Source: Eledone cirrhosa (taxonomy: Eukaryota). From it: a DNA stretch of 64,000 bases. The notes beneath the pieces are model-generated. The model made no database searches, was not told the DNA's origin, and was given only the letters and a program-made list of their open reading frames with translations. Positions 1 to 64,000 of the stretch are shown one piece after another. The stretch's first letter is position 1. The number at the start of each line of letters is the position of its first letter. Location: assembly GCA_964016885.1 (NCBI GenBank), contig OZ024759.1:8928001-8992000 (forward strand), in the 5' to 3' direction. The position numbers and the translations under genes are program-made.

Positions 1-978
1 TCGACCCCGTAAGGATGAAAGGCAAAGTCAACCTCGGTGGGATTTGAACTCAGATCGTAAAGGGACGTAACTATGCGGGAAAGCATGGCGTCCGACCCTC
101 TGCCAATCCACCGCCCTTATCAAACATAAAATTTATATCAAACATAAATAATAATAGGTAAATATCTTTAAGTCGTTTGGAAGCCTCGACAATGCAAATG
201 GGTAAATCTCCGGGTAACAAGATGCGGTGGTGGAGAGAGAGATGTAAGTGGGTGTACGTTGAGATGCGTGGCGTGTATAAGACGTGTAGAGGAATGAAGG
301 AAAGAGTATAAAGGATAAAATAAAAATAACAACACGAGAGAGAGTTACCTTGGGAGAGATTTAATTGTCCCTATATATTTCGGATTCACATCCATCAACT
401 GGGGGTTTTTTCCGGGGTGGGGGAAAGGTTGTCTGTCGGAAAGGTGCGAAACGCGTCCTCCGCTGTTTGTTGTTTTGAATATTACCCATTTGCATTGTCG
501 GGGCTTCCAAACGACTTAAAGATATTTACCTATTATTCCACAATGCTTCAAGCAAACTTCAATACTCTCTTATAAATAATTGTTTCTACTTTTGGCACAA
601 GGCCAGCAAGTACCCAGTGCATTACTGGTACTTTATTTTATCGACCCCGTAAGGATGAAAGGCAAAGTTAACCTCGGCGGGATTTGAACTCAGAATGGCA
701 AGGGCCGTAACTCTATGCATCAAAGCATGGCATCCAACCCTCTACCGATACTGCCAATTCACCGCCCTAATTCACCTACTCTCTTATAAATAATTGTTTC
801 TACTTTAGGCCCAAGGCCAGCAATTATCCCAGTGCATTACTGGTACTTTATTTTATCGACCCCGTAAGGATGAAAGGCAAAGTTAACCTCGGTGGGATTT
901 GAACTCAGATCATAAAGGGACGTAACTATGCTGGAAAGCATGGCGTCCGACCCTCTACCGATACTGCCAATCCGTTGC
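1..978 (-). mobile_element. Cluster of three tRNA-derived SINE copies (family B): about 1-118, 575-770 and 790-978
   Basis: B-box gagttcaaatcc on the minus strand; central gcctttcatccttacggggtcgataaa resembles the Nin/Deu SINE domain; (tta) tail. Confidence 0.8.
150..574. mobile_element. Penelope-like fold-back fragment with a variant hammerhead (369-404, minus)
   Basis: Inverted arms 150-205 and 482-537; same family as 38523-38940. Confidence 0.6.
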
Positions 979-1115
979 CAAAGTTTGTTTCAGGAATGTC
1001 CATACTTATCCTTTTTTCCATTGAGAGGGTTTTTTAAAATCCTAACTAACAAACTCTTTAGTCAAATATGACGTAAGCACATGTTACTACCTAATATATA
1101 TATATATAATATTAC

Positions 1116-1530
1116 TTCAAAATATTAATAAATATAGACATTCATGTTATCAAATATATTTTATTATATATATTTCAGAGGTACTGAGCTATTTCAACAG
1201 TACGTCCTCATCAGATAAAATAAATTGATATCTGACATACCTCAACTGTGCTGATGGTTCAATTCCAGTCTTGGCAGTCAGAATTGAACCATCAGCACAG
1301 TTGAGGTATGTCAGACATCAATTTATTTTATCTGATGAGGACGTACTGAGGAAACAGCTCTGTACCTCTGAAATATATATAATAAAATATATTTGATAAC
1401 ATGAATGTCTATATTTATTAATATTTTGAATTAATATTAATAACTCCAGAAAACTTCATTGTTGAGTGCTTCTAATCTATTGTGAAACTATATTCATTGA
1501 TTAATTAATGAACCTTGTTTAACTTTTGGT
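1116..1530. mobile_element. Penelope-like fold-back element with a type I hammerhead in each arm
   Basis: 150-bp arms 1116-1265 and 1281-1430; CTGATGA...GAAA-tatata-TA; flanked by (TA)n. Confidence 0.75.
1324..1389 (+). ncRNA. Type I hammerhead ribozyme motif
   Basis: stem I tattttat/ataaaata; CUGAUGA; stem II ggacgtac..gtacctct; GAAA; palindromic loop III; UA cleavage site. Confidence 0.75.
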
Positions 1531-1555
<25 letters not shown>

Positions 1556-1563
<8 letters not shown>

Positions 1564-1785
1564 ATACTTTGGGAGGGTCATGTTGCCAATAAGAAACACA
1601 CGCACCAGTTGCTTTCACTTCAATTTATTATAAATTAAATTTATAAATTTATTATAATAAATTGAAGTGAAAACAACTGGTGCGTGTGTTTCTTATTGGC
1701 AACATGACCCTCCCAAAGTATAACAATATCGGTTTCAACACACGTTTTCAGATAAAGAATCTCGCTAAACAAATTCAGAAACGAT
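1556..1785. mobile_element. Fold-back Penelope-like terminus (family of 22750-23183)
   Basis: About 78-bp inverted arms; near-identical to 22755-22890; between (TA)n tracts. Confidence 0.65.
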
Positions 1786-2244
1786 ATATATATAGTTATG
1801 TAATAAACAACATAAGGCAATTATTCCATTTACCAGTGGTTTCTTAAAAGCAAAAAAATTTTGCTTTCAATCATCAGAATGAAAAAATCTCGGTGTATTT
1901 ATTGGCGTTGGATTTTAAAAACCTATATATATATATATTGCTTGGCTTGTTGTTCTTTTCGCTGTTTTCTTTCTGTTTTCTCTTTTCTTCCTTTTTGCTT
2001 TCCTTCCCTCCCTCCTCCGTTTTTCCCAATAACTTCTCCAGTTATTGACGCCCGGGGGTGAGATATATTGTCTTTAAAGTGTAGAAATATCCGACAACCC
2101 CAGTAGACAACTGATGAGGAAACCGCCACCCCCCCTTCTTGCTTTCTTCGTATTCCCACTGCATTTAGCATTTTAAGTTATATATATATATATATATATA
2201 TATAGTTTTATCATCATTGTGTGTATGAGATAGTTTGCCACAGT

Positions 2245-2365
2245 AATAATTGTTTCTACTTTTGGCACAAGGCCAGAAATTATCCCAGTGTATTACTGGT
2301 ACTTTATTTTATCAACCCCGTAAGGATGAAAGGCAAAGCTAACCTCGGCGGGATTTGAAATCAAA
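2245..2365 (-). mobile_element. SINE family B, 3' fragment
   Basis: Matches 575-690. Confidence 0.8.
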
Positions 2366-2410
2366 TCTATTTTCTAATCTCTGTTTATGTTTGTTGTAAT
2401 CCTGCAATCC

Positions 2411-2483
2411 ACACCTGATGACATTGCCAAAGTCTTACGTAATGTTTGATGATGTAATTAAGCTATTGAAATACATATTGTGT
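2411..2483 (+). ncRNA. Hammerhead-like motif with an extended stem II region
   Basis: acac-CTGATGA-cattgc..gtaatg...GAAA-tacata-TT-gtgt. Confidence 0.5.
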
Positions 2484-2667
2484 TTTTGCAACATTAAAAA
2501 ATATTTCGAGCCTCGCCTTCTATTGTTTTTAAACACACACATGCTAGCGTGGAATATGGACGTTAAACAATGATGATGATGATGATGATATATATATATA
2601 CACACATAATTTTCTCATTATCATGTAAATGTAGAATTCTGTATTTATAAGTTTTGTTTCTTTACAG

Positions 2668-2767
2668 GATACCCCAAAGATGAGAATAATTAATATTTTT
2701 CCTCAGCCAGATGTTACAGATCTAGAGGTTAACAGTAATGCAAAAGTTCTCTATAGATTATTGGATG
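2668..2767 (+). CDS. Cadherin-repeat protein, internal exon A (DTPKMRIINIFPQPDVTDLEVNSNAKVLYRLLD-G)
   Basis: tttacag acceptor and gtaggt donor; cadherin-like D.e.N.nA.v.Y segment; phase 1 end matches the next exon. Confidence 0.8.
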
Positions 2768-2802
2768 GTAGGTGCAAATCAAAATACTTTCAATATATCT
2801 TC

Positions 2803-4142
2803 TTCTTCGGCCGAGTTTACACTCACAAAGATACTCGGATACGACATGAGCCACAGTCTCCTCTCTCTCTCCACAGACCCTAAACAGTGAGCTACCCTCC
2901 TTCTTGTCAATATGGGGTTTCACCCATTTCGTTCTGAGGGCTTGCTTTTGTGCAGCCATTAGCATTCCTTCTGTAGCTTTTTTAAGGTCTCCTCTTTTTA
3001 ACCAGCTCCATGACTGTGGATCTCTCAATTCCAATTTCTTTAAAGAAGGTGCTATGAAGGGATTTTTCATGAAGGTTGCTCTTCCTCTTTGGACATCCCC
3101 TGGTCTATTGTCTTCTCCTTCAGTACAATTTTGAGTATTGGCTCCCTACTGTCAGACACATATTTGTGTAGACTGCTCTTCTCCATCTGAACAAAGTCCT
3201 CTATGCTGATAAGACCTCTTCCACCTTCAGATCTCTTTAAGTACAGTCTATCAACATCGCTCCTCTTGTGGAACATGCTGTAGATAATCATTAGCTTCCT
3301 AGTCTTTCTATCCATTTCTTTTTGTTCAGTAACATTCTATTTCAGAATTCCTGCACTGTACCTAATAATAGACACAACTCGGGAATTTACTACACTTTTG
3401 ACATTCCTACTATTTAGATGTGATTTTAGTATGTTCCTTACTCACCTTATGTATTCAGATCTTATCAATTCCTTCATTTTATTGTTCTTGATGTCATCTG
3501 CCGCCAGAACACCCAAATATTTGTATCCCGCTTCAGTGTCAATTTCCTTTATCCTCTCACCTGTTGGTACCTGGATTCCGTTGCTTCTGCTCAATTTACC
3601 CCTATTCATCACTAGGACTCCACACTTATTAACACCACATTCCATACATATGGCTTAGTGGTTAGAGCATTGGCCTTGCAATTGAAAGGTTGCAGGTTCA
3701 ATTCTCAGACCGGGTGATGTGTTGTTTCCTTGAGCAAGACACTTTATTTCACATTGCTCCAGTTTACTCAGCTGTAGAAATGAGATGATAGGGACTGGGG
3801 TCCCTATCATTCCACTGCAAAGTGGACGTGGAGGTGCCACGGCAAAAAAGCACCCAGCACTCACTGTAAATGAGGTTGGTGTTAGGAAGGGCATCCAGCT
3901 GTAGAAATCAAGCCAGAATCAGTTCCCGTCTCACTCTTGCAAGCAGGGAAAAAGTGTACGTAAAATGAAATGATGATGATATCATTGCTGAAAATACAGA
4001 CAGTTTTAACAAGTACATCCAACTCCTCGCTTTTCCCAAATAGTTTTAGATCGTCTGTGAAGAGGAGGTGGTTGATGGTAAGCTCTCCTCTTCCCAGCTT
4101 GTATCCTGCTTTCACTTTTTGCAATATGAGGGACAAGGAAAT
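2803..4142 (-). mobile_element. Decayed R4/Dong-like non-LTR retrotransposon fragment, interrupted by a SINE
   Basis: INHLLFTDDLKL, YKYLG, LYLKRSEGGRGL and AAQKQALRT...RVCGEREETVAHVVSE in broken frames. Confidence 0.75.
3648..3980 (+). mobile_element. tRNA-derived SINE (family A), full length
   Basis: A-box tggcttagtgg, B-box ggttcaattc, central ccttgagcaagacactt, (tga)n tail; 4 copies in the window. Confidence 0.88.
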
Positions 4143-5315
4143 GACTGTCGTGCCTTGTCCCAAACTCCATCTGACTGCAGTGGAGCGTTTGCCCTTCCAA
4201 TTTTTGTTCTGATGGTCAGGTGGTCCATCTGCTGCCAACAACCCCTGCGTGGAGGACTGGGAATGCTGTGGCTAATGATTTTCAGACATGCACTGAGGCT
4301 ATGCTATCTCCATCTTTTCCTTAACAGTGAACAGGTGTGGTTATCTTTCACCAGATACATGTTTCTCCAGTTCATATCCTTAATGGAGCTACAGTCCTGG
4401 GTCAAGCGGAGACCAAGGAAGAGCACTTGGAAAATGTCTCCAGGCACTTACAGCCCTTCAACAATCGGGCAATAAGATCGGTGGAAACACCACCTTGGCA
4501 TTCTATAGAGGGTTAGTGGCAGATAAAAGTGACATCATTCTTAAGGAAACTCTAGACATTGAAGAAAATCAACTAGTAACTCTTTTCGGAAGGACTTTCG
4601 GTCCATGGGCGTGGATAATTTCCAGAAATCTCTGGCATGGAAGTGCTACCGAGGAGCTTTGCCAGTTCAAAATAAACTCTACAGACATGGAAGTGCTGTC
4701 AGCTGGGCCTGTCTGGGGTGCGTGCAGGATGACAAAACTGTCCTGCACACAATCATTCAGTGTCTGAGCATTGCTGACTTGTGGGTTTATTTTGAACACC
4801 TGCTGTCATGTGTAGGACAAATTTGGTTATCAACCGAGTCCATTGTGAAGATTGTTCCGCCGCCTTCTTTGTGTCTTGTGGCCATGGTGAAAGAGGTTGT
4901 ATGGTGAACACACTTGAAAGATTTGAAGATGACCAGTTTCCTCTTTAGAGAAACCCTGATTAACTTCTTTAGATTCCCCTTGAGGAAGAAAATAAGGGTA
5001 GAGAGTGAGGTGCTGCCTTCTCAGCAATTTGTTGAAAGGTGGGTGAGTGAAGCGAGCATGGCTCGAGTGAATGGGCCCACTCTGAGTGTGAGCCTGTAGA
5101 TTGGAGGAGTACAACTGGGACAGGGCACTTACCCTAAAGATCAGGGCATCCATGGTTTTATGGGTTTTTTTTTTTCCATGAATGACCCTCAAACATCTCC
5201 TCCCTATTGAGGAGCCTTCTTTGTTTTAGTTTTATTATTATCTTTTTTAACATTGTTAAAATTTGTTTACACGCCCCCCTCCTCCCACACACACATACAC
5301 ACATATACTCACACC

Positions 5316-5355
<40 letters not shown>

Positions 5356-5420
5356 ATGTTTTCATCCTGTGCTGTCATAATGTATTTCTTGATGTGGACC
5401 CTTTGTGGTTAATAAAGAAA
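4143..5420 (+). mobile_element. Decayed 5'-truncated Tx1-clade LINE (ORF2 C-terminus plus 3'UTR)
   Basis: VRWSICCQQPLRGGLGM, DNFQKSLAWKCYRGALPV and ERWV...RVNG homologous to 50611-54048; ends gtggttaataaagaaa. Confidence 0.9.
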
Positions 5421-5452
5421 TTATTATTATGATTATTATAAATATATTCCAG

Positions 5453-5565
5453 GCGCCCCTAAATCTTTTACGGACTATTTTCAATTTGATACGACTTTGA
5501 GAAATTTGAAGCTGATAAAACCATTGAAAAAGAATTTCTTCAACAACTTCACAGCAACACTGAGG
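5453..5565 (+). CDS. Cadherin-repeat protein, exon B (APKSFTDYFQFDTTLRNLKLIKPLKKNFFNNFTATLR)
   Basis: ttccag acceptor and gtaagt donor; phase 1 to 0; F.id...l.l.kpL pattern. Confidence 0.85.
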
Positions 5566-5582
5566 GTAAGTCAATTAGCTTG

Positions 5583-8500
5583 TTGTATATATACATGCAT
5601 TGAACATACCTGTCTGTGTATATACACACACATATAGATGTATATACATGCATTGAACATACTTCTTTGTGTATATACACAGACATATAGATGTATATAC
5701 ATACATTGAACATACCTGTCTGTGTATATACACACACATATAGATGTATATACATGCATTGAACATACTTCTTTGTGTATATACACAGACATATAGATGT
5801 ATATACATGCATTGAACATACTTCTTTGTGTATATACACACACATATAGATGTATATGCATGCATTGAACATACTTCTATGTGTATATACACACACATAT
5901 AGATGTATATACATGCATTGAACATACCTGTCTGTGTATATACACACACATATAGATGTATGTACATGCATTGAACATACCTGTCTGTGTATATACACAC
6001 ACATATAGATGCATATACATGCATTGAACATACCTGTCTGTGTATATATACACACACATATAGATGTATATACATGCATTGAACATACCTGTCTGTGTAT
6101 ATACACACACATATAGATGTATATACATGCATTGAACATACCTGTCTGTGTATATACACAGACATATAGATGTATATACATGCATTGAACATACCTGTCT
6201 GTGTATATACACACACATATAGAGGCATATACATGCATTGAACATACCTGTCTGTGTATATACACAGACATATAGATGTATATACATGCATTGAACATAC
6301 CTGTCTGTGTATATACACACACATATAGATGTATATACATGCATTGAACATACTTCTTTGTGTATATACACAGACATATAGATGTATATACATACATTGA
6401 ACATACCTGTCTGTGTATATACACACACATATAGATGTATATACATGCATTGAACATACTTCTTTGTGTATATACACAGACATATAGATGTATATACATG
6501 CATTGAACATACTTCTTTGTGTATATACACACACATATAGATGTATATGCATGCATTGAACATACTTCTATGTGTATATACACACACATATAGATGTATA
6601 TACATGCATTGAACATACCTGTCTGTGTATATACACACACATATAGATGTATATACATGCATTGAACATACCTGTCTGTGTATATACACACACATATAGA
6701 GGCATATACATGCATTGAACATACCTGTCTGTGTATATACACAGACATATAGATGTATATACATGCATTGAACATACCTGTCTGTGTATATACACACACA
6801 TATAGATGTATATACATGCATTGAACATACTTCTTTGTGTATATACACAGACATATAGATGTATATACATACATTGAACATACCTGTCTGTGTATATACA
6901 CACACATATAGATGTATATACATGCATTGAACATACTTCTTTGTGTATATACACAGACATATAGATGTATATACATGCATTGAACATACTTCTTTGTGTA
7001 TATACACACACATATAGATGTATATGCATGCATTGAACATACTTCTATGTGTATATACACACACATATAGATGTATATACATGCATTGAACATACCTGTC
7101 TGTGTATATACACACACATATAGATGTATGTACATGCATTGAACATACCTGTCTGTGTATATACACACACATATAGATGCATATACATGCATTGAACATA
7201 CCTGTCTGTGTATATATACACACACATATAGATGTATATACATGCATTGAACATACCTGTCTGTGTATATACACACACATATAGATGTATATACATGCAT
7301 TGAACATACCTGTCTGTGTATATACACACACATATAGATGTATATACATGCATTGAACATACCTGTCTGTGTATATACACAGACATATAGATGTATATAC
7401 ATACATTGAACATACCTGTCTGTGTATATACACACACATATAGATGTATATACATGCATTGAACATACTTCTATGTGTATATACACACACATATAGATGT
7501 ATATACATGCATTGAACATACCTGTCTGTGTATATACACACACATATAGATGTATATACATGCATTGAACATACCTGTCTGTGTATATACACACACATAT
7601 AGATGTATATACATGCATTGAACATACCTGTCTGTGTATATACACACACATATAGATGTATGTACATGCATTGAACATACCTGTCTGTGTATATACACAC
7701 ACATATAGATGCATATACATGCATTGAACATACCTGTCTGTGTATATATACACACACATATAGATGTATATACATGCATTGAACATACCTGTCTGTGTAT
7801 ATACACACACATATAGATGTATATACATGCATTGAACATACCTGTCTGTGTATATACACACACATATAGATGTATATACATGCATTGAACATACCTGTCT
7901 GTGTATATACACAGACATATAGATGTATATACATACATTGAACATACCTGTCTGTGTATATACACACACATATAGATGTATATACATGCATTGAACATAC
8001 TTCTATGTGTATATACACACACATATAGATGTATATACATGCATTGAACATACCTGTCTGTGTATATACACACACATATAGATGTATATACATGCATTGA
8101 ACATACCTGTCTGTGTATATACACACACATATAGATGTATATACATGCATTGAACATACCTGTCTGTGTATATACACACACATATAGATGTATATACATA
8201 CATTGAACATACCTGTCTGTGTATATACACACACATATAGATGCATATACATGCATTGAACATACTTCTTTGTGTATATACACACACATAGATGCATATA
8301 CATGCATTGAACATACCTGTCTGCGTATATACACACACATATAGATGTATATACATGCATTGAACATACTTCTTTGTGTATATACACAGACATATAGATG
8401 TATATACATACATTGAACATACCTGTCTGTGTATATACACACACATATAGATGTATATACATGCATTGAACATACCTGTCTGTGTATATACACAGACATA

Positions 8501-11500
8501 TAGATGTATATACATACATTGAACATACCTGTCTGTGTATATACACACACATATAGATGTATATACATGCATTGAACATACTTCTTTGTGTATATACACA
8601 CACATATAGATGTATATACATGCATTGAACATACTTCTATGTGTATATACACAGACATATAGATGTATATACATGCATTGAACATACCTGTCTGTGTATA
8701 TACACAGACATATAGATGTATATACATACATTGAACATACCTGTCTGTGTATATACACACACATATAGATGTATATACATGCATTGAACATACTTCTATG
8801 TGTATATACACACACATATAGATGTATATACATGCATTGAACATACCTGTCTGTGTATATACACAGACATATAGATGTATATACATACATTGAACATACC
8901 TGTCTGTGTATATACACACACATATAGATGCATATACATACATTGAACATACCTGTCTGTGTATATACACAGACATATAGATGTATATACATGCATTGAA
9001 CATACTTCTATGTGTATATACACAGACATATAGATGTATATACATGCATTGAACATACCTGTCTGTGTATATACACAGACATATAGATGCATATACATGC
9101 ATTGAACATACCTGTCTGTGTATATACACACACACATATAGATGCATATACATACATTGAACATACCTGTCTGTGTATATACACACACATATAGATGTAT
9201 ATACATGCATTGAACATACCTGTCTGTGTATATACACACACATATAGATGTATATACATGCATTGAACATACCTGTCTGTGTATATACACACACATATAG
9301 ATGTATATACATACATTGAACATACCTGTCTGTGTATATACACACACATATAGATGTATATACATGCATTGAACATACTTCTATGTGTATATACACACAC
9401 ATATAGATGTATATACATGCATTGAACATACTTCTATGTGTATATACACACACATATAGATGTATATACATGCATTGAACATACCTGTCTATGTATATAC
9501 ACAGACATATAGATGTATATACATGCATTGAACATACCTGTCTGTGTATATACACACACATATAGATGTATATACATGCATTGAACATACTTCTTTGTGT
9601 ATATACACACACATATAGATGCATATACATGCATTGAACATACCTGTCTGTGTATATACACACACATATAGATGTATATACATGCATTGAACATACCTCT
9701 CTGTGTATATACACACACATATAGATGCATATACATGCATTGAACATACTTCTATGTGTATATACACACACATATAGATGTATATACATGCATTGAACAT
9801 ACCTGTCTGTGTATATACACAGACATATAGATGTATATACATACATTGATCATACCTGTCTGTGTATATACACACACATATAGATGTATATACATGCATT
9901 GAACATACCTGTCTGTGTATATACACACACATATAGATGTATATACATGCATTGAACATACTTCTTTGTGTATATACACACACATATAGATGCATATACA
10001 TGCATTGAACATACTTCTATGTGTATATACACACGCATATAGATGTATATATGCATTGAACATACCTGTCTGTGTATATACACACACATATAGATGTATA
10101 TACATGCATTGAACATACCTGTCTGTGTTTATACACACACATATAGATGTATATACATGCATTGAACATACCTGTCTGTGTATATACACACACATATAGA
10201 TGTATATACATGCATTGAACATACCTGTCTGTGTATATACACAGACATATAGATGTATATACATGCATTGAACATACCTGTCTGTGTATATACACACACA
10301 TATAGATGTATATACATGCATTGAACATACTTCTTTGTGTATATACACACACATATAGATGTATATGCATGCATTGAACATACTTCTATGTGTATATACA
10401 CACACATATAGATGCATATACATGCATTGAACATACTTCTTTGTGTATATACACACACATATAGATGTATATATATGCATTGAACATACCTGTCTGTGTA
10501 TATACACACACATATAGATGTATATACATGCATTGAACATACTTCTATGTGTATATACATGCATTGAACATACCTGTCTGTGTATATACACAGACATATA
10601 GATGTATATACATGCATTGAACATACTTCTATGTGTATATACACACACATATAGATGTATATACATGCATTGAACATACTTCTTTGTGTATATACACACA
10701 CATATAGATGTATATACATGCATTGAACATACCTGTCTGTGTATATACACACACATATAGATGTATATACATGCATTGAACATACCTGTCTGTGTATATA
10801 CACACACATATGTATATACATGCATTGAACATACTTCTATGTGTATATACACACACATATAGATGTATATACATGCATTGAACATACCTGTCTGTGTATA
10901 TACACACACATATAGATGTATATACATGCATTGAACATACCTGTCTGTGTATATACACACACATATAGATGTATATACATGCATTGAACATACTTCTATG
11001 TGTATATACACACACATATAGATGTATATACATGCATTGAACATACCTGTCTGTGTATATACACAGACATATAGATGTATATACATGCATTGAACATACC
11101 TGTCTGTGTATATACACACACATATAGATGTATATACATGCATTGAACATACTTCTTTGTGTATATACACACACATATAGATGCATATACATGCATTGAA
11201 CATACTTCTATGTGTATATACACACACATATAGATGTATATATGCATTGAACATACCTGTCTGTGTATATACACACACATATAGATGTATATACATGCAT
11301 TGAACATACCTGTCTGTGTATATACACACACATATAGATGTATATACATGCATTGAACATACCTGTCTGTGTATATACACACACATATAGATGTATATAC
11401 ATGCATTGAACATACCTGTCTGTGTATATACACAGACATATAGATGTATATACATGCATTGAACATACCTGTCTGTGTATATACACACACATATAGATGT

Positions 11501-14500
11501 ATATACATGCATTGAACATACTTCTATGTGTATATACACACACATATAGATGTATATACATGCATTGAACATACCTGTCTGTGTATATACACAGACATAT
11601 AGATGTATATACATGCATTGAACATACCTGTCTGTGTATATACACACACATATAGATGTATATACATGCATTGAACATACTTCTTTGTGTATATACACAC
11701 ACATATAGATGTATATGCATGCATTGAACATACTTCTATGTGTATATACACACACATATAGATGTATATATGCATTGAACATACCTGTCTGTGTATATAC
11801 ACACACATATAGATGTATATACATGCATTGAACATACCTGTCTGTGTATATACACACACATATAGATGTATATACATGCATTGAACATACCTGTCTGTGT
11901 ATATACACACACATATAGATGTATATACATGCATTGAACATACCTGTCTGTGTATATACACAGACATATAGATGTATATACATGCATTGAACATACCTGT
12001 CTGTGTATATACACACACATATAGATGTATATACATGCATTGAACATACTTCTATGTGTATATACACACACATATAGATGTATATACATGCATTGAACAT
12101 ACCTGTCTGTGTATATACACAGACATATAGATGTATATACATGCATTGAACATACCTGTCTGTGTATATACACACACATATAGATGTATATACATGCATT
12201 GAACATACTTCTTTGTGTATATACACACACATATAGATGTATATGCATGCATTGAACATACTTCTATGTGTATATACACACACATATAGATGTATATATG
12301 CATTGAACATACCTGTCTGTGTATATACACACACATATAGATGTATATACATGCATTGAACATACCTGTCTGTGTATATACACACACATATAGATGTATA
12401 TACATGCATTGAACATACCTGTCTGTGTATATACACACACATATAGATGTATATACATGCATTGAACATACCTGTCTGTGTATATACAGAGACATATAGA
12501 TGTATATACATGCATTGAACATACCTGTCTGTGTATATACACACACATATAGATGTATATACATGCATTGAACATACTTCTATGTGTATATACACACACA
12601 TATAGATGTATATACATGCATTGAATATACTTCTATGTGTATATACACACACATATAGATGTATATACATGCATTGAACATACCTGTCTGTGTATATACA
12701 CACACATATAGATGTATATACATGCATTGAACATACCTGTCTGTGTATATACACAGACATATAGATGTATATACATGCATTGAACATACCTGTCTGTGTA
12801 TATACACACACATATAGATGTATATACATGCATTGAACATACTTCTTTGTGTATATACACACACATATAGATGTATATGCATGCATTGAACATACTTCTA
12901 TGTGTATATACACACACATATAGATGCATATACATGCATTGAACATACTTCTTTGTGTATATACACACACATATAGATGTATATATATGCATTGAACATA
13001 CCTGTCTGTGTATATACACACACATATAGATGTATATACATGCATTGAACATACTTCTATGTGTATATACATGCATTGAACATACCTGTCTGTGTATATA
13101 CACAGACATATAGATGTATATACATGCATTGAACATACCTGTCTGTGTATATACACACACATATAGATGTATATACATGCATTGAACATACTTCTATGTG
13201 TATATACACACACATATAGATGTATATACATGCATTGAACATACTTCTTTGTGTATATACACACACATATAGATGTATATACATGCATTGAACATACCTG
13301 TCTGTGTATATACACACACATATAGATGTATATACATGCATTGAACATACCTGTCTGTGTATATACACACACATATAGATGTATATACATGCATTGAACA
13401 TACTTCTATGTGTATATACACACACATATAGATGTATATACATGCATTGAACATACCTGTCTGTGTATATACACACACATATAGATGTATATACATGCAT
13501 TGAACATACCTGTCTGTGTATATACACACACATATAGATGTATATACATGCATTGAACATACTTCTATGTGTATATACACACACATATAGATGTATATAC
13601 ATGCATTGAACATACCTGTCTGTGTATATACACAGACATATAGATGTATATACATGCATTGAACATACCTGTCTGTGTATATACACACACATATAGATGT
13701 ATATACATGCATTGAACATACTTCTTTGTGTATATACACACACATATAGATGCATATACATGCATTGAACATACTTCTATGTGTATATACACACACATAT
13801 AGATGTATATATGCATTGAACATACCTGTCTGTGTATATACACACACATATAGATGTATATACATGCATTGAACATACCTGTCTGTGTATATACACACAC
13901 ATATAGATGTATATGCATGCATTGAACATACTTCTATGTGTATATACACACACATATAGATGTATATATGCATTGAACATACCTGTCTGTGTATATACAC
14001 ACACATATAGATGTATATACATGCATTGAACATACCTGTCTGTGTATATACACACACATATAGATGTATATACATGCATTGAACATACCTGTCTGTGTAT
14101 ATACACACACATATAGATGTATATACATGCATTGAACATACCTGTCTGTGTATATACACAGACATATAGATGTATATACATGCATTGAACATACCTGTCT
14201 GTGTATATACACACACATATAGATGTATATACATGCATTGAACATACTTCTATGTGTATATACACACACATATAGATGTATATACATGCATTGAACATAC
14301 CTGTCTGTGTATATACACACACATATAGATGTATATACATGCATTGAACATACCTGTCTGTGTATATACACACACATATAGATGTATATACATGCATTGA
14401 ACATACCTGTCTGTGTATATACACACACATATAGATGTATATACATGCATTGAACATACTTCTTTGTGTATATACACACACATATAGATGTATATGCATG

Positions 14501-14957
14501 CATTGAACATACTTCTTTGTGTATATACACACACATATAGATGTATATACATGCATTGAACATACTTCTTTGTGTATATACACACACATATAGATGTATA
14601 TATGCATTGAACATACCTGTCTGTGTATATACACACACATATAGATGTATATACATGCATTGAACATACCTCTCTGTGTATATACACACACATATAGATG
14701 TATATACATGCATTGAACATACTTCTATGTGTATATACACACACATATAGATGTATATACATGCATTGAACATACCTGTCTGTGTATATACACACACATA
14801 TAGATGTATAAACATGCATTGAACATACCTCTCTGTGTATATACACACACATATAGATGTATATACATGCATTGAACATACTTCTATGTGTATATACACA
14901 CACATATAGATGTATATACATGCATTGAACATACTTCTTTGTGTATATACACACACA
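5583..14957. repeat. 53-bp satellite, about 9.4 kb (about 177 units)
   Basis: Unit atatagatgtatatacatgcattgaacatacctgtctgtgtatatacacacac; variants ctgtctg/ttctttg/ttctatg; remnants at 15288-15332 and 16495-16650. Confidence 0.98.
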
Positions 14958-15288
14958 TCATTTCATCATTTTATTTTACGTCCGCTTTTCCCTGCTTGCA
15001 AGGGTGGGATGGGAACTGATTCTGGCTTGAATTCTACAGCTGGATGCCCTTCCTAACACCAACCTCATTTACAGTGAGTGCTGGGTGCTTTTTTGCCATG
15101 GCACCTCCACGACCACTTTGCAGTGGAATGATAGGGACCCCAGTCCCTATCATCTCATTTCTACAGCTGAGTAAACTGGAACAATGTGAAATAAAGTCTC
15201 TTGCTCAAGGAAACAACACATCACCCGGTCTGAGAATTGAACTCACAACCTTTCGATTGCAAGGCCAATGCTCTAACCACTAAGCCAT
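14957..15288 (-). mobile_element. SINE family A inserted in the end of the satellite
   Basis: Reverse complement of 3648-3980. Confidence 0.9.
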
Positions 15289-15332
15289 AGATGTATATAC
15301 ATGCATTGAACATACCTCTTTGTGTATACACA

Positions 15333-16476
15333 TATGGGGGTCAGGTGAAAAGTTTGTAGGCTGACTCAAATACTCTCATGAAATGTGACTAAATGAGGTT
15401 TATTGTTTAACATAGTCCCTCCTTACGGTCTTCACACTTCTTCTAGCGATGTTGCGGTGCTTGGATCCCAGTGGTGAAGAAACTTCCATCATGCTCATAA
15501 AAAACATCATCAACAGCAGATATGAGATCATCATCATCACTGCGATAGCAGTTCCTAGCCAAGTTTGGGGGGGGGGGGGGGGTCGACAGATGATAGTGAG
15601 ATGGGGCCAAATCAGGAGAAAAGGGAGGTGATCAACCAGTTCAAAGCCACAGTCACACACAGCAGCAATTGAAACCAAGGTGTTGTGAAACAAGACCCCT
15701 TTCATCAGTGGGTGTTATGTCTTGATAACCTTTTCTAACTTCCTCAGCAAGTTGACATAGTACTCTCTATTGATGGTGGGGTCTTTTTCAATATAAACAC
15801 AATGCCTTTTGCATCCCAAAAATCTGAGGCCATCACCTTCCCTGCAGATGAAACGACCTTGACCTTATTTGAAGCAGGTGATGTTGGGTGTTTCCACTGC
15901 ATGGATTGTCTCTTTGTCTCTGACTCAAAGTGATGAACACAACACTCATCCTAGGTTAGGAAACGTTCAAGGAAACCAGCTGGATCTGCCTCAAACAATG
16001 TCAGATTTTCTTGTGATGTGATTAGCCTGGTGTGCTTTTGATCAGATGTCAGAATATGGGATATGCTAGTAGCAACGGCTATTTGATTTATAATGAATTG
16101 ACTTTCATCCATCACCATGTGGTGAACACAATCAATGTTTTCTGTGGTGGTGCCAGTTGCAGGACGCCCAGACCTTCGTCCTCTTCAACACACTCTCTTC
16201 CCCTCCAAAATTCAGGTGTCAATGTTTGCACTGTTGATAAAGCTGGAGCATCATCCCCAAATGTAGCAACCATGTCAGCATGAATATCCTTAAGGGCTAA
16301 ACCCTTTTTCTGCAGGTACTTTGTAACACTTCAATGCCAAATTTAGTCTATTTTCAAGAGAATTCACTACTAGTTACATTTGAAGTCTTCTTTGAAATTA
16401 ATGCATGCAAGATTTCACAGCTCTAGCATTACTCTTTTATAGTCAGCCTATAAACTTTTCAGCCTGCCCCCCAGTA
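15333..16476 (-). mobile_element. Decayed mariner DNA transposon
   Basis: About 33-bp TIRs (ta..gggg.cagg.tgaaaagttt.taggctgact) with TA ends; remnant GFELVDHLPF.PDLAPS.YHL. Confidence 0.85.
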
Positions 16477-16649
16477 CACATATACATTTGGTCATCTAGC
16501 GTGTTGTATATATACATGTATTGAGCATACTTGTCTGTGTGTATACACACACATATACACACATATATATGCATATATATTCACATCTGTGCATATATAC
16601 ACATATATACACGTGGTTAATTAGCTTGTTGTACATATACACATGTATA

Positions 16650-16750
16650 CAGTGGCAAACTGGCCAGGTTGCCACTTTGCCCAATGGCAAGTGGGTCCCA
16701 GAGGGCCCACAGTAGCATTGCAGGGCCCACTGTAGTATTTTAGGGGCCAA
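16650..16750. mobile_element. Possible MITE or hAT-like terminus
   Basis: cagtggc start, local hairpin gtggcaa..ttgccac, repeated gggccc motifs. Confidence 0.3.
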
Positions 16751-16924
16751 TGCTTTGCTTTCAAAAAATACCTCAAATCTAAGAGAAAGAATAACATTTT
16801 TTTAAAATAAATAAAACAATTAAGCAAAGCATTTGGTCACCCAATTCTCCAGGGAATTAATAGAAACCCAAATATAAGATAGTGCAATTAGCTGGAACCA
16901 GTGGTTTCAAATAGCTGAATCAGT

Positions 16925-17255
16925 AGTGGGAGTGCAGGACCTGTCCTGGAGACGACATCCCACCTTGTCTAAAATCTATGGCAAACTCCCTCGAACCTCT
17001 GCCCTTCTGGGGTCCCGGAGAGCTCAGTTTGCTGGCCACTGTCGCCGTGCCAGCGGTGAAACCATGTCCGCTCTCTTGCTCTGGAGCCCTGGCTCCGGCC
17101 TGACTGGGAGTGGGAGGCTGTCGTTCCCTGACGTTATCTCTAGGGATACGGGAATCAGTAGACGGGACCTGGGGGCAGCGATGGGGGACGGGGAATTCTG
17201 GGGCATGAGAGTGAGATCCATCATCTCGACAGTAGTCGACGAGTGATGATGATGA
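16925..17255 (+). mobile_element. 3' end of an RTE-X-like LINE, 5'-truncated, G-rich
   Basis: SWRRHPT..IYGKLP, RRAQFAGHC, LLLW.P, M.D..FW; stop followed by (tga)n tail. Confidence 0.75.
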
Positions 17256-17262
17256 GATTTCC

Positions 17263-17448
17263 GTAGCTGTCTCAGTGGACTAGCAGTAGGTGCTAGAGGT
17301 TGTGGTGATCCTGGTCTTGGGTTTAATCCTGGTCGAGAGGAAAAAACTGAAAAGGTTTACTGGGAACCTTACTGCCGACCAAGATCGAACTTCAGACCAG
17401 GAACACCACCGTCTATGCTTCCTCCAACTAGGATGCCGAGACAACTAC
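17263..17448. mobile_element. Inverted pair of tRNA-like heads
   Basis: 17263-17335 vs reverse complement of 17376-17448; each ends in a B-box-like gtt(t/c)(a/g)at(c). Confidence 0.5.
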
Positions 17449-17658
17449 AAAAGTATAATGAAAATGAATAATTATAAATCTACTTTCAAAATCAAAGTTA
17501 AAAATGTTGTGGTATCATTCATGGCTTTCCTAGAGCTATTAGTCATATTTAGGGTCAACTTGTCAATCTTCTGAATCTTTGGCAACAACCTTATTATTCC
17601 TGTGTGTTTAACTGTTGAATTAATTTAATTTGATTATTTTAACAAACAAATAATATAC

Positions 17659-17714
<56 letters not shown>

Positions 17715-17733
17715 TTATATATATATATATATA

Positions 17734-20700
17734 TCATCATCATCATCATCATCATCAGGTTTAGCGTCCGTGTTCCACGCTTGCATGGGTTTGGACGGGG
17801 GTTTTCCCACTTGAGGCAAGAGTGGTTGTCTTGCTCGCATAGGACTGTCTGGCGGGTTTTCTACAGTTGGATGCCCTTCCTAACACCAACCACATTTACA
17901 GAGTGGGGCTGGGAGGTTTTTACCGTGTTGCCTACACGGCCACATTACAGCGTGGACTGTCTGGCGGGTTTTCTACAGCTGGATGCCCTTCCTAACACCA
18001 ACCACATTTACAGTGTGGGGCTGGGAGGTTTTTACCGTGTTGCCTACACGGCCACATTTACAGCGTGGACTGTGTGTTTTTTGTCGTGACACCTACACGA
18101 TCTCATTTGTTTCGGCCTGGATGTTGTGGGACCAACATAACTTTACATTGAAAGGGGCGGTGTGGGTGGGGTGGAGGTGGTGGGACGGGGGTGTGTTTTG
18201 ATAGAGGTGCCTACTGACTGTAGTAGGTTTTTACTTTGTATTTAGGTAAGGCGGGTCTTCTCTATTACTGAGTACCGCCAAAGGTCTCGGTCCAGTGACA
18301 TTGTCTTGGAGAGGTGTAAGCGTGTGAGGTCGGAATTTATCAGCTCGTCCCATGTTTTTCTGGGTCTGCCTACTCCGTGGCTACCGTCTATCTTTATTGC
18401 CCTGCACTTTGTTATACAGCTGTCGTCTTTCATGCGCATCACGTGACCGTACCAACGTAGCCTTCTCTCGAGTAAACAACATCTGATCCCTCTTATTTCT
18501 AATTTTTTCCTTAGTTCGTTTATGCTTTGCCGTTCGCGTATATTACTATTGCACATCCAGCGGAGCATGCAAGCTTCGTTCCTCTCTAGTCTGCGTATAT
18601 CCTCTGCACACAATGCCCAGGTCTCACTGCCATGCAGCATTGCTGTTCGTATGCAGGCATCGTATAACCTGCCTTTCATTTTTAGGGAGAACCCTCTAGC
18701 GGCTAATAGTGGTATAAGCTCTCTGAACTTTTTCCATCCAGTTCTGACTCTAGCTACTGTACTTTCAGAGCACCCTCCCCCACTGCTGATTTTGTCACCC
18801 AGATAACGGAAGCTGTCCACTATTTCTATAGAACCCTCTGCGCAGTTGAAGGAGCTAGTATTTTGTGGGCACTTGCTGCTACTTATTGCACCAGAGCACC
18901 GGCCACATGTAAAATCTATGTTCTTAGTTAGCTTACCTGTGATCCCACTACATCTTTTATGCACCCATACTTTGCATTTGGGACATAAAATGGAGTTTCT
19001 ACCTACGCCTTTCCTACACACTGAGCATGGCCATTTCCCCGATGGGACCGCCGCCTTATTTTCTTTCCTACAAACTAGAGCTTTAGTCTTAGCCAGGTTA
19101 ATTTTAAGGCCTTTTGATTCTAGGCCGTGCTTCCACGTTTGGAATTTCTTCTCTAGTTCGGTCATTGATTCGGCTATGAGCGTTAGATCATCTGCGTATA
19201 GGAGTTCCCATGGGCAGCCGGTCTTGAACTCCTCTGTTATAGCCTGAAGGGCAATAATAAATAGTAGGGGGCTAAGTACAGAGCCCTGATGGACACCAAC
19301 TTTTACGCTAAACTCTTCACTATATTCGTTGTTAATTCTAACCTTACTGACTGTTTCTTTATACATGGCTTGTATAGCTCTCACAAGCCATTCGTCAACA
19401 CCTAGTTTTCTAAGAGACCACCAGATAATGGAACGGGGGACTCTGTCGAAGGCTTTCTCCAAGTCGACAAAAGCTAAGTATAGGGGTTTACTTTTAGCTA
19501 GGTACTTCTCCTGTAGTTGTCGTACAATGAAAAGAGCGTCTGTGGTACTTTTGCCTGACACAAACCCGAACTGCATTTCATCTAGATCAATTCTCTCTCT
19601 GATTAGTTGCGCTATTACTTTTTCCGTGACCTTCATGACCTGGTCGATTAATTGAATGCCTCTATAGTTACTCCTATCTAGGGCATCTCCTTTTCCCTTA
19701 TAGCAGTTAACGATGATGCTGCTACGCCATTCCTTCGGAACAACCCCATTCTGTACGACTTGGTTAACTATCCGGGTGACCATGGTGTGTCCCACCGAAC
19801 CAGATGCCTTCAGCATCTCAGCAACTATTTCCGAAGGCCCAGCCGCCTTACCCGTCTTCATATCTTTGATTGCCTTACTTATTATACTACCTTCAACTAA
19901 CACTGCTGGTCCCTCTATTGGATCGATCTGGGGGAGACTGTCTTTCTCCCATTTGTTCTCCTCATTTAGAAGCCTTTCGTAGTGACACTTCCAAGCTACC
20001 TTCTTATCAGCGTCGGTGATGGCAAGTATGCCATCATCGTTAAGTACACACTTCTCCCCGACAATATCACGGTTTTCCTTGACACATTGCCTGGCAATCC
20101 TGAACACCTCACGTTTTTGGTCCTCACGTTGTAGAACATGCTTGAACTTTCTTTCCTCTGCTTCCCTTCTTGCGAAGTACACTTGTCTCCTAGCTTCCCT
20201 CCTGGCCACTTGATAGTCTTCTCTACTTCCCCCATCCCGCCATACTTTCCAAGCCTGCTTTTTGGCCTTAATTGACTCCTCCACCTTACTGTTCCACCAC
20301 CATGTTACTCTCCTCCTACCTACAGGCCTGCTCCAGCCACAGACTTCGTCTGCCGCTGTCAGCAGGTTTGCTCTCAGGAATTCCCACTGTTCCTCTATAT
20401 TATACGACTCTAATTGCTCTTCCTTACTGTCGAAAGCGTCAAGTAATTTGCTTTGAAATTTATTTCTGGCTATGGGGTCCTTTAGCTTCCATATTTTTCT
20501 CCTGAGGATAGTCCTCTTCCGCTGTCTAGTACGTCTCGTCCTGACTATGAGGTCGCTAATTATCAGTCTATGTTGGGAGGTGAATTCTTCATGGGGGTGG
20601 GATTTAGTGTTAACAACAGACACTCTGTCACGTCTTCTGGTAAGGATATAATCTACCTGGCTTGTGTGTTCCCCCGATCTATAGGTGATCAAGTGATTGT

Positions 20701-22300
20701 CTCGTTTTTTGAAGTTAGTGTTACAGATAGTTAAGTTATTTGCGTCGCAGAATTCCAGGATTCTGGAGCCTTCCTCATTTCTAGTACCGAACCCATAGCC
20801 TCCATGGATTACGTCATAGCCGTCACAATGTTGTCCAACGTGACCATTTAGGTCGCCTGCAATAACTATATAGTCACTGTCGGTTATTTGGGAGGTAGCG
20901 AGCATCAGTGTCTCGTAGAATCTGTCTTTTATAGCGCGGGGCAGTCCGGATTGGGGTGCGTACGCAGATATTACTGTCACCGTAGTTTTATTGAGGACAA
21001 GTCTTATTTTAATTATTCTGTCGTTCACTCTATTTACGTCTATTATCTTATCTGCCCACTTTTCTGCTACCATGATTCCTACCCCACCCAACCCATTGTC
21101 ATTTCCCACCCAGAAAAGCTTATAGCATCGCTCTTTACCCACGATGAATCTAGCCGACCCTCCCCTCCACCTGGTCTCTTGAATACAACAAACATCGACC
21201 TCCTTACGTTCAAGCATTTCTACAACCTCGTTAGAGCGACCCTTTAAGGTGCCTACATTCATGGTACCAACTCTGAAGTTTTGGATTGCGTTTGGAGGGT
21301 GGGAGCAGTGGGGCGCGGGGGGGGATGGGGTTATGTTAGCCATCCTGGGCCGAAACAAGGAGGAGTGCTTGCATTCTCGTCCACGAGGTGAATTTGGCTT
21401 TATCTTTGGCATTGTCGCTGAGCGTCCACATTTTTCTCTCTTCAACTCTCCAGAATTCCGTAGTCCATCCATCATATCGAAAAGCAACCAGTTAAGCGAT
21501 AGTATGGGCCTCTGACTTATGATTGGTCCACGTAATAATGGTGGTGCGTGGGGGCGGGAGGGAGGGATGATGGGTTGTTAGCGAGAATGTAAGGTTTAAG
21601 ATAAGATCGCCGTATTTTGGGCATGATTTAACAATAAACGAAAATACAAGATTTGTTTTGTTTAAGAAATTACGATAGAGAAAATGCGGTGATAGGGAAA
21701 ATATGATTTTTAGAGAAAAGATATGATATAGAATGGTGAAAATATGATATAGTGTGAAATTAGGACATAGGAGTGATTGAATGAATGGGTTCGAATGGAG
21801 AGAAGAATCGAGAAAAAATTGGGCATAATTTAACAATAAACGAAAATACAAGATTTGTTTTGTTTAAGAAAATACGGTAGAGAAAATGCGGTGATAGGGG
21901 AAATATGATTTTTAGAGAAAAGATATGATATAGAATGGTGAAAATATGATATAGTGTGAAATTAGGACATAGGAGTGATTGAATGAATGGGTTCGAATGG
22001 AGAGAAGAATCGAGAAAAATTTGAACGTTACTTTATACCGGAGGGAACAGCCATCCCAGAAATAGCGAGTTGGCGATTTTGATTAATTTTGGTAGGGTTT
22101 TATCTTATATGTATAGAGAGGGAGGGGGGGGGGCAGGAACCAGCATGATGAATGGGTAGGGGGTAGAATATGGGATGGAGCAGAGGTTAAAAGTTTAAAT
22201 AGGTACTTGAAGATTTGCGTAAAACTTAGCAAGTTTAACAAATTATATTTAAAGGAATATATAATAGTGATAGCGAGAATGTAAGGTTTAAGATAAGATA
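17734..22300 (-). mobile_element. Full-length RTE-clade LINE (5' boundary approximate)
   Basis: Single intact APE-RT ORF; 3'UTR with 112-bp duplication; (tga)n tail next to (TA)n; 5' region with 202-bp tandem duplication (about 21617-22020). Confidence 0.92.
18242..21475 (-). CDS. RTE ORF: AP endonuclease, reverse transcriptase and PHD-like Zn finger (1077 aa from the first ATG)
   Basis: GTMNVGTL, CIQETRW, GDLNGH, QVDYIL, SQHRL; FVDLEKAFD, GVHQGSVLSP, LLYADD; RRLRWYGHVMR; no stops. Confidence 0.96.
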   Translation of the reverse strand: MMDGLRNSGELKREKCGRSATMPKIKPNSPRGRECKHSSLFRPRMANITPSPPAPHCSHPPNAIQNFRVGTMNVGTLKGRSNEVVEMLERKEVDVCCIQETRWRGGSARFIVGKERCYKLFWVGNDNGLGGVGIMVAEKWADKIIDVNRVNDRIIKIRLVLNKTTVTVISAYAPQSGLPRAIKDRFYETLMLATSQITDSDYIVIAGDLNGHVGQHCDGYDVIHGGYGFGTRNEEGSRILEFCDANNLTICNTNFKKRDNHLITYRSGEHTSQVDYILTRRRDRVSVVNTKSHPHEEFTSQHRLIISDLIVRTRRTRQRKRTILRRKIWKLKDPIARNKFQSKLLDAFDSKEEQLESYNIEEQWEFLRANLLTAADEVCGWSRPVGRRRVTWWWNSKVEESIKAKKQAWKVWRDGGSREDYQVARREARRQVYFARREAEERKFKHVLQREDQKREVFRIARQCVKENRDIVGEKCVLNDDGILAITDADKKVAWKCHYERLLNEENKWEKDSLPQIDPIEGPAVLVEGSIISKAIKDMKTGKAAGPSEIVAEMLKASGSVGHTMVTRIVNQVVQNGVVPKEWRSSIIVNCYKGKGDALDRSNYRGIQLIDQVMKVTEKVIAQLIRERIDLDEMQFGFVSGKSTTDALFIVRQLQEKYLAKSKPLYLAFVDLEKAFDRVPRSIIWWSLRKLGVDEWLVRAIQAMYKETVSKVRINNEYSEEFSVKVGVHQGSVLSPLLFIIALQAITEEFKTGCPWELLYADDLTLIAESMTELEKKFQTWKHGLESKGLKINLAKTKALVCRKENKAAVPSGKWPCSVCRKGVGRNSILCPKCKVWVHKRCSGITGKLTKNIDFTCGRCSGAISSSKCPQNTSSFNCAEGSIEIVDSFRYLGDKISSGGGCSESTVARVRTGWKKFRELIPLLAARGFSLKMKGRLYDACIRTAMLHGSETWALCAEDIRRLERNEACMLRWMCNSNIRERQSINELRKKLEIRGIRCCLLERRLRWYGHVMRMKDDSCITKCRAIKIDGSHGVGRPRKTWDELINSDLTRLHLSKTMSLDRDLWRYSVIEKTRLT

Positions 22301-22301
22301 A

Positions 22302-22740
22302 GATATTAAACAAATGGAAACTATATTTATAAAACCATATTTATTTCGTTATATATATTTCTGGGATATCATATTAAAAATATGGTATGCCTTCCTCAGA
22401 CAAAATACAATACATAAGCTGTTTTATAAATAATTAGTGACATACCTTGTAATAATGCAACTTCCATTTAAAAAGTTGATTTGGTAGTTGCATTATTACA
22501 AGGTATGTCACTAATTATTTATAAAACAGCTTATGTATTGTATTTTGTCTGAGGAAGGCATACCATATTTTTAATATGATATCCCAGAAATATATATAAC
22601 GAAATAAATATGGTTTTATAAATATAGTTTCCATTTGTTTAATATCGTAAACCTACTCCAGAAACTGTTGAGTGCTTTTATATCAGTTATAAAATATTTA
22701 CTCGTTGTAACCCAACAATCTTAAATAAAACTTTTGCATA
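22302..22740. mobile_element. Penelope-like fold-back with a hammerhead in each arm (+ copy 22541-22606)
   Basis: 161-bp apparently perfect arms 22302-22462 and 22486-22646; tattttgt-CTGAGGA...GAAA-tatata-TA-acgaaata. Confidence 0.78.
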
Positions 22741-22749
22741 TATATATAT

Positions 22750-23176
22750 ATATTTCGTTTCTGAATTTGTTTAGCAAGATTCTTTATCTGAAATCGTGTG
22801 TTGAAACCGATATTGTTATACTTTGGGAGGGTCATGTTGCCAATAAGAAACACACGCACCAGTTGCTTTCACTTCAGTTTATTTTATATTTATAAATTTA
22901 CAAATTTATAAATGTATAAATTTCTGGTTGGTTGGTTGGTTCCACAACCAGATAGTTGTTTATATATAGTCATAGTCCTTTCGTCACACACTCTGTGACC
23001 TCTTCAGTGACTGGGGATTCCTTTCTTTGTTTCTGTGCCTCTCCTTTGTTCTGTCCAACCAACCAACCAGAAATTTATAAATTTATAAATTTTTAAATTT
23101 ATAAATATATAATAAACTGAAGTGAAAGCAACTGGTGCGTGTGTTTCTTATTGGCAACATGACCCTCCCAAAGTAT

Positions 23177-23183
<7 letters not shown>
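22750..23183. mobile_element. Penelope-like fold-back enclosing a hammerhead
   Basis: Arms about 22810-22942 and 23054-23183; (TA)n flanks. Confidence 0.72.
22968..23012 (-). ncRNA. Minimal type I hammerhead ribozyme motif
   Basis: agtca-CTGAAGA-g-gtcac(agagtgt)gtgac-GAAA-ggac-TA-tgact. Confidence 0.82.
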
Positions 23184-23220
<37 letters not shown>

Positions 23221-23317
23221 AATTTATATCTAGTAACATTTATATACACACAGATGCATATCAATGCTAGCAAATATATAGGTTTTGTCTTATTAACAAT
23301 GTGGTTGCAGAACAATA

Positions 23318-23642
23318 ATATGAGAGACGTAAAATAAGAAAATTATAAAATTAACTTACTTACTAAAAAATCACTTCCAACTAATTAGTTTCTGGAATGG
23401 AGTAAATATATTTTCCGAAGAAACATATCGAAAATCATTCCGTCATTCCACTGAATTATTTTTTTAATAAGTTTCCAGTGTCCTCGCTATGCCTGGAGAC
23501 CTATACGGAAAAAGACTTTCCTGATGACGGAATGATTTTCGATATGTTTCTTCGGAAAATATATTTACTCCATTCCAGAAACTAATTAGTTGGAAGTGAT
23601 TTTTTAGTAAGTAAGTTAATTTTATAATTTTCTTATTTTACG

Positions 23643-23651
<9 letters not shown>
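23318..23651. mobile_element. Fold-back element with a partial hammerhead core
   Basis: 128-bp arms about 23318-23445 and 23525-23651; CTGATGA-cgga..ttcg-GAAA-atatat, but no clear stem I. Confidence 0.6.
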
Positions 23652-23683
<32 letters not shown>

Positions 23684-23687
23684 AGGC

Positions 23688-23958
23688 ACATGGCTTAGTG
23701 GTTAGAGCATTGGTCTTGCAATCGAAAGGTTGTGAGTTTAATTCTCAGACCGGGTGATGTGTTGTTTCCTTGAGCAAGACACTTTATTTCACATTGCTCC
23801 AGTTTACTCAGCTATAGAAATCAAGCCAGAATCAGTTCCCGTATGAGCAAGACAAGGTTAGCCAACCGGACACTGCCCACAACAGGACAACCCGTCTAAT
23901 CCATGCTAGTGTGGAAGAACGGATGTAAAACGGTGATGATGATGATGATGATGATGAT
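23688..23958 (+). mobile_element. Internally deleted SINE family A followed by an RTE-type 3' tail
   Basis: Head matches 3648-3780; then catgctagtgtggaa..(gat)n. Confidence 0.7.
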
Positions 23959-23971
23959 ATATATATATGAT

Positions 23972-24824
23972 AGCATCGGTGAGGTGTGAATGGGGGCAAG
24001 GCACGACAGTCGGGCATAGTAGATGCCGGACGTGATGTATGCATTCACCACCGCCGCCCGACATTTCAAGGCAAGGTTTCTCTCAGCCCATTTCTGGGTG
24101 AGAGTGGCTACCTTGATCATCACCTCGTCCCAATTATTATCCACTTGGAGGTCTGGTCTGAGCCAAACCCTGAGCAACTTTACCGGTCCATCCGTCCAGC
24201 GCCCAACAATGCTGTTGGATGGCATGAACTTGTCTCTCCAGGTGCCGAACTTCAAGCCCGACTTTTCCGGGTTTAGTTTCGCTCCCATCAACCTTTCATA
24301 TTCCTCCAAGAGGGTGCCAACCACCTCGATTTTTGAGGTGTTCAACACCATCACGGTGATGTCGTCTGCATAAGCCAACACAGCCCTTCTGCGTCCCAGT
24401 CCTAGCGGGATGCTCTGCCTGCCACAGCTCCAGCATCTGCAGTAAAGGCTTGACAGTCAATACGTACAGAAAGGAGGAGAGAGGGCACCTTTGATGGACC
24501 GATCGGGAGATCTGAAACGGTTCCGTGAGGTGGCTATTAACTTTGACCACCGAACAGGTGCCGCTGAGCATTGCAGCGATCCAGCCTCTGAATCCGGGAC
24601 CAAAGTCAGCCGCTTTGAGGACAGCCTCCAGGTACCGATGGTCAACCCTATCGAAAGCTTTCAATTGATCTAAATTGATCAGAGCCCCACCAAAGTCAGG
24701 TTTACACCCTACCCTCTCTATGATGTATCGCATGAGGTGGAGGTTGTTGTGTATGGACCCGGTCAGGATTGTGCAAGTTTGTATCTCCCCTCACCAAATC
24801 CTTGACGACAAGCGTCAACCTCTT
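23972..24824 (-). mobile_element. Decayed Tx1 RT fragment
   Basis: MRYIIERVG..GGALINLDQLKAFDRVDH and AYADD, with frameshifts. Confidence 0.92.
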
Positions 24825-24873
24825 AATAATAATAATAATAATAATAACAATTGTTTCTACTTTAATAATGATG

Positions 24874-25090
24874 TTTTCTTTATTAACCACGAAGGTTGAC
24901 ATAAAGTATAACATTAAGGGCAGCACAAGACGGTACAAATGGGCATTTCTGTTGTAAAGAAAAAACGAAGAAAATGACAAAAAAGAAACCAAAGAAAATT
25001 CCCCAATAGGAGGGAGACTTCCGAGGATCACTCTGGTCTGGTGAACTGGACTGTGGCCCACGCGCCACCTGTTACACACCCCTGGTTTAC
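24874..25090 (-). mobile_element. Tx1-type 3'UTR fragment
   Basis: gagtgatcctc..ctccctcctattgggga..gtggttaataaagaaa, the same motifs and end as 5180-5420. Confidence 0.7.
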
Positions 25091-25220
25091 ACTAAAAGGG
25101 CAGTAAAGATGGTACAGTATGTGTGTGCGTGTGTGTGAAAGAAAGGTTTATAACAAAACTAAAAAAATATATATTTAAAAAATGCAACAATAATTTCCTC
25201 CAAACTGGGGGGGGGGGGGT

Positions 25221-28200
25221 ACCTGTGAGGGTCACTCAATACAATAACCTGTGAGGGTCACTCAAGACAATAACTTGTGAGGGTCACTCAAGACAATAAC
25301 TTGTGAGGGTCACTCAAGACAATAACTTGTGAGGGTCACTCAAGACAATAACCTGTGAGGGTCACTCAATACAATAACCTGTGAGGGTCACTCAATACAA
25401 TAACCTGTGAGGGTGACTCAAGACAATAACTTGTGAGGGTGACTCAAGACAATAACTTGTGAGGATCACTCAAGACAATAACTTGTGAGGGTCACTCAAG
25501 ACAATAACCTGTGAGGGTCACTCAAGACAATAACCTGTGAGGGTCACTCAAGACAATAACCTGTGAGGGTGACTCAAGACAATAACTTGTGAGGGTCACT
25601 CAAGACAATAAACTGTGAGGGTGACTCAAGACAATAACCTGTGAGGGTCACTGAAGACAATAACCTGTGAGGGTCACTCAAGACAATAACCTGTGAGGGT
25701 GACTCAAGACAATAACTTGTGAGGGTCACTCAAGACAATAACTTGTGAGGGTCACTCAAGACAATAACTTGTCAGGGTGACTCAAGACAATAACCTGTGA
25801 GGGTGACGCAAGACAATAACTTGTGAGGGTCACTCAAGACAATAACCTGTGAGGGTGACCCAAGACAATAACCTGTGAGGGTCACTCAAGACAATAACCT
25901 GTGAGGGTCACTCTAGACAATAACTTGTGAGGGTCACTCTAGACAATAACTTGTGAGGGTGACCCAAGATAATAACCTGTGAGGGTGACTCAAGACTATA
26001 ACCTGTGAGGGTGACTCAAGACTATAACCTGTGAGGGTCACTCAAGACAATAACCTGTGAGGGTCACTCAAGACAATAACTTGTGAGGGTCACTCTAGAC
26101 AATAACTTGTGAGGGTGACTCAAGACAATAACCTGTGAGGGTCACTCAAGATAATAACCTGTGAGGGTCACTCAAGATAATAACCTGTGAGGGTGACCCA
26201 AGACAATAACTTGTGAGGGTCACTCTAGACAATAACCTGTGAGGGTGACCCAAGACAATAACCTGTGAGGGTCACTCTAGACAATAACTTGTGAGGGTCA
26301 CTCAAGACAATAACTTGTGAGGGTCACTCAAGACAATAAACTGTGAGGGTGACTCAAGACAATAACCTGTGAGGGTCACTCAAGACAATAACCTGTGAGG
26401 GTGACTCAAGACAATAACCTGTGAGGGTCACTCAAGACAATAACCTGTGAGGGTGACTCAAGACAATAACTTGTGAGGGTCACTCAAGACAATAACTTGT
26501 GAGGGTCACTCTAGACAATAACTTGTGAGGGTCACTCTAGACAATAACCTGTGAGGGTGACCCAAGACAATAACCTGTGAGGGTGACTCAAGACAATAAC
26601 CTGTGAGGGTCACTCAAGACAATAACCTGTGAGGGTCACTCAAGACAATAACTTGTGAGGGTCACTCTAGACAATAACCTGTGAGGGTGACTCAAGACAA
26701 TAACTTGTGAGGGTCACTCAAGACAATAACTTGAGGGTCACTCAAGACAATAAACTGTGAGGGTGACTCAAGACAATAACCTGTGAGGGTGACTCAAGAT
26801 AATAACCTGTGAGGGTCACTCAAGACAATAACCTGTGAGGGTGACTCAAGACAATAACTTGTGAGGGTCACTCAAGACAATAACTTGTGAGGGTCACTCA
26901 AGACAATAACTTGTGAGGGTCACTCAAGACAATAACCTGGGAGGGTGACGCAAGACAATAACTTGTGAGGGTCACTCAAGACAATAACCTGGGAGGGTGA
27001 CCCAAGACAATAACCTGTGAGGGTCACTCAAGACAATAACCTGTGAGGGTCACTCTAGACAATAACCTGTGAGGGTCACTCAAGACAATAACCTGTGAGG
27101 GTCACTCAAGACAATAACTTGTGAGGGTCACTCTAGACAATAACTTGTGAGGGTCACTCAATACAATAACCTGTGAGGGTGACTCAAGACAATAACTTGT
27201 GAGGGTCACTCAAGACAATAACTTGTGAGGGTCACTCAAGACAATAACTTGTGAGGGTCACTCAAGACAATAACCTGTGAGGGTCACTCAATACAATAAC
27301 CTGTGAGGGTCACTCAAGACAATAACCTGTGAGGGTGACTCAAGACAATAACTTGTGAGGGTGACTCAAGACAATAACTTGTGGGGGTCACTCAAGACAA
27401 TAACTTGTGAGGGTCACTCAAGACAATAACCTGTGAGGGTCACTCAAGACAATAACCTGTGAGGGTCACTCAAGACAATAACCTGTGAGGGTGACTCAAG
27501 ACAATAACTTGTGAGGGTCACTCAAGACAATAAACTGTGAGGGTGACTCAAGACAATAACCTGTGAGGGTCACTGAAGACAATAACCTGTGAGGGTCACT
27601 CAAGACAATAACCTGTGAGGGTGACTCAAGACAATAACTTGTGAGGGTCACTCAAGACAATAACTTGTGAGGGTCACTCAAGACAATAACTTGTGAGGGT
27701 CACTCAAGACAATAACTTGTGAGGGTGACTCAAGACAATAACCTGTGAGGGTGACGCAAGACAATAACTTGTGAGGGTCACTCAAGACAATAACCTGTGA
27801 GGGTGACCCAAGACAATAACCTGTGAGGGTCACTCAAGACAATAACCTGTGAGGGTCACTCTAGACAATAACTTGTGAGGGTCACTCTAGACAATAACTT
27901 GTGAGGGTGACCCAAGATAATAACCTGTGAGGGTGACTCAAGACTATAACCTGTGAGGGTCACTCAAGACAATAACCTGTGAGGGTCACTCAAGACAATA
28001 ACTTGTGAGGGTCACTCTAGACAATAACTTGTGAGGGTGACTCAAGACAATAACCTGTGAGGGTCACTCAAGATAATAACCTGTGAGGGTCACTCAAGAT
28101 AATAACCTGTGAGGGTGACCCAAGACAATAACTTGTGAGGGTCACTCTAGACAATAACCTGTGAGGGTGACCCAAGACAATAACCTGTGAGGGTCACTCT

Positions 28201-31008
28201 AGACAATAACTTGTGAGGGTCACTCAAGACAATAACTTGTGAGGGTCACTCAAGACAATAAACTGTGAGGGTGACTCAAGACAATAACCTGTGAGGGTCA
28301 CTCAAGACAATAACCTGTGAGGGTGACTCAAGACAATAACCTGTGAGGGTCACTCAAGACAATAACCTGTGAGGGTGACTCAAGACAATAACTTGTGAGG
28401 GTCACTCAAGACAATAACTTGTGAGGGTCACTCTAGACAATAACTTGTGAGGGTCACTCTAGACAATAACCTGTGAGGGTGACCCAAGACAATAACCTGT
28501 GAGGGTGACCCAAGACAATAACCTGTGAGGGTCACTCAAGACAATAACCTGTGAGGGTCACTCAAGACAATAACTTGTGAGGGTCACTCTAGACAATAAC
28601 CTGTGAGGGTGACTCAAGACAATAACTTGTGAGGGTCACTCAAGACAATAACTTGAGGGTCACTCAAGACAATAAACTGTGAGGGTGACTCAAGACAATA
28701 ACTTGTGAGGGTGACTCAAGATAATAACCTGTGAGGGTCACTCAAGACAATAACCTGTGAGGGTGACTCAAGACAATAACTTGTGAGGGTCACTCAAGAC
28801 AATAACTTGTGAGGGTCACTCAAGACAATAACTTGTGAGGGTCACTCAAGACAATAACCTGGGAGGGTGACGCAAGACAATAACTTGTGAGGGTCACTCA
28901 AGACAATAACCTGGGAGGGTGACCCAAGACAATAACCTGTGAGGGTCACTCAAGACAATAACCTGTGAGGGTCACTCAAGACAATAACCTGTGAGGGTCA
29001 CTCAAGACAATAACTTGTGAGGGTCACTCTAGACAATAACTTGTGAGGGTCACTCTAGACAATAACCTGTGAGGGTGACCCAAGACAATAACCTGTGAGG
29101 GTGACCCAAGACAATAACTTGTGAGGGTCACTCTAGACAATAACCTGTGAGGGTGACCCAAGACAATAACCTGTGAGGGTCACTCTAGACAATAACCTGT
29201 GAGGGTGACCCAAGACAATAACCTGTGAGGGTCACTCTAGACAATAACCTGTGAGGGTCACTCAAGACAATAACTTGTGAGGGTCACTCAAGACAATAAC
29301 TTGTGAGGGTCACTCAAGACAATAAACTGTGAGGGTGACTCAAGACAATAACCTGTGAGGGTCACTCAAGACAATAACCTGTGAGGGTGACTCAATACAA
29401 TAACCTGTGAGGGTCACTCAAGACAATAACCTGTAAGGGTCACTCAAGATAATAACCTGTGAGGGTGACCCAAGACAATAACTTGTGAGGGTGACCCAAG
29501 ACAATAACCTGTGAGGGTGACCCAAGACAATAACCTGTGAGGGTGACCCAAGACATTAACTTGTGAGGGTCACTCTAGACAATAACCTGTGAGGGTGACC
29601 CAAGACAATAACCTGTGAGGGTCACTCAAGACAATAACCTGTGAGGGTCACCCAAGACAATAACCTGTGAGGGTCACTCAAGACAATAACCTGGGAGGGT
29701 GACCCAAGACAATAACCTGTGAGGGTCACTCAAGACAATAACCTGTGAGGGTCACTCAAGACAATAACCTGTGAGGGTCACTCAAGACAATAACTTGTGA
29801 GGGTCACTCTAGACAATAACTTGTGAGGGTCACTCTAGACAATAACCTGTGAGGGTGACCCAAGACAATAACCTGTGAGGGTGACCCAAGACAATAACTT
29901 GTGAGGGTCACTCTAGACAATAACCTGTGAGGGTGACCCAAGACAATAACCTGTGAGGGTCACTCTAGACAATAACCTGTGAGGGTGACCCAAGACAATA
30001 ACCTGTGAGGGTCACTCTAGACAATAACCTGTGAGGGTCACTCAAGACAATAACTTGTGAGGGTCACTCAAGACAATAACTTGTGAGGGTCACTCAAGAC
30101 AATAAACTGTGAGGGTGACTCAAGACAATAACCTGTGAGGGTCACTCAAGACAATAACCTGTGAGGGTGACTCAATACAATAACCTGTGAGGGTCACTCA
30201 AGACAATAACCTGTAAGGGTCACTCAAGATAATAACCTGTGAGGGTGACCCAAGACAATAACTTGTGAGGGTGACCCAAGACAATAACCTGTGAGGGTGA
30301 CCCAAGACAATAACCTGTGAGGGTGACCCAAGACATTAACTTGTGAGGGTCACTCTAGACAACCTGTGAGGATCACTCAAGATAATAACCTGTGAGGGTG
30401 ACCCAAGACAATAACCTGTGAGGGTGACCCAAGACATTAACTTGTGAGGGTCACTCTAGACAATAACCTGTGAGGGTGACCCAAGACAATAACCTGTGAG
30501 GGTCACTCAAGACAATAACCTGTGAGGGTGACTCAAGACAATAACCTGTGAGGGTGACTCAAGACAATAACCTGTGAGGGTGACCCAAGACAATAACTTG
30601 TGAGGGTCACTCTAGACAATAACCTGTGAGGGTGACCCAAGACAATAACCTGTGAGGGTCACTCAAGACAATAACCTGTGAGGGTCACCCAAGACAATAA
30701 CCTGTGAGGGTCACTCAAGACAATAACCTGTGAGGGTGACCCAAGACAATAACCTGTGAGGGTGACCCAAGACAATAACCTGTGAGGGTCACTCTAGACA
30801 ATAACCTGTGAGGGTGACCCAAGACAATAACCTGTGAGGGTCACTCAAGACAATAACCTGTGAGGGTCACTCAAGACAATAACCTGTGAGGGTGACCCAA
30901 GACAATAACCTGTGAGGGTGACCCAAGACAATAACCTGTGAGGGTCACTCTAGACAATAACCTGTGAGGGTGACCCAAGACAATAACCTGTGAGGGTGCT
31001 GCAAGACC
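25221..31008. repeat. 26-bp satellite, about 5.8 kb (about 222 units)
   Basis: Unit acctgtgagggtcactcaagacaata; higher-order 1922-bp and 780-bp duplications. Confidence 0.98.
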
Positions 31009-31140
31009 ATAAAAAGCTGCAGTAACCTTGACCACTAGGACAAGTGCCCTCTTGTCTTGCCCTAATTGACCTGTACATACTCAGAGCAATTCCATTCACT
31101 CAGACCATACTTACCTCTCTCACCTTTTAACAAACTGGCT
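31009..31140 (-). mobile_element. Tx1 ORF2 end and start of 3'UTR (continues at about 25220-25100 beyond the satellite)
   Basis: Reverse complement tttgttaaaaggtg..gagtgaatgga..ctctgagt..agggcactt is homologous to 5028-5165. Confidence 0.75.
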
Positions 31141-31142
31141 GC

Positions 31143-31558
31143 AATAATTATTTCTACTTTTGGCACAAGGCCAGCAATAACCCCAGTGTATTACTGGTAC
31201 TTTATCAATTATCAAGCCCCGTAATAATTGTTTCTACATTTGGCACAAGGCCAGCAATATACCCCAGTGTATTACTGGTACTTTATTTTATCAAGCCCCG
31301 TAATAATTGTTTCTGCTTTTGGCACAAGGCCAGCAATTACACCAGTGTATTACTGGTACTTTATTTTATCAACCCCGTAAGGATGAAAGGCAAAGTTAAC
31401 CTGGGCGGGATTTGAACTCACAATAGAAAGGGCCGTAACTCTATGCTGCAAAGCATGGCGTCCGACCCTCTACCGATACTGCCAATCCACCCTCATGTGA
31501 AATAATTGTTTCTACTTTTGGCACAAGGCCAGCAATTATTCCAGTGTATTACTGGTAC
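31143..31558 (-). mobile_element. SINE family B: one near-full copy plus three tandem 3' fragments
   Basis: Repeated tttctacttttggcacaaggccagcaat..actggtac. Confidence 0.85.
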
Positions 31559-31580
31559 AAATGAAACTGTGTCATTTCAG

Positions 31581-31757
31581 GCTTACAAGACGTCAAGAGA
31601 GGAAGAGTCATATGATGAGAGTTACCTGATAGTAAATATTCTGAGGGGAAATAATTACAAACCTAGCATCATCAACACACCTTCAGCTGCAAATATTACT
31701 GAAATATTACCTGTAGGCTCACCTGTACTCTTAGTCCAGGCCCTGGACAAGGATAAA
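31581..31757 (+). CDS. Cadherin-repeat protein, exon C (AYKTSREEE...GNNYKP...ITEILPVGSPVLLVQALDKDK)
   Basis: tttcag acceptor and gtaagt donor; 59 codons; E..pvG and A.D.D motifs; follows a 26-kb intron. Confidence 0.92.
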
Positions 31758-31785
31758 GTAAGTGTCTCTTGACGTTTTTTTATTT

Positions 31786-31979
31786 TGTTGTTGTTGTTGT
31801 TGTTGTTGGTGTTGTTGTTGGTGGTGTTGTTGGTGGTGGTGGTGGTGTTGTTGATGGTGTTGTTGTTGTTGTTGATGGTGTTGGTGTTGTTGTTGTTGAT
31901 GTTGATGTTGGTGGTGTTGTTGGTGTTGTTGTTGGTGGTGTCGGTGTTGTTGTTGTTGTTGTTGGCGGTGGCGGTGTTG

Positions 31980-32011
<32 letters not shown>

Positions 32012-32221
32012 GGTGGTGGTGGTGGTGGTGGTGTTGATGTTGGTGGTGGTGGTGTTGTTGGTGTTGTTGGTGTTGTTGTTGTTGGTGGTGGTGTTGATGT
32101 TGTTGGTGGTGGTGTTGGTGGTGGTGTTGTTGTTGTTGGTGGTGGTGTTGATGTTGGTGGTGGTGTTGTTGTTGTTGGTGTTGTTGGTGTTGTTGTTGTT
32201 GATGTTGTTAGTGTTGTTGTT
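31786..32221. repeat. (GTT/GGT)n microsatellite
   Basis: Direct observation. Confidence 0.97.
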
Positions 32222-32914
32222 TCCTCCACAATCTGTTACTTGTTATAACATTGTTCTATTACCCCTTCTTTTCAATTTGACTGCCACTGCTGTAAACCTG
32301 TACAGGTGTCATTAATCACTATTTACCTGTACAGCTGTCATTAATCACTATTTACCTGTGGAAATATCTTTCAATGTCACCAGAGAAGACAAAGTCTCAA
32401 ATGAGAAAAATGTTCATTTATGTAGCCAGTTCCATCTCAGACATTGTAAGGCACAAAACATATTAACAGTGTTGGGTCGTGATGGGTCATGTTGGGTCAT
32501 CAGGTTTTCTACCAACCATCGGAATGCAAGGACTTTAATGTTTTTATGTTGGAGAAGGGACATCAGTGGAGGGGGCCATCCTGGAATCTCTAATGGCATA
32601 CATTCTAGGAAGACCTCAGAAACATAGGAACCAATTGGACAAGAAGGGGCCAGTCCAGGAATATCATAATGACCTGAGATATAGAGGAACCAGTTGGACA
32701 GGAAAGCATCAGACCAGGAACACAAGTACGACCTCAGACGCACAAGAAACAGTTGATAGGAGCTGATAGAAGCATGGCAGATTGACCATGCTGGTTGCCA
32801 CTTCAGGGGCCTCAAAACATAGGTTGACATATGACTAGCACTCATATTTACATTCCTTCTGCAATATATCATAGTTGTTCTTTCTTCTCTCTCTCATTCT
32901 CTCCTTTTCTCTAG

Positions 32915-33037
32915 GATGAATTAATATACACAATGACAGACATTTCTTCAATGTTTATAATCAACAATAAATCAGGTCTGGTAACTCTGGGCAAAGACAT
33001 TCAGGGAAACCTTGGAAAATTCCCTGTAACTCTTGCG
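32915..33037 (+). CDS. Cadherin-repeat protein, exon D (DELIYTMTDISSMFIINNKSGLVTLGKDIQGNLGKFPVTLA)
   Basis: long pyrimidine tract plus tag acceptor, gtaagt donor; F.I...SG.v.l motif; 41 codons. Confidence 0.92.
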
Positions 33038-33289
33038 GTAAGTCTTTACCAAATTAACTCTTTTTATTTGAAATCACCCGAAACAACCCTGTTTCTGTTA
33101 TAAAAGGAATCAATCGACAAGATCCCAGACCTCACTATCCATTGATCTTTCCATTGCTGTTACTGTCTACCAATCACAACTCCTGGCAAAAAGAGCAATG
33201 TGAAATAAAGTGTCTTGCTCAAGGGTATAACAGTCCAGGAATCAAACTTGAAACCTCATGATTATGAATCCAAAACCAGATCTAAGCTG

Positions 33290-33440
33290 TTTATTTTAAA
33301 GTGTTTATATCTAAAAAACCTTCCATAATAATTTTATGTAAGCATCTTCGTTAAGTTATGTTCCAAATGCCAGCATGATAATGTGAAAATCCCACCAAAT
33401 CTTGATTATTTTCAAAATTATTTTTAAAATCATAACCAGT
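33290..33440 (-). mobile_element. MITE fragment related to 55410-55500
   Basis: Reverse complement actggttatgattttaaaaataattttgaaaataatcaaga resembles actgcctatgatttttcaaatcattttgaaaattaccaaga. Confidence 0.55.
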
Positions 33441-34128
33441 ATCATCATCATCATCATCATCATCTTCTTCTTCTTCTTCTTCTTTTCTTCCTCTTCTTCT
33501 TCTTTTCTTCCTCTTCTTCTTCTTTTCTTCCTCTTCTTCTTCTTTTCTTCCTCTTTTTCTTCTTCTTCTTCTTCCTACTCTATATATCATACCATGCACC
33601 CTTAACATCTGGTAGTCATAGGGACACTCTAATGGTATACAGTATATGTGAGGCAATATGGGAAAGCCCATGCTGTTTCCGCTTGGAAATCAGCCACTTC
33701 TTCTTCTTCTTCTTCTTCTTTTCTTCGTCTTCTTCTTTTCTTCCTCTTCTTCTTCTTCTTTTCTTCCTCTTCTTCTTCTTCTTCTTTTCTTCCTCTTCTT
33801 CTTCTTTTCTTCCTCTTCTTTTCTTCCTCTTCTTCTTCTTTTCTTCCTCTTCTTTTCTTCCTCTTCTTCTTTTCTTCTTCTTTTCTTCTTCTTTTCTTCT
33901 TCTTCTTCTTTTCTTCCTCTTCTTCTTCTTTTCTTCTTCTTCTTCTTCTTCTTTTCTTCCTCTTCTTCTTTTCTTCCTCTTCTTCTTCTTTTCTTCCTCT
34001 TCTTCTTCTTTTCTTCCTCTTCTTCTTTTCTTCCTCTTCTTCTTCTTTTCTTCCTCTTCTTCTTTTCTTCCTCTTCTTCTTCTTTTCTTCCTCTTCTTCT
34101 TCTTTTCTTCCTCTTCTTCTTCTTTTCT
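33441..34128. repeat. (CAT)n, then two (CTT/CTTTT/CCT)n polypyrimidine tracts (33463-33575 and 33697-34128)
   Basis: Direct observation. Confidence 0.95.
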
Positions 34129-34215
34129 CCGTCTCCCACACTGAATGGTTTCAATTTAACACCTTTTATCTGAACACAAATATATTATAAACATCAGGAT
34201 AGTTGTTTATATATT

Positions 34216-34257
34216 GTCAAAGCTCTTTCGTCACACATTCTGTGACCTCCTCAGTGA
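34216..34257 (-). ncRNA. Minimal type I hammerhead motif (family of 22968)
   Basis: tca-CTGAGGA-g-gtcac(agaatgt)gtgac-GAAA-gagc-TT-tga. Confidence 0.7.
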
Positions 34258-34349
34258 GTGGGGTTTTTTTTGTGTCTCTCCTTTGTTATGTCCTACACAA
34301 TCTTGTTTTTGTGTGTTGTGTGCTGTGTGCTTGGTTTGCGCATGCGTTA

Positions 34350-34802
34350 TATCCAAAATCAACACAGCAGAGTATCTCAAAATCTTAGAAATTTTCTTGC
34401 CTTGGAATAGGAAGCATTACGATGCAAGTCAAGTCATGTTTGTACAGGACTCCACACCCACCCATTCTTCGAAAAGAGTGTAAGAATCTTTGAAGAAGGA
34501 ATTTCCCATGTTTGTCCCTAAAGCTATGTGGCGCTCTAGCTTGCCAGATTTGAATCCATGTGATTCTTGGCTATGGGACACAATTGAAGCAATATCCAAT
34601 ACAACTTCTCACAACTGTGATTGGTAAAATATAAAAGGAAGAAATATTTAAGACAGCCACATTATTTCATAAATGTATTGAACTGGTAAAGAAAGCAAAT
34701 GGCGGATACATTGAACTGAAATAAGTGTTAAACACTCTACAATAAATTTTTCTGAGTTATACCAATTAAAACAAAGATGGTCTCAATTTACGTGTTACAC
34801 TC

Positions 34803-34806
<4 letters not shown>
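34350..34806 (+). mobile_element. Decayed Tc1/mariner (maT-like) 3' fragment
   Basis: KINTAEY..FVQDSTPTHSS..W.SSLPDLNPCD..LW; GGYIE near the stop; TIR-like end gttacactctg. Confidence 0.75.
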
Positions 34807-34844
<38 letters not shown>

Positions 34845-34847
<3 letters not shown>

Positions 34848-35228
34848 TAAGAACAAAAGATGGTTAAAAGAGTTCCATGTATTTTATTATGCGCAGTTCA
34901 AAAACAAATATCATCATGCAATAATATTTGTGTTTTCATCAGATAAAACAGGAAGACATGATATGAAGGTTAAAAAACACTTGTGGATAGTGCAGTTTTA
35001 AATCAACACTATTTTAAAACTGCACTATTTTAAAACTAGAATCAAAAGGCCTTAAAGTTAACTTGTCTAAGACTAAAGTTCTAGTATATAGGAAGGAAAA
35101 TACATGGAACTCATTTAACCATCTTTTGTTCTTATATATTATGTATACTCCAGTCCTACAAACTGTAGAGTGCTTCTTATCCGATATCAGCATTGCTTTA
35201 TTGTACTACAATAAAACTCACCTCCTAC
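34845..35228. mobile_element. Penelope-like fold-back; hammerhead 34882-34948 (minus, GAAA mutated to GAAC)
   Basis: Arms 34845-34885 and 35097-35137; same family as 37670-38022. Confidence 0.7.
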
Positions 35229-35392
35229 ATATATATATATATATAAGTTATTCTGGGTTCAATATATATATATATGTTAGAAAGGGGAAGTAAGGTTCTA
35301 TACCAAACAGTGGATATAGAGAAAAGGGGAAGTTGGAATTAGCAAGGAAAATATATTTAAGGTTCTGTTTTTATAAGTGACATTATTAAAAA

Positions 35393-35778
35393 TGGTGGAT
35401 TGGCAGTATTGGTAGAGGGTCGGACGCCATGCTTTGACGCATAGAGTTACGGCCCTTGCCATTCTGAGTTCAAATCCCGCCGAGGTTAACTTTGCCTTTC
35501 ATCCTTACGGGGTTGATAAAATAAAGTACCAGTAATGCACTGGGTAATTGCTGGCCTTGTGCCAAAAGTAGAAACAATTATTATTATTATTATTATTGGC
35601 AGTATCAGTAGAATGCTGGATACCATGCTTTGTGGCATAGAGTTACGGCCCTTTACCGTCTGAGTTCAAATCCTGCCGAAGTTAACTTTGCCTTTCATCC
35701 TTACGGGGTCGATAAAATAAAGTACCAGTAATGCACTGGGTAATTGCTGGCCTTGTGCCAAAAGTAGAAACAATTATT
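35393..35778 (+). mobile_element. Two tandem SINE family B copies
   Basis: Reverse complement of 575-770; (tta)n tails. Confidence 0.88.
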
Positions 35779-36044
35779 AAAGAAATGAGAGGGACATTTC
35801 TTTTTTCAAAAAAATGTTTGTAATGTATATAAAGTATCTGAAGAATTACCAATTTCGATGTATTATTAAAATAAAAAAAAAAAAAAAGAATTGCCCCTCT
35901 CATTTTTTTAATAATCTAATCTTTTCAATAATGTCACTTATAAAAACAGACCCTGACATATATTTTCCGTGCTATTTCCAACTTCACCTTTTCTCTCTCT
36001 CTCTGTCGCTCTCTCTCTACATATATATATATATATATATATAT

Positions 36045-36635
36045 ATACTAGCAGTGGTACCCGGCGTTGCACGGGATAAGGTATTGTGAAATATATAACC
36101 GCCTTAGCTAAGCTTAGTATTGCCACAACCACGGCTGGCAAAGAAGTAAGGGTCTGGTGGTACGTAACTAAGCAACACTGTGGCTTAAAACGTGAGGAAA
36201 AAGTTGTGTGCACTTACCAACTGTTTGGGGAATGAGTGTGAGATTTGTCTTGAGCAAGGGTGGCAGAATAACCGGAGGCAGCAGACAGCCAGACATACAG
36301 ACAGATATTATAAGGGCGCGGTCTGGACGCAGAGCGAATTGTAGGAAGTGACGTAATGCAGACAGCCAGACATACAGACAGATATTATAAGGGCGCGACG
36401 TTATATGTATGTATCTATCTAAAAAGAGAAAAACTAAGAACTATAGAGAGAGATCGCTAAATCGCCTAATGCGGTCCCTAGGGCATTGAAAATTTAAAAT
36501 CTTTTTTGCTCAGAACATTCCCTAAAACATAAGTATTACATGTGTAAAGTTTGAAAACAGTCGGTTGGGAGCTTCTCTAGTTTTAGGGATTCAAACTCAC
36601 ACACACACACAGACAGACATCCTCAGTTTTATATA
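36045..36635. mobile_element. Non-autonomous Helitron/Helentron-like element
   Basis: tactagc..cccggcgttgcacggg subterminal hairpin; (ca)n/gaca microsatellite at the other end; internal direct repeat. Confidence 0.55.
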
Positions 36636-36891
36636 TATATATATATATAATATTAAGGATACTATTTATGGTTATGTATATACTAAAACTGTTTATAGTT
36701 ATATATATTTTAAACCCTAAACAGTGAAGGTCAGTAATTTATTACTACCTTATTACCAGTAAGATAAATAGCTCAATGTATTGGAAAGGAGGTCAATCAT
36801 GTGTACAAACATTGAAAAATGCTCCAAAGACCCCAAGCTTAGGTTTGAATGAAACAATTGTAAGTGAATAAATGCTTTGAATATAGCTTTG

Positions 36892-37021
<130 letters not shown>

Positions 37022-37167
37022 TTATTTCTGAAGACGGCGTATATATGTGTTGGTATGTATATTTAATCTTGATAATTTGTATAATTTTGTATAATTTTGT
37101 ACATAGATCTGTTGAATATGCATACCAATTCTAACACATATATATCCTAGAAACGATCGTTAAATAA
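37022..37167 (+). ncRNA. Type I hammerhead motif with a very long stem II
   Basis: ttattt-CTGAAGA-[tatatatgtgttg..taacacatatata]-GAAA-cgatcg-TT-aaataa. Confidence 0.7.
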
Positions 37168-37242
37168 TGAACTTTTTTTGTTTAATATAAGGAATTGTTT
37201 ATTCATTATTTGTTTAATATTTTATATATATATATATATATT

Positions 37243-37633
37243 TAAAGGTTAAACAAGGTTCAATGAATAAATCAAAGAATGAGTTTTACAGTAGATTGGA
37301 AGCACTCAACAAATATGGTTTTCCGGAGTTATTAATATTAAAATACAAATATTAATAAAATAGATGTTCTTTTGATCAATTACATTATTATACATATTTC
37401 AGAGGTACTGAGTTAACTTCAACAGTACGTCCTCATCAGATAAAATAAGATGATGCATGATGGTTAAGATTCAGTCATGACTGAATCTTAACCATCTACT
37501 ATGTCAGGGTATGTCATGCATCATCTTATTTTATCTGATGAGGATGTACTGTTGAAGTTAACTCAGTACCTCTGAAATATGTATAATAAAATATACTTGA
37601 TCACAAGAATATCTATTTTGTTAATATTTTGAA

Positions 37634-37640
<7 letters not shown>
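37243..37640. mobile_element. Penelope-like fold-back (family of 1116-1530) with a hammerhead in each arm (+ copy about 37527-37593)
   Basis: Arms centred on the palindrome gatggttaagattcagtcatgactgaatcttaaccatc. Confidence 0.75.
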
Positions 37641-37669
<29 letters not shown>

Positions 37670-37671
<2 letters not shown>

Positions 37672-38017
37672 GTAGGAGGTGAGTTTTATTGTAGCACAAT
37701 AAAGCAATGCAAATATCGGATAAGTAGCACTCAACAGTTTATTGGACTGGAGTATATATAAGAAGAAATTAAAAGATGGTTAAGAAAGTTCCATGTATTT
37801 TATTATGCGCATTTCAAAAACAAATATCATCCTGGGACGATATTTGCGTTCTCATCAGATAAAATAGGGAGACATGATATGAAGCTTAAAAAAAACACCT
37901 GTGAGCAAGGTAGTGCCTAAACAACATATGTTGGTTAGACACTACCTTGCTCACAAGTGTCTTTGAAATGCGCATAATAAAATACATGGAACTTTCTTAA
38001 CCATCTTTGAATTTCTT

Positions 38018-38022
<5 letters not shown>
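37670..38022. mobile_element. Penelope-like fold-back with an intact hammerhead at 37796-37866 (minus)
   Basis: tattttat-CTGATGA-gaacgcaaatatc..gatatttgttttt-GAAA-tgcgca-TA-ataaaata. Confidence 0.78.
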
Positions 38023-38061
<39 letters not shown>

Positions 38062-38067
38062 TATATA

Positions 38068-38096
<29 letters not shown>

Positions 38097-38098
<2 letters not shown>

Positions 38099-38513
38099 CA
38101 TCATCATCATCATCATCGTTTAACGTCCATGTTCCACGCTTGCATGGGTTTGGACGGGAGTTTTCCCACTTGAGGCAAGAGTGGTTGTCTTGCTCGCATA
38201 GGACTGTCTGGCGGGTTTTCTACAGCTGGATGCCCTTCCTAACACCAACCACATTTACAGTGTGGGGCTGGGAGGTTTTTACTGTGTTACCTACACGGCC
38301 ACATTACAGCGTGGACTGTCTGGCGGGTTTTCTATAGCTGGATGCCCTTCCTAACACCAACCACATTTACAGTGTGGGACTGGGAGGTTTTTACCGTGTT
38401 GCCTACACGGCCACATTACAGCATGGACTGTGTGTTTTTTTTGTCGTGACACCTACACGACCTCATTTGTTTCGGCCTGGATGTTGTGGCACCAACATAA
38501 CTTTACATTGAAA
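38097..38513 (-). mobile_element. 5'-truncated copy of the RTE 3'UTR (smaller pieces at 55590-55641 and 63943-64000)
   Basis: Near-identical to 17734-18153. Confidence 0.92.
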
Positions 38514-38522
38514 GATATATAT

Positions 38523-38940
38523 ATATAAGAGGGTGTTAAAGTTTGCTTGAAGCATTGTGAAATGTGTAAAATATGTAGTTTAGAAAGCCACAACAATGCA
38601 GATGGGAAATCTCGAGGTAGGAAGTGAGTGAGAAATAGGAGAAAAGTGAAAATTGAGAGAAATGAAAAAATGAAAACAAAACAAAGGTAGAAGGGTTACC
38701 GTAGTGGAGATTTAATCCCAATATTTCGGGCTCACGCCCATCAACGGGGGAAAGTTCCAAAAGGGGGGGGGGAACAGGCTAAGCCGGAGAAAGTTGTATT
38801 GTTGTTAAAACATAGGAATGCCGTTATGGGGAAAATTCAAACGAGGGAAAGAATGCGCGTGCGCGTGATAGGCTGTGGCAAAAGCTACTGACCAATTGGG
38901 TTAAATAAATAGGGTGCGCCTTCGTGTGAAAGCCGTAAAA
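38523..38940 (-). mobile_element. Penelope-like fragment with a variant hammerhead at 38716-38751
   Basis: Terminus matches 535-574 in reverse complement. Confidence 0.6.
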
Positions 38941-38968
38941 TATGTGTGTGTAAATATATATGTGTGTG

Positions 38969-39006
<38 letters not shown>

Positions 39007-39079
39007 CAGACAATAATAAATATTTGTTTGTTTGTATTTGTAAAAAGATTGATTATGATTTCCATTGTTACAATGTTAG

Positions 39080-39241
39080 GTGATTGCTGAGGAAGAACAG
39101 ACAGACAACAAATCTAAAAGTCAAGCACATCAAATAGTTGTCAGACTGAAGGATGTTAACATTCACAACCCTAAATTTACCAACCTCCCCTACACATTTG
39201 ATGTCCTCCTACAAACAGCCCCTGGGACATCCATTGGTAAA
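39080..39241 (+). CDS. Cadherin-repeat protein, exon E (VIAEEE...LKDVNIHNPKF...APGTSIGK)
   Basis: ttag acceptor and gtaagt donor; DVN...P.F linker; 54 codons. Confidence 0.92.
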
Positions 39242-39267
39242 GTAAGTAAAGTTAACTCACTTTCCTC

Positions 39268-39852
39268 AACCTCCCACCTCTCCCCTCTCACCTCTCACCT
39301 GCCACGTCTCACCTCTCACCTGCCACCTCTCACCTGTCACCTCTCCCCTCTCACCTGCCACCTCTCCCTTCTCACCTCTCACCTGCCACCTCTCACCTGC
39401 CACCTCTCACCTGCCACCTCTCACCTGTCACCTCTCCCCTCTCACCTGCCACCTCTCCCTTCTCACCTCTCACCTGCCACCTCTCACCTGCCACCTCTCC
39501 CTTCTCACCTCTCACCTGCCACCTCTCACCTGTCACCTCTCCCCTCTCCCTTCTCACCTGTCACCTCTCCCCTCTCACCTGCCACCTCTCCCTTCTCACC
39601 TCTCACCTGCCACCTCTCACCTGCCACCTCTCACCTGCCACCTCTCACCTGTCACCTCTCCCATATCACCTCTCCCCGGTCTCTTTTCCCCTCTCCACAC
39701 TCCCCCTACCCATTCACCCCCCTCATCCCACCTCCTCTTCCCACCCCCTCCCCCATCAACTCTCCCCTGTCACCTCTCTCCTCTCCACACTCACCCCCAA
39801 TTCACCCCCCCCTCTTCACCCCCCTCTCACATCTCCCCTCTCACCTCTCACC
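39268..39852. repeat. C/T-rich 7-mer-based repeat (ctctcac/ctgccac) filling the intron
   Basis: Direct observation. Confidence 0.92.
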
Positions 39853-39854
39853 AG

Positions 39855-40027
39855 GTAACAGTCTCTGATGAAGACCAAGGTAACAATGGCAATGTGACCC
39901 TCACCATTGGGGACACCAAACTCCCTTTTAAGATTGACCAGAGAGGCATTCTGACAGTTTCTGCTGCGTTACATACAAACCTCTACAGCTTTACAGTCAC
40001 TGGCCAAGATGGAGCAACTTACCCCAG
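39855..40027 (+). CDS. Cadherin-repeat protein, exon F ([14 protein letters not shown]...FKIDQRG...GQDGATYP)
   Basis: ccag acceptor and gtaatt donor; D.D.G.NG, F.ID and DG motifs; phase 2 end. Confidence 0.93.
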
Positions 40028-40047
40028 GTAATTCACATTCCTTTATT

Positions 40048-41089
40048 TTGTTGTTGTTGTGGTTGTTGTTGGTGGTGGGGGTGTTAGTGGTGGTGGTGGT
40101 GGTGTTAGTGGTGGTGGTGTTAGTGGTGTTAGTGGTGGTGGTGTTAGTGGTGGTGGTGGTGGTGGTGGTGTTAGTGGTGGTGTTGTTGTTGGTGTTGGTG
40201 GTGGTGGTGGTGGTGGTGTTGGTGGTGGTGGTGGTGTTGGTGCTGGTGGTCGTGTTGTTGGTGGTGGTGGTGTTGGTGGTGGTGGTGTTGGTGGTGGTGG
40301 TGATGGTGTTGTTGTTGTTGGTGAGGGTGGTGGTGTTGTTGGTGAGGGTGGTGGTGTTGTTGGTGAGGGTGGTGGTGTTGTTGTTGTTGGTGAGGGTGGT
40401 GGTGGTGGTGTTGTTGGTGAGGGTGGTGGTGGTGGTGTCGGTGGTGTTGTTGTTAGTGTTGTTGGTGCTGTTAGTGTTGTTGGTGGTGGTGTTGGTGTTG
40501 GTGTTGTTAGTGTTGTTGGTGTTGGTGTTGGTGTTGTTAGTGTTGTTGGTGGTGGTGGTGTTGTTGTTGGTGTCGTTGGTGTTGTTGTTGTTGGTGTTGT
40601 TGGTGTTGGTGTTGTTGGTGTTGGTGTTGTTGTTGTTGGTGTTGTTGGTGTTGTTGGTGTTGTTGTTGTTGGTGTTGTTGGTGTTGTTGTTGTTGGTGTT
40701 GTTGTTGTTGGTGTTGTTGTTGGTGTTGTTGGTGTTGTTGTTGGTGTTGTTGGTGTTGTTGTTGGTGTTGTTGGTGTTGTTGTTGTTGGTGTTGTTGGTG
40801 TTGTTGTTGTTGGTGTTGTTGGTGTTGTTGGTGTTGTTGTTGTTGGTGTTGTTGTTGTTGGTGTTGTTGTTGGTGTTGTTGGTGTTGTTGTTGTTGTTGT
40901 TGGTGTTGTTGTTGTTGGTGTTGTTGGTGTTGTTGTTGTTGGTGTTGTTGGTGTTGGTGTTGTTGGTGTTGTTGTTGTTGTTGGTGTTGGTGTTGTTGTT
41001 GTTGGTGTTGTTGGTGTTGTTGTTGTTGTTGGTGTTGGTGTTGTTGTTGTTGGTGTTGGTGTTGTTGGTGTTGTTGGTGTTGTTGTTGT
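40048..41089. repeat. (GGT/GTT)n microsatellite filling the intron
   Basis: Direct observation. Confidence 0.97.
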
Positions 41090-41142
41090 AGCCTACCTAT
41101 TCTATTTCCAACTCCTTCCTACCTTTAATCTATTTCCATTAG

Positions 41143-41272
41143 ATCATCTGTTGCTATGGTTACAGTCAATGTAACGTCTCCGAATCGAAAGCCAACATTT
41201 TCCAAGTCAATGTCTAAAGCTATCTCTGTACCGGAGACAGCTGTGCCAGGGACAATACTCATGATACTACAG
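41143..41272 (+). CDS. Cadherin-repeat protein, exon G (SSVAMVTVNV...KPTF...SVPETAVPGTILMILQ)
   Basis: ttag acceptor and gtcagt donor; phase 2 to 0; V.V.V, P.F and VPE...PG motifs. Confidence 0.93.
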
Positions 41273-41792
41273 GTCAGTTTAACCCTTTACCATGCACATT
41301 ACTCTATATATACTATTGTATTTTCACAGTAAAGGCTTTACCTCACGTAATACCTCACATAACATTTACATTACTCTATATATACTATTGTATTGTCACA
41401 GTAAAGGCTTTACCTCACATAATATCTCACATACCATTTACATTACTCTATATATACTATTGTATTTTCACAGTAAAGGCTTTACCTCACATAATATCTC
41501 ACATAACATTTACATTACTCTATATATACTATTGTATTGTCACAGTAAAGGCTTTACCTCACATAATATCTCACATAACATCTCGTATACGAGAGACGTG
41601 TGTTGACGTGTGTGAACAAGCTCGGCTACCGAGTCGGATTTACTTACTCAAAAAGTGAGTTTTGATTAATTTTTTTATACTGTAATATACGTTAACCCCT
41701 TGCCTTGGTCGTCAAACTTTGAGTTTATTTATTTTCGCCCCTTTTGGGGGCGAATTTTCCAGTTAAAAATTTATTACGGCAAACTAATAGAA

Positions 41793-43536
41793 ATGGACGG
41801 AATTTTCACATCTCATCCTAACGTGAAAGCCACGCCCCCTAAGAAAGGTGATACAGAGAAGCTAGAAGCACAAGGCTCTAAGTCTTCCCTCCTGACTTCT
41901 GCAAAAGAAACATGGAACACGGAATTAAAAGAAAAATTTGTAAAAATGGGTGAAAACCCAGAAAGTCACATAAACGCAGACAAAAACAACAACGACAATA
42001 ACAGCAATAGTCACAACACCAACCAAGGAAAAAATAACGATAACACCAAACAAAGCGAACCCACTACTGGTACCTCCTTTGCACAGGCGGTCCGGAAAAC
42101 ACAAACCTGCAAGCAACTGGACATTACAACTCTGAGAGAAAAGATGAAGGAAGCGAAACAGTATGTAACTTTCAAAGAAGGAGGAGACTTCACAATCACC
42201 TCCCCACAAGAAATCAAAAGAGACACGACGCTAAGAACGATATCTTTCAGAACAATTTCCAACATAACAAGGAAACCAACTCAATTATCCCAAAAAGAGA
42301 TTGAGCTGGTCCTAAAAAATGTGTGGAGTGATATATCGTTCATACAAAAAGGGCCACTCTATGGGAATATAACGGTCCTAATGAAGGATCAATTGACGGC
42401 CAGGAAATACTCTGTGGCACCAATTGTTTCCAAGATATATACATTTTTCCCCACATATTTAGGGAAAAGAACGCAGAAGATAAGGGTCTCCGGAATCCGG
42501 CCAAATGCATGCATTTCCTGGGTACTAACAGGATTTTTAGAAGACGAGGACGGAATCCTCTCAGTAGGAGAAGTCACCACAGACGTTTTCGGCGGTTTGA
42601 GCGTGGAGGTTCTGGTCCAAATGAGACCAGAACGAATAGCTAGAATACCACAGAGGGTGTCCCTCGATGGAGAAACATTTATATATATTTCAGCCGAGGG
42701 TAGGAGGCCCATATGTTACTACTGTTCAAGCAGGGGTCATCTAAGGGCTGCTTGTCCTCAATTGACAAAAAAAAAAGGCTCTTTTGCCTACACCCCACAC
42801 ACCACCACCGCCACCACCACCACCACCACCACCTCCACCACCACCACCACAACAACAACAAAAACAACAGGGAAAAATAACACAAGACACGGCCCCACCC
42901 AAAACAACTCCCAAAACACACACAAATACAACAAAACCCCAAAATACACCACTACCCGACAGCACGGACGAGGACCCAGCGGAAACGGCACCTAGTGACG
43001 AAGAGGGGGAACCCTTCCAACCTGTAAAAAGGAAAAAAAGAAAGCACCACTCGAACATAAACGAAACAAACACACAACCACCAACAAAAACAAAACAAAC
43101 AGAACAAACAAAATCCGCCCCACCCCAAAACATAACACATACAACAAAACGTAAGCACACACAAGAACAACAAACAAACACAACACAAATAAAACAGTAT
43201 ACATACATTAACACAAATAACAAAGAACTAGTAAAAACAATACACAAAGACCCTTTGGTGGAAACTGAAGGGCAATTCTTTGCAAGCGCGGCCAACAAAC
43301 CGCATTTAAAAATGATAAGACTCCCAATGGACACCTATGCAAAACTAAGAGAGAACTTTCCTGAGGACGTGGGGAAAACATGTACTCGACCCTATAACCG
43401 CGTCCTCTTGAAACGTTTCCCCACCCACACCTCACCAAACACCCCCACTCCACCACAGAACAACACCCCACCAAACAACCCCTCCAATACGCCCATGGAT
43501 ATTGTGCAACCTGCTCCTCAGGAGCCGAACAGGTAG
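41793..43536 (+). pseudogene. Tx1 ORF1, frameshifted
   Basis: One extra A relative to copy 2 (may be a homopolymer sequencing error). Confidence 0.85.
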
Positions 43537-43557
43537 GTCCTTCCTCTTTTAACCAAC

Positions 43558-46500
43558 ATGGCTGATATAAGAGTTGGGTGTCTGAATGTACGTGGCCTGG
43601 GACTGTCTTGGAAACAAGGCAAACTTTTAAACGATCTCAGGTCGCATAGAATGGATGTAATGGCTATTTGCGAGTCCAGGATCAGCAGCGAGCACCAACT
43701 GGCGCCCCTCTTCGACGACTTTGAGATCTTCGCATCTCTCTGTCAACCGGGGGGTGGGGGTGGAGTTGTCGTTCTGCTGCGAAAACACCTGGGCCTCGCC
43801 ATACAGAAGGTGCACCTGGACCCGGAGGGTCGACTGGTGGTTTTAGACGTCGGCAGTAGTGAAAGTGGAGCCCTTAGACTAATAGCTGTGTACGCCCCTT
43901 TTTGGGCAGCGCGGCCGGAATACTTCCAACGTCTGGAAACTTTTCTGGGAACGTCCCGCTCCTTGCTTTTAGTGGGGGACTGGAATGGTATCCTGGATGC
44001 ACGTTGGGACTATGTAGGGGCATGTGCCAATAGAGGGGGGTGTAAAAGCCTCAAAAGGTTAATCGGCCGATTTGACCTGGCCGATAGATATCGACTAGAT
44101 TTTCCGACTGTACCACTATGGACGTGGACCAATCGCAGTGGAACATCTAGGTCGTACCTAGATAGGGTCCTAGTTAGAGAGAACGATAGGGACACATTTA
44201 GCTGTCCAAAAATGTTCATGGTTGACTATTCGGATCACAAGTTAGTGACCTGCATAGCCAACCTTGATAGAACCCATAGACAGGGACCCGGTTACTGGAA
44301 GCTGAACTTGTCCTTACCGAGAAGCAAAGCTTACAGTAAACGGATTAGCACGTTAGTTAAGCAGAGTTTGACAGGGGCAATTGTCAACAACAGGTGGTGG
44401 AGCTCTCTTAAGAGAGCAATTAGAATAGAATCGATAGGTTTTAGTCAGGAATTAGCAAGGGATAGGAACAAGACGGAAAGGGAATTAGTAGATAGAGTAG
44501 AAGAGGCGATTAGGAGTGGCAATGTAGCCGGCGTGCTGGCATCAAGAATGGCCTTAGACCAGTTCTTTGAGGTGAAGCATGAAGGCTGCGTTGTCAGGAG
44601 TAAAATACGTGCTCTGGGTAATGAGGGAGCCAAAGCTGTGAGCTGGGCCCGAGTGACAGAGGCAAAAAGTGGGAACAAGTCCACGATTCGGTCTTTGAAG
44701 GACCAGGATGGGCGTGTGATCCTTGAACCTGGGCAGATGTGTGCGGCCTTTCAGCGGCACTTTGCACGACTGTTCGAGGGGGGCGGCGCGCCGGGTGAGA
44801 CTATGGATTTCAATCCATACCTCGACGGTCTGCCGCGCCTCTCGGACGCGGAGGCGAAGTCCTGCGAAAGGACGATTTCAGCTGCTAAGATAGGGGCGGC
44901 GCTGAGCCAATGCGGCAAACGCAAATCCCCGGGTCTCGATGGTCTACCATACGAGCTATATGTAGCGATGCCGGACTTGTTCTCCGATATCCTCGAAGCG
45001 ATCTAATGCAACTGGCAGCAGAACGGGAGAATTCCCAGTTCTGTGACCAAGGGCGTAGTTACGCTGGTGAGGAAGGATGAGAACAAGGGGGATGACATAA
45101 GTAACTTCAGGCCCATAACTCTGCTAAATACAGAGTTAAAGATTTTGGCCAAGGTGTTAGCGAAGAGGTTGGCGCTTGTCGTTGGAAACCTGGTGGGAGA
45201 AGCGCAGACATGCGCAATCCCGTCCAGGTCCATTCACGACAATCTCCACCTTATGCGATACATCATAGAGAGGGTAGGGAATGAACCCGGCTTTGGTGGG
45301 GCCCTGATCAACTTGGATCAATCTAAAGCTTTCGATAGGGTTGACCATCGTTACCTGGATGCGGTGCTCGCGGCGGCAGGCTTCGGACCCGTTTTCAGGG
45401 GTTGGATTGCTGCGATGCACAGCAGCAACGTCTGCTCAAGGGTCAAGGTGAACGGCCACCTCTCGGAGCCGTTCCAAATCATGCGATCCATCCGACAGGG
45501 ATGCCCTCTCTCCTCCCTACTGTATGTGCTGGCTCTTGAGCCACTACTGCGGAAGTTGGAGCGGTTGCAGGGCATCCCTTTGGAACCGGGATTGCAGAAA
45601 GCGGCGTCGGCCTACGCCGATGACGTGACAGTAATGGTGTCGAAAACCTCGCAAATCGGTGAGATCGGCACCTTACTGGAGGAATATGAAAGGTTTACAG
45701 GAGCCAAGCTGAACCGGGACAAGTCCGTCGGTTTGCAACTCGGAACATGGAGAGGCAAACCGATGCCCTCCAACGACGTCGTCGGACGCTGGACGGAGGG
45801 CCCGGTGAAGCTGCTTGGGGTCTGGTTCGGACCAGACCTCCAGGTGGAGAAAAACTGGAACGAGGTAACGGCCAGGGTGTTTGCACTCACCCAGAAGTGG
45901 GCCCAGTGCAAACTATCCCTGAAAGGTCGAGCGGAGGTGGCGAATACTTATATAGCATCCGTCATCTACTACCGCTTGACCGTCGTGCCTTGCCCAGTGA
46001 AAAGACTCGCCAAAATGGAGTGCGCGCTGTTCCAATTTCTTTGGAACAAGCGGACCCCTTTGGTGAGGAGATCCATCTGCTGTCAACACCCTTCGAAAGG
46101 AGGGCTGGGGATGCCGTGGCTACAGATGCGTAAACACGCATTAAGGCTACGGCACCTCCAAGTATTCCTCACCGGTCAACCGGTGTGGGCCCCGTTTGTG
46201 AGGCGAGCCTTTCCCAGACTCGTCTCGCTCACCGAGCTGCAATCCTGGGTCAAGCAAAGACCGAGAAAAGTGGGCGACTGGCACATTGAATGTGCCCAGG
46301 CGCTCACGGTCCTCTGGAAAGCGGACCCGGCAATCAGTGGAGACTCCACGTCGACATTCTATAGAGGGTTGGTACGCAGCAGGTGCGACGATGCTCTCGG
46401 AGAAGCTCTAGGCATGGAGGAAGATGAACTGGCCAGTCTGTTCGGTAGGACGTTTGGCCCTGGACCGATGGACAACTTCCAAAAGTCCCTGGCTTGGCAG

Positions 46501-46995
46501 TGCTACCGAGGGGCTCTACCCGTTCGAGACAAGCTCCACAGGCATGGGAGCCTGGGTAGAGATCCTTTGAATAAGATCTGTCCGAGATGCGTGCATGATG
46601 ACGAAACCGTTGCGCACGCATTCGTACACTGCCCAGGCATTGCTGACCTGTGGGGCTATGTGGAACGACTACTGTCGAGGGTGGGACCAATCCGGTTGAC
46701 CACCGAGTCCATTGTCACGATCAAACCGCCTCCCCCTTTCAAAAACGAAGGAGAGGCGGTTTTTCTCTGTGTGGTAGCCATGGCTAAAGAAGTTGTATGG
46801 TGGACGAGGCTGAAAGGGCTGAGGTCAGACACCTTTCTCTCCGGCCAACAACTGGTCCCCTTTTTCAAATACCATTTTAAAAGAAGGATCAGAATGGAGA
46901 GAGAGGTGCTCTACCCCAGCAAGTTTTATGAAAGGTGGGTGAAAGTAGGGAGAATGGCCAGAGTGAATGGGTCTTCTCTCTATATCAGCCTGTAG
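43558..46995 (+). pseudogene. Tx1 ORF2 with a premature stop
   Basis: atcTAA versus gtcTAC in copy 2. Confidence 0.9.
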
Positions 46996-48861
46996 GTAAA
47001 AGAAGAGGAAAAAGAGGAGACGAGGGAAGCACCTACTCTTTGTGCTCCTGAGGAGAAGGGTTGCACATTTTTTCCGGGGTGTGTGCGACCCATGTTAATG
47101 CCCCCTCCCTATTGAGGACTTCGTTTGTTGTTGTTATTTCATTGTTATATTTTTGTACTCGTTAATTATATGTAAACTTCCCCCCTTGTATCTGTCCCTA
47201 CCTTTTGTGCCCTAGTGGCAAATAAAGAAACCACTCTATATATACTGTTGTATTTTCACAGTAAAGGCTTTACCTCACATAATATCTCACATAACATTTA
47301 CATTACTCTATATATACTATTGTATTGTCACAGTAAAGGCTTTACCTCACATAATATCTCACATAACATTTACATTACTCTATATATACTATTGTATTGT
47401 CACAGTAAAGGCTTTACCTCACATAATACATCACATAACATTTACATTACTCTAAATATACTATTGTATTTTCACAGTAAAGGCTTTACCTCACATAATA
47501 TCTCACATAACATTTACATTACTCTATATATACTATCGTATTTTCACAGTAAAGGCTTTACCTCACATAATATCTCACATAACATTTACATTACTCTATA
47601 TATACTATTGTATTGTCACAGTAAAGGCTTTACCTCACATAATATCTCACATAACATTTACATTACTCTATATATACTATTGTATTGTCACAGTAAAGGC
47701 TTTACCTCACATAATACATCACATAACATTTACATTACTCTAAATATACTATTGTATTTTCACAGTAAAGGCTTTACCTCACATAATATCTCACATAACA
47801 TTTACATTACTCTAAATATACTATCGTATTTTCACAGTAAAGGCTTTACCTCACATAATATCTCACATAACATTTACATTACTCTATATATACTATTGTA
47901 TTTTCACAGTAAAGGCTTTACCTCACATAATATCTCACATAACATTTACATTACTCTATATATACTATTGTATTGTCACAGTAAAGACTTTACCTTACAT
48001 ATCTCACATAACATTTACATTACTCTATATATACTATTATATTTCCACAGTAAAGGCTTTACCTCACATAAAATCTCACATAACATTTACACTACTCTAT
48101 ATATACTATTGTATTTTCACGGTAAACAGTTTACCTCACATAACATTTACATTACTCTATATATACTATTGTATTTTCACAGTAAAGGCTTTACCTCACA
48201 TAATACCTCACATAACATTTACATTACTCTATATATACTATTGTATTGTCACAGTAAATGCTTCACCTCACATAATATCTTCCATAACATTTACATTACT
48301 CTATATATACTATTGTATTGTCACAGTAAAGGCTTTACCTCACATAATATCTCACATAACAGTTACATTACTCTATATATACTATTGTATTGTCACAGTA
48401 AAGGCTTTACCTCACATAATACCTCACATAACATTTACATTACTCTATATATACTATTGTATTGTCACAGTAAAGCCTTTACCTCACATAATATCTCACA
48501 TAACATTTACATTACTCTATATATACTGTTGTATTTTCACAGTAAAGGCTTTACCTCACATAATATCTCACATAACATTTACATTACTCTATATATACTA
48601 TTGTATTGTCACAGTAAAGGCTTTACCTCACATAATATCTCACATAACATCTCGTATACGAGAGACGTGTGTTGACGTGTGAGAACAAGCTCGGCTACCG
48701 AGTCGGATTTACTTACTCAAAAAGTGAGTTTTGATTAATTTTTTTATACTGTAATATACGTTAACCCCTTGCCTTGGTCGTCAAACTTTGAGTTTATTTA
48801 TTTTCGCCCCTTTTTGGGGCGAATTTTCCAGTTAAAAATTTATTACGGCAAACTAATAGAA

Positions 48862-50589
48862 ATGGACGGAATTTTCACATCTCATCCTAACGTGAAAGCC
48901 ACGCCCCCTAAGAAAGGTGATACAGAGAAGCTAGAAGCACAAGGCTCTAAGTCTTCCCTCCTGACTTCTGCAAAAGAAACATGGAACACGGAATTAAAAG
49001 AAAAATTTGTAAAAATGGGTGAAAACCCAGAAAGTCACATAAACGCAGACAAAAACAACAACGACAATAACAGCAATAGTCACAACACCAACCAAGGAAA
49101 AAATAACGATAACACCAAACAAAGCGAACCCACTACTGGTGCCTCCTTTGCACAGGCGGTCCGGAAAACACAAACCTGCAAGCAACTGGACATTACAACT
49201 CTGAGAGAAAAGATGAAGGAAGCGAAACAGTATGTAACTTTCAAAGAAGGAGGAGACTTCACAATCACCTCCCCACAAGAAATCAAAAGAGACACGACGC
49301 TAAGAACGATATCTTTCAGAACAATTTCCAACATAACAAGGAAACCAACTCAATTATCCCAAAAAGAGATTGAGCTGGTCCTAAAAAATGTGTGGAGTGA
49401 TATATCGTTCATACAAAAAGGGCCACTCTATGGGAATATAACGGTCCTAATGAAGGATCAATTGACGGCCAGGAAATACTCTGTGGCACCAATTGTTTCC
49501 AAGCTACATACATTTTTCCCCACATATTTAGGGAAAAGAACGCAGAAGATAAGGGTCTCCGGAATCCGGCCAAATGCATGCATTTCCTGGGTACTAACAG
49601 GATTTTTAGAAGACGAGGACGGAATCCTCTCAGTAGGAGAAGTCACCACAGACGTTTTCGGCGGTTTGAGCGTGGAGGTTCTGGTCCAAATGAGACCAGA
49701 ACGAATAGCTAGAATACCACAGAGGGTGTCCCTCGATGGAGAAACATTTATATATATTTCAGCCGAGGGTAGGAGGCCCATATGTTACTACTGTTCAAGC
49801 AGGGGTCATCTAAGGGCTGCTTGTCCTCAATTGACAAAAAAAAAGGCTCTTTTGCCTACACCCCACACACCACCACCGCCACCACCACCACCACCACCAC
49901 CTCCACCACCACCACCACAACAACAACAAAAACAACAGGGAAAAATAACACAAGACACGGCCCCACCCAAAACAACTCCCAAAACACACACAAATACAAC
50001 AAAACCCCAAAATACACCACTACCCGACAGCACGGACGAGGACCCAGCGGAAACGGCACCTAGTGACGAAGAGGGGGAACCCTTCCAACCTGTAAAAAGG
50101 AAAAAAAGAAAGCACCACTCGAACATAAACGAAACAAACACACAACCACCAACAAAAACAAAACAAACAGAACAAACAAAATCCGCCCCACCCCAAAACA
50201 TAACACATACAACAAAACGTAAGCACACACAAGAACAACAAACAAACACAACACAAATAAAACAGTATACATACATTAACACAAATAACAAAGAACTAGT
50301 AAAAACAATACACAAAGACCCTTTGGTGGAAACTGAAGGGCAATTCTTTGCAAGCGCGGCCAACAAACCGCATTTAAAAATGATAAGACTCCCAATGGAC
50401 ACCTATGCAAAACTAAGAGAGAACTTTCCTGAGGACGTGGGGAAAACATGTACTCGACCCTATAACCGCGTCCTCTTGAAACGTTTCCCCACCCACACCT
50501 CACCAAACACCCCCACTCCACCACAGAACAACACCCCACCAAACAACCCCTCCAATACGCCTGTGCAACCTCAGGAGCCGAACAGGTAG
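48862..50589 (+). CDS. Tx1 ORF1p (575 aa from ATG): CCHC zinc knuckle, poly-Pro, T/N/Q-rich tail
   Basis: SFAQAV; CYYCSSRGHLRAAC; basic KRKKRK. Confidence 0.92.
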   Translation: MDGIFTSHPNVKATPPKKGDTEKLEAQGSKSSLLTSAKETWNTELKEKFVKMGENPESHINADKNNNDNNSNSHNTNQGKNNDNTKQSEPTTGASFAQAVRKTQTCKQLDITTLREKMKEAKQYVTFKEGGDFTITSPQEIKRDTTLRTISFRTISNITRKPTQLSQKEIELVLKNVWSDISFIQKGPLYGNITVLMKDQLTARKYSVAPIVSKLHTFFPTYLGKRTQKIRVSGIRPNACISWVLTGFLEDEDGILSVGEVTTDVFGGLSVEVLVQMRPERIARIPQRVSLDGETFIYISAEGRRPICYYCSSRGHLRAACPQLTKKKALLPTPHTPPPPPPPPPPPPPPPPQQQQKQQGKITQDTAPPKTTPKTHTNTTKPQNTPLPDSTDEDPAETAPSDEEGEPFQPVKRKKRKHHSNINETNTQPPTKTKQTEQTKSAPPQNITHTTKRKHTQEQQTNTTQIKQYTYINTNNKELVKTIHKDPLVETEGQFFASAANKPHLKMIRLPMDTYAKLRENFPEDVGKTCTRPYNRVLLKRFPTHTSPNTPTPPQNNTPPNNPSNTPVQPQEPNR

Positions 50590-50610
50590 GTCCTTCCTCT
50601 TTTAACCAAC

Positions 50611-53600
50611 ATGGCTGATATAAGAGTTGGGTGTCTGAATGTACGTGGCCTGGGACTGTCTTGGAAACAAGGCAAACTTTTAAACGATCTCAGGTCGCAT
50701 AGAATGGATGTAATGGCTATTTGCGAGTCCAGGATCAGCAGCGAGCACCAACTGGCGCCCCTCTTCGACGACTTTGAGATCTTCGCATCTCTCTGTCAAC
50801 CGGGGGGTGGGGGTGGAGTTGTCGTTCTGCTGCGAAAACACCTGGGCCTCGCCATACAGAAGGTGCACCTGGACCCGGAGGGTCGACTGGTGGTTTTAGA
50901 CGTCGGCAGTAGTGAAAGTGGAGCCCTTAGACTAATAGCTGTGTACGCCCCTTTTTGGGCAGCGCGGCCGGAATACTTCCAACGTCTGGAAACTTTTCTG
51001 GGAACGTCCCGCTCCTTGCTTTTAGTGGGGGACTGGAATGGTATCCTGGATGCACGTTGGGACTATGTAGGGGCATGTGCCAATAGAGGGGGGTGTAAAA
51101 GCCTCAAAAGGTTAATCGGCCGATTTGACCTGGCCGATAGATATCGACTAGATTTTCCGACTGTACCACTATGGACGTGGACCAATCGCAGTGGAACATC
51201 TAGGTCGTACCTAGATAGGGTCCTAGTTAGAGAGAACGATAGGGACACATTTAGCTGTCCAAAAATGTTCATGGTTGACTATTCGGATCACAAGTTAGTG
51301 ACCTGCATAGCCAACCTTGATAGAACCCATAGACAGGGACCCGGTTACTGGAAGCTGAACTTGTCCTTACCGAGAAGCAAAGCTTACAGTAAACGGATTA
51401 GCACGTTAGTTAAGCAGAGTTTGACAGGGGCAATTGTCAACAACAGGTGGTGGAGCTCTCTTAAGAGAGCAATTAGAATAGAATCGATAGGTTTTAGTCA
51501 GGAATTAGCAAGGGATAGGAACAAGACGGAAAGGGAATTAGTAGATAGAGTAGAAGAGGCGATTAGGAGTGGCAATGTAGCCGGCGTGCTGGCATCAAGA
51601 ATGGCCTTAGACCAGTTCTTTGAGGTGAAGCATGAAGGCTGCGTTGTCAGGAGTAAAATACGTGCTCTGGGTAATGAGGGAGCCAAAGCTGTGAGCTGGG
51701 CCCGAGTGACAGAGGCAAAAAGTGGGAACAAGTCCACGATTCGGTCTTTGAAGGACCAGGATGGGCGTGTGATCCTTGAACCTGGGCAGATGTGTGCGGC
51801 CTTTCAGCGGCACTTTGCACGACTGTTCGGGAGGGGCGGCGCGCCGGGTGAGACTATGGATTTCAATCCATACCTCGACGGTCTGCCGCGCCTCTCGGAC
51901 GCGGAGGCGAAGTCCTGCGAAAGGACGATTTCAGCTGCTGAGATAGGGGCGGCGCTGAGCCAATGCGGCAAACGCAAATCCCCGGGTCTCGATGGTCTAC
52001 CATACGAGCTATATGTAGCGATGCCGGACTTGTTCTCCGATATCCTCGAAGCGGTCTACTGCAACTGGCAGCAGAACGGGAGAATTCCCAGTTCTGTGAC
52101 CAAGGGCGTAGTTACGCTGGTGAGGAAGGATGAGAACAAGGGGGATGACATAAGTAACTTCAGGCCCATAACTCTGCTAAATACAGAGTTAAAGATTTTG
52201 GCCAAGGTGTTAGCGAAGAGGTTGGCGCTTGTCGTTGGAAACCTGGTGGGAGAAGCGCAGACATGCGCAATCCCGTCCAGGTCCATTCACGACAATCTCC
52301 ACCTTATGCGATACATCATAGAGAGGGTAGGGAATGAACCCGGCTTTGGTGGGGCCCTGATCAACTTGGATCAATCTAAAGCTTTCGATAGGGTTGACCA
52401 TCGTTACCTGGATGCGGTGCTCGCGGCGGCAGGCTTCGGACCCGTTTTCAGGGGTTGGATTGCTGCGATGCACAGCAGCAACGTCTGCTCAAGGGTCAAG
52501 GTGAACGGCCACCTCTCGGAGCCGTTCCAAATCATGCGATCCATCCGACAGGGATGCCCTCTCTCCTCCCTACTGTATGTGCTGGCTCTTGAGCCACTAC
52601 TGCGGAAGTTGGAGCGGTTGCAGGGCATCCCTTTGGAACCGGGATTGCAGAAAGCGGCGTCGGCCTACGCCGATGACGTGACAGTAATGGTGTCGAAAAC
52701 CTCGCAAATCGGTGAGATCGGCACCTTACTGGAGGAATATGAAAGGTTTACAGGAGCCAAGCTGAACCGGGACAAGTCCGTCGGTTTGCAACTCGGAACA
52801 TGGAGAGGCAAACCGATGCCCTCCAACGACGTCGTCGGACGCTGGACGGAGGGCCCGGTGAAGCTGCTTGGGGTCTGGTTCGGACCAGACCTCCAGGTGG
52901 AGAAAAACTGGAACGAGGTAACGGCCAGGGTGTTTGCACTCACCCAGAAGTGGGCCCAGTGCAAACTATCCCTGAAAGGTCGAGCGGAGGTGGCGAATAC
53001 TTATATAGCATCCGTTATCTACTACCGCTTGACCGTCGTGCCTTGCCCAGTGAAAAGACTCGCCAAAATGGAGTGCGCGCTGTTCCAATTTCTTTGGAAC
53101 AAGCGGACCCCTTTGGTGAGGAGATCCATCTGCTGTCAACACCCTTCGAAAGGAGGGCTGGGGATGCCGTGGCTACAGATGCGTAAACACGCATTAAGGC
53201 TACGGCACCTCCAGGTATTCCTCACCGGTCAACCGGTGTGGGCCCCGTTTGTGAGGCGAGCCTTTCCCAGACTCGTCTCGCTCACCGAGCTGCAATCCTG
53301 GGTCAAGCAAAGACCGAGAAAAGTGGGCGACTGGCACATTGAATGTGCCCAGGCGCTCACGGCCCTCTGGAAAGCGGACCCGGCAATCAGTGGAGACTCC
53401 ACGTCGACATTCTATAGAGGGTTGGTACGCAGCAGGTGCGACGATGCTCTCGGAGAAGCTCTAGACATGGAGGAAGATGAACTGGCCAGTCTGTTCGGTA
53501 GGACGTTTGGCCCTGGACCGATGGACAACTTCCAAAAGTCCCTGGCTTGGCAGTGCTACCGAGGGGCTCTACCCGTTCGAGACAAGCTCCACAGGCATGG

Positions 53601-54048
53601 GAGCCTGGGTAGAGATCCTTTGAATAAGATCTGTCCGAGATGCGTGCATGATGACGAAACCGTTGCGCACGCATTCGTACACTGCCCAGGCATTGCTGAC
53701 CTGTGGGGCTATGTGGAACGACTACTGTCGAGGGTGGGACCAATCCGGTTGACCACCGAGTCCATTGTCACGATCAAACCGCCTCCCCCTTTCAAAAACG
53801 AAGGAGAGGCGGTTTTTCTCTGTGTGGTAGCCATGGCTAAAGAAGTTGTATGGTGGACGAGGCTGAAAGGGCTGAGGTCAGACACCTTTCTCTCCGGCCA
53901 ACAACTGGTCCCCTTTTTCAAATACCATTTTAAAAGAAGGATCAGAATGGAGAGAGAGGTGCTCTACCCCAGCAAGTTTTATGAAAGGTGGGTGAAAGTA
54001 GGGAGAATGGCCAGAGTGAATGGGTCTTCTCTCTATATCAGCCTGTAG
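50611..54048 (+). CDS. Tx1 ORF2p (1145 aa): APE endonuclease, RT and C-terminal CCHC
   Basis: LNVRGL, GDWN, SYLDR, SDH, GYWKLN, KSPGLDGL, DQSKAFDRV, RQGCPLS, AYADD, GGLG, CPRC...ETVAH...C. Confidence 0.97.
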   Translation: MADIRVGCLNVRGLGLSWKQGKLLNDLRSHRMDVMAICESRISSEHQLAPLFDDFEIFASLCQPGGGGGVVVLLRKHLGLAIQKVHLDPEGRLVVLDVGSSESGALRLIAVYAPFWAARPEYFQRLETFLGTSRSLLLVGDWNGILDARWDYVGACANRGGCKSLKRLIGRFDLADRYRLDFPTVPLWTWTNRSGTSRSYLDRVLVRENDRDTFSCPKMFMVDYSDHKLVTCIANLDRTHRQGPGYWKLNLSLPRSKAYSKRISTLVKQSLTGAIVNNRWWSSLKRAIRIESIGFSQELARDRNKTERELVDRVEEAIRSGNVAGVLASRMALDQFFEVKHEGCVVRSKIRALGNEGAKAVSWARVTEAKSGNKSTIRSLKDQDGRVILEPGQMCAAFQRHFARLFGRGGAPGETMDFNPYLDGLPRLSDAEAKSCERTISAAEIGAALSQCGKRKSPGLDGLPYELYVAMPDLFSDILEAVYCNWQQNGRIPSSVTKGVVTLVRKDENKGDDISNFRPITLLNTELKILAKVLAKRLALVVGNLVGEAQTCAIPSRSIHDNLHLMRYIIERVGNEPGFGGALINLDQSKAFDRVDHRYLDAVLAAAGFGPVFRGWIAAMHSSNVCSRVKVNGHLSEPFQIMRSIRQGCPLSSLLYVLALEPLLRKLERLQGIPLEPGLQKAASAYADDVTVMVSKTSQIGEIGTLLEEYERFTGAKLNRDKSVGLQLGTWRGKPMPSNDVVGRWTEGPVKLLGVWFGPDLQVEKNWNEVTARVFALTQKWAQCKLSLKGRAEVANTYIASVIYYRLTVVPCPVKRLAKMECALFQFLWNKRTPLVRRSICCQHPSKGGLGMPWLQMRKHALRLRHLQVFLTGQPVWAPFVRRAFPRLVSLTELQSWVKQRPRKVGDWHIECAQALTALWKADPAISGDSTSTFYRGLVRSRCDDALGEALDMEEDELASLFGRTFGPGPMDNFQKSLAWQCYRGALPVRDKLHRHGSLGRDPLNKICPRCVHDDETVAHAFVHCPGIADLWGYVERLLSRVGPIRLTTESIVTIKPPPPFKNEGEAVFLCVVAMAKEVVWWTRLKGLRSDTFLSGQQLVPFFKYHFKRRIRMEREVLYPSKFYERWVKVGRMARVNGSSLYISL

Positions 54049-54441
54049 GTGAAAGAAGAGGAAAAAGAGGAGACGAGGGAAGCACCTACTCTTTGTGCTC
54101 CTGAGGAGAAGGGTTACACATTTTTTCCGGGGTGTGTGCGACCCATGTTAATGCCCCCTCCCTATTGAGGACTTCGTTTGTTGTTGTTATTTCATTGTTA
54201 TATTTTTGTACTCGTTAATTATATGTAAACTTCCCCCCTTGTATCTGTCCCTACCTTTTGTGCCCTAGTGGCAAATAAAGAAACCACTCTATATATACTA
54301 TTGTATTGTCACAGTAAAGGCTTTACCTCACATAATATCTCACATAACATTTACATTACTCTATATATACTATTATATTTTGCTGGGGGTGCCGATGGTG
54401 GTGATGATCATGATGATAGTGATGATGATGTCTATTTACAG

Positions 54442-54527
54442 GCCACAGACCCAGATGATGACAAGCTGACCTTCACTGCCAAATCCACTGGGGATTATTT
54501 CCAGACAAAACCCTCCTCATCTGACAA
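54442..54527 (+). CDS. Cadherin-repeat protein, exon H (ATDPDDDKLTFTAKSTGDYFQTKPSSSD)
   Basis: tttacag acceptor; ATDPD motif; weak gtttgt donor chosen because it gives phase 2, compatible with the next exon. Confidence 0.85.
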
Positions 54528-54664
54528 GTTTGTATATTTATTGTTTATTTAATATCAACCAATAAAGATACCTTTGAGTCTCAATACTTATCCTTTACAG
54601 CATGTTAAAAATAACAGCAATAAAAATAAAATTCTCCCCCAACTAAGAGGCTCCCTTCTTGACT

Positions 54665-55420
54665 CTTCCATTACCATATTTCTAATGAAAGACACTGTCT
54701 ATGTCATTAACCCTTCCATTACCATATTTCTAATGTAAGACACTGTCTATGTCATTAACCCTTTCATTACCATATTTCTAATGAAAGACACTGTCTATGT
54801 CATTAACCCTTCCATTACCATATTTCTAATGAAAGACACTGTCTATGTCATTAACCCTTCCATTACCATATTTCTAATGAAAGACACTGTCTATGTCATT
54901 AACCCTTTCATTACCATATTTCTAATGAAAGACACTGTCTATGTCATTAACCCTTTCATTACCATATTTCTAATGAAAGACACTGTCTATGTCATTAACC
55001 CTTCCATTACCATATTTCTAATGAAAGACACTGTCTATGTCATTAACCCTTTCATTACCATATTTCTAATGAAAGACACTGTCTATGTCATTAACTCTTT
55101 CATTACCATATTTCTAATGAAAGACACTGTCTATGTCTTTAACCCTTCCATTACCATATTTCTAATGAAAGACACTGTCTATGTCATTAACCCTTCCATT
55201 ACCATATTTCTAATGAAAGACACTGTCTATGTCATTAACCCTTTCATTACCATATTTCTAATGAAAGACACTGTCTATGTCATTAACCCTTTCATTACCA
55301 TATTTCTAATGAAAGACACTGTCTATGTCTTTAACCCCTTCATTACCATATTTCTAATGAAAGACACTGTCTATGTCATTAACCCTTTCATTAACATATT
55401 TCTAATGAAAGACACTGCCT
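54665..55420. repeat. 48-bp minisatellite (about 15.5 units)
   Basis: Unit ttaaccctt(c/t)cattaccatatttctaatgaaagacactgtctatgtca. Confidence 0.96.
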
Positions 55421-55655
55421 ATGATTTTTCAAATCATTTTGAAAATTACCAAGAATTTGTAGGTATTTAGTAAAATAACTTTCTCGTTATTAAGTTGGTG
55501 TTTGTGTGTATATATATTTATATATATATACATATATGTATGTGTCTATGATTAAATATGTGTATATATATATATATATATGTATGTTGATCATCATCAT
55601 CATCATCATCATCGTTTAACGTCCGTGTTCCACGCTTGCATGTTTATATATATGT

Positions 55656-55718
<63 letters not shown>

Positions 55719-55731
55719 ATGTTTACTTTAG

Positions 55732-55822
55732 GTCATGTTTTGTCCTAACATTGATGAGATGGCTCAATGAATCCGCTCCTAATAATATCTCTGTCAATCT
55801 CACAGTCTCTGATACAGTCGAT
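55732..55822 (+). CDS. Cadherin-repeat protein, exon I (SCFVLTLMRWLNESAPNNISVNLTVSDTVD)
   Basis: ctttag acceptor and gtaagt donor; L.VSD motif; phase 2 to 0. Confidence 0.85.
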
Positions 55823-56049
55823 GTAAGTAGTTTTTAGAAACATTGCTTTTTCGCTTTCAGTCATTTCACTCTGGCCATGCTGGGGCATCATATTCTTTCA
55901 TTCCTTTACTACTGTCTGTCAGTTGTACTGTCATATGCTAAGGCACTACCATCTGTCAGTCATTCGACACGGGCCAGACTGGGGCACTGCCTTCTCGCCT
56001 TACTGTCAGTCGTTAGATAGTGTCCAGGCTGGAACACTCCCATCTGTTT

Positions 56050-59000
56050 CTATACTATACACTATATAATACTATACTATACACTATATTATACTATACA
56101 CTACACTATACACTATATTATACTATACACTACACTATACACTATATTATACTATACACTACACTACACAATACTATACTATACACTATATTATACTATA
56201 CACTACACTACATTATACTATACTATACACTATATTATACTATACACTACACTACACTATACACTATATTATACTATACACTACACTATACTATACTATA
56301 CACTATATTATACTATACACTACACTAAACTATACTATACTATACACTATATTATACTATACAGTACACTATACTATACTATACACTATATTATACTATA
56401 CACTATATTATACTATACAGTACACTATACTATACTATACACTATATTATACTATACAGTACACTATACTATACTATACACTATATTATACTATACATTA
56501 TATTATACTATACACTACTCTATACTATACTATACACTATATTATACTATACACCATATTATACTATACACTACACTACACTATACTATACACTATATTA
56601 TACTATACACTACACTACACTATACTATACTATACACTATATTATACTATACACTACACTATACTATACACTATATTATACTATACACCATATTATACTA
56701 TACACTACACTATACTATACACTATATTATACTATACACTACACTACACTATACTATACACTATATTATATTATACACTACACTATACACTATACTATAC
56801 TATACACTATATTATACTATACACTAAACTACACTATACTATACTATACACTATATTATACTATACACTATACTATACACTATATTATACTATACACTAC
56901 ACTATACACTACACTACACAATACTATACTATATTATACTATACACTACACTACACTATACTATACTATACACTATATTATACTATACACTACACTATAC
57001 TATACTATACACTATATTATACTATACACTACACTATACTATATTATACACTATATTATACTATACACTACACTAAACTATACTATACTATACACTATAT
57101 TATACTATACACCATATTATACTATACACTACACTACACTACACTATACTATACTATACACTATATTATACTATACACTATATTATACTATACACTACTC
57201 TATACTATACTATACACTACACTATACTATACACTATATTATACTATACACCATATTATACTATACACTACACTACACTATACACTATATTATACTATAC
57301 ACTACACTACACTATACTATACTATACACTATATTATACTATACACTACACTATACTATACACTATATTATACTATACACTATATTATACTATACACTAC
57401 TCTATACTATACTATACACTATATTATACTATACACCATATTATACTATACACTACACTACACTACACTATACTATACACTATATTATACTATACACCAT
57501 ATTATACTATACACTACACTACACTATACTATACACTATATTATACTATACACTACACTACACTATACTATACTATACACTATATTATACTATACACTAA
57601 ACTACACTATACTATACTATACACTATATTATACTATACACTATACTATACACTATATTATACTATACACTACACTATACACTACACTACACAATACTAT
57701 ACTATATTATACTATACACTACACTACACTATACTATACTATACACTATATTATACTATACACTACACTATACTATACTATACACTATATTATACTATAC
57801 ACTACACTATACTATATTATACACTATATTATACTATACACTACACTAAACTATACTATACTATACACTATATTATACTATACACCATATTATACTATAC
57901 ACTACACTAAACTATACTATACTATACACCATATTATACTATACACTACACTACACTATACTATACACCATATTATACTATACACTACACTACACTATAC
58001 TATACTATACACTATATTATACTAAACACTATATTATACTATACACTACTCTATACTATACTATACACTATATTATACTATACACCATATTATACTATAC
58101 ACTACACTACACTACACTATACTATACACTATATTATACTATACACTACACTACACTATACTATACTATACACTATAATATACTATACTATACACTACAC
58201 TATACTATACACTATATTATACTATACACTACACTATACTATACTATACTATACACTATATTATACTATACACTACACTATACTATACACTATATTATAC
58301 TATACACTACACTACATTATACTATACTATACACTATATTATATTATACACTACACTACACTATACACTATACTATACTATACACTATATTATACTATAC
58401 ACTACACTACACTATACTATACACTATATTATATTATACACTACACTATACTATACACTATATTATACTATACACTACACTATACTATACTATACTATAC
58501 ACTATATTATACTATACACTACACTATACTATACACTATATTATACTATACACTACACAATACTCTACTATACACTATATTATACTATACACTACACTAA
58601 ACTATACTATACACTATATTATACTATACACTACACTATACTATACACTATATTATACTATACACCATATTATACTATACACTACACTACACTACACTAT
58701 ACTATACTATACACTATATTATACTATACACTACTCTATACTATACTATACACTATATTATACTATACACCATATTATACTATACACTACACTACACTAT
58801 ACTATACACTATATTATACTATACACTATATTATACTATACACCATATTATACTATACACTACACTACACTACACTATACTATACACTATATTATACTAT
58901 ACACTACACTACACTATAATATACTATACACTATATTATACTATACACTAAACTACACTATACTATATATTATACTATACACTACACTACACTATACTAT

Positions 59001-62000
59001 ACACTACACTAAACTATACTATACTATACACTACACTACACTATACTATACACTATATTATACACTACACTATACTATACTATACACTATATTATATTCT
59101 ACACTATACTATACACTATACTATACTATACACTATATTATACTATACACTACACTATACTATACTATACACTACATTATACTATACACTACACTACACT
59201 ATACTCTACTATACACTATATTATACTATACACTACACTACACTATACTATACACTATACTATACTATACACTATATTATACTATACACTACATTACACT
59301 ATACTATACACTATACTATACACTATATTATACTATACACTACACTATACTATACTATACACTACATTATACTATACACTACACTACACTATACTATACT
59401 ATACACTATATTATATTATACACTACACTATACTCTACTATACACTATATTATACTATACACTACATTACACTATACTATACTATACACTATACTATACA
59501 CTACACTATACTATACACTATACTATACTATACACTATATTATACTATACACTACACTATACTATACTATACACTATATTATATTATACACTACACTACA
59601 CTATACTATACACTATACTATACACTATATTATACTATACACTACACTATACTATACACTACATTATACTATACACTACACTACACTATACTATACTATA
59701 CACTATATTATATTATACACTACACTATACTCTACTATACACTATATTATACTATACACTACACTATACTATACACTATACTATACTATACACTATATTA
59801 TACTATACACTACATTACACTATACTATACTATACACTATATTATACTATACACTACACTATACTATACACTATATTATATTATACACTACACTATACTA
59901 TACACTATATTATACAATACACTACACTATACTATACTATACACTATATTATACTATACACTACACTATACTATACTATTCACTATATTATACTATACAC
60001 TACACTACACTATACTATACACTATATTATACTATACACTAAACTACACTATACTATACTATACACTATATTATACTATACACTACACTATACTATACTA
60101 TACACTATATTATACTATACACTACACTAAACTATACTATACACTATATTATACTATACACTACACTACACTATACTATACTATACACTATATTATATTA
60201 TACACTACACTACACTATACTATACACTATACTATACACTATACTATACTATACACTATATTATACTATACACTACACTATACTATACTATACTATACTA
60301 TACTATACACTATATTATACTATACACTACACTACACTACACTATACTATACTATACACTATATTATACTATACACTACACTAAACTATACTATACTATA
60401 CACTATATTATACTATACACTACACTATACTATACTATACTATACACTATATTATACTATACACTACATTACACTATACTATACACTATACTATACTATA
60501 CACTATATTATACTATACACTACACTATACTATACTATACTATACACTATATTATACTATACACTATACTATACTATACTATACACTATATTATACTATC
60601 CACTACACTATACTATACTATACACTATATTATACTATACACTACACTACACTATACTATACACTATATTATACTATACACTACACTATACTATACTATA
60701 CACTATATTATACTATACACTACACTACACTATACTATACTATACACTATATTATACTATACACTACACTACACTATACTATACTATACATTATATTATA
60801 TTCTACACTACACTATACTATACACTATACTATACTACACACTATATTATACTATACACTACACTATACTATACTATACTATACACTATATTATACTATA
60901 CACTACACTATACTATACTATACTAAACACTATATTATACTATACACTACACTAAACTATACTATACACTACACTATACTATACTATACTATACACTATA
61001 TTATACTATACACTACACTATACTATACTATACTATACACTATATTATACTATACACCATATTCTACTATACACTACACTATACTATACTATACACTATA
61101 TTATACTATACACCATATTATACTATACACTACACTACACTATACTATACACTATATTATACTATACACTACACTACACTATACTATACACTACACTACA
61201 CTATACACTACACTATACTATACTATACACCATATTATACTATACACTACACTACACTATACACTATATTATACTATACACTACACTACACTATACTATA
61301 CACTATATTATACTATACACTACACTATACTATACTATACACTATATTATACTATACACTACACTAAACTATACTATACTATACACTATATTATATTATA
61401 CACTACACTACACTATACTATACACTATATTATACTATACACTACACTATACTATACTATACACTATATTATACTATACACTACACTATACTATACTATA
61501 CACTATATTATACTATACACTATACTATACTATATACTACACTACACTATACTATACACTATACTATACTATACACTATATTATACTATACACTACATTA
61601 CACTATACTATACACTATACTATACTATACACTATATTATACTATACACTACACTACACTATACTATACTGTACACTATATTATATTATACACTACACTA
61701 TACTATACTATACACTATATTATACTATACACTACACTACACTATACTATACTATACACTATATTATATTATACACTACACTATACTATACTATACACTA
61801 TATTATACTATACACTACACTACACTATACTATACTATACACTACACTAAACTATACTGTACTATACACTATATTATACTATACACTACACTATACTGTA
61901 CTATACACTATATTATACTATACACTACACTATACTATACTATTCACTATATTATACTATACACTACACTATACTATACTATACACTATATTATACTATA

Positions 62001-63146
62001 GACTACACTACACTATACACTACACTATACACTACACTATACTATACACTATATTATACTATACACTATACTATACACTATATTATACACTATAGTATAC
62101 ACTATACTATACACTATACTATACTATACACTACACTATACTATACACTAAACTATACACTATACTATACACTAAACTATACACTATATTATACACTGTA
62201 CTATACACTACACTACACTATACTATACACTACACTATACTATACTATACACTACACTATACTATACCCTACACTATACTATACCCTATATTATACACTG
62301 TACTATACACTACACTATACTATACTATACTATACACTACACTATACTATACCCTATATTATACACTATACTATACACTATACTATACACTACACTATAC
62401 TATACCCTATATTATACAATGTACTATACACTACACTATACTATACTATACACTACACTATACTATACACTACACTATACTATACCCTATATTATACACT
62501 GTACTATACACTACACTATACTATACTATACACTACACTATACACTATACTATACTATACACTATACTATACACTATACTAAACACTATACTATACTATA
62601 CACTACACTATACTATACACTACACTACACTATACACTATATTATACACTATATTATACACTGTACTATACACTATACTATACACTATACTATACACTAT
62701 ACTATACACTATACTATACACTATACTATACACTATACTATATACTATACTATACACTACACTATACTATACACTACACTATACTATACTATACACTATA
62801 CTATACACTATACTATACTATACACTATACTCTACACTACACTATACTATACACTATACACTATACACTATACTATATACTATACTATACACTATACTAT
62901 ACACTACACTATACACTACACTATACTATACACTATACTATACTATACTACACTATACTATACACTACACTATACACTATACTATACACTACACTATACT
63001 ATATACTATACTATACACTATACTATATACTATACTATACACTACACTATACTATATACTCTACACTACACTATACACTATACTCTACACTATACTATAC
63101 ACTACACTATACTATACTCTACACTACACTATACTCTATTATACTC
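56050..63146. repeat. About 7.1-kb simple satellite of ACTAT/ACTAC/ATTAT/ACTATAC words
   Basis: Direct observation; almost no G on the + strand. Confidence 0.97.
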
Positions 63147-63216
63147 TAGAACCTATATTTTATTCCAAGTTCTATCTGATGTTCTCTACTATATACCATG
63201 TTCTCCTCCTCTTCAG

Positions 63217-63345
63217 GTGGATACCACAACAGTCAATGTCAACAAGATCAAAGTCAACAGCTATGTACCTATCTTTGTAAAAACAAAATACATATTTTCT
63301 GTGAAAGAGGATAAACCTAACGACACTGATGTGGGTACAGTAAAA
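63217..63345 (+). CDS. Cadherin-repeat protein, exon J (VDTTTVNV...VNSYVPIF...YIFSVKED...VGTVK); gene continues beyond the window
   Basis: cttcag acceptor and gtaagt donor; P.F....Y.f.V.E motif; 43 codons. Confidence 0.92.
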
Positions 63346-63444
63346 GTAAGTATCCTCACACCATCTCTCTCTCTCTCTCTTTCTACTTATATATATATAG
63401 AAGTATTAATAGATCGTTCCTCAAACTGATTGACAGTGAAACAT

Positions 63445-63783
63445 ATCATCAACATCATCATTTCATTTTACGTCCCCTTTTCCCTGCTTGCAAGGGTGGG
63501 ACGGGAACTGATTCTGGCTTGATTTCTACAGCTGGATGCCCTTCCTAACACCAACCTCATTTACAGTGAGTGCTGGGTGCTGTTTTGCCGTGGCACCTCC
63601 ACGACCACTTTGCAGTGGAATGATAGGGACTCCAGTCCCTATCATCTCATTTCTACAGCTGAGTAAACTGGAGCAATGCGAAATAAAGTGTCTTGCTCAA
63701 GGAAACAACACATCACCCGGTCTGAGAATTGAACTCACAACTTTTCGATTGCAAGGCCAACGCTCTAACCACTAAGCCATGTG
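63445..63783 (-). mobile_element. SINE family A
   Basis: Near-identical to 14957-15288. Confidence 0.9.
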
Positions 63784-64000
63784 CTTCCATATGTAATATG
63801 TAATTAAATATGTATATCATGCAACACTGATTCTTTGTTCCCTTATATAGTATCGTTGGAGTGTCTGGCGCCATGCTTTGCAGCCAAGAGTTACGGCCCT
63901 TTATGGTCTGAGTTCAAATCTCGCCGAAGCAAATTTTCCTATATCATCAGGTTTAGCGTCCGTGTTCCACGCTTGCATGGGTTTGGACGGGGTTTTTCCC

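Follow-up and report, generated by a model that had tools for sequence, protein, structure and literature searches.

How one LINE RNA gives much ORF1p and little ORF2p and still acts as the template for its own copying is poorly understood, and we examined what bears on it at a retrotransposon locus in a window of 64,000 nt (the whole stretch of DNA that was analysed) from a 3.0-Gb genome with canonical U1 snRNA genes. The window held two copies, 99% identical, of one 5.65-kb two-ORF element. Copy 1 (41582..47232, forward strand, as are all features below) is a non-LTR retrotransposon, assigned to family A, at a fixed site of a 72-bp satellite. Its ORF1 (41793..43536) carried a frameshift at 42767 and ended with TAG at 43534-43536; its ORF2 (43558..46995) ran from ATG at 43558 to TAG at 46993-46995 with a premature stop at 45004-45006, and an AATAAA poly(A) signal (47221..47226) followed 228 nt past the ORF2 stop. 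Copy 2 (48651..54285; ORF1 48862-50589, ORF2 50611-54048) had open frames, unlike copy 1. The ORF1 translation contained a CX2CX4HX4C knuckle, and a Pfam search with it returned no domain match. ORF2 encoded an APE endonuclease, RT and zf-RVT (PF03372, PF00078 and PF13966), the domain set of the L1/Tx1 group, and its best PDB match was human L1 ORF2p (E 3e-53, residues 4-857). The 3' junction was identical in 20 of 20 fetched family A copies, at one site of the 72-bp satellite, and since all 40 scored matches among 1424 candidates of a junction search were identical as well, family A is young. The other families mostly ended at (ATT)n or (TATC)n-like runs. Judged from these junctions, the elements appear to have the preference for repeat targets expected of the Tx1 clade, to which we take them to belong on the label of the first-pass annotation and on traits typical of the clade; no named Tx1 reference was among the protein-search or PDB matches.

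The first-pass annotation had matched the stretch around the ORF1 stop (43503-43546) to 47022-47067 of the 3'UTR, read as its reverse complement. Global alignment gave 39 matches in 47 columns and confirmed the exact blocks described. When the initial 2.4 kb of the element was compared with the remainder under strict scoring, these segments formed the top-scoring inverted match (score 47; block-shuffled mean 25.4 and maximum 34, with 0 of 100 shuffles reaching it). Pairing is not confined to these 44 nt and runs further on both sides. The duplex predicted in copy 1 joined 43486-43580 with 46969-47085 through 80 bp (-110.5 kcal/mol), crossing the spacer and entering ORF2 for about 7 codons, where it faces the last ORF2 codons and the bases after the stop, and it set the ORF2 AUG opposite the ORF2 UAG, with ORF2 as the looped-out segment. 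The left arm (43486..43580) thus comprised the last 16 ORF1 codons, a splice-donor motif, the stop, the pyrimidine-rich spacer, the AUG and the first ~7 codons of ORF2, and the right arm (46969..47085) the last ~8 ORF2 codons with the TAG, followed by the initial ~90 nt of the 3'UTR, in which an anti-donor stretch lies. In copy 2 (left arm ~50554-50633, right arm ~54022-54138) the core and the 6-nt deletion were present as annotated, and a further 9-nt deletion of the left arm and a G>A change at 54116 had been missed. Its left arm sequence occurred once in the genome, which makes copy 2 a damaged copy rather than a subfamily, and its arm duplex was predicted at -55.4 versus -81.0 kcal/mol for copy 1. 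The G at 47063 that completes the 9-nt block was present in only 3 of the 20 family copies fetched and so is the minority allele; the A found in the other 17 produces a C.A mismatch.

DNA, protein and pattern searches of the same genome supplied the relatives. With near-identical copies and copies without an arm left out, 25 copies that kept both arms remained. They represent about a dozen related families, each lineage contributing one to five copies, with ORF2 DNA identities of 65-98%; 13 of them were found with a donor-containing pattern and 12 without. The duplex was predicted at the same place in 25 of 25 copies and, in the comparison with shuffled controls that had been suggested, beat dinucleotide shuffles in all 9 families tested (z -3.0 to -7.9). 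In 23 of 25 copies no other window of the element did as well, the two failures being old D copies; the reverse scan gave 22 of 25. Sense folding surpassed antisense folding in just 18 of 25 copies, and when synonymous recoding served as the control the extension into ORF2 stood out modestly (z < 0 in 20 of 25 copies and p ≤ 0.05 in 7). The complementarity is real, conserved and larger than first described, and we are highly confident that the RNA structure is under selection. Outside this genome, no relatives were found in viral contigs or in a first metagenome scan. A second metagenome scan gave 80 loci, 21 of them with a long ORF and flanks; 12 were dropped because they had no clear start, and among the nine distant relatives examined (25-29% identity in the first aligned segment) none had a duplex z below -2 and none had the donor. 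As far as tested against these nine, duplex and donor appear to be limited to the lineage; further relatives at about 40% ORF2 identity exist and lie outside the 25 copies and nine relatives compared. Fragment L043 was considered as a new family and rejected, as it belonged to family C. A full-text literature search, largely without subscription papers, Repbase reports and supplements, found no account of pairing between the inter-ORF region and the 3'UTR in any LINE, nor of such a donor. The available text on target-specific LINEs of the Tx1 clade describes the same two ORFs, APE-RT and preference for microsatellites or satellites (PMC4494074). The RNA element of this lineage is apparently undescribed so far.

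Natural covariation across active families allowed this compact element to be mapped base by base. The expectation that the arms covary in diverged subfamilies was borne out in clade X, weakly in clade Y, and not when pairs were defined on F1 or B2 alone. In clade X (16 copies), 44 consensus pairs were 83.8% canonical compared to 43-52% for slid partners, double changes occurred at 20 of the 44 pairs, and there were 87 G-U versus 40 A-C cells, in a fold that itself allows G-U. By permutation tests that do not fully correct for relatedness, and with all families from one genome, the ORF2 tree of clade X had 6 compensatory branches versus 0.7 ± 0.8 for permuted partners (0/2000). When the pairs were defined on family A alone, 6 compensatory branches were again obtained in the 13 other copies (0/2000). 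The corresponding signal in clade Y was 3 versus 0.9 (100/2000); pairs from F1 alone (244/2000) or B2 alone (966/2000) were not significant, with percent canonical still above all controls. Cognate arms paired better than swapped arms (0/10000), and the cognate was the best partner in 10 of 15 comparisons.

The right arm could also fold locally. Three conserved hairpins were recognized in the 3'UTR: P1 (47026..47048), which overlaps the anti-donor stretch and whose helix 1 was 92.7% paired with double changes at 2 pairs; P2 (47058..47091), in which the 5' strand consists of the outer block, itself also a partner of ORF1; and P3 (47103..47117), which has a conserved CUAUU loop and lies outside the long-range helix. 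Together they were 95.2% paired, whereas slid controls gave 34-59%; double-change cells numbered 34 versus 14.7 in shuffles, and covariation exceeded 500 of 500 shuffles. P1 and P2 share bases with the right arm and so exclude the long-range helix, and the outer block changes in step with its pairing partners in ORF1 and in the local hairpin alike. Two maintained, mutually exclusive folds are the signature of a switch, and a 3' partner with such an exclusive local fold is found here as in the tombusvirus type of switch. The closed state was predicted to be favourable in 24 of 25 copies after a loop cost of ~9 kcal/mol, itself an estimate. In this predicted state at least 5 of the 9 donor nucleotides were paired in 20 of 25 copies, and the A or G of the AUG in 21 of 25. 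With ORF1 blocked to stop+12 to represent a ribosome footprint, the predicted local pairing of the outer right arm rose from 0.02-0.47 to 0.49-0.69, and the helix over the AUG was predicted to persist at ORF1 termination in 18 of 25 copies. The possibility that the 3'UTR begins with an unstructured toehold was also considered and was not supported (unpaired 0.1-0.49).

The left arm contained the 5' splice-donor motif CAG/GTAGGT (43530..43538, intron +1 at 43533). The family A donor formed 8 Watson-Crick pairs with the U1 5' end of this genome over -3..+6, a number that no other of the 277 GU sites of the element reached, and in all 8 elements scanned (263-310 GU sites each) no site matched U1 better than the donor. 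G/GTA was present at the end of ORF1 in 25 of 25 copies; among the 12 found without the donor pattern, G/GTARGT occurred in 11 and G/GTAATT in one. Most lineages had the ORF1 stop at donor +2, whereas B and H had it at +6, the frames of damaged copies being assigned by peptide similarity; the motif has thus survived at least two ORF1 frame changes. In E, G and B the donor core was bulged from the helix yet unchanged, and since bases +2 to +4 were predicted unpaired in these lineages, masking of the donor there would be only partial. Kept across stop shifts and when bulged, the donor is explained by neither the stop codon nor the pairing; it is therefore conserved as sequence, most simply as a U1 site. 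In family H an extra local hairpin covered the donor in 8 of 8 copies, and variants mostly kept its pairing. As in retroviral systems, a consensus U1-complementary donor is located inside an RNA structure, here a predicted one.

We tentatively propose, at somewhat less than an even chance, that the element is a checkpoint for full-length RNA, in which the U1 site is masked by a zipper that ORF1 ribosomes open in part. The predicted two-state switch would likely hide both the U1/splice-donor site and the ORF2 AUG once the 3'UTR has been transcribed. U1 would bind the donor while 3.5 kb of ORF2 is transcribed, and the emerging 3' arm would then zip onto the left arm, opening P1/P2, displacing U1 and covering the acceptor-like ORF2 UAG. 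RNAs that end early would keep a bare donor and be retained or degraded or, alternatively, a minority would be spliced into ORF1-only mRNA, and escape from splicing or nuclear decay would be reserved for full-length RNA. A ribosome ending ORF1 in the cytoplasm would melt the outer helix and let P1/P2 refold, and the residual helix over the AUG would hold ORF2 reinitiation low. The first-pass annotation had suggested a looped-RNA switch tied to an intact 3' end; conservation, covariation and the competing local fold support it, and its function is what we infer from them. Among the outcomes it listed, splice masking fits best, as the invariant donor lies in the helix, with the limit set by lineages B, E and G. 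Delivery of ORF2p to its own 3' end, also listed, would be possible without a loop, given that the 3'UTR begins directly at the ORF2 stop.

Individual steps have counterparts elsewhere. In MLV, according to the available text, structure limits the access of U1 so that unspliced genomic RNA survives (PMC2794156); MLV uses a local upstream stem-loop, whereas the LINE would use an antisense segment 3.5 kb downstream that is present only after ORF2 has been transcribed, and the LINE acceptor is a putative one. Studies in human cells report, in the parts available, that unspliced RNA bearing a 5' splice-site motif is retained (PMC4380460) and that the junction of a 5' splice site with poly(A) triggers PAXT decay (bioRxiv 2024.07.23.604837). 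The tombusvirus PRTE-RIV switch likewise pairs a stop-proximal region over ~3.5 kb with a 3' element that has exclusive local folds, and the accessible part of its description proposes that it culls truncated genomes and gives cis preference (PMC3234231). As described there, that switch promotes readthrough, which the LINE frames rule out, and the LINE helix differs in being ~80 bp long, spanning the ORF2 ends and containing a donor. A bolder version of the checkpoint, which we consider speculative and well short of an even chance, is that host surveillance has been turned into a test of completeness: a perfect U1 site would act as a destroy-or-splice tag at the end of ORF1, cancelled by the element's own 3'UTR via strand displacement, while the same zipper throttles ORF2 and frees the RT-recognition hairpins only upon ORF1 translation, giving cis preference by RNA structure alone. 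If true, the checkpoint would extend the long-range RNA switches of RNA viruses to non-LTR retrotransposons and would provide a natural example of the masking of a splice donor over a distance of kilobases. ORF2 held only 0-2 AATAAA, so a need for U1 protection against early polyadenylation was not evident. Several of the mechanisms weighed below could coexist with the checkpoint.

A mainly translational switch, with the donor a separate matter, is conceivable but not the reading we would expect to hold. The helix would hide the ORF2 AUG until an ORF1 ribosome opens it, coupling ORF2 reinitiation to ORF1 translation and releasing P1/P2 as the template signal for new ORF2p. This agrees with the left arm straddling the ORF1 stop and AUG in all families, with the predicted pairing of the AUG, and with the predicted freeing of the outer arm by a ribosome at the stop. 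Analogues are, besides the tombusvirus 3' switch, the Min Jou pairing of MS2, which in the available text hides the polymerase start over a long range until the upstream structural gene is translated (PMC11339067); that system is bacterial, involves 7 nt and has its partner in the upstream gene, whereas the LINE partner is the 3' end. SART1 and L1 similarly have a bicistronic LINE RNA with its own ORF2 AUG after the ORF1 stop, and ORF2 reinitiation in SART1 needs RNA structure (PMC10275272, PMC5972666); the accessible parts of these reports place the SART1 structure locally, downstream of an overlapping stop-start, and describe no 3'UTR partner or donor. When the LINE was considered as a Min Jou type of switch, the AUG was mostly predicted to stay paired with a ribosome at the ORF1 stop, which would make the helix a brake rather than an on-switch. 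Moreover, the translational reading leaves the central invariant donor and the extra donor hairpin of family H unexplained.

Regulated splicing as the purpose of the element overlaps the fate that the checkpoint assigns to early-ending RNAs. Splicing from the donor to the ORF2 UAG would remove ORF2 exactly and yield an abundant ORF1-only mRNA, with the helix setting the unspliced fraction; we regard this as rather improbable. The donor is conserved, TAG ended ORF2 in 22 of 25 copies, and the ORF2 UAG was the only widely shared acceptor-like site. In the spliced frame a stop followed within 3 codons in 12 of 25 copies versus 9 of 50 for the other frames, and in family A the splice would leave the end of ORF1p unchanged. 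The available text on the Ty1/copia element EVD describes a spliced gag-only RNA (shGAG), and a donor in the structural gene could similarly give excess structural protein (PMC8892269); EVD is an LTR element with proven splicing and early polyadenylation, whereas splicing of the LINE is only a candidate. Against this reading, the spliced frame had the earliest stop in only 9 of 25 copies, which is the chance level, and ran for 27-111 codons in most other lineages; family C ends ORF2 in TAA; and change at fourfold sites of ORF2 showed no dip marking a conserved acceptor (lowest window 1.17, null 5% 0.92). Nor were spliced genomic copies found in the five lineages searched, though spliced L1 RNAs that keep ORF2 are described to retrotranspose in the part of that report available (PMC5860796). 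The searches gave 0 spliced copies in A, B and H, 0 versus 1427 unspliced in E/G (the only group with a counted denominator), and in C one 10-nt deletion and no spliced copy; the acceptor-agnostic patterns used in part of these searches catch ~4 of 10 arbitrary acceptors. Because cis preference could hide such copies, their absence lowers the chance of splicing without eliminating it. Four contig sets of unknown library type contained 15 of 420 joints, 0 of the 15 at the donor, and are uninformative either way. Two other arrangements were rejected. A mini-intron that ends at an AG shortly after the ORF2 start, joining the ORFs downstream of the donor into a fusion, would be in frame in A, E, G, I and C and not in F or K, and in A would be only 39-41 nt long. 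A circular ORF2 RNA was rejected as there was no conserved acceptor before the AUG and no conserved donor after the stop.

A shield against NMD is improbable; here the residual helix past the ORF1 stop would draw the poly(A) tail towards this stop, from which it otherwise lies 3.7 kb away. Folding back of the tail near the stop suppresses NMD in human cells, the residual helix is predicted as stated above, and ~175-280 nt separate the ORF2 stop from the poly(A) signal. The fold-backs tested, as far as the accessible text reports them, paired 28-50 nt downstream of the stop and right before the poly(A) signal (PMC2689704), whereas over half of the LINE helix is inside ORF1 or under the terminating ribosome, and a shield explains neither the donor nor the competition with P1/P2. 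We consider it very unlikely that the complementarity has no function, being either an ancient inverted duplication whose halves template switching keeps similar or a product of purine/pyrimidine bias. The spacer is indeed pyrimidine-rich and the 3'UTR start purine-rich, antisense folding in clade X is nearly as strong as sense (-53.4 versus -56.4), and the majority A allele at 47063 breaks one pair. However, composition-preserving shuffles were beaten, family C contained 0 ORF2-less fold-back copies, and bulged helices with G-U, covariation with a second partner and changes within two coding regions fit RNA selection. Tombusvirus-like readthrough of the ORF1 stop into an ORF1-ORF2 fusion, which had been listed first among the possible outcomes and which a 3.5-kb pairing drives in a tombusvirus, has next to no chance here: the ORFs are in frame without an intervening stop in families A and E, but no downstream ORF in frame with a leaky stop emerged as a general feature, as the ORF1 stop and ORF2 ATG were in frame in only 9 of 25 copies, several of them damaged, with spacers of 21-48 nt and three stop codons in use, and the ORF2 ATG was kept, in strong context, in 24 of 25.

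The young two-ORF LINE of the window, family A, inserts at one fixed site of a 72-bp satellite, as seen at both ends of its first copy (window 41582 and 47232) and at the fetched loci L011-L030. These insertions occurred without duplication of the target site. The junction lacked about 7 nt of the 72-bp repeat unit, and this held at the 3' end in 20 of 20 cases and at the 5' end in all 17 intact copies. Since the sister families terminate in (TATC)n-like or (ATT)n runs, the comparison suggests that family A recently switched its target from microsatellite to satellite. The element starts at its 5' end with a 12-nt perfect palindrome (window 41582-41593). Two features of the 3'UTR were present in both clades of related LINE lineages, namely a small hairpin whose loop reads CUAUU (window 47103-47117) and a CCCT(A/T/G)GTGG motif directly upstream of AATAAA (window 47208-47226). 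Both are candidate signals for recognition by ORF2p.

At the end of ORF1, an in-frame ATG that opens the residue pattern M-D/E-hydrophobic was located about 40 nt upstream of the stop (window 43495-43536), within the outer, ORF1-side part of the predicted long-range helix, and was conserved in lineages A, I, E, G, F, K, and B. The spacer of family H (L088, L090, L101, L102, and L112-L115) held a second, local stretch complementary to the splice-donor motif, forming a predicted hairpin of 7-9 bp that covers the donor and whose pairing was mostly preserved by variants. In L121 and L101 the 5' truncation fell inside the left arm of the predicted duplex, two copies being too few to judge clustering.

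Families B and C formed head-to-tail arrays of full-length copies spaced approximately 5.8-6.1 kb apart (G000:C1:423363105-423410160 and C1:441104690-441131806), including mixed neighbours in which C is followed by B (L043). Within the window, older fragments of the same lineage belonged to families D (4142-5420, plus strand) and B (23975-24824, minus strand). In the 3'UTR of the D fragment, the 7-nt stretch opposite the donor was identical to the U1 5' end. Unrelated to this lineage was an intact endonuclease-RT ORF of 1077 aa that also encodes a PHD finger (18242-21475, minus strand), which we take to be probably an RTE-type LINE.
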